Shown: in pieces, positions 1 through 64,000 of the stretch | Layout of the letters: each line of letters opens with the position of its first letter | How positions within the stretch are numbered: the stretch's first letter is position 1 | Origin: Macrostomum hystrix | Taxonomy: Eukaryota > Animalia > Platyhelminthes | Assembly: GCA_950097015.1 (NCBI GenBank) | Contig: CATNEN010000002.1 | Coordinates: 1,240,001-1,304,000 of the forward strand | DNA length: 64,000 nucleotides | Reading direction: 5' to 3' | The notes under the pieces: generated by a model | The model's database searches: none | Told to the model about the DNA's origin: nothing | Seen by the model: the letters and a program-made list of their open reading frames with translations, nothing else | Translations under genes and position numbers: made by a program

Positions 1-1022
1 CCCAAGCAGAAGTGGATTATGAAATATCGCAAAGGACTTTATGCGAAATTGGAATGAAGATAAGATAGAATCAAAAGCGGCTGTTACTGAAAAAAACTTC
101 TTTTTTAGCTAGAGCACAGAATGAACACAAATGTTTGCAATCTGAAAAAAATGGCTAGTCGATATAAAAAAGACAATAGTTTTTAGTTAAGAATGCTCAT
201 CTTAGGATTATAATTGACAAACAATAACTAATAAACCAGATGTGCCTGATGTACAGCTTTTTAGTCCATAGACTGCGGAGGCCGCAACACCTGCCAAAAT
301 GTCTCTACCTGCTGATTTTGGTACCCATTTTACAGCTGGGTGAACTGAAGCCATGGGGAATTTAGTTTACTGCTCAAGGACAGAATGTTTTACTCTGATT
401 GAGTTTTAAACTTCGAACCCCTCGTTCAGATTTTCGAAGCACTAATATAATAATAGTTAGAATGAACAGCATTATGACCGATAATTAAACGACAAAGCTG
501 AGGCATAGAAGCCTATAATATTATGCATGAATATGAATAGCGCACTTTTAATACTGTTCAGACACCTAAAACGCTACATCATGGATTTTTTTCAAACTAA
601 ATATTCCAACACGCTAAAACACCCACTTCAGCCGCACTTGCTTTTCGAGGCCGAAGATTCGAGAAAAAAACAGCGGAGAAAATAGAATCGTCCCACAGTG
701 CAGCTAACAGGAGCGGCACAGCCTAGCTGGTTATCGGATACAAGGCCAAGCTCTATATAACTAACTGAGAGATAGGAAAGAAAAGGAATAAAATCTGCCA
801 CTCGCTTCGTTCCCACACGCCAGCCAAGCTCAGTAAAGCCTCCCAGCAAGTCAGTGCTTACAACTTGTATGCACAATTAGCTTTGCGCCAGTCTTATAGA
901 TGTCAGTGAGTTAAATCTGGCTAAGCAATGTCTCTTAATACTGACTTGCGCTGACAGACTAGATAGATCTGAATAAATTCAGCCAAGGAAAAGTGATTAG
1001 AGTCTTCAAAACAAACAATAAA

Positions 1023-2159
1023 ATGCAGCGACTCAACAAACAATTACTCTTCCTATCAGTGGTATTATTGATAGCTTCGCCATTAAATGCTCGATCTGTC
1101 AGGAGTCTTAGACCAAGTGCGGAGGCCAGGTGCGTTTGCAACTTCACCCAGATGGATGCTGAACTTAAAGAGCTCTACAGACCAGGTCGGAACCACGCAG
1201 AGATGGTGTTCAGCTTCGTGCATACCCTAATATCCTTGAATTTCAAGCTAACAGTCTACCTGAAAGAATTTCGCAACTGCGTCCAATTCTGGTTAGACAG
1301 GACAGGGCAATGCGAGGCAGACTGCTCGTGTGAACCGGGTTCCGTCTGCTGCAGGGACAACAGCTTCGACTCTCTGGAGAGCAGCGCGCTGACATTAAAG
1401 AGTCAAGTAAAGAATTCCTTTACGGCCTACTCGCACATAGCATTTCTAAACGAATATCAGAGCTCAACGTTTGACATTGTAAATGTTTTCTCAAGCGCAT
1501 TCCTGGAGTTTATCAATTCGCTTAAGCAAGACAAGAGTAAGGCTGAGAATGAAAGGCATCACTATCTGGCATTTTTTAAACGTATGGGTCAGAGCGAACC
1601 ACTGAAGGCCATATTTGCCCAGACAATGCCTGCTAAAAATGCCAGTCAATCGATTGTAAATCAAATAGCTAACCACTATCACTGCGACACAACTAAAGTG
1701 CTGCCATTCTATCTCAACGTTTACGGCGTCGTGCTTCAGTACTTGTTCATGAACGAGCTGCACAAGGAGCTGACGGAATCAAAGGCGGTAAATACCAAGG
1801 CTAAGGCTACAGACGACTTCTTTACAGAAGAGAAAGATATTTGGCGAAGCTACCTTCGACTAGCCGACAACATGACTAAGCACATCATATTCTGCAGTAC
1901 GAAAGAGATTCACGCAATCAGATCGCAGGAGATCAGAGAGAAAGACATGGCAATGCGCAACGCGGCAATCGTGTTCAGCAGCTTTCTAATAATCCTAATT
2001 ATCATCATAGCGCTAATAGCGGCCTTCGCTTGCAAGACAAACCGGGAAGCGGCGGCCAATGCTGTGACAGTCAGAGACGAACCGGTGGCCACGTCGGACG
2101 AATTTGAAAACCGTGACTTGCTTTACAAGAGATACTACGAGACAGATGAAACTGTATAG
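1023..2159 (+). CDS. Intronless predicted type I membrane protein of unknown family
   Basis: Long stop-free ORF. ATG at 1023 opens a signal-peptide-like stretch (MQRLNKQLLFLSVVLLIASPLNA). Cys cluster CEADCSCEPGSVCC, one hydrophobic TM segment (AAIVFSSFLIILIIIIALIAAFAC) and a short acidic cytoplasmic tail. Confidence 0.6.
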   Translation: MQRLNKQLLFLSVVLLIASPLNARSVRSLRPSAEARCVCNFTQMDAELKELYRPGRNHAEMVFSFVHTLISLNFKLTVYLKEFRNCVQFWLDRTGQCEADCSCEPGSVCCRDNSFDSLESSALTLKSQVKNSFTAYSHIAFLNEYQSSTFDIVNVFSSAFLEFINSLKQDKSKAENERHHYLAFFKRMGQSEPLKAIFAQTMPAKNASQSIVNQIANHYHCDTTKVLPFYLNVYGVVLQYLFMNELHKELTESKAVNTKAKATDDFFTEEKDIWRSYLRLADNMTKHIIFCSTKEIHAIRSQEIREKDMAMRNAAIVFSSFLIILIIIIALIAAFACKTNREAAANAVTVRDEPVATSDEFENRDLLYKRYYETDETV

Positions 2160-3073
2160 CTTCCCGTGTGCAGGACTGTTTTCAAAACATTAAAATGGAA
2201 TTCTATTATTCATAACTAGTAGGCATGCTGAGGGGGTATGGTATGCCTCGGTGTCAGCAAAGCAGTTCATGTGTATATCTATTCATTTTTACTAGTTACT
2301 GTTTTCATTTGTACTACATGTCTCTTCGGGCATCTCAAAATCATGCGTAGATATATTACAAAGACCAAGAAATACACCACCTCGGCTTAATTTAGTAAGA
2401 ACAGTAAGGTTGCCTATTTAGTGTGAAAATTTTAGGGTAGCAAAGCAAATAAGTCAATAATTTTCGCATCATTTACTAAAAACAGGAATCAGGCATGCTG
2501 TAACAGTACATACATTTTGAGAGCATTTTTTGTTAAGCATACTGTTTTTTAACCACATTTTACTGCTATAGGCTAAAGATAGGAATATTCCTGTAGTAGT
2601 TACACAGTAGAGTTATATATGGTCTAAGTTTAATCTAGTATTTTTTCGGAATATCTATTAAACTGTCACAGAAATTAAAAAGAAACGAATAAAATCACTA
2701 TTAAAATCAACACATGCTACTTTTATTAATGTCTTCTGTGTAACTTAAAATTTATATCTAAAAAAGCATAATAAAATAACTAAAACGACAAGGACTGTGT
2801 TTATTCATCAAACCATTTCACTATCTTTATTATTTACAACATGTTGTTAAATAGCATCAATACAAAGTGCCAATAAAGGCGCTAGGCATTGGCACAGAAG
2901 ATCAGTCAGCCAATAGATAGTAATGCAATAAATAGCAAACAGGCAGGATAGTAAAAGCCGTCACAGTTATTGTGGCGCATCTGTACCCAGAATGCGTGAA
3001 CAAAGACACGTGAGAAGCAGCTAGCCTCTAAAACTCAGATTGCCTGAGCAGGGCTACATATAGATGTTAGCCT

Positions 3074-3151
3074 TTACTTGCTTCTTTCCCTCATCTTCCT
3101 GCGCTTGCGCTTTAGTCTGCGCATTCGCTTCTTCCTCCACTTGGCGCGCAT
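3074..3151 (-). CDS. RPL41: 60S ribosomal protein L41 (eL41)
   Basis: Reverse strand reads MRAKWRKKRMRRLKRKRRKMRERSK*, the canonical 25-aa eL41. A tttcag acceptor lies 4 nt before the ATG, and AATAAA signals (plus-strand tttatt) lie near 2800-2831. Too short for the ORF track. Confidence 0.97.
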   Translation of the reverse strand: MRAKWRKKRMRRLKRKRRKMRERSK

Positions 3152-6100
3152 TGCGCTGAAATTTATAGCGATGAGTTTACAGATAAGAAAGTCGTGAAAT
3201 GCAATAAATACTACTGAATTGAGAACTCATATGTTCATAATTACGAAAAAATAATTAGAATGGAGTTTTCAAATTGTCAAAGCCAGAAGAACCAAATGTG
3301 CTATGAGAATAACTAAATATGCTACCAGATTAACTAAATATGCTACCCAGAAATTATTTTAAACATATAAAACATATTCTCAAAAACTAATTTTAAGAAA
3401 GCCATACATAAATTAATACTAATAAGTAGAGAATATTAAATTACCCCAAGAACAAAATGACCATTTATTCAGTGACAATGATAAAGTAGAGTGAACCATA
3501 TCTTAAGAGTTGTTAAAATTTGCTTGTTCAATTGGTTCAAATCGAAGATTTGGGTATAATTTATTGAAATTCTGATAATTCTAGCCATTATGTAGCCATG
3601 TCTCAGGCCAGACTAATCAAATTTTAACCTATGCCCCAGATACATAAGTCTGAAAGCTGGGTTTTTTATCTATAACTTGGGTGCAATTTTGCACCCTGTG
3701 CTAGATTTCAGGGTGCAATTATCAAGACCAGAAAGTGCTGCACTGCTGCAGACAAAAACTGGTCTAACAATAATAGTGTGTTTCAAAGTTTCTGGTGCAC
3801 TTTTGCTACCTGATTCAAATTTCAGGGTGCAATTTTTAAGACCAGGATGCTTTTTGCACTATTCGCACAAAAAACCTAGTCTGAAAGTCAAGATTGATTT
3901 GTTTCTGGCAATAAGGGAGGTGGTTCTTATATTGCAACAATGAGTATTGAGTAAAAATATGTACTATAATTACTTCATGAAATCAAATAATGAATAAAAT
4001 CCAAAATTATAACAATAATATGAAGCACAACAGTTAGGCCTAACACCCTTACATCAAAACAAACAATAGATTTAGTAATATTAATAGTAATAGACAAGAG
4101 ATTATTAGCTCCTGTGTGTCTCTATCTATCTCTAGTAATGTGTAACCTAGTAGAGAAAGTGACCAAAAGAAAAAATAAAAAGATCAATGATCTGATGTTC
4201 CTTTTGAAGTATTCTTTGCACACCCAAACTCTTACTAACTCAACCATAGACAGATTAAATTAAGCCATATTGAGGCAGGCCCTATATTTATTGTATATAT
4301 TTAACTTGAATTTCTGCCAAATTATTTTCCCCAATTTTGGTTTATTGTGTTTTATCACCCACCTCAAATTTTTGCTATAAATATAACCGCAAACTAGCCC
4401 TAGAACTCCAACCAGAGCCCCTTGTCCAGTTCTGTGTTGAATAAAGGAGAATAAGTCTCAAAGTATTTAAATAGTTCTTATTCAGAGAGAGAAGGAAAAG
4501 CAGGTCTGTGGTCACACAAGTTGGTGAATATTTGAAAGAATAAAGAAGGAAATAATTATCAAAAGCAATATAGTGTGATAACTAAAAGAGCAGCTAGGGT
4601 AAATTTAAATTGGTGAATAGTACTATGTGCAGAGTTGGGCAAATTCAGTCCATTTAGAAGCCTTGAAAGACTGGGAAAAACCAGAAAGCCAGATAGTTTG
4701 AGTAAGTAAGGAGAGGAAGTGTCTTGCTGCTTGGACACTCGTGCAAACGCTACAATATTTGGGAAAGAAAGCAGCCTATATGGCTAAATTAAGCAATACA
4801 TATACATATGAAATAAGAAAAGTACATAGCCAGTCTATGAAGTATAGTCAAGTCATTGACAAAGGAAATTAAGAATTATTTCAAAGGGTCAATTTAGGGT
4901 ATAATATTTTAATAGAAGCAAGTTTGGCATAAATTTACTTTCGTTCGTGAAATTATTTTCTTCTTTTAAAATGTTAAATGATGAAGCAGATAATGTCAAC
5001 TGGTAACACAACTGGTGGGAAACATTTTTAAACGGCACTGAGCATTGCTCAGTTCAGTTCAATGTAGTCCTGACTGTCTCAGATTCCTAAACTGGGTAAT
5101 AATGACAAATCCAGTACAGAATGCTGCCAAAAGCCCTCGTAAGCCCCAGGTGAAGGTGTTGCCATAGATACTCTTGGATGTGCGATTCAAAGAGGGCATC
5201 GCTAATGCCATGCCACATAGTCTCGTCAGTACTTGCCGTCACTTCCATCAGATCCCTTGAATTCATATTTAGTTCCGTCAGAACTTCATTCGGTGGCATA
5301 ATCCACGATGGTCTTGGGGGCTGCCCAGCCATTTGCAAATCAGAAAAGTCTTGAAGTCTCTAAAATCCAAACTATAGTGAGGGCTCAATAAAACTCAGCT
5401 GAATTTCTGTGCCCCAAACAACTCTACGCGGCTAGGCCTACTATGGGCCATAGACAACTCCCATTCGTTATTCCGTGTCATTGGCACCATTTTAAAAGAG
5501 AAAAATAATTTCACAAACAAAAGTAAATTTAGGCTGAAAGTTTTTATATTAATAAAAGAGCCCTTCAACAATATCACCCAAAAAGATCTGTCTATATGGC
5601 AAAGTCTGTATCAGCATTAAAAAATCTGTAGATTTTGAGCAACTACCTAAATGCCTAACAAGCCAGAGTGTCATAAAAAATCATCAGTGGAATCTGGTGA
5701 TCACCTAATCATCATAAATCTTCATCAATAGTATTTATAATGAAAAAATTCAACTTACAAAACAACAGTCAATCTGTCTAGGCTTAGGCTGAGAAGTAAT
5801 AATTAAAGATGCAACTTTTTTACCATCTATAAAATATTTACAATCACATATTTTCACAATTTCACAATATAATTATCAAATTATTTCCAATAGCAATATG
5901 TTTATAATTAGATAATCATAGTACTGATAAGTATCCCTAAACTTAGGTCCATTGCTAAATAGCCTAAATACCACATAGTTTTTTAACAAAACATAATAAT
6001 GCTAGGCCTAACATAATTACATAATACTAATAGCTAACAGCAAGCAAGTTGCAACATAGTCATAGTTAAAATTAGTATAGGCCCTAGTATTAAACCCACT

Positions 6101-6399
6101 CAAAACAAGAAACAAATTTGCTGCAAAACGATTAGCAATCTAGCTTGAATTTTCCGACAGTTATTTTCTCCTGTAGCTAGCCAGCATACATAAAGCTTTA
6201 GCCTCCAGGTCATAGGAAAAAATTGAGCTTGAGAATAGTGATAGGCCTAAGCAAATATGAAAACATCTAATAAGGGCGTGCGAAAGCAAATAAGAAAAGA
6301 AGACAAAACACATTATATAGCTGCGCAATTCGAATTTATTATCTTTTCATTACAATAAAGTGACTAATTTGACCACATTTAGGCACGAGCTCTTCATAC

Positions 6400-6958
6400 C
6401 ATAATCATATTGCACGGTTTAAAGCACGAGCAAGAGCATCTTATTTTGAAAATTGACTAAGTCGTTTACGTTACTAAACAAACTAACAAACCAGTAGCGA
6501 CTAATGTTTTTGCTCTTAAATCCTTGTAAAATAATAAACTTCTTTAACTCAATTTAATAATTTCCGTCTGTTGTTTTATATAGCCAGCATGGAATATTAA
6601 CAGCAAGTTTCTGCCTTACAACAATTATGACTATACATTATCCTTACAACTATGTTTATGCATATAGTCTAGTCAAGTGTAGCAGCCATGCACCTTGTCA
6701 TCAAATACTTGCAGAGCAAGTGAGACGCTTGTCTTTTGAATCCCATTAGGATAAGCATGCTCCATGAGATTTGTTCGGCGAACAATGTTATTTTCCTCAG
6801 ACTTAAAAACAAATATGATGTCGCCCCATTTGGCAGAGACAGTTGTGTCGCTCTCAGGAATGCGAATTTTTAGTGTATCATTTTGTTTAATTTCCCAGTT
6901 GTTTCTCATTGACTTCAGTAGGTGAACCATGTCGTGGATCATAAAAAACGACTTGGCT
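6400..6958 (-). pseudogene. 3' part of a decayed P-element/THAP9-like transposase, split by the MULE insertion
   Basis: Contains HDMVHLLKSMRNNW (P-type D-x-x-H-L-L-K-x-x-R-N-N-W motif). The frame joins across the TSD to the 20323+ fragment (IDANQLAKSFFMIHDMVHLLK). The downstream part has stops; left boundary approximate. Confidence 0.75.
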
Positions 6959-6966
6959 AGCTGATT

Positions 6967-8340
6967 ACTGACGTAAACCTAGCCTCATGCCATCCTCACG
7001 ATATTTGAAAACAACGTGCGATGGCTGCGATACTGCCTAAAATTAGCAGATACGATGAAGACAGATATGCAATGCCTGTTTTTGCATCGATATATGCCAT
7101 GGTCGTGCGTGTGAATGGCTCTAAAATATGAAAGCATGAGGATGGCGTGAGGATGGCGTGAGGATGGCTTCCCAAAGATGCACATATCAACTAATTCGTG
7201 CGATGATTTCTAAATCCTACATAGGCACGTGCCAGTAATAACTGTGTGAAATTTCAAATCAAGGCATCAAATTCTTTGCCTTTTAGGCACGTCGGAGAAA
7301 CTAAATCGGCTGAAGTATGTGGTGTCTTGCTGCGATAAAAGAACGTATTATAGGGTACATTGCGAAAGCACACATATCGCATAGCTACTCTCCTAAACTA
7401 CAAAAATTCGAAAACCGCAACTTTGCGATGGCCCTAGTTGCTGAGATCGACGTCATTATACATGAACATAAAATGTCACAAATTTCTCCCCGGCGTTATC
7501 AAAATTATTCCAAGCAAACTAACAAAACATTTGCCGCTGGAGACAACAATGTCGACAAAAACTAAAGTCTAACTTAGAGTTAAAACCAAAATTAACATTA
7601 AAGATATTCGATTATATCCGAGAAGACTGCACTCAGTCTGTTGTTAGTTATTGCATCAGTTACTTCTCCCACTTTGAATGTAAGCAAGACTTGTGCAAGG
7701 ACCACTCTTCTTCTAGTGGTCCTTGTACTTATGACCTAGTGTACTGAATAGTGTACTTGGACACTCATAAAGAACAAAGATTAGGCCTATACAAGCAATG
7801 TAAACAAGTCATTGACTCATTGGTTGGCAACACTGTGCATTTTTTACCTCATTCTCAGTGCAGTAGTGTCAATTATTGGTGTGTATCAGTGCAAGCTCAT
7901 TTATTGCTTACCTACATTACAATCCTACATAATTAATTATATTGAGCATCTACTTGCCATTCATTTCAATTGGTTCTTTCCATTGGCATTATTATACATT
8001 ATAATTGAGTTCCTCATTTTTGTACATTTATATACATGGAATCAAACAAATGGTTGACAAGTCCCATGAAATTTATAATGCCATGCAGTCGCAGATAAAG
8101 AAGAAAAAAGTATTTTACGTTTCTTGGAACATCAAATAAGGCTGATAAGATGAGATAGATGATAAGATAATATAGACTAATATTAATAATATTAATTTTC
8201 TATCTTGTCTTTAATCAACTCATTAAACTCTAACTAACTTACTTAATATGAAATTCTTGACATCGTTCCTTCATGTTCCATACATTCTTATCTTTATTTT
8301 TGTGTTGAAAATAGGTCAGTTGTTACTATTTGTCTTTGTC
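6967..8340 (+). repeat. Left outer terminal inverted repeat (1374 bp)
   Basis: Reverse complement of 18941-20314. Five short ORFs translate identically in both arms. Contains 11-bp GTGAGGATGGC repeats near 7137-7168. Confidence 0.95.
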
Positions 8341-10615
8341 TAGACTAAACATCCATGGTCCATAAAGAACATGAAATTCTTGTTCCTTCATGTTCCGTCT
8401 ATTCTTGTCTATATATTTGTGTTGAAAGTAGAGCACCAATTGTTATCTGTCTAGACTAAACATCCATGGTCCATAAAGAACATGAAATTCTTGTTCCTTC
8501 ATGTTCCGTCTATTCTTGTCTATATATTTGTGTTGAAAGTAGAGCACCAATTGTTATCTGTCTAGACTAAACATCCATGGTCCAAAAAGAACATGAAATT
8601 CTTGTTCCTTCATGTTCCGTCTATTCTTGTCTATATATTTGCGTTGAAAGTAGAGCACCAATTGTTATCTGTCTAGACTAAACATCCATGGTCCATAAAG
8701 AACATGAAATTCTTGTTCCTTCATGTTCCGTCTATTCTTGTCTATATATTTGTGTTGAAAGTAGAGCACCAATTGTTATCTGTCTAGACTAAACATCCAT
8801 GGTCCATAAAGAACATGAAATTCTTGTTCCTTCATGTTCCGTCTATTCTTGTCTATATATTTGTGTTGAAAGTAGAGCACCAATTGTTATCTGTCTAGAC
8901 TAAACATCCATGGTCCATAAAGAACATGAAATTCTTGTTCCTTCATGTTCCGTCTATTCTTGTCTATATATTTGTGTTGAAAGTAGAGCACCAATTGTTA
9001 TCTGTCTAGACTAAACATCCATGGTCCAAAAAGAACATGAAATTCTTGTTCCTTCATGTTCCGTCTATTCTTGTCTATATATTTGTGTTGAAAGTAGAGC
9101 ACCAATTGTTATCTGTCTAGACTAAACATTCATGGTCCATAAAGAACATGAAATTCTTGTTCCTTCATGTTCCGTCTATTCTTGTCTATATATTTGTGTT
9201 GAAAGTAGAGCACCAATTGTTATCTGTCTAGACTAAACATCCATGGTCCAAAAAGAACATGAAATTCTTGTTCCTTCATGTTCCGTCTATTCTTGTCTAT
9301 ATATTTGTGTTGAAAGTAGAGCACCAATTGTTATCTGTCTAGACTAAACATTCATGGTCCATAAAGAACATGAAATTCTTGTTCCTTCATGTTCCGTCTA
9401 TTCTTGTCTATATATTTGTGTTGAAAGTAGAGCACCAATTGTTATCTGTCTAGACTAAACATCCATGGTCCAAAAAGAACATGAAATTCTTGTTCCTTCA
9501 TGTTCCGTCTATTCTTGTCTATATATTTGTGTTGAAAGTAGAGCACCAATTGTTATCTGTCTAGACTAAACATTCATGGTCCATAAAGAACATGAAATTC
9601 TTGTTCCTTCATGTTCCGTCTATTCTTGTCTATATATTTGTGTTGAAAGTAGAGCACCAATTGTTATCTGTCTAGACTAAACATCCATGGTCCATAAAGA
9701 ACATGAAATTCTTGTTCCTTCATGTTCCGTCTATTCTTGTCTATATATTTGTGTTGAAAGTAGAGCACCAATTGTTATCTGTCTAGACTAAACATCCATG
9801 GTCCAAAAAGAACATGAAATTCTTGTTCCTTCATGTTCCGTCTATTCTTGTCTATATATTTGTGTTGAAAGTAGAGCACCAATTGTTATCTGTCTAGACT
9901 AAACATTCATGGTCCATAAAGAACATGAAATTCTTGTTCCTTCATGTTCCGTCTATTCTTGTCTATATATTTGCGTTGAAAGTAGAGCACCAATTGTTAT
10001 CTGTCTAGACTAAACATCCATGGTCCAAAAAGAACATGAAATTCTTGTTCCTTCATGTTCCGTCTATTCTTGTCTATATATTTGCGTTGAAAGTAGAGCA
10101 CCAATTGTTATCTGTCTAGACTAAACATCCATGGTCCATAAAGAACACGAAATTCTTGTTCCTTCATGTTCCGTCTATTCTTGTCTATATATTTGCGTTG
10201 AAAGTAGAGCACCAATTGTTATCTGTCTAGACTAAACATCCATGGTCCATAAAGAACATGAAATTCTTGTTCCTTCATGTTCCGTCTATTCTTGTCTATA
10301 TATTTGCGTTGAAAGTAGAGCACCAATTGTTATCTGTCTAGACTAAACATTCATGGTCCATAAAGAACATGAAATTCTTGTTCCTTCATGTTCCGTCTAT
10401 TCTTGTCTATATATTTGTGTTGAAAGTAGAGCACCAATTGTTATCTGTCTAGACTAAACATCCATGGTCCATAAAGAACATGAAATTCTTGTTCCTTCAT
10501 GTTCCGTCTATTCTTGTCTATATATTTGTGTTGAAAGTAGAGCACCAATTGTTATCTGTCTAGACTAAACATCCATGGTCCATAAAGAACACGAAATTCT
10601 TGTTCCTTCATGTTC
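8341..10615 (+). repeat. 111-bp tandem array in left TIR, about 20.5 units
   Basis: TAGACTAAAC recurs at 8341, 8452, 8563 ... 10561 (period 111); few variant positions. Confidence 0.97.
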
Positions 10616-10731
10616 AGTCATTATTATAGTGGTACATCTATGTATCTATATGTTCAAGCTATGCACATGAGACGTGTCACTTTCATTTCAGATTTTGTGG
10701 GCTTGACTGGCAATTATTAGCAGACTTTCTA

Positions 10732-13700
10732 ATGAGTAAGTTTTTTTGCCCTGTTGTCTTTTCTGATTGCTTCAGACTTTGTGCAACACTCATGCAGACG
10801 TTGCATATGACTCCTTTTTTTCATGGTACAGACTATTTAAGTGACTTGCCATGTTAATTTCAGATTGGAATACCGTCTCCGTCGATGACATTCAGAACCT
10901 GTTTGCCTCTCGTCGTCTGAGTTACTCAGATGTTGCTACCAAGCCTCTGCCAGGACCCACACCTGTAGGGACAGTGTGGTCCAGGGCATGCATTCTGTTG
11001 GGCTTTGAGGACTCATTCATTCACCGACGCTGGCTGTATGACCAGTTTCGCAGGAACGCAGTAAAGATTTTAACAGATATATCAGACGATCCTGTCCACG
11101 ATGAAGTCCTAGACAAAGAAAGCGCCAATGAGGAGTAAGTATTTTGCTGGATTTTTAGATCAACTTTTGCAGTGTCATGCATGAATCCTGTTTACAATGG
11201 TCTTTAGTCAGGGCTCTTTTGAAACATCATGACCCTAACTTCATCGCATGTATACAAATAAGAGTCATTTCTTTGCAGTGAGCAGCCGATTTTTCATGCG
11301 AGACTGCACACGGCGATCATCCTAGATAGCAGCGGACGTCTGCAAAAGAACTGGCAGGACTTCATCTTTCCGCACTTCTCGACTATGCTCTCCTGTTGCT
11401 TATGCGTGCAGCGAAGCAGGGTGGCAGCTACCTCGGCAGAGGTGACGGCAGATGTCTACTGCCGGGTCACCTCCTGCAACGCTCGCTTCAGGCTAACATC
11501 ACAGGATAGTAGGTTGCTGTGGACTCTGAGGGCGAGCGGCCCCCTTAAACCGCACACTGTGAAGCCACGCCCACTGAGAGGTCATCGCCGAGAAGAGTTG
11601 GCCCAGCGAGTCAACTCCTCTAACGCATACTCTGTGTCTGCAGAGCTGGCTACGGATGGCATTACACCGGAAGTACCGACCTCTAGCGTGCTGCGAACTG
11701 CGGCATCTCAGGAGCGGTTGAAAGAAAGGTTTTCCCAGGATCAAATCATGGATATCCTAATGAACGGGGAAATGCTCGATCCCCCGTTCATCAGAGATGT
11801 GAACGTACGACCAGGTGTTGGCCACCCGCGCTTTGCCCTGCTCTATATGGACAAAGCAATTCGGCTTCTAAAAGTGCTTCACTGTCGCAATTTACCGATT
11901 CGTGTCGGTCTGGACTCAACTGGTGCGCCCCTGGCCGATGGACACGGTGCTTACTTGCATGCCCTGGCTCTGCATCATCCAATTGAAGGGGAAGCTCCAG
12001 TGCCAATTATGCTGCTTCTGTCCAACTCGCAGACTAAGTCCACTATAAAGTTTGCATTGGACACATTCATCACAGCAGCACGGAAATCCGTTGCTAGCCT
12101 AACAATGCTTCAAGCTGTCACTGACTTCAACATCCCCAGCCTGGCTGCACTTACCTATGCCCACCATGGAATGGACATTCTTCCATATTTACGACTCTGC
12201 TGCGCCGTGCTCCGTCGGTCCTTCTCACAGCGTGAGCTTCGGGGATTCTGCCTCGTGGGACTTGGCAGGAGCCATATTGTGCACGAGTTTACGAGCTGGA
12301 CAATAGTGACCTCATGGCAGGACAAAAGAGCCTCGTGCTATTGGAAGCACGTCTTTGGTGCGCTTGTACGCACAACGTGCCTCGCCAGAGCTAAAATGGT
12401 AGTTACAGCATTCTTTGGTCTGCTCCTTGCACCAACTCTGGAGGTTCTAGAACTTCCAATGGAGGAGCTCACATTGGGTGGCCAGAATGTGGCTGCAAAG
12501 CAGCTGCTGGACGCCGCCATTGCCGACGAACTGGATGATGTGGAGGAATTTATTCCTGCGGAGGAACTGCTCTACGCTAGACCCGACAATACAATCAAGA
12601 GGGCATCTCCATTTTGGCAGATCTTTCAAAATGTTCACCAACAACTGGAGAATCGATTTTCAGCCAACCTGGACGAGGAAGATTTCCGCGCTGTTCCGAA
12701 TCCATTCCGCTGTACTCCGTTGGCACGCAAGCTCCTTGACGTCATGTTGCCGTACCTGCCGCTCTTTACGAGCATAATGTCTGAGCCTTGGCGTTACGCC
12801 CGGGAAGAAATGTATGCTGCAACCCCTGAGTCGTTGCACAGCTTCCAGGAGGGCAGTACTGAACTCTGCATTCGCCTCATTAAGGGCAGCCTCCTTGATG
12901 ACCAGCGGCCAAGTGCCATGACTTTTGTTAGGACAATGCACAGAAAGCTGCCAGGAGTGTACCACCAGTTCCTGCGACCATTGGGAGTCTTTTTGCAACA
13001 GGAAGGCGTTCGCAGCGGCACCTCCGATTGCTCGGATAGTGAAGCAAATTCCTCCAACGAGCATCCAACTCATTTTATGCAGAATGATACAATGCCACGT
13101 ACTACCCCAGGGGCGTCTGTTCTTACTAACGAAAATTCTGTGCCCGGCTCCGTATCTGCCTCATCTGCTTCTGGACCCTCTGTGCCAGGCTCCGCATCTG
13201 CCTCTGGACCCTCTGTGCCAGGCTCCGCATCTGCCTCTGGACCCTCTGTGCCAGGCTCCGCATCTGCCTCATCTGCCTCTGTGCCAGGCTCCGCATCTGC
13301 CTCATCTGCCTCTGGACCCTCTGTGTTAGGCTCCGCATCTGCCTCATCTGCCTCTGGACCCTCTGTGCCAGGCTCCGCATCTGACTCTGGACCCTCTGTG
13401 CCAGGCTCCGCATCTGCCTCTGGACCCTCTGTGCCAGGCTCCGCATCTGCCTCATCTGCCTCTGTGCCAGGCTCCGCATCTGCCTCATCTGCCTCTGGAC
13501 CCTCTGTGCCAGGCTCCGCATCTGCCTCTGGACCCTCTGTGCCTGTTGGAAATTCCGTTCGTCCAAGCCAACGTTCAGCCGAGAATCCGTTCACAGCGAT
13601 GGAGTTCGAGGAGAATCTGACAGAGGAAGGAACACATTTTGCTGGTATCGTAAACAAGAAGCGCAAGCGTCCATCAGCCACCTACACTTCGCCGAAGCGA

Positions 13701-14841
13701 ACCGCTATCTTTGCCCAGTCATCCAGAGAAGTGCAGTTTGCAATGCTGAGGAACTACTCGACTTCTCGTAACGTGCCTTACGGCAACGATGTTTTAACAG
13801 TTCATGTCTCGAATGCTTGTACAGTTGACCATTTGCTGACAGCTTTGACGTTTGCAATGCGAGACCATTCCGAGTTTCGGCAGGCAGTCCAGCGACTTCC
13901 CGATGATTGCGCTCCCCTGACTGACTTTCTGCATGCAGCTGTCCAGGCTTTTACTCATGAGAGTATCCATTTCGCTCGGGCTCGGCTGCTCCTGCGTTGT
14001 CCTGAATTGCACCGGCGTGGCGCTGTCGTGAGGCGCCGGTCCAGCACTTCCAAGGAAATCGATATAAGCCTATTCCAGGGAGCGCTGGATGTTACTACCT
14101 GGGTGCTCGGAGAGTTTCATGCTATAACTCAGCGTGTGGGTTGCCCCTTCTGCCGCAAAGAGGAGACACGGCGCTTCTACCAACTTGTGCTTCCAACTCC
14201 GGAGCAAGCGCCCTCTGGTGACAGCCGCCGGATCTTAATGTCTCCCGAGGCCTATCTTCGGGAAGTATTTACTTCTGGCGACCGCTGTGTGGAATGCCTC
14301 GACTGTAACCTCGACTCGCGCTACTTACACCATCCCCGCTTTGCCAACTTTCCACCGCCAGTTGTGGTTGTGGGCATTCCAGATTCGGCAACGGGTCGGG
14401 AGACTCTCCCACCTCACTCAGTCATGCATCCTTTCCCGGAGGACGGATCCATTCAGTAAGTGCACACTGGTTCAATGCGCCGTTTGTGATTCTTACATAT
14501 TCAGGCTAGCTAATTTCAGCATGTGTTGGGCATCGTTAATAAAAAACTTGACTTCGTTAACAAAAAATTTAACGGTTTAACTAGTTAATGACTAGTATCT
14601 TGGGTGCAAGCTTCGAATGTATGGAATTTTATTCACTAATTTTAGTTACAATCTCTGTTGCACAACAATTGCTGTGCCCGGTCATTTCTACGGCCGCATC
14701 GTTCGTGGAAACACCCATTACATCTACGATGACGCAGCATCTAGTGCTCAAGGCAAACTGCCATTTTATAAGGAGGGTCGGCAGCGGAACCGTGGCAGAC
14801 CGACTCTTTTAGTCTACATCGTCGGAACGTGCCGTTGCTGA
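10732..14841 (+). CDS. MULE (NOF-FB-like) DDE transposase with C-terminal USP/C19-like protease domain, about 1215 aa
   Basis: Exons 10732-10735, 10864-11134, 11279-14455 and 14646-14841 have GTAAG...AG introns with matching phases (3648 nt). Putative catalytic D in GLDSTG (11913), D in VTDFN (12123) and E in GSTELCIRLIK (12861). N-terminal W..F...C...C motif. C-terminal NACTVDH, two CxxC pairs, GHF and YDD. Confidence 0.85.
13135..13545 (+). repeat. In-frame minisatellite encoding SVPGSASASGP-type repeats inside the transposase
   Basis: Repeated ctctgtgccaggctccgcatctgcctc units; reading frame preserved. Confidence 0.9.
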
Positions 14842-16600
14842 TGGTCTATGCCTCAAGGACATGGTGTTAAATTTTCTGCTTGTAGTTTGCAGTAGTTTAG
14901 GGCAACAGAATATTTCATGTTACGAGTATATAGTACCAACCATTTTTGTGTGGGGTGATGTGTAGAGCGACAGAGCGCACAAATGCACGACGAGAAGAGT
15001 TGGCAAATGATTGCAGATATTATTTTGTTTGTCGCCAATTTTCAGATCTCGACGATCTGCAGATTTTTAGGTCTCTTTCAAATTTTTGCCAATTGTAGTC
15101 AGTTGCCAATAGCAATAATAATACTATGGGCTTGTTCTTGACCTTGCACTCGAGTATTTGGGCATTTTAAAGTCATTGTTTTTATGTTTGATTCATGCAT
15201 CAGGATATATACTGCTGATAGTGTTTTTTTCCGCATGGGTGTCACATGGCAAAAACGCACTGAGGAAGTGTTGCCCGCTTTTTGAACATGATAATGAGAA
15301 TATTTTGTCCATGTTGTTTTTCGTCACAGAGCCAATTGATGATGGATGATATGGATGATAAAGAAATTTGTTGTAAATATCCAATCCCTCTCAAATAGTG
15401 TAGAAATTAACAATGGAGAAATAACGGATCACCTCTTCTTCCCTACCCTGCATCTACTCCCTTCTTGCAGATGCGACGCTTTTAAGATCTTAGTGTACTC
15501 GTTTCTAACCTAGCCGGCGTTCTCCAATTCCTAATATAGTACCGTCCTATACCGTAAAAACACCGTAAATAGTCCTTCAACTTGTTCTCTTTTGATGTGG
15601 TCTGCTTATGTTAACCCAGCTATCCAATTCTTATAACTCTAGCTAACGTTGCATTTCTACATTTGTAGCACATTCGCACCCTGATATGCTCATTTGTGCT
15701 GCTCCTCATACTAACGCATTTGCAGTGTTTATGTCGTTGTCGAAATGGCAATGTATGTCTTCTACGCTTCTATACTTTTATGTGGGCAATGGCGCCCAGC
15801 CCAGCAGACAGCAGAATTGAGCGTTTATGTACTTTTTGGTCGCGCAATTCGTTGTTTTCATTTTGCCCTTTTAGTATACTCAAAATAATATACTTCTTAT
15901 TCTCGCTTTCAGTTTACTCATGAACGAGTTTCGTTTTAATTTTTGTGTGCTACATGTACAGTTTCGGAGGGTTAAAGTTTTCTATTTTGTGCGACGAGCT
16001 GCATTTTGTCCAGTTAAAGCTGGTTCAAAATAAGAAAAAAATTAAAATTCATATTTCCCTTTAAAGGCTTTTGCCGAACTGAAAAGTTGCAAGACCAACT
16101 TGCAGAATACGCGTTATAACAGCAGACTTTTTATGCCATGCGATGAAAAAAGTTGTAGTCTTCTTGCCATGCAGCATAAGTAACAGATTACGATAGAAAA
16201 AATTAAAATGCATTTCCATAGAAGACAGAATTGCAAGCGTACTAAGAGGTGACGTCAATTGCAGTTATAGATTCTCGTATTAGCTGTGGTCCTTCGACAT
16301 TACTACAGACAGCAAACATCTTAATATTAGAAAACGACAATGTCAACCAGCAAATTTGTCGACAGCACACACAAAAAACATTCCATTTACTCTCTCGGGC
16401 ACCAGATGTAAAACTTACTCGCTCGCTTATTCGCCAATAAGGATGATTATTGCTTAGCAGTCTTGTCTGCAAAGCAATAATCATCCTTATTGGCGACGTG
16501 CTCAAGTAGTTCTGCGCATAGCGATTGCTGCTCAAAACTGTTCCGCCGAATACCAAAAAGCGGTAAAGGAGAAAATAATAGCACACCCAAGAGCATTAAT

Positions 16601-17809
16601 TTACATCTGGACCATTCTTCTGGTAAAATAAGTCTTACGACCTGTCCCACCAGTAATATCACTCAGATCAGCCTTCCTCTTTCGTCGCTTCTTCTTTTCA
16701 TCTCCATCTCTCTCCTTTGCCGCCGCCGCCTGCTCTCGCTCTTCCACCGCCTCTCGCTCCCTCGCCGCCGCCGCCTCTCGCTCCCTCGCCGCCGCCGCCT
16801 GCTCTCGCTCTTCCACCGCCTCTCGCTCCCTCGCCGCCGCCGCCTCTCGCCGCTCCCTCGCCGCCGCCGCCTGCTCTCGCTCTTTCGCCGCCTCTCGCTC
16901 CCTCGCCGCCGCCGCCTGCTCTCGCTCTTTCGCCGCCTCTCGCTCCCTCGCCGCCACCTGCTCTCGCTCTTTCGCCGACTCTCGCTCTCTCGCCGCCGCC
17001 GCCTGCTCTTGCTCTTCCGCCGCCTCTCGCTCCCTAGCCGCCGCCGCCTGCTCTCGCTCTTTCGCCGACTCTCGCTCTCTCGCCGCCGCCGCCTGCTCTC
17101 GCTCTTCCGCCGCCTCTCGCTCCCTAGCCGCCGCCGCCTGCTCTCGCTCTTTCGCCGCCTCTCGCTCCCTCGCCGCCACCTGCTCTCGCTCTTCCACCGC
17201 CTCTCGCTCCCTCGCTGCCGCCGCCTTTCGTTCTCCCGCTGTCGCTGGCATGTCCACACTCCCAACTGCTGCAGCTACACGAACTTCGGCTTGCAACTGC
17301 CGAATGCAGGCGATAGAAATGTTCAATACAGAAATTAATTCCACTGGCGAAAACGATGCGGCCAATTCGAGATGCCTCAACGCCTCTGATATGTGCTCCG
17401 CAACAGACGGGCGACACATTTCCTTGTCCACAACCTTCCATCCATTGCTTTCGAGCCACACCTTACCCGCTTCTGCAGCCTTGCACCGCTTTGAAAAATC
17501 CTGACGGCAATCAGCTTCCATACTTCGAGTGCGAAAGATAGCTATACCATTACTGTATGCAAGTGCATTACCATCTTCAGTCAGGTATTGAAATGAAGTA
17601 CCTTTCACAGTTCGAATTTTGCTATTAGCAAATTTTATGCCAAGGATACTAGCAGCACCACGGACACAGGCAGCAGACAGTTCAATGCCGACAACAATAT
17701 CTTTCGGAATGAAATCCGGCAATGGCCCGTTGGGCTCAAATTTGTAATATGGGTCCTTGATGAAGGCCTGGAAAAATTGAAAACTTAGCATATAGTTCAT
17801 GTTCTTCAT
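16601..17809 (-). CDS. Second, convergent gene of the MULE element: unknown protein with Ala/Arg/Glu coiled-coil repeat and basic NLS-like stretch (probably spliced)
   Basis: 402-aa ORF starts in the degenerate innermost unit of the right array. ttttccag acceptor at 17768-17770 and a GTAAAT donor near 16604. AAAREREAAKEREQ repeats, then KKKRRKRK. Confidence 0.6.
   Translation of the reverse strand: MKNMNYMLSFQFFQAFIKDPYYKFEPNGPLPDFIPKDIVVGIELSAACVRGAASILGIKFANSKIRTVKGTSFQYLTEDGNALAYSNGIAIFRTRSMEADCRQDFSKRCKAAEAGKVWLESNGWKVVDKEMCRPSVAEHISEALRHLELAASFSPVELISVLNISIACIRQLQAEVRVAAAVGSVDMPATAGERKAAAAREREAVEEREQVAAREREAAKEREQAAAAREREAAEEREQAAAARERESAKEREQAAAAREREAAEEQEQAAAARERESAKEREQVAAREREAAKEREQAAAAREREAAKEREQAAAARERREAAAAREREAVEEREQAAAAREREAAAAREREAVEEREQAAAAKERDGDEKKKRRKRKADLSDITGGTGRKTYFTRRMVQM
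16720..17220 (-). repeat. In-frame GC-rich minisatellite (AAAREREAxxEREQ)
   Basis: Repeated cgccgccgcctgctctcgctc / cgcctctcgctccct units on the plus strand. Confidence 0.9.
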
Positions 17810-17820
17810 AGAAAATATAT

Positions 17821-18940
17821 GTTTAGTCTAGACAGATAACAATTGGTGTTCTACTTTCAACACAAATATTTAGACAAGAATGGGTGGAACATGAAGGAAC
17901 AAGACTTTCATGTTCTTTATGGACCATGGATGTTTAGTCTAGACAGATAACAATTGGTGCTCTACTTTCAACGCAAATATATAGACAAGAATAGACGGAA
18001 CATGAAGGAACAAGAATTTCATGTTCTTTATGGACCATGGATGTTTAGTCTAGACAGATAACAATTGGTGCTCTACTTTCAACGCAAATATATAGACAAG
18101 AATAGACGGAACATGAAGGAACAAGAGTTTCATGTTCTTTATGGACCATGGATGTTTAGTCTAGACAGATAACAATTGGTGCTCTACTTTCAACACAAAT
18201 ATTTAGACAAGAATGGGTGGAACATGAAGGAACAAGACTTTCATGTTCTTTATGGACCATGGATGTTTAGTCTAGACAGATAACAATTGGTGCTCTACTT
18301 TCAACGCAAATATATAGACAAGAATAGACGGAACATGAAGGAACAAGAATTTCATGTTCTTTATGGACCATGGATGTTTAGTCTAGACAGATAACAATTG
18401 GTGCTCTACTTTCAACACAAATATATAGACAAGAATAGACGGAACATGAAGGAACAAGAATTTCATGTTCTTTATGGACCATGGATGTTTAGTCTAGACA
18501 GATAACAATTGGTGCTCTACTTTCAACGCAAATATATAGACAAGAATAGACGGAACATGAAGGAACAAGAATTTCATGTTCTTTATGGACCATGAATGTT
18601 TAGTCTAGACAGATAACAATTGGTGCTCTACTTTCAACGCAAATATATAGACAAGAATAGACGGAACATGAAGGAACAAGAATTTCATGTTCTTTTTGGA
18701 CCATGGATGTTTAGTCTAGACAGATAACAATTGGTGCTCTACTTTCAACACAAATATATAGACAAGAATAGACGGAACATGAAGGAACAAGAATTTCATG
18801 TTCTTTATGGACCATGGATGTTTAGTCTAGACAGATAACAATTGGTGCTCTACTTTCAACACAAATATATAGACAAGAATAGACGGAACATGAAGGAACA
18901 AGAATTTCATGTTCTTTATGGACCATGGATGTTTAGTCTA
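17821..18940 (-). repeat. 111-bp tandem array in right TIR, 10 units, inverted relative to the left array
   Basis: GTTTAGTCTA at 17821 ... 18931 (period 111); reverse complement of the left-array unit. Confidence 0.97.
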
Positions 18941-20314
18941 GACAAAGACAAATAGTAACAACTGACCTATTTTCAACACAAAAATAAAGATAAGAATGTA
19001 TGGAACATGAAGGAACGATGTCAAGAATTTCATATTAAGTAAGTTAGTTAGAGTTTAATGAGTTGATTAAAGACAAGATAGAAAATTAATATTATTAATA
19101 TTAGTCTATATTATCTTATCATCTATCTCATCTTATCAGCCTTATTTGATGTTCCAAGAAACGTAAAATACTTTTTTCTTCTTTATCTGCGACTGCATGG
19201 CATTATAAATTTCATGGGACTTGTCAACCATTTGTTTGATTCCATGTATATAAATGTACAAAAATGAGGAACTCAATTATAATGTATAATAATGCCAATG
19301 GAAAGAACCAATTGAAATGAATGGCAAGTAGATGCTCAATATAATTAATTATGTAGGATTGTAATGTAGGTAAGCAATAAATGAGCTTGCACTGATACAC
19401 ACCAATAATTGACACTACTGCACTGAGAATGAGGTAAAAAATGCACAGTGTTGCCAACCAATGAGTCAATGACTTGTTTACATTGCTTGTATAGGCCTAA
19501 TCTTTGTTCTTTATGAGTGTCCAAGTACACTATTCAGTACACTAGGTCATAAGTACAAGGACCACTAGAAGAAGAGTGGTCCTTGCACAAGTCTTGCTTA
19601 CATTCAAAGTGGGAGAAGTAACTGATGCAATAACTAACAACAGACTGAGTGCAGTCTTCTCGGATATAATCGAATATCTTTAATGTTAATTTTGGTTTTA
19701 ACTCTAAGTTAGACTTTAGTTTTTGTCGACATTGTTGTCTCCAGCGGCAAATGTTTTGTTAGTTTGCTTGGAATAATTTTGATAACGCCGGGGAGAAATT
19801 TGTGACATTTTATGTTCATGTATAATGACGTCGATCTCAGCAACTAGGGCCATCGCAAAGTTGCGGTTTTCGAATTTTTGTAGTTTAGGAGAGTAGCTAT
19901 GCGATATGTGTGCTTTCGCAATGTACCCTATAATACGTTCTTTTATCGCAGCAAGACACCACATACTTCAGCCGATTTAGTTTCTCCGACGTGCCTAAAA
20001 GGCAAAGAATTTGATGCCTTGATTTGAAATTTCACACAGTTATTACTGGCACGTGCCTATGTAGGATTTAGAAATCATCGCACGAATTAGTTGATATGTG
20101 CATCTTTGGGAAGCCATCCTCACGCCATCCTCACGCCATCCTCATGCTTTCATATTTTAGAGCCATTCACACGCACGACCATGGCATATATCGATGCAAA
20201 AACAGGCATTGCATATCTGTCTTCATCGTATCTGCTAATTTTAGGCAGTATCGCAGCCATCGCACGTTGTTTTCAAATATCGTGAGGATGGCATGAGGCT
20301 AGGTTTACGTCAGT
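18941..20314 (-). repeat. Right outer terminal inverted repeat (1374 bp)
   Basis: Reverse complement of 6967-8340. Confidence 0.95.
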
Positions 20315-20322
20315 AGCTGATT

Positions 20323-21414
20323 CGCATCAATGCCAATCCGATCCTTTGTTCTGTGACAGATCCTTAAACATGGCAAAGCACCTTCTATTTGTTGGGTGAT
20401 TTGCAACAACCAGTGCAAATACAGAACCACCATGCCTGTTCACCTGCTCGACGCAGTTACTATAATGCTTTGCTTTAGAAATTCTGCTTTGAGCAGATAA
20501 ATAGGAATAAGCCGTAGAATGATGGGCTTGCCCCCCATCAATGGTTTCAGCATTATATGGCTAGAATGGTGCTGCCTTTGCTGGGCTGTCCTCTGCGTAA
20601 CCGAACAAATTTTTGCACCTAAACCTGACTGACGGTTGGACGTACATCTCGTCAAATAATACTACGCATTTTAGCTGAGGTCCACGTAACGTTGTAAAAA
20701 CTGTCCGAATGGTCTCTTCGGAGTCCGCGTGTGTTCCAACTTCTCCAAGTCCAGCCAAACGTGTTCGCAGTGTCCGCTGATGGGGCAGAGGTAGCAGATT
20801 ACGAAAATTAAGCTGCGAATACGCCGAACTACTTATCAGGTAAATTAGAGCAGACTGTCTTCTAGATGTGGCCTCTTCTTCAATTCTAGTTGTGGCCTCT
20901 GCTTCGATTCTAGTTGTGGCCTCTGCTACTATTCTAGTTGTGGCCTCTGCTACTATTCTAGTTGTGGCCTCTGCTACTATTCTAGTTGTGGCCTCTGCTA
21001 CTATTCTAGTTGTGGCCTCTGCTACTATTCTAGTTGTGGCCTCTGCTACTATATTCTAGTTGTGGCCTCTGCTACTATTCTAGTTGTGGCCTCTGCTACT
21101 ATTCTAGTTGTGGCCTCTGCTACTATTCTAGTTGTGGCCTCTGCTACTATTCTAGTTGTGGCCTCTGCTACTATTCTAGTTGTGGCCTCTGCTACTATTC
21201 TAGTTGTGGCCTCTGCTACTATTCTAGTTGTGGCCTCTGCTACTATTCTAGTTGTGGCCTCTGCTACTATTCTAGTTATGGCCTCTGCTACTATTCTTTG
21301 GTTTGGTTTCCTATCATTCTCCTCAAGCCGCAAGTGGATTGAAGAAACTGAGCAATGTTTTTTCTCAAACTTTTTTCTGTTGCTCAGTTTTTTTCTGATT
21401 GAGCTGTCAGACAT
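20323..21414 (-). pseudogene. 5' part of the decayed P-element/THAP9-like transposase
   Basis: Reverse strand gives SALIYLISSSAYSQLNFRNLLPLPHQRTLR, KCVVLFDEMYVQPSVRF..LFGYAED, MLKPLMGGKPIILRLIPI and GGSVFALVVANHPTN across several frameshifts. Confidence 0.8.
20883..21297. repeat. 24-bp minisatellite, about 17 units (EATTRIVA on the minus strand)
   Basis: attctagttgtggcctctgctact repeated. In frame with the P-type transposase N-terminus except for a 2-nt insertion near 21051. Confidence 0.9.
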
Positions 21415-21755
21415 GCTTTGAGTTTTCGCGCCAGCTGCTGCTGCTGCTGCTGTTGCTTTTCGCCACAGCTGCTGCTCAGTAGAAGCTCATTCTTCGGTTG
21501 AATGAGTGGGGACTAAATCATAAGCGAGAATGAATTCAAGTTAAGGCTTGATTTCTAACGCTTTTTACTGCCACAGCAGATGTTCCTGGAAATCCTGGAA
21601 ATCACAGAATCACTGCTTCCTTTATACTTACAATTGCTCAAGTTATTCATAGCTGACAGAAATAAGAACAGCGTCAACCAACTCACCTCACCAACCAGCT
21701 CACCTAATCGCACGGTTTACGAAATTTCAGAGTGCTGCCAGATTCCCAAAAGAAA

Positions 21756-24700
21756 ATGGCGAATGCACAAGCGACATCTGAGGTGAGCTTACAAAATTTA
21801 TCGATGCCTCTGATCCTACTTTGTCCACTTGAGCCAGTCATTTTTAGCATTGCGACTTGAGCATTGGTTTTTTAAATCCCGCTAATTTTTTTTTCACAGA
21901 CCGTTCTCACAGCGGAACAGATTAAATGGAATGAGATTTTCAAACAAATTTGTGTCTCTGAAAAAAGTAAAGCTGCAGATGTAGTCGTTGGGCTGCTTGG
22001 GAAATCACAATCTCAAATCGTTGAAGTGGATGTCGAAGCCGGAAAAAACCCGATCCTCCTGGAGGCAAGCCTGCAAAATATTAAGGAATTTAAACAACAT
22101 CTCGTAGCCCAACTGAATAGGCAGAGGGGAAAATCAACGTCTGTAAAGATTTGTGCAGAAATGCAGGTGGCCTCGCAGACACAGACACAGACTTATTCGG
22201 TAGAGGCAGTGATACACTGTAGAGGTAGAGGCACAGGCAGAGGCACAGGCACATTCGGTAGAGGCACATATGGTAAGTTTAGCTGCTACGTACATGTGAA
22301 GGACAGCGGCTGGTTTAAATGGATCGAGAACGGAAAATTCGAGCTAATTACAAAGTCAAGAAACGCCACTGATCAACGTAGCAGCTTCTTGGTTATACTA
22401 ACAAGGAATTCAAGTATAGATGCCGCCTCAAACTCGGTCTGCAACACGGTGACGGCTGACCAACCAGTTTTTCACTCGGAAACTGAAGCAGCGGAGGTGA
22501 GAACGCAAATTATAGCTGATTAAATTGATACCGAATGTTAATGTTGCTGAAATAACCACATAAGCAACTCATATTTGTGCATTTTCATTAATTCGTGCCG
22601 CAGAGGATGATATCAAGTTGAGCTCGAAATAGTTGCTTAGCAACAAAAAAGAAAATGATCAACAAATAAAATCCGATTGCTTATTTAATTGACATTTAAT
22701 GGGCTTATTCCGTGCCAGGAATCACCAGTCGATGGTCTAAAGAGACTCAGATTTGAAGCCCACAATATAATTTAATGGTCCGTGTAGGAGGTCAGTGTAT
22801 AAAAATGTAAATGTATGCAATGTGGATGTATATCATTGTATTTGGAAATCAACAAGAATTTATTATTACGTACTGCTCAGCCTATTTTCAGCAAAAATTT
22901 TCTATGCAAATGTTTTAGCGGCTGCTTTTTTTATTTTTTCTTGAAAATTTTAAACACAGACTCGAATTTTCGCATCCCGTTGCAGGCAGCAGAGAATGAA
23001 GATAAACAAGAGACCGAAGCAATTGAAGAGATCCATATCGATCCGAACAGCTCGGTTAGCATCAATGAGTTTAACTGTAAGTTCTTTTATTTTAGCATGC
23101 TTATTTTAACAAGATCAATGCTTCTTCAAATATATTTGTGGTAGCAGAATTCTTCACGCGAAATTACTTTTAAATGCATGTAATCAGTTATTTTTTCTTT
23201 TAAGATGCGGCACTGCCAGAGCTCCCGTGTCAGTTTCTGTGGCTCCGCGACGAATACATCAGCAAGGAGAACTGCGAAGCTTTTATTGCCACCGCTGAGG
23301 AGAAAATAAAATCCGATCCGCTCAACGGTGCCGCGTATCACACCATTATCGCCTATCTTAATACAAGATCGACTTTAAGAGTTAATTATCAAGAGGCGGA
23401 GAAGCATCTTGAATTTGCAGAGAAAATTTCTGCCGAAAGCAAGAAAAAGCCTTCAGAATCAAGAACTGAAGAAATAGATCAATATGAGCAATATGAAGGC
23501 ATGAGAATTGACTGCGGCAGCAGCAGCAGCAGTGATGATTCGACGGCTGAAACAAAAAAAAAGGTTGACAAGAATTTGGACTGTCAATTTGTCGTTGATG
23601 CTCTGCGACTGTGGATCAGGAGGGAGCGCGGGTGCCCGCTGAGAGAGTTGAGTAAAGATTGGTACCCGCTTCACAAATTGTGGAGTGATGCTGTAGAGAA
23701 GCAGAAACAAGCAGAAATAAAGCAAGGCAGGCAGAAGACCATGGCGACAGATCATTCAGAAACTATTCAAACGAATCAGTTGTTAGTAAACACCTACATT
23801 GTGGAAGCCTTATCCTATCGTCATTTTGGTCGGAGACTGCACGAAAAGGCTGCGGACACCTTTGCTATGGCAAAAAGAATCACTGAAGAATCGAACTTCT
23901 CGGCTTTGTTCGGCGAAGTCAAAACAGTATCGATAATCAGACGAGATAATAGCTTCATTGTAAAGCCAAATGCTTACGAGATCAATCTATGGGCAAGCGC
24001 TTTCAGAGTCCTACCTGCTGATCCAGTCACGCGATGTAACTTTCTAGCCAGCTGTGCCTTAGCTCTCGTTAACTTTTCTGTAGATGAGAGCAACGGAAAA
24101 GAAGCTGCGAAAATTCATGCAGAGATTCGCAATGAGGGAAAGCAGAACGTGCATCCCCCGACTGAGGGGCAAGAATCCGAATCCAAAGAATCCGAATCCA
24201 AAGAATCCGAATCCGAAGAATTCCAGAATCCCAAGTCGTCAAATCGTCATCTTAGTTTTCGACTGGCAGAAAAAGCATTTGAGATGAGGAAAAAGAATTC
24301 GAAAGATTCGACAACTGATAAAGTGGATTTAGAGCCTGCAAAAACTGCTTTTGACCTTTGCCAAAGGGTATTTCGTAATCTTGGATTTACTGACAAAGCA
24401 AAGGAGGTAAAGGAATTTTTAAAGTCATACAAAAACGTTTACCTCGAAGCTGATGAAAAATTTAGAGAAGCGAAAGAGAGAATAAGAGAGCAAAGAAATG
24501 ATGAAGCAAATATTGCTTTAAAAGATGCCAAAGTTATACTGGAAAAAATGCCGGAAAATCGGAGAAATTGGGACTCTGACTATTTGCTAATTAAAATTCT
24601 TAATCTAGAACAAAAAGTAGACTCCGAAGAAATCGAGCGTCTTTACGACGAAGGCGCAGTGAGATTCGGCCAACGACCATCGATGAAAGCTAAAATTCTT

Positions 24701-26380
24701 GCTCGAAAAGGTCATTTTCAAATTTGCTTTGCCAGAAAGCCACTGGAGGGATGGAGGACGCTGTACAGAGCGGTAGAACTTCACGCAGACTGTGTACATA
24801 AGCTTTACCCAGTTGAAATAAACTACATGGAACAGAAATGCGACGAATTATGCAAGATACAAATTGCATGGCTTTGGCAGACTTTCAGCATGCAGACCAA
24901 CGAGAGTCTCTGGTTCTGGTTTATTCGCCATTCACCACGCAAAGAGGAACCAACAGTCAACAAGAACATTCGCTTCAATGATATAACTCCCGGATCGGTT
25001 AGGAATATGGTAATGAAGCAAAGCGAGGATTGGAAAAACTTTGTTAGCAAGCAAAAGCGTTATGCATTTGACCAGTGTCGTAATGAAATAGAAAAAATCT
25101 ACAAAGATGCTTTAATTTTGGAATCACCTCAAATATCTGATGAAGACAAGCGGTTCGCCCGCTTTCATTTGTGCGAGTCGCTGCTCAATCGCAAGGCTGC
25201 AGTTCCGGACTCAGAAAATTATTTTAGCCAGCTTGTGAACGGAAAAGCGTCAGTGGCCGAGAAGCGTCTTAAGGCCAAGTGGTTTCTGGCTCAGCAATAT
25301 ACGAGTAAGATAAGCCACGACAACTTGCTTCAAATCATTTCGCTAGGTTGCAAAGACATTTTTCTAAAAGTTGTCGAAGATCTAATTAAAAGTCAACCGA
25401 ACTACCCGACGAGTCGCCGGTACGAGAAAGAAGAACCGGAGCCGCTGGACTTCCAAGTTTATTTTAGCACAACTGCCTATGAGTTCTGCGCAAGGATGTT
25501 GAACTGTGCGAATTCTGACAGCAGTGGATTCTACCTCCAGTCTCTGCCTTTCCCTGTGGATGATGAAGGTAAAAGCAGGAGGCCGCGAATCATCAAGTCT
25601 GACACAGAATTCGTAAAATACTTGCGCGAGAGAATAAATAAGTTCTTGCGAATTAACTATTCAGAGCGATCAGTTGACCGTGGAGTCACAATGCGAGAGT
25701 CTAGATTTAAATTGGCACAGAGGACTCTGGCTACTGCCAGAAAGTCAGCAAGCAGTAGCGGCAGCAGCGCTCAGTTTGAGATTGATTTATTGAAAAGTGC
25801 CAAGGAGCACATGGACGGTTTGGTTGAGCTGCTGCCAAAGGAAGATGGCAAACCAGCAGACGCCAACTATTATCATGCCTGCAGAAATGGTATTTTAAAA
25901 TTGAAGCCTGATAATTGGACCGTTCTTCAGACACCCAGTAAACTCGAACTTATAGTTAAGCTTCTCGAAGAGAATGAGAAACCTGGCAGCAATCCGGGAT
26001 TCAGTGCAGATTCTCGGCCGATTTCGCACGAGGAGGCTACTAAGTTTGCAAAAACGCTTTTTACTAAAGGAAAGTCACTTGAACAAATGGCCAAACTTAA
26101 GCTTCCTGACGAGATTTTAAATTTCCTCGCTCAGCGTGAGGCGTTTGTATGGCGAAAGCAGGGAGCATGGCTGTTCTTGTGGACGCACTACGGCAACATG
26201 GTGCACAGACGAAAGCAGGAGGAGGCAAGCTTTTACAAGAAAGAAATCAAAGATAAGCTGGAGCAACGCGGAGGCCCTGGGTCTCTGTACGAGCTGGCAC
26301 AGTTCGCCGTGGAGTTTGCCGAGGAGACTCAGTGGGTCTTCGAGAACTTCAAGAATGAGAGGAATAATGATGATGTCTGA
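21756..26380 (+). CDS. Large IFIT/TTC22-like TPR protein, about 1296 aa
   Basis: Exons 21756-21782, 21900-22496, 22986-23076 and 23205-26380 splice in phase (3891 nt). LPELPCQFLW and AYHTIIAYL...NYQEAEKHLEFAEKI resemble the IFIT N-terminal L-x-x-L-x-C-H-F-T-W and HNLLAYV...EEALKSLKEAE segments. Helical repeats follow. Confidence 0.7.
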
Positions 26381-26835
26381 TTTAACTGAAGACAATCATT
26401 TTACTAAGATGAGAAGGAAATTAAAGGACAACTTTATAATTAGATATTCGCTATGTTTTTATTTACGACTTTTTTACTTTTTTATTCTGGCCAATTTTTC
26501 CGCACTAAATGTAAAATCCATTTTTTTCTTTTTTTCGTGATCTGCTTCAGCGGTTCCAACGCAATATTTTATGTACATTAACGGACTGACTTTCTCGGCA
26601 GTCACTCATTATCTTGCACTTAATTTAAACACGTTTTAAAACCAGAACATAAAATTCTCGGGACTAAACAGCCGCTAGTTGCCGGAGCTGGTAAATATAT
26701 GAAGAGACTGTACCAAATGTGCAACTCTGAAACACAAATACCCACCATTTCGCAATGCTGGCTGCATGAAATTTGCAGTTAAAAGTTTCTGTCTCAAAGT
26801 TCCTTTCGGTTTGATTCTAAAAGAAATTTTTTTTT

Positions 26836-27035
26836 CAGCAACACTGCCTGCTTTGTTTATTTTGACTAAATATTTATTCAGCAACACTGCCTGCTTCGTT
26901 TATTTTGACTAAATATTTATGCAGCAACACTGCCTGCTTCGTTTATTTTGACTAAATATTTATTCAGCAACTCTGCCTGTTACTTTATTTTGACTAAATA
27001 TTTATTCAGCAACTCTGCCTGTTACTTTTTTGACT
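26836..27035. repeat. About 43-bp tandem repeat, about 5 units
   Basis: cagcaacactgcctgcttYgtttattttgactaaatatttat repeated. Confidence 0.85.
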
Positions 27036-29275
27036 ATGGAATATTTTTTGACGATTAAAAAATCTATAGCTTTGTTATTATACTAGAACAAAGTTCAATA
27101 TAAAACGTTAAAAGCGAAACGACAGTCGCAATGGTTCAAGTTCAGCCAAATAAAAAAATATATTTAATTTGTTTTAAAATTTGTTTTAATGTCATGTAAC
27201 TTCCATGTTACACCAATGTAACACCAATTCGTTAAATATGATTTTTGTGAAATGCAAAGGAGGTAAACAAGTTTTTGTTGCAGGTAATCCATTTCTCGTA
27301 TATGCAGCGAATATCTTAGACCGCTTGCTCAGCAGAGCTCCGCGTGTCATTTTTCGCTTCGACTCCAGTTGACTGTTCTCACAACTGGGAAATTTAGTGT
27401 AGTGTCAGCTTGTTTGCCCTTCTATTATTCAGTACTTATTTTTAGACGTGTTTTTGCTAAGAGTTCACCCACGCCAAGCCGGGCCGGACCAGCTGGGGGA
27501 ACGGACGCCCACCACCCCGCGAGCACTACCCCTGGGCTACGGTCCCGGCCAATCAGCGAGCGACCCGGCCTCACTACCTGTCTACCCTCGGCAAGAAGCA
27601 ACCCCGGGGCTCAGAACGGCGGTCGCAAGTCTACTGTGATTTGTCACCTTGGCTCAAGCTACAGCCAGGCATCCACCTCGCCGATCGACCTAATTTGGGG
27701 TTAAAATGACTCTATATAACGAAGCGTGTTTTCGTAGTCCAAAATTATCTTTTTCTGCAATCCGCCTCACACTGTGAGAAGCACGTGCAAATTATCGCTA
27801 TCGGCAATTCGCCTCACACTGTGAGAAGCACGCGCCAGCAAATTAAGTCCACTTGTTTTGTCCTTCCCCGCCCGACCACGCTCCGCTTGTTCAGTTAGGT
27901 AGCTTTCGGCGCTACGCGTCTTGAGAGTGCGCCGCTGACAAGGGTGGTCTAGATAGGCGCTGGTTGTCGAAGTCAGTACGTGCTCTCTTCGGAGACTCCG
28001 CCGTCCGGCAGAAGGAGTGCCAACCGATAGGATTTGTCGGGGCAGCGCTGAAAGCAGAGACAACCGGAGCCTCTCGGGAAGAGTAGGGCGCGGATTAGGC
28101 CAGTTAGGTAAAATTGTTATATCCAAATTGTTAGGCCAGACTTGCTTCTCACTGTGAGCGCGCTATAATTTATTTCTGTGCGAACATCTATTCTGTCAGT
28201 ATAACTTTTAAGTCAAGTAAACGATATTCAAAGTAATTCTATTCGTATCTGAAATCTTAGTCACAGCTGATCAAATCACTTCTAATCAAATTATTCGAGT
28301 CTTGTGTTCACACTATGTTATTCCTTTTCCATTGGGAGTTTCGCCGGGCCGGAGGACGACATTTCCTATTCCGCTTCGCTTGCTACCCTAGTACTCTAAC
28401 GCTATTTAATTTCAGATTCCCTGCTGCTATTGAAACGATTGGTAGGACACCGACCCTGGTGAATAGTGAATAGTCGCTAGCTTTAAAATTCCTCTCGCTC
28501 CAGCTAGGACATTCATTTTATTACATTAGCAAGTGATTATCTTATTTAGAACAGTTAGATTTTTTCTTGTTTATGAGAAACGGATTAACGGTATTAACGA
28601 AAACTAATTATTTTTTATTCTGCAGTAACGCTAACTAAAGCAAAAAGTAGACATGACTATTTATTCGATTTCAAACAGAAACATCAGATGACAAAGAAAC
28701 TGGTAACAGCAGTTTGCAAAGCCTGTGAATTGCCTAAAGCAGCAGTTAACAGCAGTAAATTGCCTAAAGATGTAGACATAGCCCACTGTAGTACGCAACC
28801 TCAAATAGTAGGCAAGGTGGTAGGCAGAGTATAGGCTCAGAATCAAGCAGTGAAGCGAAGAAGCCTCTCTCTGAAGTTGGTCCAATATATTAATTGTCTA
28901 TTACCAAATAGTCGACCAAAGAGGGCAAGCTCTTGACTTACTTGACTTAGCGGCAGGGAGCCTCCATGACGGACGCAGCGAGGAGGCGGCTGATGCCGAG
29001 CTCTGGTCAAGCTCTGGTCGACTAAGTTTTTCATAACTATACGAGCGTAGAATCGTAGGCGAGCCTAAAGAAGCTGCGCGTGACAGAAATTAAGATTATG
29101 GAAGATTAAATTCATAACAAACGGTAAAAAACAAAAGCAAGTGCCTGGATTAAGGGCTACATTAATTTTGCAGGCAATAAACGTATTTTTTTATACAGCA
29201 CAACCTACTCGATTTGGTCATTGTGAGTAGTGAATTTTGTCTCAATTGTATAATTTTGCAAATTAGAGTGCTCCC

Positions 29276-30968
29276 ATGATTGATTTGACTGGGACGACAG
29301 GACAGGTTTGGCCATTGGACCCCAGTGTCTCTGTGACTTCGAATGAGGCATTTCAATTTATGATTGATTTGACTGGGACGACAGGACAGGTTTGGCCATT
29401 GGACCCCAGTGTCTCTGTGACTTCGAATGAGGCATTTCAATTTATGATTGATTTGACTGGGACGACAGGACAGGTTTGGCCATTGGACCCCAGTGTCTCT
29501 GTGACTTCGAATGAGGCATTTCAATTTATGATTGATTTGACTGGGACGACAGGACAGGTTTGGCCATTGGACCCCAGTGTCTCTGTGACTTCGAATGAGG
29601 CATTTCAATTTATGATTGATTTGACTGGGACGACAGGACAGATTTGGCCATTGGACCCCAGTGTCTCTGTGACTTCGAATGAGGCATTTCAATTTATGAT
29701 TGATTTGACTGGGACGACAGGACAGGTTTGGCCATTGGACCCCAGTGTCTCTGTGACTTCGAATGAGGCATTTCAATTTATGATTGATTTGACTGGGACG
29801 ACAGGACAGGTTTGGCCATTGGACCCCAGTGTCTCTGTGACTTCGAATGAGGCATTTCAATTTATGATTGATTTGACTGGGACGACAGGACAGGTTTGGC
29901 CATTGGACCCCAGTGTCTCTGTGACTTCGAATGAGGCATTTCAATTTATGATTGATTTGACTGGGACGACAGGACAGGTTTGGCCATTGGACCCCAGTGT
30001 CTCTGTGACTTCGAATGAGGCATTTCAATTTATGATTGATTTGACTGGGACGACAGGACAGGTTTGGCCATTGGACCCCAGTGTCTCTGTGACTTCGAAT
30101 GAGGCATTTCAATTTATGATTGATTTGACTGGGACGACAGGACAGGTTTGGCCATTGGACCCCAGTGTCTCTGTGACTTCGAATGAGGCATTTCAATTTA
30201 TGATTGATTTGACTGGGACGACAGGACAGGTTTGGCCATTGGACCCCAGTGTCTCTGTGACTTCGAATGAGGCATTTCAATTTATGATTGATTTGACTGG
30301 GACGACAGGACAGGTTTGGCCATTGGACCCCAGTGTCTCTGTGACTTCGAATGAGGCATTTCAATTTATGATTGATTTGACTGGGACGACAGGACAGATT
30401 TGGCCATTGGACCCCAGTGTCTCTGTGACTTCGAATGAGGCATTTCAATTTATGATTGATTTGACTGGGACGACAGGACAGGTTTGGCCATTGGACCCCA
30501 GTGTCTCTGTGACTTCGAATGAGGCATTTCAATTTATGATTGATTTGACTGGGACGACAGGACAGGTTTGGCCATTGGACCCCAGTGTCTCTGTGACTTC
30601 GAATGAGGCATTTCAATTTATGATTGATTTGACTGGGACGACAGGACAGGTTTGGCCATTGGACCCCAGTGTCTCTGTGACTTCGAATGAGGCATTTCAA
30701 TTTATGATTGATTTGACTGGGACGACAGGACAGGTTTGGCCATTGGACCCCAGTGTCTCTGTGACTTCGAATGAGGCATTTCAATTTATGATTGATTTGA
30801 CTGGGACGACAGGACAGGTTTGGCCATTGGACCCCAGTGTCTCTGTGACTTCGAATGAGGCATTTCAATTTATGATTGATTTGACTGGGACGACAGGACA
30901 GGTTTGGCCATTGGACCCCAGTGTCTCTGTGACTTCGAATGAGGCATTTCAATTTATGATTGATTTGA
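29276..30968. repeat. 84-bp tandem array, 20 units, near-perfect
   Basis: Unit atgattgatttgactgggacgacaggacaggtttggcc...tttcaattt; only two variant units seen (caga instead of cagg). Confidence 0.97.
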
Positions 30969-31711
30969 CTGCTCGAGCATGATCGAAATTGACTGGGAAA
31001 AGGCCATACTAAGATTGCCGAATGAACCGTGAATCGATAATAAGTGAAAGTTACTTTAACTTGTTATATTCCGTGCTGAATAGCCATTGGCTTCCACTGG
31101 AATTATCAAACATAGAAATATTGCTAAGTTTACAGGCGCAAATAGATGAATTTCAACCAAAACGGATAAAAAGTAGCAAGGCTACAGAGATTGAGCAGCA
31201 GGCATCGAGTTCAGGTTAGAAGATTTTAAATCATTACCAATGTCCAATAAGTCACTAAGTGCTACAAACCATTCGTCTGGCTCGCTAATGTTTAATATAG
31301 GCGCCGTTACGGAACTTGTGGAAGCTGTGGAATTGCCATTACCAAAAACTCATGCATTTGGTGAAGATACTGCTTGGCAACCAGATTAGCTGCAGTCAAA
31401 TCTGTAGTTGTCACACAGACCTTTCTGTTGCATCCGTAATTAGCCCGGCTGTGAAAGGTGATGTGCTTCTCAAGAAAGAGAGTGAAGTCAGAGACAGTGC
31501 GGGCAGAGACAGGTGTTCGGATGCTTTTCCATCTTGCTCAAAGCGAAAATATTTTAAATTGGAAGCGATGAGCTCATGAGTACGAGCTGGATGAGAACGC
31601 CGATAGTGTGCAGTCAGTCCGGTACCCCTTCCACTCCAGGAGTTGCGTAACAGACAATTGATGCGAATGTGCCTTGCTATCGAATTGATTTTTTTTGCTA
31701 GGTAAGAGATA

Positions 31712-33116
31712 AGAGAATGATAGATAAGAGAGTGATAGATAAGAGAGTGATAGATAAGAGAGTGATAGATAAGAGAGTGATAGATAAGAGAGTGATAGAT
31801 AAGAAAGTGATAGATAAGAGAATGATAGATAAGAGAGTGATAGATAAGAGAGTGATAGATAAGAGAGTGATAGATAAGAGAATGATAGATAAGAGAGTGA
31901 TAGATAAGAGAATGATAGATAAGAGAGTGATAGATAAGAGAGTGATAGATAAGAGAGTGATAGATAAGAGAGTGATAGATAAGAGAGTGATAGATAAGAG
32001 AATGATAGATAAGAGAGTGATAGATAAGAGAATGATAGATAAGAGAGTGATAGATAAGAGAGTGATAGATAAGAGAGTGATAGATAAGCGAATGATAGAT
32101 AAGAGAGTGATAGATAAGAGAATGATAGATAAGAGAATGATAGATAAGAGAGTGATAGATAAGAGAGTGATAGATAAGAGAGTGATAGATAAGAGAGTGA
32201 TAGATAAGAGAGTGATAGATAAGAGAGTGATAGATAAGAGAGTGATAGATAAGAGAGTGATAGATAAGAGAGTGATAGATAAGAGAATGATAGATAAGAG
32301 AATGATAGATAAGAGAGTGATAGATAAGAGAATGATAGATAAGAGAGTGATAGATAAGAGAATGATAGATAAGAGAGTGATAGATAAGAGAGTGATAGAT
32401 AAGAGAATGATAGATAAGAGAATGATAGATAAGAGAGTGATAGATAAGAGAGTGATAGATAAGAGAATGATAGATAAGAGAATGATAGATAAGAGAGTGA
32501 TAGATAAGAGAGTGATAGATAAGAGAGTGATAGATAAGAGAGTGATAGATAAGAGAATGATAGATAAGAGAATGAGAGATAAGAGAATGATAGATAAGAG
32601 AATGATAGATAAGAGAATGATAGATAAGAGAATGATAGATAAGAGAATGATAGATAAGAGAATGATAGATAAGAGAATGATAGATAAGAGAATGATAGAT
32701 AAGAGAGTGATAGATAAGAGAATGATAGATAAGAGAATGATAGATAAGAGAATGATAGATAAGAGAATGATAGATAAGAGAATGATAGATAAGAGAGTGA
32801 TAGATAAGAGAATGATAGATAAGAGAATGATAGATAAGAGAGTGATAGATAAGAGAGTGATAGATAAGAGAGTGATAGATAAGAGAGTGATAGATAAGAG
32901 AATGATAGATAAGAGAATGAGAGATAAGAGAATGATAGATAAGAGAATGATAGATAAGAGAATGATAGATAAGAGAATGATAGATAAGAGAATGATAGAT
33001 AAGAGAGTGATAGATAAGAGAATGATAGATAAGAGAATGATAGATAAGAGAATGATAAATAAGAGAATGATAGATAAGAGAATGATAGATAAGAGAATGA
33101 TAGATAAGAGAGTGAA
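31712..33116. repeat. 15-bp minisatellite (gatagataagaga[g/a]t), about 94 units
   Basis: Directly visible period of 15. Confidence 0.97.
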
Positions 33117-34339
33117 TAGATGACACGAGACCAAGATTTGGCAGAGAAGCTAGATGAGATAGGAAACGGGTGAGAATATAAAGGCTGAAAGATGCTTTTT
33201 AAATGTGAAATTCAGGCTATTGTAAATGAACTACTTAAATTGCACTTGGTGTAATTAAGCTTATATTAATGATAATACTTTTTATATGTATTTATTATAG
33301 AATTCGGGATCTAGACAGCCTGAGTGTGAAAAGTCTTTGTTATTGGCTGTGATTATAAAACAGGGGTAACTCAGGGCCATAACCTATAACCACATAGAGC
33401 AGGGTTGTCAAATTCCGCCCCACACGCCAGATGCCGCCCTCGAAACTCCCAAATCCGGTCTGGCCCCCTTCCAACAACTTTAGTATCCTGTCCTGTCTCA
33501 TCTCTCTCATCTGGAGATAGAGACTCCTATGTCTCCTGTCTCTCTTGTCTCTCTCATCTAATCTCATCTCTCTCTCACCTGAAGATGGAGAGTCTCATCT
33601 CTCGATCCATTGTCTCCCATCTCATATATTCTGTCTCATCTAATTACATATCTGACTCATCCTCCCCTGTCTTGTCGATCCCGTGTCTCATCTCTTCCCT
33701 GTCTCCTCTCTCACTCCTGTCGTATCTCTTTTCTGTGTTATCTATCCAGTGTCTCATCTCACATATTCCTACCATATTCTCATATTCCTACAGTTAATGT
33801 GGCCCACTGTCGTCTTTTAGCTTTTATCTGCGGACCACACACTAATATAAGATTGCCAACCCCTGACCTAACGAAACTATATAAGAACATACAAACATAA
33901 AAAACAGTTTAAAATGGGTCTTTACAAGGAAAAAGCAAAAATTTAGTAAGGTTGCAGTGGTAGATAAAACAAAAGAATGGACAAAATAAACAAATATTTT
34001 CTTAGTATTTTTCATAGACTCCAAATGAGTAAAACTCCATGCAAATTTTGGTAAAAGCCTATAAAGTTATTTATAATGTGTATAATGTTTTCTCTTATAA
34101 ACCTTTCCATTTTTTTCTGGAAAAGTTTAATTCCGGATTAAATCAGAGTTCTGTAACAGTTTTGCGTTACCGAGCTGCTTTTTCATTTCATATAGACTCA
34201 CATAAATGTAAATTCGAACTTAGGTTTCACTTAGACGCCAGCTGCACGGGTAGTAGGCCGCCAATCCCACTCGAGTATATTTAAATACAAGCTGAGCCAA
34301 TCAGCGTAGAGTAACTTCGCGATGACGGGATAGAGATGG

Positions 34340-34733
34340 TACACGGGAGAGATGAGACACGGGAGAGATGAGACACGGGAGAGATAAGGCACGGGAGAGA
34401 TGAGGCACGGGAGAGATGAGACACGGGAGAGATGAGACACGGGAGAGATGAGGCACGGGAGAGATGAGACACGGGAGAGATGAGACACGGGAGAGATGAG
34501 ACACGGGAGAGATGAGGCACGGGAGAGATGAGACACGGGAGAGATGAGACACGGGAGAGATGAGACACGGGAGAGATGAGACACGGGAGAGATGAGACAC
34601 GGGAGAGATGAGGCACGGGAGAGATGAGACACGGGAGAGATGAGACACGGTAGAGATGAGACACGGGAGAGATGAGACACGGGAGAGACGAGACACGGGA
34701 GAGATGAGACACGGGAGAGATGAGACACGGGAG
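34340..34733. repeat. 16-bp minisatellite (acacgggagagatgag), about 24 units
   Basis: Directly visible. Confidence 0.95.
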
Positions 34734-35359
34734 ATTTGGTTGATGGGGACAGAATGGGGGAGAACTATTATCGGTCATACTCGAGATAGTTTCAGATTTG
34801 TCAGTTCAGTGACTCATTTGGTTTTCTGAACTTGACAGAACTTCAGTAACGGAAGTTAACACTTGCGCGACAAAAGTATGACGTATAAATTGTTACTAGT
34901 ATGTTAATTTACGCTATAATAACAATATTTAGATTTAAGAACAGTATCTGAATGCATTATTTCTTCAGGGTTTGTGGCAAAAACAATCGTAAATTGCTTA
35001 GCGTCAAGAATAGTACTGGTGTGTCCATTATTGTGTTATCGTTGCCTTATCATTGATTTCTTCATCAATTAATCTACTTTAACTTTTGTCAGCCCTTATT
35101 TCCGTCCGATTGATTACTGGTAAGTTTTTCAAATGGTTCTCTGAAGGAAAATTCTTAACATTCTCAATTCTTCACTCGTAGTTTAATTTTTATAGGTCTA
35201 ACTGCAAATTCGGTCAGTGAAGAATGACTTGAAGGTCAGGCATTTCTTGCGTACACAGACACTTACACACGATTGTAATGCGTACACAGACACATATTCA
35301 CTATTGGAATGCTTACAGACACATACACACGATTGGAAAGCCTACACGGACACACAATA

Positions 35360-36370
35360 TTACATGAATGAGTACACAGACACACAGTTTACATGAATGA
35401 GTACACAGACACACAGTTTACATGAATGAGTACACAGACACACAATATTACATAATTGAGTACACAGACACACGGTATTACACGAATGAGTACACAGACA
35501 CACAATATTACATGAATGAGTACACAGACACACAATATTACATAATTGAGTACACAGACACACGGTATTACATAATTTAGTACACAGACACACGGTATTA
35601 CATAATTGAGTACACAGACACACGGTATTACATGAATGAGTACACAGACACACGGTATTACATAATTTAGTACACAGACACACGGTATTACATGAATGAG
35701 TACACAGACAAACAATATTACATAATTGAATACACAGACACACGGTATTACATAATTTAGTACACAGACACACGGTATTACATAATTGAGTACACAGACA
35801 CACGGTATTACATGAATGAGTACACAGACACACGGTATTACATGAATGAGTACACAGACAAACAATATTACATAATTGAATACACAGACACACGGTATTA
35901 CATAATTTAGTACACAGACACACGGTATTACATAATTGAGTACACAGACACACGGTATTACATGAATGAGTACACAGACACACGGTATTACATGAATGAG
36001 TACACAGACACACAATATTACATAATTGAATACACAGACACACGGTATTACATGAATGAGTACACAGACACACGGTATTACATGAATGAGTACACAGACA
36101 AACAATATTACATAATTGAATACACAGACACACGGTATTACATAATTTAGTACACAGACACACGGTATTACATAATTGAGTACACAGACACACGGTATTA
36201 CATGAATGAGTACACAGACACACAATATTACATAATTGAATACACAGACACACGGTATTACATAATTGAGTACACAGACACACGGTATTACATGAATGAG
36301 TACACAGACACACGGTATTACATAATTGAGTACACAGACACACAATATTACATGAATGAGTACACAGACA
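35360..36370. repeat. 30-bp minisatellite (gagtacacagacacacggtattacatgaat), about 34 units
   Basis: Units align in register on the 60-nt lines; degenerate copies start near 35250. Confidence 0.95.
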
Positions 36371-36479
36371 CTACTGAGATCAACTAGTGCCGTGTTTAAC
36401 GTGGCTTTTCTTTTCAGTAGGATGTCCTCATTTTGAAAGTGTATGGCCAAACTTCATATGACTGGTATATAAGTATAAG

Positions 36480-36635
36480 ATAATACCCCCCAAAAACGTT
36501 TCCTTGGCCATGGCCATGGCGCCTGTCAATGGCCATGGCGCCTGGCGCCTGGCGCCATGGCCATGGCCGAGGCCAATAGAAACGAGTCTCGAAGCCGACT
36601 TCATGGCCATAGACAACGCTTTTGGGGGGTATTAT
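36480..36635. other. Nested inverted-repeat (MITE-like hairpin) upstream of the Crypton ORF
   Basis: Outer IR gataataccccccaaa..cgtt / aacgctttggggggtattatc; inner IR ccttggccatggccatggcgcc / ggcgccatggccatggccgagg. Confidence 0.75.
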
Positions 36636-36776
36636 CATATTTAATCTTAGGCATGGTACAGCCTGTAACCCTCCCGAAAGTTGACTATGGCCGTGAAGAT
36701 ATTCTGCGAGGCTACATAGTTCGCTGTTTATGTCCAAAAAGACAGTTTACTCGGCTGTTCAACTGAATCAATTGGC

Positions 36777-38117
36777 ATGGAAAGCAGAGCGTCTTTAGAC
36801 CCGTCGGAGTTTTTTATATCTGCTGAGCTGCTCGACTTCTACGAAGAGAAGCACGAAGGAGTCCAACGCTTCAAGATGATGACAAATGAAGACATTGAAA
36901 GAGAGCTGTTGGCAAGCGCACCTGCGTCAACGAGGAAAAAGGCCGATTGGGCTATGAGCGTCTTTACCACATGGCAGGAGGCCAAGAAGACTGCTTGGGC
37001 TAATGGATCTGCTCCTGGTCTGATGGTGATTAAGAGTTGCGAAGAAATGAGCAAAGCCGATCTGAACTACCTGCTTAAGTTTTTTGTATTTGAAGTGCGA
37101 ACCCACGAAGGCGAACGATACACCGCATCGACGTTAAAAGACCTGTTTTCGATGATCCAGTACTACTTTCAAAACACCCTAAAGAAGGATTGGAGTTTCT
37201 GGAAGGATCCCGAATTTTGCGAGAGTCGACGAGCGTTGGATGCCTCGATGAAGCTGTCAACGAGGGATGGAAAATGTGCTGGACTCCGTCGAGCTGAAGC
37301 AATTCCGTGGTCTGTCGAGGACGGCCTCTGGGGCTCCGAACTTCTTGGAGAGTCGATACCTCAAGCTCTGTCCAATGCGATTGTGTGGCTTGTTGGCAAG
37401 CACTTTGCTTTGCGTGGTGGTTCTGAGCTCAGAGATTTGCAATTTGAGAAGCAGATTCGACTGGATTGCGTCGATGGGAGCGAGTGCCTTAAGTACGTGG
37501 ACAATTCTGTGACGAAGACACACCAGGGCGGACTGAAAGGGTTGCGACGGGATCCGAAGGTCGTCCGTGCATTCCATTCTGATGGCCATGAGCGATGCAT
37601 CGTGTGCATCTATAAGGCTTACATCGCGAAGCGACCTGAGGACTGTGACCAAGCGCTGTTTTTGTCGCCCAATCGGTTCTGGGCTCCGGGAAAGTCTGGT
37701 GGATGGTTCACGAAAACGCCGATGGGTCGACACTCTTTGGCCGGACTTGTGTCCAACCTGATGTCTAAGGCGGTGCCGGAAGATTCTGGACGGTACACCA
37801 ACCAGAGCTTGCGGAAGACAACTGCTACCCGACTACACGACGCTGGCATTGAACGCGCGAACATTTGTCGGATCACAGGTCATAGTAGTAGTGCCGTTGA
37901 ACGCTACATTGGCATGTCTGTTAGCATGCAACGTCGTACTGGTACTAGTGCCATCATTGGCGGGAATTCGACGAGCAAGACTTCCGACGCCAATGAAGCG
38001 GCTCTCGCTGTGGCTCTGGCTGTGGATGGTCTAGAGACGCCTCTGGTGGCTCCCAACGCCAATGAAGCGGCTCTTGCTGTGGCTCTGGCTGTGGATGGTC
38101 CAGAGACGCTCTGGTGA
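36777..38117 (+). CDS. Crypton-type tyrosine recombinase (DUF3504/ZMYM-related, CryptonA-like)
   Basis: YR motifs FALRGGSELRDL (R), TKTHQGG (K), YTNQSLRKT (H-x-x-R position carrying Q), RITGH and VERY (Y). Intronless, GC-rich. Confidence 0.9.
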   Translation: MESRASLDPSEFFISAELLDFYEEKHEGVQRFKMMTNEDIERELLASAPASTRKKADWAMSVFTTWQEAKKTAWANGSAPGLMVIKSCEEMSKADLNYLLKFFVFEVRTHEGERYTASTLKDLFSMIQYYFQNTLKKDWSFWKDPEFCESRRALDASMKLSTRDGKCAGLRRAEAIPWSVEDGLWGSELLGESIPQALSNAIVWLVGKHFALRGGSELRDLQFEKQIRLDCVDGSECLKYVDNSVTKTHQGGLKGLRRDPKVVRAFHSDGHERCIVCIYKAYIAKRPEDCDQALFLSPNRFWAPGKSGGWFTKTPMGRHSLAGLVSNLMSKAVPEDSGRYTNQSLRKTTATRLHDAGIERANICRITGHSSSAVERYIGMSVSMQRRTGTSAIIGGNSTSKTSDANEAALAVALAVDGLETPLVAPNANEAALAVALAVDGPETLW

Positions 38118-39089
38118 CTCCCGACGCCAAGAAAACGGATGTCGTCGCGCTAGAGAAGGTTGGAATTGCTGTTTTGGAACCGAAAGGCAAGAAAATGAGA
38201 ATAGAAGCTGACGGAGCTAACAACAAGGTAGTGATCTATTTCGACTAATGAAGAGCGTGTAGACTTGACAATTTCGTGTAACAATTCTTGTGATGTCTAT
38301 CTGCCAGCTGCTGAGTTCGTGCTGTTTTGTCATGCTAATAAATTACTGTTCATTATGTTCTGCTTATCCTTAATTTTGAATTTTGCTATATGGCGTTTAA
38401 TGGCCCGGTCAATTAAATTACTGATTTCTTGGCCCGGCCAGTTAAATGACAGCCATAGACTGTTGGCTGGGCCATGCCGGGGATTAATGTAAATCTAATC
38501 TTATTGGTGGACAAGCCGGAAATCATTTCGTTCGGAAATTTGCTCAGATTCAGATGTCTGACTTTAGTTGGTGGCTCAGCCATATTCTCTCACATTGTCG
38601 TTTGACCACAGCGTGCAGGAATGCTTCTTTCGATTTATTATCGTGCAGGAATGTCTGTGTCTATGGTAGAAACTCACTTGACATACGTTAGCTTATCGTG
38701 CAGGAATGACTTCATTCCTGCACGATTTAACAATTTATTTTTAGAAGCAACTGAATAAGTAATCAATAACAATATGGAAGAACAAAATAAGGAGAACCGT
38801 GCAGGAATGACTTTGTCTATGGTCAAAAGACAATGATATTCCTACTCGCAAACTCGTGCGTCTATGACGAATTTCACTCACTTTGACGAATTCGAAGTCA
38901 CTTTCTCGAAAGAAATTACCATAGACACCCTTCTCATTCCCTTGAGCGCTCTATAGTTTTATATAGGCTGACGAATTCGAAGTCACTTTTGACGAATCCG
39001 AAGTTGAAAAGGTATAGTATAAACCGATTCCAACCATAGACAGGACACTTTTTTCATCTGAGTGAACCATCTAGTGTATATAGGATCTG

Positions 39090-39260
39090 TGGTCACGGCC
39101 CGCCCGCTGTGCATATCCAGGGACTTCTATATTTAGCAATCTAGATTGCTAAATATAGAAGTCCCTGGCATATCTATGGAATTCGACCATAGACAACAGC
39201 AGAGGGCGGGCTGTCGTTAGTTTCAACCTCGTTTCAACACGCGTAGGCTAACTACAATGT
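39090..39260 (+). repeat. Dispersed repeat copy A (about 120-bp core plus inserted hairpin)
   Basis: tcacggcccgcccgc...ctatggaattcgaccatagac...gtttcaacctcgtttcaacacgcg..ggctaactacaa; inverted paralogue at 42664-42771. Confidence 0.85.
39118..39167. mobile_element. 50-bp perfect palindromic mini-insertion, CAGGG...CCCTG, 7-bp TSD
   Basis: Perfect palindrome centred on tct|aga, flanked by GCATATC at 39111-39117 and 39168-39174. The paralogous copy near 42750 has the empty site. Confidence 0.85.
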
Positions 39261-39710
39261 AGCAAGTTCGCTAGTTGGTTTTGCTTGCGCGTCTTAGCGT
39301 CTTACTTTATATGTCTAAGTGCCATCCTCCCTCTCTTGTTTCTTCATATCGTAGAGGATGCCCCTCTCGGGCAGTAGCCCCTTACAACTGCGCGGCTACC
39401 CGAGCTCGCAAGACTTCTAATAAACGTAGTCTTCTGGAAAAGCACTTTGACTTGTTAGCCCAAACATCAATCCACATCATTTAGAGATATTAGAGCTTTG
39501 AGCTTTGAGCTTTAGAGCTTTGAGATATTATTATTGAAAAAGGCTTTTAGCCAATCTAATCTTATGTTGCTAATCAAAAATTGAGAATTGTTTATGATCT
39601 GTTAACGACAACAAAGTATGCTAGTCAGTTGATTCAGTTTTCTAACAAAGAGTTCGTGGATTATTTTATCAAGTCTATGATGAAGTCTAAACTTCATGAT
39701 AGAGTGTTTA

Positions 39711-42399
39711 TTAAGCTTCAGCTGAGATTCGCCACAGAGCGGCCACTGCGGCCACTGCGGCGAATGCGGTGATTTTTGGGTTGGCAGTCAGGCCCAGGGT
39801 GGACGCCGCATTGTATGCAACGTCGGAGACCGCGGTGGTGTTGGAGGCCGCGATGGTGTTGGAGGCCGCGGTGGTGTTGGAGGCCGCGGTGGTGTTGGAG
39901 GCCGCGGTGGTGTTGGAGGCCGCGGTGGTGTTGGAGGCCACGGTGGTGTTGGAGGCCGCGGTGGTGTTGGAGGCCGCGGTGGTGTTGGAGGCCACGGTGG
40001 TGTAGGGCGGTGCGTTGCACAAGTTAAAATGACATATGTGACAGTCGCCAAAGTCAAAATACTTCTTATGATTATTTATTGACCAATCGTCGCAATCGAA
40101 TGGTATATCTGCACATTTGCCGGTTATCTGAAAGGAGTCGCAGTCGTGTACCGGGTGGCCCATGCGTTTAAGGACAACCTTAAAAATACAAGAAAGCAAA
40201 GCCAGCGGTAGCTAGAGCATAATAGTTTTGGTCATAGACAAAATAGTATCTATATAGTCTGTAGCTGCCGCGAAAATTTTCGGCAACTTAGCATTAGCCA
40301 TGAATCGCGCTAAACGTTTGATGGTGGTAGACCAGCTCGCGCGGGGTATAAGCCCAGCACAGGTACCAGCTGGAGTGAAAATCAACTCAGCCGAGTACAT
40401 CCGCATGCTGCAGGATCATGTACTGCCATGGATTCGACACAACTTTGCCCCAGGTACGTTTGTTTTTCAGCAGGACGGCGCTCCTGCCCACACGGCTGTC
40501 GCTACTCAAGAATTTCTTCGCCGGGAGCTCGGCGAGGACTTCTGGGATGCGACCACTTGGCCACCATCGAGTCCAGACTGTTCCCCTCTCGATTACTTTG
40601 TGTGGAACAACGTGGCCCGCGTTGCATGTTTAACAACTTATGCTACCGTGGAGACTCTCCAAGTTGCTGTTAGTGCTGCCTGGTCAGCTCAGGGCCCTGC
40701 CGTCATCAGAGGTGCCTGTACCAAGTTTCGGTCTCGCATTGAAGCCGTGTATGCAGCGGAGGGGGGCTACATTGAGTAAATGTTATTTTTAGTTGCCATC
40801 TAGACATTATGGCGGTCAGTTAAAATGTTAAAGTTTTCGTTTGTTGGTTGTTTTTATATTAAAAATGTATATACATTTGATCATTTTTAAGTTGTCCTTA
40901 AACGCATGGGCCACCCGGTAGAGTGCAGAATTACGGTAAAATTTATTTTAACCAATCATGCGCTAACTACTCTACTCATCCGCTTAGTAGTATTTTTAGA
41001 AAATGCGAACCAAAAAGCATACATGTAAAGCATGTGATTCATTTCACCAAAAAAGACAAACGAATCAATCAAAAGTCATGTGACTACTATTAATAGTATC
41101 AAATCAATTTTTATGTCATAGACAACCAACAATCAAACTAATCATGTTACCCAAAATCAATCAAAAGGTCAATAAAGCGATAAATTATCTTTTTGCGCTT
41201 CTACTAGTTCAGTTATAAAAAAGTCTATCCTCTCAAGTTGTCAAGCGTTGACCCAGACTTTTTGACACCAGTTTGACACCTGTACACTGAACGCACTCAT
41301 CGAACCCAAGAGGGTCCGATTCTCTATAAATACAAGAGCTCCGAAGCGAGCCCAGATTCAGAGTCTCGCCGAGAAGAGGAAACGGAGAGAAGTGAATCGG
41401 ACTCCACGTCCAAGACTTGTGGTAAGAGTTCCTTGAGTTATCCTAATTAATTATTTATTAACTAGAAGTATTTCATTGAGCTAAGTTAAACCTCTCCAAG
41501 TAATCGTTCAACCAACGATTAAATCGTAGTCACAGACGTGTGATTACATTGATTATACTACAAAGGGATAAGCGCCAGACTTGTGGTAGAACCTACCAAA
41601 GCTGGTAAGAAGGAACACACTCCACAAGTGACTATTGGTTAATCGACGTCAGCGACAAATCGGCGTCAGGAAGACACAACACCGAACCTAAGTTCCCTAA
41701 TTTCTATTGGTCCGTTGTAACCGCAACTGAAGCAAAGAGAATAAATTAAATTCTCTTGTATTCGAACGATCCAGGTACCTGAAGGGCAACCCGAGGCCAA
41801 ACTCGAGCATCCGAACAATACAAACGGTCGAACCACAGTAATACCACTATCGGAGCTTCAAAGCCTGCAGCAACCGAAGAGAGACAAGAGAACAAGTAAT
41901 CAAAAGAAGGTAAGATCTACAACCTCTGCTAATTTATTTTTAATTACTGGGGCACCCAGCAGTTGCTGGAAGTGATAAATTCCTAAAAGAGAAACAAGGA
42001 ACTTATCAGTCGAGAGAGTCGAGAGACTCGCTGAAAGAAGTCGCAGTTCAACCTTTCAGAGTTAATTAGTAACCAGCACGGCTTAATAAAATCAGCAGCT
42101 TACACCGTAACCTACATTTTTGCCAATCGTGAGTTCCAAGCAATATGCTGAGCATGTTTGTGTCCGATAGCCCGGATTCGACGATGTGTACACGTAGCAC
42201 TCAATACCACTCACAATCTGAAATTCTGAAATTAAAAATTAAAACTGCAATAGTCAAGCTTACTGAGTGTCAAACTCCGAGAATACTAGACCAATATTAA
42301 GCAGTTCTGGAACTTTGATTTAATAGATACAAAGCTTTAGTACTCACCAGAGACGAGCAACACTAGCGCAATCAGTAACAGTGCCTGCAGCTTGTTCAT
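39711..42399 (-). CDS. Ly6/uPAR (three-finger)-like, putatively GPI-anchored surface protein with Ser/Thr-rich stalk, about 196 aa
   Basis: Exons 42399-42348 (signal peptide MNKLQALLLIALVLLVS), 42225-42104 (GIECY..TCSAYC) and 40127-39711 (KC..DC..DCHICHFNLCN, ASNTTA repeats, hydrophobic C-terminus). Phases match (591 nt); 8 Cys ending in CN. Confidence 0.8.
40151..40918 (+). mobile_element. Internally deleted Tc1/mariner (maT-like) element, 768 bp
   Basis: 28-bp perfect TIRs ccgggtggcccatgcgtttaaggacaac, TA duplication at 40149-40150 and 40919-40920. Confidence 0.95.
40300..40779 (+). pseudogene. C-terminal half of a Tc1/mariner transposase (D-38-D spacing)
   Basis: FQQDGAPAH...WPPSSPDCSPLDYFVW...RIEAV. 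The DNA-binding domain and first catalytic D are missing. Confidence 0.9.
41239..41817 (+). mobile_element. Possible solo-LTR-like sequence in intron 2 of the Ly6-like gene
   Basis: Starts TGTCA, TATA-like ctataaata near 41322, AATAAA near 41740 and ...AACA at 41817. A CAAGT duplication fits only a shorter TG...CA unit (41239-41624), so boundaries are uncertain. Confidence 0.3.
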
Positions 42400-42663
42400 C
42401 TTTGGGGTTGAATTCTGAGTTTAGTGATTGATTGCTGGGGTTGACTGCTGAGTTAAGTTTTAAAAAAATTTTTGTCTTGTCCTTTAGCTGCTTCGAGCTA
42501 AATAGGCTAATATGTGTATTTATACCTTTTGGCGATCTAGTTGGTCAAAACTGCGATCAATTTTGTTCTGTGGCTGAGGACTTTCGACCACAGACAAAAT
42601 TTTGGCGGGTATTATAGAATAGTATATTGTAGTTCACAGATCATATGTAATATAGAATCTGTG

Positions 42664-42771
42664 TTGTAGTTAGCCTCCGCGTGTTGAAACGAGGTTGAAA
42701 CTAACGGCAACCTGCCCGCTGCTGTTGTCTATGGTCGAATTCCATAGATATGCACTGCGGGCGGGCCGTGA
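42664..42771 (-). repeat. Dispersed repeat copy B (inverted relative to copy A, no hairpin insertion)
   Basis: Reverse complement matches 39090-39260 once the 50-bp insert and one TSD copy are removed. Confidence 0.85.
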
Positions 42772-42829
42772 ATGTGTGTGTATGATACTAATAATACCCG
42801 TGAAGTTTCACGGCCCGCCGTGAAACTGC

Positions 42830-43213
42830 CACTCAGACACCTCAAAGTTCCTCAAAGCTCAATAATATCTCAAAGCTGATATCCTACATGTCACTCAGAC
42901 ACCTCAAAGTTCCTCAAAGCTCAATAATATCTCAAAGCTGATATCCTACATGTCACTCAGACACCTCAAAGTTCCTCAAAGCTCAATAATATCTCAAAGC
43001 TGATATCCTACATGCCACTCAGACACCTCAAAGTTCCTCAAAGCTCAATAATATCTCAAAGCTGATATCCTACATGTCACTCAGACACCTCAAAGTTCCT
43101 CAAAGCTCAATAATATCTCAAAGCTGATATCCTACATGTCACTCAGACACCTCAAAGTTCCTCAAAGCTCAATAATATCTCAAAGCTGATATCCTACATG
43201 TCACTCAGACACC
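42830..43213. repeat. 62-bp tandem repeat, about 6 units
   Basis: cactcagac at 42830, 42892 ... 43202. A related inverted gagctttgag tract lies at 39483-39535. Confidence 0.95.
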
Positions 43214-44048
43214 TGCTTACTCAGACTGTTGTTTAGATGAGAACTCCAAAGTAACAATCAATACTTATAATAAATTGTTCGCCCAGTTTGCTCATTGCGT
43301 GAAAACCAACAGTCCTTGGTAAGAGAATAAAGTGCAGCCTGACCCTGAAAACATAACTTTACAACAGGAGAACTCACGGGAATGTGGATTATGAGACTGT
43401 CACACTGGAATGTAAAATGGTTATCCTGGATATTCTATTTTGAACATTATTCGGTCTCACGCCCGGTTTATTGAACTGAAGCGGAAGCATTAAATATAAT
43501 AAAGCATAGAAATCACAAAACAGCAATCAACAGTTCGTTTAGAAATTTACGGAAGCATTGGTAATGGAACTTTACCGGTTGGGTGCCGAGCAAGTTAATG
43601 GCGGTCGATCGAGGCGCGTAGCGCCGTTGCTTGTCGACCGTCATTATCGCTGAGTGATCGTTTATACCATAATACGTTGCTGAAGCCTTATAATGTTTGT
43701 TGCGGTTGTAAGTCAGGTGTTTGTCAGGTAGCACGCACAACACTGACTCGCTAGCTGCTATACGAGCGAATTCGGCAGCAACACTGGGGTGAGCGTACCC
43801 ATCCCCTCAGTAATTAGTCATGATATTGAGGATCGATAGTCGTTAATAGTTATAGCTTTCAAGTCATCGAGACTGCCACAAAACCGCTAGACTACATATA
43901 GGGAGACACAGGACTGAAGTCCTAGACGTGAAGAGCTATAGCCTTTACGGCTTGATTACAGTATAATATTTTGAAATATCTTGGTATATTACATTAACTA
44001 AAATAATTCTGGCGATTATTTGAATGTTTTGATCAGGAGGCCTGTTAC

Positions 44049-44544
44049 CAGTGGCGTATCTAGGATTTTAAAATAGGGGGGGGATAAATTAACTATTTCA
44101 ACTATCAGAGAAAATGAGTCGCATGCTGCTGCTAAAAAACTGAAATAAGCTTTTGTAGTCCATTTGCAGACAACGATTTCGCAACCTTTTTAATTACTTT
44201 GTTATACTTTATGGGAAAAATATGGAGTAATGATTATGAATTTATTGAAGCTCATTGAAAAATGACTCCGTAGAAAAGGGTATTTGATGAAGGGAAAATA
44301 AGAGGGGGGTCCGGGGGGCTATGCCCCCCGGTGGAAAAATTTCTGGTGGGTGAAGAGGAAAAGTGATACGAAAGGTGACAGAAAAAATGAATAATTCAGA
44401 ACATCATTGTGCCGAATAACGACATTACGACTATGACATTCCGCCATAACGTTCGTCTTCGACTTTTCGTGGGTTGGTGACACTCTTCGGTCGGCGAAAT
44501 GGGGGGGGATATATCCCCGTATCCCCCCCCTAGATACGCCACTG
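44049..44544. mobile_element. hAT-type MITE, 496 bp
   Basis: TIRs cagtggcgtatctagg / cctagatacgccactg; 8-bp TSD CCTGTTAC at 44041-44048 and 44545-44552. Confidence 0.93.
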
Positions 44545-46039
44545 CCTGTTACAATATTTAATCAGCAACTCTGTCTGTCATGATGATAGGAGTTATTGTT
44601 TGAGTTAAGGTAGGGTTATGAGAATGTCACTGTCTTCTTTGACGGGAACTCTAGACAGTATAAAAATTGAGTTATGCTAATTAAGTGAAGATCAGGTGAA
44701 AAATAGAGTGCTTAATTTAGGGCGTTATGGTACAAGCAACCGTCTCATGCTCAGTAGGTTCACTGGGGACATTAGGCAACAACTTTAATTATTTATAGAT
44801 TGAAACGAAATACGTCACAGCTAGATGCACATAAAGAAAAGTTATTGTTTCGCTGGCACATTATATGAAATTCTTTCACATCAATAAATAGTTCCATCCA
44901 GGGCTTTCTGAAGTTAAGAAGATATTTTAAATTTTACTAATGTTATCACCCTCTGAGTTTGCGCCCTCTGAAAGGCAAATTTTCGGGGAGGGGGCAAGTG
45001 GCCTTCAAAACTTTCTACAAAACACAATGTCAGTGCTATGGAGAAGCACCCTCCCTTGTCTTTTAAGTGCATACCAATAAGTCATTCCCTATTTTTCAAT
45101 GCACACCCCTATGATCCGTTTCTTTGTTCTCCCATCATAAATCTCGTTTCATAGCAATGCGTCTGCCACCTTCACCATTCTTTAGTTTTCCCAGTCGCGC
45201 GCCCACACACACACCCACTGACCTGCTGGAGAAAGCACGTGATCTGCTGTCTGGAAAGCAGGTTGAAATGGAGTCATTTTCGACTCAAACGCGTTTCGCA
45301 GTTTTCCATCTTATGTACTTGCGCCTCGCAGACTCTCCACGCGACGCACTTTGCGATACGCCATTTGCTGCAAACACGAAAACCAATAACAGCTTAAGAA
45401 CATGCTGTATAAGTACGGTAGAGAAATGCGTTTCCATCTCTCTCGCTCTCCTCACATTCTCTACTCGCAAACTTTGAGTTATGCGAGACACAGATGACAT
45501 TACAAGAAACCAATTAAGACAACTACTCAGTTCAAAGTAACATAGAAAGAAACCTACTCAGACCACCAGCCGAGAACTACTGTACTCGTAGTACACATAA
45601 GTTTAAGCTGCCTTTCTCTTATTGTTTCATTTTGATTGTAACACCTTGTTTAATTGTTTAACGCATTGATTCGGAAATATAACATCATAAAGAAGGTTCA
45701 AAATCGCAAGAAGGTCGCACTTTTTATTTGTTGTCATTAGTTCTTTCTACCGAGTCTCCGAGCAGACTGGGAACACGGGAGACAGTAAAGTATTTCAAGG
45801 TCAGGGTCGGGCTTGTCAAGCCATTATGGCGTGCGAGCGTGATCTCGGACCCTTTAGAAGCAGGTGGCGCGGCATCATTAGCATCTTTAAGTGAGCGCAG
45901 CCGTCCCCAACCGAGGTCACTTTGCGCGCGCCGTCTGACCCTGCCTTCAGCCAGACGGCGATTACAATTAACTTTAATATGTATGTGATATGCCTCTAAA
46001 TGTAAGAATGTAAGATCATCAAACTGAACACTCTAGACT

Positions 46040-46384
46040 TTAGGAAGGGCCCTCTGCCTTCGCTGCATTCCCAGGAATCCCCGATGCAAAATTCGTCTCT
46101 CTTTGCTGACCGATTTTATCCCTGAGAATACCTCGCATAGTCTTCGGCCATAGATCCTGAGGATAGGCCTGAAGTACATCCTCTATCCTGAGCGGAAGCC
46201 CCGTTCGGTCAGTGTCAGTTGGTTTTTTGCTGTCCCATAGGAGGCAGCCCTGCCTCACTACACAAGTTACTACCTTTCGCATTGGTCCCTGTGATCTTGG
46301 CCACTCATCACACCAAAATCTACCAAGGTCATCATAGGTGAACTTAAAGTATAGATTCGGAGAGACGAGGCTCAGTTCTCCCAT
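46040..46384 (-). CDS. Possible small protein of unknown function (114 aa)
   Basis: ATG follows a ttttctatag acceptor-like site; non-repetitive, protein-like composition; no family recognised. Confidence 0.3.
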   Translation of the reverse strand: MGELSLVSPNLYFKFTYDDLGRFWCDEWPRSQGPMRKVVTCVVRQGCLLWDSKKPTDTDRTGLPLRIEDVLQAYPQDLWPKTMRGILRDKIGQQRETNFASGIPGNAAKAEGPS

Positions 46385-46923
46385 AATTGCTAACCCTCAG
46401 GAGAATCCCCTATAGAAAATTACATAAGAGTGGCGAAAAAAACATCCCTTCAGAGGCGTACGTATAGTATACCTGTACTATATGTAGGTGGAAAGTACTT
46501 TAAAATAAATTGCGATTCATACACAGTCTACTATAATATTCTTATTACTGGTTTGAGGATTTGGCTAAGAAACATGCTGAGCATTTCAAGACGCATATTG
46601 GTTAGGACACTAGCGATATTCCTTTAATATTAAATTAGATGCTACTAAAAAAAGAAGTAAAACACTCTAATAGTCCAATATACAAATAGTTACGCAAACA
46701 AGATTGCGGTAGACAAATAAGTTTCCTTTGGACCTTGCAAACTGCATCAATGTACAACGGATACGATTTCGGAATAAATATGGCATGTTTGTGCTACTGC
46801 TTTATACTACCAGCCCACTTAATTCAGATGGCAAATTTGTTTGCAAAGGCAGAATCCTATAGATCTGCTACGATCGTAATCCAGTGTCATTTTATGTCAT
46901 TATATGCAACTGCAGCTCATAAG

Positions 46924-48294
46924 CTACAGCGGTGTCTCATACCAGCTATTGCTAGTCTTCAACTGGGTTTTTTGAGTCAGCTCCTGGTCCTGCTCCTTGT
47001 CCGCGTCGACTTGTCTGGAACCGCTGGCCTCTATAGAATTATCGACTGAGTGACGCTTAAGAATGGATCTCAGGCTAGTCTTCTGCTGCCTAATGAGCGA
47101 CAGCATGGGGTAGTATATGCAGTACAGAGTGTAGGGAATCGGCGGCGCGGCCCTGGCGCTGGACTTGCGTCGAGCCCCCTGGCCTGGAATTGAGAGGCTC
47201 AGCTGACCAATGAAGCTGCTAGAACGTGTCGAGTGCGGCTGCTGGTGCCGAGCAAGCAGGTGGTCACCATCGGCGATGACGCACCGGCAGACATCAACAA
47301 TAGACGGCTGCGTTGCTGCTGGATGCATCGGTTTACCACCGGAGTTTTCTAGCAGAGGTAGCGTGCCGATCAGCACCGGGCAGGAAACTGCGATCTCGTG
47401 TGCGCTAGTTCCCAGACAGGCGTGCATTTCCACTTCGTAGTTTATCGATAGCGGATGCTGAACTGAGAATACATGCAACAGAGAGCTTGCCACGGTGCCG
47501 GGTATGTGTAGCGAGCACCTGGCCATCCAGCAGTGCTCCGAGTACTGCTCGTCGGCCTGTACAGAATCCTCGGCGATTATTGTGCGCCGGCTTGCACCGC
47601 GAGAGCCGCTGAATGCTCGACCGTTTTCAGCTAGGGCCGTCACTGTTTGCACTAGGCGGACAATAGCTCCCTCCACCGGGTTCAGGCTCAAGCTCGTGCC
47701 CAATAAGCTGATTGAGCACTGGACGCTTTCTCCAGGAACGTAAGCCGACTTTGAGAGTACTAGAGAGGCCTTTACATCGCCGTTCTTGTTGACACCATTG
47801 TGTCGATTGCTAGCAGTTCCTGATACCTGATCAGTGGGTCGGCAAACTGCTCGCACTGGCTCCGAGTTTAAGTCAACTTCCTCAATCAAGCTGAAGTAGC
47901 TGACTGCCTCGTGTGCTGATGCGGACAACGAATCCTCGAGCACGACTCGGCAACAGTAGCGAACGAAGCCAACATCGTCGCATTCGACGGAGTGCGGCAA
48001 GCCGGAAGGCAGCCGAAACCGAAAGTCGTAACGACGCGATTCGACAATTTGACTGCTTGGCAAGATGTTCTGCTTCAACAACAAGTGCTCGCGCCTATGC
48101 CGACGCTGACTGCTTGAACTTGACTGCTCGATGGTCTCCGAGAAGCCGATGCATTCAACAAAGAATTTCGCTGCAGGCAGGTGATTGTGTCCGTTACAGT
48201 CGAGAAGCACGCAGCCAGTCAGCTCTCTATCGCAGCGGTAAGCTGGCTTCTCTTCGCCAAACTGGATCTCTAGTCTGAGCCTCGAGCTCGCCAT
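46924..48294 (-). CDS. Alpha-arrestin (arrestin-domain-containing) protein, intronless
   Basis: Arrestin-N motifs (ELTGCVLL, YDFRFRLPSGLPHSVE...GFVRYCCRVVL) and arrestin-C start (GDVKASLVLSKSAYVPGESV, INYEVEM). First ATG at 48294. Confidence 0.85.
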   Translation of the reverse strand: MASSRLRLEIQFGEEKPAYRCDRELTGCVLLDCNGHNHLPAAKFFVECIGFSETIEQSSSSSQRRHRREHLLLKQNILPSSQIVESRRYDFRFRLPSGLPHSVECDDVGFVRYCCRVVLEDSLSASAHEAVSYFSLIEEVDLNSEPVRAVCRPTDQVSGTASNRHNGVNKNGDVKASLVLSKSAYVPGESVQCSISLLGTSLSLNPVEGAIVRLVQTVTALAENGRAFSGSRGASRRTIIAEDSVQADEQYSEHCWMARCSLHIPGTVASSLLHVFSVQHPLSINYEVEMHACLGTSAHEIAVSCPVLIGTLPLLENSGGKPMHPAATQPSIVDVCRCVIADGDHLLARHQQPHSTRSSSFIGQLSLSIPGQGARRKSSARAAPPIPYTLYCIYYPMLSLIRQQKTSLRSILKRHSVDNSIEASGSRQVDADKEQDQELTQKTQLKTSNSWYETPL

Positions 48295-51200
48295 GAAAAT
48301 CTTCGTCAAGATTTTGCTTTCGACTTTCAAAGACAAAACTCTCGCCTAGTGTTTTCTGTGCTTGAATCAACCAAGTCTATTTTAAATACAGTCGAGCACA
48401 GTCAAGTTCATGCACACACTCTCGCGGGTAAACGCTGTAGCTCTTATCGTGCAGGTCCTTCCAATTAGTGTGACCCTGCGTGATTCGCTTTATAGCTAGA
48501 CCACTAGCTGTTGCCAAAGAAATGTTTCACTATAGCTGCGACCTTTGTGAGCACGACGGCATTTCTAGCTGTTATCGCATTCCTAACACTGGGACCCATT
48601 GCTTCAAAGCTAGAACTTTTAGCCTGGTTTCAAGTGGCCCGCGGCGGTTCAGATCTGATTTATAAAGTAGCTGCAAGTAGCTGCATGGCTTCGAGAAAGC
48701 GGTTTCACCTTTAATCTTCAAATATAGCTTTGATTCCTGCATTACTTTTGTGGAGACAAATATCAATATAGCTAGAATTTCGATCAACGCACGTACGGCT
48801 ATAAATATGCAGCTAGTACAACTTGCTGCAGAAAAACTGTTAGTTTTTTTTCAATATGGGCATGCAGTGCAATTTAATCATCCGGGTTCAAAGTGCCATT
48901 TTAATAGAGGCCTTGTACGCGTTAACAACAGTGTCGACTCTTCAAAAAGTAACTTAAAATGTCATACAAATTATTCTAGAACTGAACATAGCTGCTGCAG
49001 GTCTGATCTCAGTTAGTTTCATTTATCAGCCATCCCTGCTGAGCAGGCGTAAAATTAAGTGATGTATACCTATACTCGACAAGGACTCAGATCCCGGCCC
49101 AGAGGCGATCTTCAAAATCGCCAGCGACCAGCAACTGCAAGAGCGACCGCTGAGATCGGAGCTGAACTCCCATGGAGATTCTCATTGACAGCGGAGCTGG
49201 CTGCAACGTCATCATGGATGATAATTAAAGTTTTAACAGCCTCGCCCGACGACCGGAATTGCAGCCCGCGAATAACAGGCTGTTTGCCTGCCTGTTTGCG
49301 GCAGCGAAATTCCGCCTCAACTGCTTGGCAAAGTCATTCTGTTTGTACACATGAGCGATCAGGCATATAATGCATAAATCTTTTTTTAGGCTTTTGCTTG
49401 CGAAAGCGTATAGTTAATGCGCTAAAAATGCTATACAATGGCACAACCTGCGCTTAAATCAAGATATTGCGCCATGCAGTTATTATGAACGATATTTTGT
49501 ACAATTATATTGATGAATATTAGATATTTTAAACATTTTTCAAACGTACTTGTCTCCTTATCGGTTATCGATCCAATAAAGCTGAATAGTCTTTCAGCTG
49601 TAAATGAGTCAGGTAAACAGGTAAAGCCTCACAGAGTAAATGTATTTCTTTAATAAAATGTAAATACAAAACATAGTTCTAAAAACTAAGACAGTTTAAA
49701 TAATCATTTTGCCCTCATCTGTGCTACAAGTATTTTGTTTTTGTAAGGTAGATTCATTTTAAAATTTCATGAATCTATGAATTCGAGGACCGCGCCCATG
49801 GCCCATCCAATCTGTTTATCCTGTATCCAACCTGTTGAGCTGCGTTGTAGTGCTATCTGTTGTTCAAAAATCTAAAAAACCTATCTATATATCAATCTAT
49901 CAATCTATCAATAAAATTATAACATGATGCTTTATTAAAATTTAGATAAGTTTTTGTAAAGAACCAAATAAACAACCAACCAAATAAGGTATCAAAGGGT
50001 TCTAGTCTCTGTCTACCGCCATCTCGAATGCCAACAGACGAGTTGACTGATTTGTAGGCAAGTGAAAATTATGAGCAGACGAGTTGGCGAACTTGGCCTA
50101 AACAGAAATGAGAAGAAATTTGTCACCTTGCTATTATGCCAGTGTAATGCCAGTCTGTGACTCAGTGACTGTAGGATCATCAATATTTTTTGCTATTTTA
50201 CGAATTTAACAAGCTTTTTACTTACTTTTTGTTCTGTGTGAATCAAATAAAAGTCAACTTGCTGCTTAAATATGCAATAACTGTTTATATATATAACAGG
50301 CTGTGTCAGTGATATCTTACAATTTCTTTCATGTCACTATATGATTAGATATTTGGATAAATGATAGTTAGATATTTTGTTCCTGTAGAAGTCATACTCA
50401 TAACAGACGACTTTGTGTTTTAATTGTCTTTATGACAGACAAATTTTTACAAGGCTTTTTTTTAAAGACAAGTTAATAGCAAACAAGATAGTGGTAGAAA
50501 AAAGACTGCAGAAAATGACCCCTAGGCCTATATTGGAATAAGTTGACAAAATGCATCCTCCTGTCCCTCACATTTTTGGTGTTGCGTCACATTGCAGTGT
50601 TGCAACCATGTTGCAATGCAACATGCAGGAGGCATAGCAAAGCAAAAAAAATATGTGTCAAAAAATAGTTTTTTATTTAAAATGCTGGTTAGGCTAATAT
50701 TAGCATTCCGTTTCATATTGCAGTTTCAAGCATCTTTTTACACTGATGTCACATGTCCACAGGTTTTTTACTTTTATTTATTCCTATAGGGATAATGACT
50801 TAATTGATGTTAAGCAAACTAAGTTCAGAAATCATAATTTCTACACAATGCCTACTACTCTACCTAGGCTAGGATAGGCCTGCTAGATAGCTATACATAT
50901 TGTATGTATTCTATATGTAACTATAGCCATATCAGTACTTAGTAGGCTTAGCCACATGTAGTTTTTTGAATAGCACTAAAATTTTGGGGTCCTACCAGAG
51001 CTACTAAATAGCATGAAGATTTATTTAAGTAATTTTTATAGACTAGATATATTTTATTTGTTTATTCTTTATTTCTTTTGAGGATAAAAATGGTCTATAT
51101 AAACAACAAAACAGACTGCAAAGGACCACAATATACCTTATCAGATTGCAACCAAACCAACCACAATGGACTGTGATGGTAAAGCTTTTAAAGAGCTCTT

Positions 51201-53532
51201 ATTAAACAATATTGTGGAATAAAATATGAAAAAAGATTGCCTTGGTCCCATTTTAGTCTATTGCAATCCATTATATTTCAGTTGGGGTCTATTTCAGTTC
51301 CATTATGGTCAGTTTCTAAATGGTGTTTACATTCACTACCTTTCTATTTTTAAAGAAAAAAAATGTGAATATCTTTCTGTTACTATGTATTTTTATTGAG
51401 TGGTTATATTGTTATAACTGTTATGTTATTTATTTATTAGAAAAACTATATTCTGTACTTTATTCTATTTACTATTCGAGGTCTAGTTTAGTTCTAGTTT
51501 CACTGACTAGTTCTCTTAAATATTTCACTCTTTCTGTTTTCTAAAACACTGAAAATAACACATAAGACAAACTTATTTGTCTTGAAGTCAATAAAAACAA
51601 TTTGTGTGTCTCAGTACAGCACTATTGACACTGATCAAATAGCAGACCAGGCCTTATGCACCACATGGCCAAATATTATTGCCACAGCTAAAAATTCCAC
51701 CAAGGTAAACAAACTGGTAGCACCTTGAGACCTGGGTCCTATGGTTGCTGTTGTTTTAAAGTGGAACCTCTGCAAAAAGATGGCTTTGGCCATCAAAGAA
51801 AGCTGTGTGAGGTTGTCTGCATAGTCAAGAGCTCAGAGCCATTTGTTGGGGTGTCAGAGGCTTGTGCGCAGCCACCTTAGTGGTAACTCTTGCGACTCTC
51901 AGTGCCTTGATGGGCACTCCAGGAGATCTGCAAGTTAATGGCAGTGATCAATTTTGCTAGTGAATGGTTGGATGTTTTTGTCCGCAGGGCTTGCTTGCAC
52001 TTCTTACAGTAGGTGTCTGCGAGGGCATTTTTAGGCCAGGGAAGTTGGTCGCCTGGCACATCACAATGCTTTTTACTGTGGGCAAAAAATTGCAGACCTC
52101 AGGGTTGCATGCCCAAACTGGTAGTGGACATGATGCAGGCTGCATTGGTGGTAGAGTCTTTAACTTCTACAGTTAATAATACATCTCTACTTATAGTATT
52201 ATAGTCGGCCTTGGTGCCACCACGAATTCAAGCTGGGATCCTACAGAGCGCAAAATCTTTGAAGGCACTTTCTGCAGCCTGTCGAATGAATCAGAGAGTC
52301 TTTAGGTCACCATAGAGTAGGCAATCATGTGATCAAACAATTTGCACCGGCACGTGAACGAGCTAAGAGGGTCATGGCCTCCTCCACTTGCAACCAGAGC
52401 AGGTTGCTAGCCGGTTCTGTGGCTTGAGGAAGTGTGTGTCCGACACCAGGCCGAACTCGAAGTTCGCCATCAAGTCAACTTGCGCTGGCAGATTGCAGAA
52501 CCACAGTGCACGCACACGCTTTTTAAGGACTTGGCTCTTTGAGAAGAAATTTTGGGACCTATGTTAATGAATTGAGAACTTTATGTGCTATGACTTGGGA
52601 TAGACATAAAACCCATTAGTCAACTGAATACATAATACATAGTACATAAAATAAACAGTAAAATAGAGTCTATGCAAAATGCATTTCAAATTATTTAGAT
52701 TTGGGTAATTATTCGAATACTATAATCAATATCAATACTAGTTCTTAAAGGCTAAATAATGAAGTATTTTGCAAGTGAGAGAAAAGTAAAGAAAAACATT
52801 AATGGGCGCAGAAATATTTTTTTGTTTACAGTTTAAAATAAGTAGTTAACAGTTGGCGCTGACAACTCTAGGCTGCTCTAAACAACTTATCCTACTGCAA
52901 GTACTGCATGATACATATTGGTTATAAACGAATGTGTAGGCCATGCTAATAGACGTATTATGTACAACTGTGCATTGTCTGGCTTCTTTGAAGAAAAGGT
53001 AGACAATGTAAGAGTTCGAGCAGTAAATGAGCAGAAAAATTTCCTGCCCCTTAGGCCAGATCCAGGTTTGAACATTGTAGCGAGGACATAGGTAGGCAAA
53101 ATTATTTTTCTTTTCTGTTAGCTTTTAAAACTTTTTTTTGCAAGGACAGAAGAAGGCCAAGTAAAGAAAGAAAAAAGTGATCTGTATCATGGGCCCTGCT
53201 TTAGTGCAACCGTTCTATTCAGTTTTCTAACTTACAGCTACAAGGCTTTCTACTGAAGTCTGCAAAAATTGCTGTGTGGAAAGTGTTATGAGTAAGTATC
53301 GAATTCTAAAAATCCCAAGAGACATAGGGGTCTTTTTTTAAGTCAAGAGAAGCAAAGCAAATAGTTTTTTATACCCTGACACTGCTGCTTTCAATTTGGA
53401 TTGAATTTGCAGCCATCGAACTGTCATTGTGAACTGATTGGTCCTGCCTGTTAGACGGTGAAGAGAGTCTCCGCTGCTCAACTTTCTACCTAAACCCGGA
53501 CCGTTCTAAAGAAAGCATTTCTTCCACCTCTC

Positions 53533-56500
53533 ATGGATCTCGAGGGCCGGCGTACCTCATATTCCATTGCTCGCGTACTGGAAGAGGTGCAGGAGCAGAA
53601 GACTAAAGAGCAGCAGTTGCAGCGTCAGTCACAGTTATTGTTGAACGATAATTCGGGCGAGGCTAGCTCCGAGTTCGCTTATCAGCCTACGGTAACCGGC
53701 AGCGCCGGCTGTCCAGTTGAGACCCCCGCAGCCGAGGAAGAGCTTCAATTCCAGCCTGGTTTTGTCAGCCAGCTTTTAGGCAAATTTGGCGGCCAAACTA
53801 GCGGTCAGAATTCGGGGCATTTGCGCAAGGCCACTTCCGTGCAAAACTTGGCCGGACCTGCGGCTCCCGAGGCTAGCTTTGGCGGAATCCAGCTGAGACA
53901 TCCGCCTTCAGGAAGGATTCAGCTAGCCGGCAACCAGGCAGTCACCGCCGTAGTCAGGCGTTGCTCTCAAGACGCCACAGACGGAACCCGAATCACTAAA
54001 GAAACTATTAACGGAACAGTGCTTTTGTCTAGCGGTGGCGCTAATAACGGCCCTCCTGTGGCCGCCTCGCCTGCCAATCCCGGCGCTGGCAAGCCTCCCA
54101 CTCCATTGGGTGGTGGCGCCGGTCGGGTGCTTATTATTCCAAAAAATCCTCCACCAGTTGTTAAACGTCTGCAACAGCAGCAGCATTACCAACAACAACA
54201 GCAGCAGCAGCAATACCAGCAACAACAACAGCAGCAGCAGCAGCAGCAATACCAGGAACAACAACAGCAGAAAATTCAAAAGAACACACCATCGGAGCCT
54301 GTAAAATCTCCGAATTCAATTCAAAAGTCGGATGATTCGGAAACTGGCCAGACTGCAGGTCTAAAATCTTTGGAATCGACCGAAAATTTTGTTAACATTC
54401 CTAGCGACGAAAGTTTACCAATTAAAAACATTGTACAGGCCAAGCGAAGCCTCTTCGAACAGCCGAACCAACCCGCTAGCCGCGGTTTTAACGGACCCAG
54501 CCTAGCAACCGTTGCTAAGACTTCGCCTTATCAGCAGAACAATAGTCATTCTCAGCGCCAGACCCACCAGCCGGTGATTGGGCGCAGCACTGCCCCATCA
54601 TCAACAGCTGCTTCGCCATTGTCGTCAGCTGGCTCTACAAAGCAGATAATTCCCAGGCCTGTAGAAATTGTCAACAGGGTGCCACAGAAGGTCCCGGATT
54701 CGAACCCTGTCGTTACTGTAAAATTGCCTCCGCCAGTGCCTGCCGCACAGAAGCCGATAGCAACAATTCTGCCGTCGAGACAGACCGTTCCCATAGCCAC
54801 ACCAGCGCAGACTCCAGTTAATAAGCAATTTCCACCGTCGCCAACTAAGCAGTCTCAGTCAACGCCGTTTGCCTTGTCAACTGAGACTTCGACTGACAGC
54901 GACAGCTACGGTTTTGGCCTGCCGGTACCCAAACTGAAATCTGCCATGCCGTTTAACGGCCAGAATTTAAAGCGCGTCGAATTAAACGAGCGCGCCGTAG
55001 TTGCTATGCGGAAAGCAGGCAAATCTTGGTTCTTTGGCACCGACGTTGCCGCCGCACCTGAGGGCTCCATTGCCGTGAAACTGACACCAAACAATCGGCC
55101 ATTCTCTTTGACCGAAGATGGCGACGATCATCAACACGACGACGCCGACGAATTAACCGAGGAGCGTCGAGCTCAGACCACAGTTTGGGATCATGTGCGC
55201 AACGCTGACTCGGGTAGACAACGAGTTGATGCGAGCTTGGCTGCAGAAGCCAAACGGTTGATGGCTTCGGCCGACACTGACGAAGTCGGCGTTGAGGCTC
55301 AGAGCGGTCACGCTGTAAGTGGCGGCGGCAGCGGCGCCGGCGCTTCAATTGCGGCCAGGAGAAATAAAAAAGTTGTGAGTTGGTTGTCAGGGTCAGTTTT
55401 AGTTGTCAGTAGAATTAAAATATGCTTAATAGAACCTGGGGGTTCTCAGGAGAAGCTGGGGTGTCAGGAGAACCATTGGGGTTTCAGGAGAACCATTGAG
55501 GTGTTAGGGAACCACTGTTGGTGTCAGGAGAACCATTGGGGTGTCAGGAGAGCCATTCGGGTGTCAGGAGAGCCATTGGGGTGTCAGGAGAACCATTGGG
55601 GTGTCAGGAGAGGCATTGGGGTGTCAGGAGAACCATTGAGGTGTCAGGGAACCACAGAGGTGTCAGGAGAACCACTGTGGTGTCAGGAGAACCATTGGGG
55701 TGTCAGGAGAACCATTGAGGTGTTAGGGAACCACTGTTGGTGTCAGGAGAACCATTGGGGTGTCAGGAGAGCCATTGGGGTGTCAGGAGAACCATTGGGG
55801 TGTCAGGAGAACCATTGAGGTGTCAGGGAACCACAGAGGTGTCAGGAGAACCATTGGGGTGTCAGGAGAACCATTGGGGTGTCAGGAGAACCATTGAGGT
55901 GTCAGGACAAGCTTATTCTATCCAGCCAGTAAGCGCTCATTGTTCACTTTGTCACGCAGCTGTGCTTCAAACGCGACTCGGTTCTGGAAGAGACCTACGA
56001 GTACCAGAGCGAGCAGAGCCTGATTGAAGAGCTGCGCATTGTCCCAGATTATCCCACTGATCCGTTTGAGCCGTCTGATTCTCCAACGTCGCCAACTCTG
56101 GATGAATCCGACGAAGATGAAGCGGAGAGGCTCGCAAAGAAAGCTAATAATGAGATGGACATTGCCGACGGAGGTCAGAATTCAGAAGCAAGCTCAACTG
56201 GCATTGTTGCTAGGATACCTGCTGGCATTGGTGAGTCAGCGAAGCAGTTTCCTTTCGTAAAAAACGACATATACTCGTACATGTAGATTAAACGACTGAC
56301 CATCTGGACTCAAACAGCATCAATTTAGAACTTGAAAAAAACTCGACTCAAATATGGTTAATTTGGGACTAACAATCTGGAGTCAAACAGGATCAATTCA
56401 AGTCTAACAATCAGGACTCAAACATGATCAATTTGGGTCTAAAAATTCAAGCAGCACAAGTATTTTATTAAACAAAATAATTTTCAAACTCTTTCAGCAT

Positions 56501-56709
56501 CAACTGTGGCTTCTTATCAGCCCAAGCTAGCTGACGAATTCGTATGGGGCGCTACAACACGTCACAGTGGCCTCCTTGACGATCAGCAACAGCAGCAGCA
56601 GAAGACGGATTCTTCCATTGTCGCTGTCAACTCCCTCGACTCTACTGGTCCTGTTGATGATCCAGATGCTCAATGGTCTTCATCTGCCACCACCGATTTG
56701 TTATTTTAA
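53533..56709 (+). CDS. Taperin/phostensin-like low-complexity protein, about 774 aa
   Basis: Exons 53533-55374, 55960-56230 and 56498-56709 are in phase (2325 nt). KKVLCFKRDSVLEETYEYQSEQSLIEEL, ASYQPK and terminal DLLF* resemble the taperin C-terminal motifs as I recall them (KISF..ALETTYQYPSESSVLEEL, SYTPK, ALYF*). PolyQ tract. Confidence 0.7.
55440..55905. repeat. 21-bp intronic minisatellite (gtgtcaggagaaccattgggg)
   Basis: Directly visible; lies between donor 55375 and acceptor 55959. Confidence 0.9.
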
Positions 56710-57284
56710 CGCGTCAGCTCAGAGTGGCAACAATCTTTCGATTGTACTACTTACCTGCCAAAATCAGTAGTTTATATTGCGTATTCAATATATCAGTTTT
56801 TTCTTTTGAAACGAAAATCGATAAAAAGTAATTCAGATAACGAGATATTGCGAATTTTTTCCTAACATGATTTCCTAATTTCCTAGTTTTTTTACCTTGA
56901 CATTAAACACTTCGTCAGCTTTTAGCAGCAAATCGATTTTTATGAATTCTGGATTTGAATCTCTTTATTCAAGTTTTTTTCATTTAATATATAGAATAAT
57001 CTAGTTAATTTCCACCTGTTCAATGTTATGATTTTAAGTTTCGATATTAGTTTTATGTGCTTTCTGTTGCTGCTTATGTTTTTTTTGTTCGGCTAAAATC
57101 TATGTTTTATGTTTGTAGAAAAGAACACCGATATTGATTTATAAATTAATTAATAAATGTTCAATCAGATAAACTTGCTGTTTTCTATACATCGTTGTCA
57201 GATTATTTGTTCCTGCTAGTATTAAACTCTGTCAAAGTGTACTTATGAAATTCACCTCTTAAACTGAGAGTTCCGAATCAGACT

Positions 57285-58490
57285 CGTTTGAGTCCAGACT
57301 GTTATTCCCAAATTGATCCTGTTTGAGTCCAGACTGTTAGTCCTAAATTGATCCTGTTTGAGTCCAGATTGTTAGTCCCAAATTGATCCTGTTTGAGTCC
57401 AGACTGTTAGTCCCAAATTGATCCTGTTTGATTCCAGATTGTTAGTCCCAAATTGATCCTGTTTGAGTCCAGATTGTTAGTCCCAAATTGATCCTGTTTG
57501 AGTCCAGATTTTTAGTCCCAAATTGATCCTGTTTGAGTCCAGACTGTTAGTCCCAAATTGATCCTGTTTGAGTCCAGATTGTTAGTCCCAAATTGATCCT
57601 GTTTGAGTCCAGATTGTTAGTCCCAAATTGATCCTGTTTGAGTCCAGACTGTTAGTCCCAAATTGATCCTGTTTGAGTCCAGATTGTTAGTCCCAAATTG
57701 ATCCTGTTTGAGTCCAGATTGTTAGTCCCAAATTGAGCATCTTTGAGTCCAGATTGTTAGTCCCAAATTGATCCTGTTTGAGTCCAGACTGTTAGTCCCA
57801 AATTGATCCTGTTTGAGTCCAGATGGTTAGTCCCAAATTGAGCATCTTTGAGTCCAGATTGTTAGCCCCAAATTGAGCATCTTTGAGTCCAGATTGTTAG
57901 TCCCAAATTGAGCATCTTTGAGTCCAGATTGTTAGTCCCAAATTGAGCATCTTTGAGTCCAGATTGTCTGTCCTGTTTGAGCATGTTTGAGTCCAGATTG
58001 TTAGTCCCAAATTGAGCATCTTTGAGTCCAGATTGTTAGTCCCAAATTGAGCATGTTTGAGTCTAGATTGTTAGTCCCGAATTGATCCTGTTTGAGTCCA
58101 GATTGTTAGACCCAAATTGATCCTGTTTGAGTCCAGATTGTTAGACCCAAATTGATCCTGTTTGAGTCCAGATTGTTAGTCCCAAATTAAGCATGCTTGA
58201 GTCCAGATTGTTAGACCCAAATTGAGCATCTTTTAGTCCAGATTGTCTGTCCTGTTTGAGCATGTTTGAGTCCAGATTGTTAGTCCCGAATTGATCCTGT
58301 TTGAGTCCAGATTGTTAGTCCCAAATGAAGCATGTTTGCGTCCAGATTTTCTGTCCTGTTTGAGCATGTTTGAGTCCAGATGTCTGTCCTGTTTGAGCAT
58401 GTTTGAGTCCAGATTGTTTGTCCCAAATTGAGCATGTTAGAGTCCACATTTTTTGTCCCAAATTGAGCATGTTTAAGTCCAGATTGTTGC
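57285..58490. repeat. 35-bp minisatellite (gtttgagtccagattgttagtcccaaattgatcct), about 34 units
   Basis: Directly visible; degenerates rightwards; inverted copies at 56302-56446. Confidence 0.95.
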
Positions 58491-58914
58491 ATGAATTATT
58501 TAAAATAGTTTAAGTGTTTTCCAGGTGCTAGAAAGCTATTGAGAAGTAGTATATGTACATAACATTTTTCTCCATTGCTTATTAACACTTTTTTAAAGTT
58601 GTAATTCAAGTTGAAACCTGTTTGGCTGTTATCAATATTAATTGCGTTTTCTTTCAAATCCTGTAGAGAAATTCTATAATTGTTTTATTATCCTTGTTTT
58701 TCTAGTTTTTCTTTTAAAGCTAATAGTTATTTTTGTGCGTGTTTAAACTTCTCTTTTTGCAGCTTTTTATATTTTCTTCAGCTGCACCTTTCTCCTATTT
58801 TATTTTATCATTCCTTTTCTCTAATGCGTATCTATGTGCTGCTTTCAATGCATCTAATTTCTCTGTCTTTGCTGTAACTGAAATCAAAGTCTTTGTTATC
58901 TTTGTTACAGTGAC

Positions 58915-60180
58915 ATAAGAGACAGTGAGATGTGGGAGGAGATACAGTGAGATGAGAGAGAAGATACAGTGAGATGGGAGAGAAGATACAGTGAGATGGG
59001 AGAGAAGATACAGTGAGATGTGGGAGGAGATACAGTGAGATGAGAGAGAAGATACAGTGAGATGGGAGAGGAGATACAGTGAGATGGGAGAGAAGATACA
59101 GTGAGATGGGAGAGAAGATACAGTGAGATGAGAGAGGAGATACAGTGAGATGGGAGAGGAGATACAGTGAGATGTAGGAGGAGATGCAGTGAGATGTGGG
59201 AGGAGATACAGTGAGATGAGAGAGAAGATACAGTGAGATGGGAGAGAAGATACAGTGAGATGGGAGAGAAGATACAGTGAGATGTGGGAGGAGATACAGT
59301 GAGATGAGAGAGAAGATACAGTGAGATGGGAGAGGAGATACAGTGAGATGGGAGAGAAGATACAGTGAGATGGGAGAGAAGATACAGTGAGATGGGAGAG
59401 GAGATACAGTGAGATGAGAGAGAAGATACAGTGAGATGGGAGAGAAGATACAGTGAGATGGGAGAGAAGATACAGTGAGATGTGGGAGGAGATACAGTGA
59501 GATGAGAGAGAAGATACAGTGAGATGGGAGAGGAGATACAGTGAGATGGGAGAGAAGATACAGTGAGATGGGAGAGAAGATACAGTGAGATGAGAGAGGA
59601 GATACAGTGAGATGGGAGAGGAGATACAGTGAGATGGGAGAGGAGATACAGTGAGATGGGAGAGGAGATACAGTGAGATGTAGGAGGAGATGCAGTGAGA
59701 TGTGGGAAGAGATACAGTGAGATGAGAGAGAAGATACAGTGAGATGGGAGAGAAGATACAGTGAGATGGGAGAGAAGATACAGTGAGATGTGGGAGGAGA
59801 TACAGTGAGATGAGAGAGAAGATACAGTGAGATGGGAGAGGAGATACAGTGAGATGGGAGAGAAGATACAGTGAGATGGGAGAGAAGATACAGTGAGATG
59901 GGAGAGGAGATACAGTGAGATAAGAGAGGAGATACAGTGAGATTGTAGAGGAGATACAGTGAGATGAGAGAGGAGAGACGGTGAGATGAGAGAGGAGATA
60001 CACTGAGATGGGAGAGAAGATACAGTGAGATGAGAGAGGAGATACAGTGAGATGAGAGAGAAGATACAGTGAGATTGTAGAGGAGATACAGTGAGATGAG
60101 AGAGGAGAGACGGTGAGATGAGAGAGGAGATACAGTGAGATAAGAGAGAAGAGACAATGAGATGAGAGATAAAAGACAGT
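58915..60180. repeat. 22-bp minisatellite (gatacagtgagatgggagagaa), about 57 units
   Basis: Directly visible, with recurring variant units. Confidence 0.95.
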
Positions 60181-61039
60181 TAGATAAGAGATGAGAGAAA
60201 GAAGTTGAACAATCTAAAAATTTTCTAACCTACAAAATCAGTTCCACCATGAACGAGGCTTTGATTTCTAGCATGTTTAGTTTTATTTCACTATAAAAAA
60301 TAAGTGCTTCACTGTCTTATTTTTCCAATTTCTCAAAGATTAAACCGGGCACTGCTGGTTTAATCTTTGTTTTTTAGTTCCATTTTCGCTCATATAAAAA
60401 TTTAACTTTTTTAATGGAACTGTTCAACAAGATAGGTCCGTATTTGCGGCCAATGCCAATATCTCCATGCCTACATGACTTGTTAATCAGCAGTTGTTAT
60501 TTAATTCTGAATTTAACAAGGCACAGCATGTTCGACCCAATATATACTTCTTCATTGCAGCTTTGTGTCATGTTTTAGGTTTATAACATTCTTATTCTTA
60601 TTCTTGTACTTCTTAGCAATTTACACCCACATTTTGTCCTTTTACTTTGATAAACAAGAACTGATCAAGTTAATTAATCGTACACCGTTAAAATTTGTGT
60701 ATCTTTTTATTTTCTAAATCGGTTTAATTTATACGTTTTTAATTTAATTGCTTAATTAAATTGCGCCGAAATCTTCTATCTACCTGGTTGAATCAAAGCA
60801 GATTTTGTTGAGAAATAAATCAAATCTTTTGTGCTAAAATGCAGGCCTGATTTGTCTATTCTCGAATTTACGAAAATTCTAATCGAAAAGTTTTTTGTCG
60901 TTTTTTTCATTTTTAGTTTAATACCCGATACAGCCTACTGTTCCATTGAGTTAGTAGAGTGATTAGCATTTTACATTATTTATTAAACAAAATAATCTTC
61001 CGTTTGATTGATTTTGTTTTGCAGACAGACAGATGCACA

Positions 61040-63589
61040 ATGGCGGCCTCAATCGGCAGTCAACGGCAGTCTCAGAGGTCAGCTGAACCCAAATCAGCGT
61101 GCCGCATCCTTGTCCTAGATCCCAAGCTGCACCCCACCAGCAATTTCACTACTTACAAAGTCATTATGCACGTTGTGCCGGAGTCCATATTTCAGGAAGA
61201 GTACCAGGTAAGACAGAGCTAGAAAATTATTTTAAGAAACCTCTAATTACCTGCAAAAGGGACATCACATGACATAACACCTATTTCAAGAATCCCCATT
61301 ACCTCTTTAGGGACCTCATAACATAACACATATTTCAAGAATCCCCATTACCTCTTTAGGGACCTCATAACATAACACCTATTTCAAGAATCCCCATTAC
61401 CTCTTCAGGGACATCATAACACAACACCTATTTCAAGAATCCCCATTACCTCGTCAGGGACCTCATAACATAACACCTATTTCAAGAATCCCCATTACCT
61501 CTTCAGGGACATCATAGCACAACACTTATTTCAGGAATCTCCATTGCCTCTTCAGGGACCTCCTTACATAACACATATTTCAAGAATTTCCATTACCTCT
61601 TCAGGGACCTCATAACACAACACTATTTCAGGAATCCCCATTACCTCTTCAGGGACCTCATAACATAACACCTATTTCAAGAATCCCCATTGCCTCTTCA
61701 GGGACCTCATAACACAACACTATTTCAGGAATCCCCATTACCTCTTCAGGGACCTCATAACATAACACCTATTTCAAGAATCCCCATTGCCTCTTCAGGG
61801 ACCTCCTAACATAACACTTATTTCAAGAATCCCCATTGCCTCTTCAGGGACCTCCTAACATAACACCTATTTCAAGAATCCCCATTGCTTCTTCAAGGAC
61901 CTCATAACACAACACTATTTCAGGAATCCCCATTACCTCTTCAGGGACCTCATAACATAACACCTATTTCAAGAATCCCCATTGCCTCTTCAGGGACCTC
62001 CTAACATAACACATATTTCAAGAATCTCCATTGCCTCTTCAGGGACCTCCTAACATAACACATATTTCAAGAATCCCCATTGCCTCTTCAGGGACCTCCT
62101 AACATAACACTTATTTCAAGAATCTCCATTACCTCTTCAGGGACCTCCTAACATAACACCTATTTCAAGAATCTCCATTGCCTCTTCAGGGACCTCCTAA
62201 CATAACACATATTTCAAGAATCTCCATTACCTCTTCAGGGACCTCCTAACATAACACTTATTTCAAGAATCTCCATTGCCTCTTCAGGGACCTCCTAACA
62301 TAACACATATTTCAAGAATCTCCATTGCCTCTTCAGGGACCTCATAACATAACACCTATTTCAAGAATCCCCATTACCTCTTCAGGGACATCATAACACA
62401 ACACCTATTTCAAGAATCCCCATTACCTCGTCAGGGACCTCATAACATAACACCTATTTCAAGAATCCCCATTACCTCTTCAGGGACATCATAGCACAAC
62501 ACTTATTTCAGGAAACTCCATTGCCTCTTCAGGGACCTCCTTACATAACACATATTTCAAGAATTTCCATTACCTCTTCAGGGACCTCATAACATAACAC
62601 CTATTTCAAGAATCCCCATTGCCTCTTCAGGGACCTCCTAACATAACACTTATTTCAAGAATCCCCATTGCCTCTTCAGGGACCTCCTAACATAACACCT
62701 ATTTCAAGAATCCCCATTGCCTCTTCAGGGACCTCCTAACATAACACATATTTCAAGAATCTCCATTGCCTCTTCAGGGACCTCCTAACATAACACATAT
62801 TTCAAGAATCTCCATTGCCTCTTCAGGGACCTCCTAACATAACACATATTTCAAGAATCTCCATTGCCTCTTCAGGGACATCATAACATAACACCTATTT
62901 CAAGAATCCCCATTACCTCTTCAGGGACCTCATAACATAACACCAGATTAAAGCATCGCCTCACTCCGCATCCTCAGATTATAATCTTCAAGCGCTTCTC
63001 GGACTTCCTACGTCTCCATCGTCAGCTGTCGGATCTGCACACGAAGCTGCAGCGTCGGGATCCGTTCCCAACAATGCCCGAGGCGTCCTACTTCAACCGA
63101 TTCGAGCCCGCCGTAATTGAAGAGCGGCGCCAAGCCGCCCAGACGACGCTGCAGTTCTGCGCTGACCAGCCGCACCTGCGCCAGCACGCTGTCTTCCGCG
63201 CCTTCTTCCAGACTGGCGTCCGCACCGCGGGACCGCCGCCTCCGCTGCCGCCGCCTGCCCAGGCTCCGACCGCAGCCGCTGCTTCGATTTCATCTTCAAA
63301 CTTTGGAATTCAAAGGTCGATATCTACAGCAGCAGCAGCTGCTGTGTCATCCTCGCCGGAGATTTCGTCTTCTTCTCCTACGGAAGCCAGCGGCATTGCG
63401 ACTTCTCCGCCGGCCTACACGCGATCGATTAGTGCAACTTCCGGCCTGCCAGATGTCTCAGAATTCGATCCATTTGTGGTGCAATCATCGGCTGGCGAAA
63501 GTCATCTACCGGCTGCCTCAACTTCGACACGAGGCGAGCAGAATTCCGATCTGCTCAATGGTGATCTGATGCTCACACTGCATTCGGAG
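61040..63589 (+). CDS. 5' part of a PX-domain protein, SNX15/RPS6KC1-like (continues beyond the window)
   Basis: Exons 61040-61207 and 62978-63589 (phase 0): TTYKVI...IFKRFSDFLRLHRQL...FNRFEPAVIEERRQAAQTTLQF...FRAFF. GTGAG donor at 63590. Confidence 0.85.
61258..62945. repeat. 49-bp intronic minisatellite, about 34 units
   Basis: cagggacctcataacataacacctatttcaagaatccccattacctctt repeated. Confidence 0.95.
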
Positions 63590-63630
63590 GTGAGTGGCAT
63601 TTTCTGGCTAATTTTTACTGATTCTCACAC

Positions 63631-63845
63631 TGTGCTCAAGTATCCTTATATTGTGCTCAAGCATCCTTATGCTGTGCTCAAGTATTCTTATACTGTGCTC
63701 AAGTATTCTTATACTGTGCTCAAGTATCCTTATACTGTACACAAGTATCCTTATGCTGTGCTCAAGTCTCCTAATACTGTCCTCAAGTATCTTTATACTG
63801 TGCTCAAGTATCCTTATACTGTGCTCAAGTATCCTTATACTGTGC
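63631..63845. repeat. 21-bp intronic minisatellite (tgtgctcaagtatccttatac)
   Basis: Directly visible. Confidence 0.9.
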
Positions 63846-64000
63846 TCAAATATAATCAAAATTTGCTCACAGATTCCCACACTGCCCCCACATCCACATA
63901 CTGTGCTCACAGATCCTTTCACTGTGCTCACCCATCTTATATTCACGCTGAGCTAACCTATCCATACATTGTGCTCACTGGTTTTCACTCTGTGCTCACA

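Follow-up and report, generated by a model that had tools for sequence, protein, structure and literature searches.

A young foldback transposon, probably of the Mutator superfamily, with a USP-like transposase tail in the flatworm Macrostomum hystrix

The window, a 64,000-nucleotide stretch of Macrostomum hystrix contig CATNEN010000002.1, holds a 13,348-bp element at positions 6967-20314, in which two long inverted arms enclose a predicted transposase gene and a second, convergent gene. Its features are as follows (window coordinates):

6959-6966, no strand: left target-site duplication, AGCTGATT
6967-8336, plus strand: left outer unique arm, terminus ACTGACGTAAACC
8337-10619, plus strand: left array, 20.6 units of 111 bp, 98% matches
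10732-10735, plus strand: putative exon 1 (ATG and one base), next to a GTAAGT donor
10864-11134, plus strand: exon 2, N-terminal helical region, matching residues 5-72 of the homologue P0073 (E 5e-5)
11279-14455, plus strand: exon 3, with the predicted zinc finger, the DDE core and the start of the USP-like domain
about 11385-11561, plus strand: predicted WRKY-type zinc finger (exon 3)
about 11780-13005, plus strand: predicted DDE core, with D at 11913, D at 12123, a conserved His at 12273 and E at 12861
13137-13543, plus strand: 33-bp coding repeat (exon 3)
13656, plus strand: KKRKR nuclear-localisation-like motif (exon 3)
from about 13728, plus strand: first part of the USP-like domain, Cys codon of the Cys box at 13818
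14646-14841, plus strand: exon 4, end of the USP-like domain, stop codon TGA at 14839-14841
14683, plus strand: His codon of the His box GHFYG (exon 4)
14728-14733, plus strand: YDD (exon 4)
14842-16600, no strand: AT-rich spacer between the convergent genes, without a long open frame
16601-17809, minus strand: second gene, 402 aa, start codon at the inner edge of the right array
17796-18944, minus strand: right array, 10.4 units of 111 bp, 96% matches
18945-20314, minus strand: right outer unique arm, identical to the left outer arm
20315-20322, no strand: right target-site duplication, AGCTGATT

Positions 6966-9485 and 17796-20315 form an inverted repeat of 2,520 nt with 99% complementarity. 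In a base-by-base comparison from the termini inwards, the two arms matched without exception for 1,719 bp, and 29 mismatches fell within the first 2,520 bp. The first-pass annotation, which had described identical outer arms of 1,374 bp, was correct on their identity and understated their length. Its estimate of about 3.6 and 2.5 kb for the inverted repeats, including the 111-bp arrays, agrees with whole arm lengths of 3,653 bp on the left (6967-10619) and 2,519 bp on the right (17796-20314). The 8-bp duplication that it saw at both ends is likewise present, with the copies of AGCTGATT directly abutting the termini ACTGACGTAAACC...GGTTTACGTCAGT.

In the left outer arm the motif GCCATCCTCA occurs singly at 6989 and, inverted, in three copies at 7137-7168; the inner end of this arm is a degenerate array unit. 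Every 111-bp unit contains the palindrome GAACATGAA-N11-TTCATGTTC, with the half-site AACATGA. As single-stranded DNA, one unit folds with a z of -0.67, which is not unusual; the palindrome is better read as a candidate binding site in duplex DNA.

Searching the 220-Mb assembly for further copies and derivatives, as the first-pass annotation had proposed, revealed two more large copies and two MITE-like derivatives. The large copies are:

C34:2151327-2165568, 14,242 bp: full-length copy, 8-bp duplication GGACCATC
C38:12883522-12892395, 8,874 bp: copy with an internal deletion, 8-bp duplication ATTGAATT

Each has its own flanks and its own 8-bp duplication. Their outer arms differ from those of the window copy at 0-2 of 1,364 positions (99.85-100% identity), in line with the young age first ascribed to the element. 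The number of array units varies between ends and copies (20/10, 13/21 and 13/4). The copy on C38 lacks the equivalent of window 11547-14708, that is, the transposase region, and the copy on C34 has lost 1 bp in an A4 run at the equivalent of window 12324, leaving a broken frame with parts of 379 and 762 aa. Among the three copies in the genome, the transposase frame is therefore open in the window copy only. The MITE-like derivatives (224 and 165 bp, the former with an identity of 99-100%) share the termini of the element and are flanked by 9-bp duplications. Target duplications thus measure 8-9 bp at five independent insertion sites, 8 bp at the three large copies and 9 bp at the two MITE-like ones. 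At one large copy the duplication is strictly 8 bp; at the other two, either 8 or 9 bp fits, since the T before the left duplication is also the last base of the element. Old, scattered remnants are present in the genome as well. One of them, on contig C5, provides the sole hint of a role in promoting rearrangements.

The four-exon transposase model was derived by hand from GT/AG signals and reading frame, with exon 1 placed on the same grounds. The predicted spliced frame of 3,648 nt (1,215 codons) contains no stop or frameshift, as originally described, and every exon matches a 1,106-aa protein of Macrostomum lignano in the same order. The predicted N-terminus reads M-N-W, compared with M-N-F in the homologue P0073. 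Seventy-one relatives were found among 1.84 billion representative proteins, the best being 40% identical and again from Macrostomum lignano; the lineage includes flatworm, mollusc, echinoderm and many metagenomic relatives. In ORF numbering the putative catalytic residues are D177, D247 and E493. Both aspartates and His297 are conserved across 45 relatives, and E493 sits in the motif T-E-L-x-x-x-x-I-K.

The protein has diverged beyond the reach of the Pfam MULE model. None of the exons or pieces of the window gene matched Pfam up to an E of 10, and a whole-genome search with PF10551 returned 55 canonical MULE matches, none of them at this element. Among 72 relatives, MULE models matched five (E 0.002-0.011, below the curated cut-off and always over the D1-D2 stretch), PHD models seven and UCH models five (best 2.6e-9). 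The neighbours of the transposase in a protein language model are all MULE clusters. NCBIfam searches of 37 relatives for IS256 models gave only noise, and two family profiles found no match among PDB sequences. A word-based protein search with the transposase core, the second gene and the family alignment also gave no matches, to which we attach little weight.

We modelled exon 3 alone (pLDDT above 90 in the core), so that the USP-like domain lacked its His-box exon, exon 4, and matched the models to known structures with VIA-align. In these models a zinc finger of the WRKY type precedes a DDE core of RNase-H fold, into which an all-helical domain is inserted, and a USP-like tail follows. The core is matched best by ISCth4 of the IS256 family, with 252 residues aligned at a Z of 10.8, ahead of the P element (Z 10.3) and Hermes (Z 9.7). 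The zinc finger superimposes on AtWRKY1 with a Z of 7.7 (59 of 61 residues, rmsd 2.3), and the tail matches USP14 with a Z of 5.6. Modelling the homologue P0073 gave a similar picture, with Z values of 11.6 for ISCth4, 6.5 for WRKY33 (77 of 79 residues), 6.4 for USP9X, 6.1 for USP1, 6.0 for USP16 and 5.6 for USP7. The sequence of the tail contains a Cys box, NACTVD (Cys812), paired cysteines and, in exon 4, GHF...YDD; at least 12 relatives keep these features, in the forms NTC-x-x-D and SGHY...YDG. The predicted C-terminal domain thereby shows the Cys box, zinc-ribbon fingers, His box with a following Asp and papain-like fold of USPs (peptidase C19), although its Z scores are middling and its His-box half is poorly modelled.

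In the second protein, the N-terminal 180 aa or so are conserved; a variable repeat (45-bp coding repeat at 16707-17226, AAAREREAxEEREQ) and the basic stretch KKKRRKRK follow. The protein found no usable match in the language-model atlas, and no similarity to mudrB was detected. Our guess is that it could serve as a nuclear coiled-coil helper.

A diverged sister family in the same genome shares this layout:

C11:3132676-3144295: sister-family copy
C2:6487513-6498734: sister-family copy

The sister transposase is 41% identical to that of the window. Its homologues of the second gene are 47-48% identical and lie in the equivalent position, convergent with the transposase gene. The arms of the sister family measure 2.3-2.4 kb, are 99.5% alike, carry arrays of 89-bp units and end in ACTGAC. 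No clean target duplications were seen for this family, and its C2 copy is short by 7 bp at one end. Aligning the cores of the 111-bp and 89-bp arrays yielded a score of 31, against 16.7 ± 2.5 for shuffled sequences; 1 of 2,000 shuffles reached 31. Between the two families the terminal ACTGAC, the palindromic array core, the USP-like tail and the second gene with its convergent orientation are conserved, whereas unit length, unit number and the remaining arm sequence are free to change.

MULEs carry a zinc finger of the WRKY/GCM1 (FLYWCH-like) type, and IS256 is a bacterial family regarded as kin of the eukaryotic MULEs. Transposases of the Mutator superfamily combine a DDE RNase-H core with an inserted helical domain and a C/DxxH motif, a pattern that the predicted core follows. 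Taken together, we interpret window 6967-20314 as an autonomous-looking, low-copy and very young cut-and-paste transposon of the Mutator superfamily (MULE/IS256-type DDE), built on the foldback design of Rehavkus; we put the probability of this reading at roughly 85%. The assignment to Mutator draws on the predicted fold (an IS256-type DDE core with a WRKY zinc finger), the weak MULE matches in relatives and the 8-9-bp duplications, and it bears out the initial call of a foldback-type MULE with long, array-bearing inverted arms. MULE target duplications span 8-11 bp (PMC6446971).

Since the structures of IS256, P element and hAT transposases score within about 1-2 Z units of one another, the fold by itself does not decide between these superfamilies. 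Duplications of P elements measure 8 bp, as seen at the large copies, and the P element is the second-best structural match (Z 10.3 and 10.7), statistically tied with the best. Moreover, Galileo sets a precedent for foldback arms outside the MULEs (PMC3688188, PMC3573991), which makes a Galileo-like element, with a P-type transposase between long repetitive inverted arms, worth considering. We nevertheless regard such an origin as very unlikely: the N-terminal DNA-binding domain is predicted to fold as a WRKY-type zinc finger and not as a THAP domain, P-element and THAP Pfam models match neither the window protein nor its 72 relatives, five of which match MULE models, the language-model neighbours are all MULE clusters and the top structure belongs to the IS256 family. 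Still less probable is an element of the hAT superfamily. Hermes reaches a Z of 9.7, and hAT elements also make 8-bp duplications, as found at the three large copies; however, the rmsd to Hermes is worse (6.5-7.4), the MITE-like copies carry 9-bp duplications, and Pfam detects neither a BED finger nor a hAT dimerisation domain in the protein and its 72 relatives. Kilobase arms are not known as a hAT trait. We therefore reject both assignments.

Long-read assembly is known to fail by producing perfect inverted repeats of kilobase size, and the arms could in principle reflect a fold-back artefact or a segmental duplication instead of a mobile element. Three copies on three contigs with distinct flanks and their own exact 8-bp duplications, a varying number of array units, one internal deletion, MITE-like derivatives with the same termini and a diverged sister family of the same layout render this explanation almost untenable, and we reject it. 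A far more serious alternative is that the family is real and now inactive, the intact frame of the window copy merely reflecting its youth and the copies being recent relics. There are only three large copies, one frameshifted and one deleted, next to old scattered remnants, and we consider inactivity a realistic, if less probable, state. Against it stand the 99.85-100% identity of the arms between copies, the 99-100% identity of the 224-bp derivative and a window copy that keeps the full frame, the catalytic residues and both genes. We infer activity only from copy identity and intact frames. On this basis, we regard the element as a new, probably active family of the known foldback, Rehavkus-like Mutator kind.

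How might such an element move? The transposase would bind sites in the arms via its zinc finger, pair both ends, excise the element and insert it into a staggered cut of 8-9 bp. The 111-bp arrays would multiply a palindromic candidate site (half-site AACATGA), the core of which the 89-bp array of the sister family retains, and should thereby raise the occupancy of the ends by transposase or an accessory protein. Promoters probably lie in the arrays or at their inner edges as well, given that each gene begins no more than about 110 bp from an array and points inwards, like the genes of MuDR. The USP-like tail might, at a guess, remove ubiquitin from the transposase or from chromatin. A bolder and rather doubtful proposal is that this lineage of foldback Mutator-like elements is defined by a helper gene that is conserved and by a three-part transposase of WRKY finger, DDE core and active deubiquitinase of the USP type; the arm arrays would then be multimerised binding sites for one such protein. 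If so, deubiquitination would serve transposition or evasion of host control, and the intact source, the deletion derivative and the MITE-like copies would constitute a ready-made active two-component system in a regenerating flatworm.

Irrespective of that proposal, the locus offers a clean, fully bounded example of a foldback Mutator-type build. A copy that seems competent shares the genome with a naturally arisen non-autonomous derivative and with MITE-like copies, and the sister family separates conserved from variable parts. If active, the element is a potential endogenous insertion tool for flatworms and a case in which to ask why some transposases come with a ubiquitin protease.

As a design, long inverted ends that grow tandem arrays are already known in beetles and flies. 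The first-pass annotation pointed to the tandem arrays of FB-NOF and Phantom MULEs; the closest described design is Rehavkus and not Phantom. Rehavkus (Repbase; Tribolium, Hydra and annelids), known here by its description, is treated either as a deep branch of the Mutator superfamily or as its sister. It shares with our element long inverted ends with subterminal tandem repeats, one large transposase and a deep divergence from canonical MULEs. It has a PHD finger and a minisatellite (PMC6446971), and a PHD finger occurs in 7 of the 72 relatives of our transposase; unlike Rehavkus, the window protein has none in any exon according to Pfam, and of the large copies one has a strictly 8-bp duplication and two allow 8 or 9 bp, against 9 bp in Rehavkus and in the MITE-like copies. 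The literature covered makes no mention of a USP-like tail or a conserved second gene in Rehavkus. No named beetle, Hydra or fly protein was among the relatives looked up.

FB-NOF and the nematode element Tm1 resemble our element in their composite inverted ends of tandem repeats, whose unit number varies between ends and copies, in their MITE-like derivatives and in a Mutator-type transposase. Tm1 duplications measure 8-10 bp (PMC3169594). Whereas the repeats of Tm1 and FB are short (about 14 bp, or 10-31 bp), the unit here measures 111 bp and is preceded by a unique terminus of 1.37 kb. Tm1 encodes a Phantom-like transposase that has a FLYWCH finger and a MULE domain recognised by Pfam, whereas the window transposase escapes Pfam. 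ISCth4 and the IS256 family match the core with Z values of 10.8-11.6 over about 240-250 residues, yet at 6% sequence identity, and lack the WRKY finger, the USP domain and the long arms.

Other transposons also encode proteases, such as Ulp1 (C48) in plant KI-MULEs and OTU and VTD deubiquitinases in Helitrons (PMC9741609). The likeness lies in a mobile-element-encoded thiol protease of the ubiquitin or ubiquitin-like system; the domain described here differs in its predicted USP (C19) fold and in its fusion to the C-terminus of a DDE transposase, a combination for which our literature search found no description. The general architecture is also reminiscent of maize MuDR, with two convergent genes read from opposite ends, long inverted ends that probably contain binding sites and promoters, and deletion derivatives, which in MuDR are moved in trans. 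Unlike in MuDR, the arms are ten times longer and bear arrays, and the USP-like tail takes the place of a SWIM or CCHC finger.

The element (window 6967-20314, 13,348 bp) is bounded by the termini ACTGACGTAAACC...GGTTTACGTCAGT, and AGCTGATT flanks them at 6959-6966 and 20315-20322, in agreement with the 8-bp duplication at both ends claimed by the first-pass annotation. A repeat search returned inverted-repeat arms at 6966-9485 and 17796-20315 (2,520 nt, 99%). An exact comparison of the element with its reverse complement, starting at the two ends, gave no mismatch in the first 1,719 bp and 29 in the first 2,520; the outer arms that looked identical in the sequence are confirmed as such. Both arms run inwards into arrays of 111-bp units, whose bounds give arm lengths of 3,653 bp (left) and 2,519 bp (right), matching the earlier estimate of about 3.6 and 2.5 kb. 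The internal features are as follows.

8337-10619: left 111-bp array, 20.6 units (Tandem Repeats Finder)
10732-10735, 10864-11134, 11279-14455 and 14646-14841: exons 1-4 of the transposase gene, 3,648 nt, open throughout
17809-16604, minus strand: open reading frame of the second gene, 402 aa, intact in all three full copies
17796-18944: right 111-bp array, mirror of the left, 10.4 units (Tandem Repeats Finder)

The window corresponds to C2:1240001-1304000 in an assembly of 220 Mb and 42 contigs. Searching this assembly with the outer arm revealed two further full copies, on contigs C34 and C38. The genome-wide search for copies and non-autonomous derivatives proposed in the first-pass annotation thus yielded both, including derivatives of 224, 165 and about 90 bp that share the element termini.

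C34:2151327-2165568, opposite orientation: full copy, 14,242 bp, duplication GGACCATC
C38:12883522-12892395: full copy, 8,874 bp, duplication ATTGAATT
C39: small derivative, 224 bp, 99-100% identical, duplication AGTTGACAT
C34: small derivative, 165 bp, about 90% identical, duplication TGCAGGTGC
C5: small derivative, about 90 bp

An assembly artefact is ruled out by the two additional full copies, each with its own duplication, and by the small derivatives with element termini. The six outer arms of the three copies show 0-2 differences per 1,364 positions; two copies have identical paired arms, and in the third a single site separates them. The arrays vary in unit number from copy to copy (20/10, 13/21 and 13/4); the 111-bp unit is confined to these six arms and never forms a free-standing satellite. 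Target duplications measure 9 bp at the small copies; at the full copies they are 8 bp, strictly so in one and with 9 bp as an alternative reading in the other two.

Several further observations concern the ends and their surroundings. The motif GCCATCCTCA occurs once per terminus and in three inverted tandem copies about 140 bp inward (6989-7168 and 20113-20292), an arrangement that gives a small hairpin inside each element end; the junction of the 224-bp derivative lies exactly at this motif. Outside the element, 540 bp downstream, a 24-bp unit is repeated 18 times with 97% matches (window 20860-21297). On contig C5 (loci L042-L044), an old solo terminus (C5:5065929-5066662, 96.7% identical) lies 13 kb from an inverted internal fragment without arms (C5:5079355-5082598), which spans the 3' portion of the transposase along with the second gene. 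Together these may be a rearranged remnant.

The exons of the transposase gene were called from GT/AG signals and reading frame, and protein searches and fold models were run on single exons, each taken separately. Compared with P0073, a 1,106-aa Macrostomum lignano protein, all exons fall in the right order. Exon 2 corresponds to residues 5-72, the stretch of exon 3 that precedes its first ATG to residues 110-203 and exon 4 to residues 1050-1103, with 40% identity over 541 residues in the core and 29% over 335 residues in the C-terminal domain. The four-exon transposase without stop or frameshift described earlier is borne out by this colinearity and by the 3,648 nt of open frame. Among the three full copies, only the window copy has an open transposase frame. 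The C38 copy lacks the equivalent of window 11547-14708, and so has lost the transposase, and keeps the second gene; in the C34 copy, the A4 run at window-equivalent 12324 is one base short and the frame is split, although this deletion could be an assembly error. The gene also contains a 33-bp in-frame coding minisatellite (SASGPSVPG-type, 13137-13543), whose unit number varies across the three copies.

The transposase protein had no match in Pfam or in a word-based protein search, and HMMER against 1.84 billion representatives recovered only 71 relatives, the best 40% identical. Named sources are Macrostomum lignano, Mytilus coruscus, Holothuria leucospilota and a metagenome bin labelled Sedimenticola. 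Among 72 relatives, Pfam detected PHD in seven, UCH in five (best 2.6e-9) and MULE in five, the last at E 0.002-0.011, below the cut-off, and always between the first two catalytic aspartates; none matched the P-element, THAP, hAT or BED models. Alignments revealed two near-invariant aspartates, a histidine that is invariant and lies within a C-x-x-H-type motif, and the motif T...VE.W....K (D177, D247, H297 and E493 in window ORF numbering). Protein-language-model neighbours were MULE clusters.

We aligned the predicted model of window exon 3, with core pLDDT mostly >90, to 48,161 PDB representatives. ISCth4 of the IS256 family ranked first (Z 10.8, 252 residues aligned), followed by the P element transposase (Z 10.3) and Hermes (Z 9.7); residues 1-59 matched AtWRKY1 (Z 7.7, 59 of 61 aligned, rmsd 2.3) and residues 782-913 matched USP14 (Z 5.6). 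The complete P0073 model gave Z values of 11.6 for ISCth4, 10.7 for the P element, 9.7 for Hermes and 6.5 for WRKY33, with five USP-type catalytic domains at 5.3-6.4. The top Foldseek ranks were RAG1, P element, Transib, ISCth4 and Hermes. Since the core Z values barely separate the three transposase families, five features taken together carry the superfamily call: the first rank of an IS256-type core, a WRKY-type finger, weak MULE matches, the lack of P and hAT domains, and duplications of 8-9 bp, within the 8-11 bp span of MULEs (PMC6446971). The element probably belongs to the Mutator (MULE) superfamily.

At the C-terminus, a USP-like domain is found in at least 12 relatives. Its Cys box is conserved as NTC-x-x-D (NACTVD in the window) and SGHY...YDG appears in exon 4 as GHF...YDD; the tail also keeps paired cysteines, a PP-x-hydrophobic strand and a final hydrophobic-Tyr motif. 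The domain is likely a USP fold, as predicted from a model with a poorly modelled His-box half and middling structural Z. We found no published description of a DDE transposase that carries a USP-type domain; Helitrons are known to carry deubiquitinases belonging to other classes (PMC9741609).

The second gene had no match in Pfam, a word-based search or a language-model atlas, yet it is conserved, with homologues in the sister family described below. It contains a 45-bp in-frame coding minisatellite (AAAREREAxEEREQ-type, 16707-17226), again varying in unit number across the three copies. The start of each gene lies no more than about 110 bp from the inner edge of an array, and both genes are read inwards; this suggests that promoters may lie within the arrays or at their edges, as in MuDR.

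A sister family in the same genome (C11:3132676-3144295 and C2:6487513-6498734; loci L034-L041) encodes a transposase 41% identical to that of the window and, convergent to it, second-gene homologues at 47-48% identity. Its arms measure 2.3-2.4 kb (99.5%), its arrays consist of 89-bp units and its termini begin ACTGAC. This family lacks clean target duplications, and 7 bp are missing at one end of the C2 copy. More distant paralogues, 29-33% identical with open frames of 713-776 aa, occur at C11:4471801, C1:15660933, C1:23303280, C38:31551494 and elsewhere. By sequence, several lineages of this transposase group exist side by side in M. hystrix. Similarity between the 111-bp and 89-bp units is confined to a core of some 40 bp surrounding a palindrome (window 8337-10619 versus L035:4361-5487), GAACATGAA-N11-TTCATGTTC in the former and AAACATGA-N4-TCATGTTT in the latter, with the common half-site AACATGA. 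The local alignment score of 31, against 16.7 +/- 2.5 for shuffles, was reached by 1 of 2,000 shuffles. This points to a conserved candidate site for protein binding, multiplied in the arrays. Such a reading fits a report, cited in bioRxiv 10.1101/2024.12.02.626372, according to which a larger number of subterminal repeats strengthens transposase binding and excision.

The element is real, very young and represents a new family of an already known foldback design; from its sequence, the family is probably still mobile. Among foldback MULEs, Tm1 and FB have short repeats (PMC3169594). Rehavkus, with a PHD finger, a minisatellite and 9-bp duplications (PMC6446971), shares the element's design of long inverted ends with subterminal tandem repeats. 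However, by comparison with the published description, the window transposase lacks the PHD finger, and this absence, together with duplications at the full copies that read as 8 bp (in two of them also as 9), would count against membership of Rehavkus proper.
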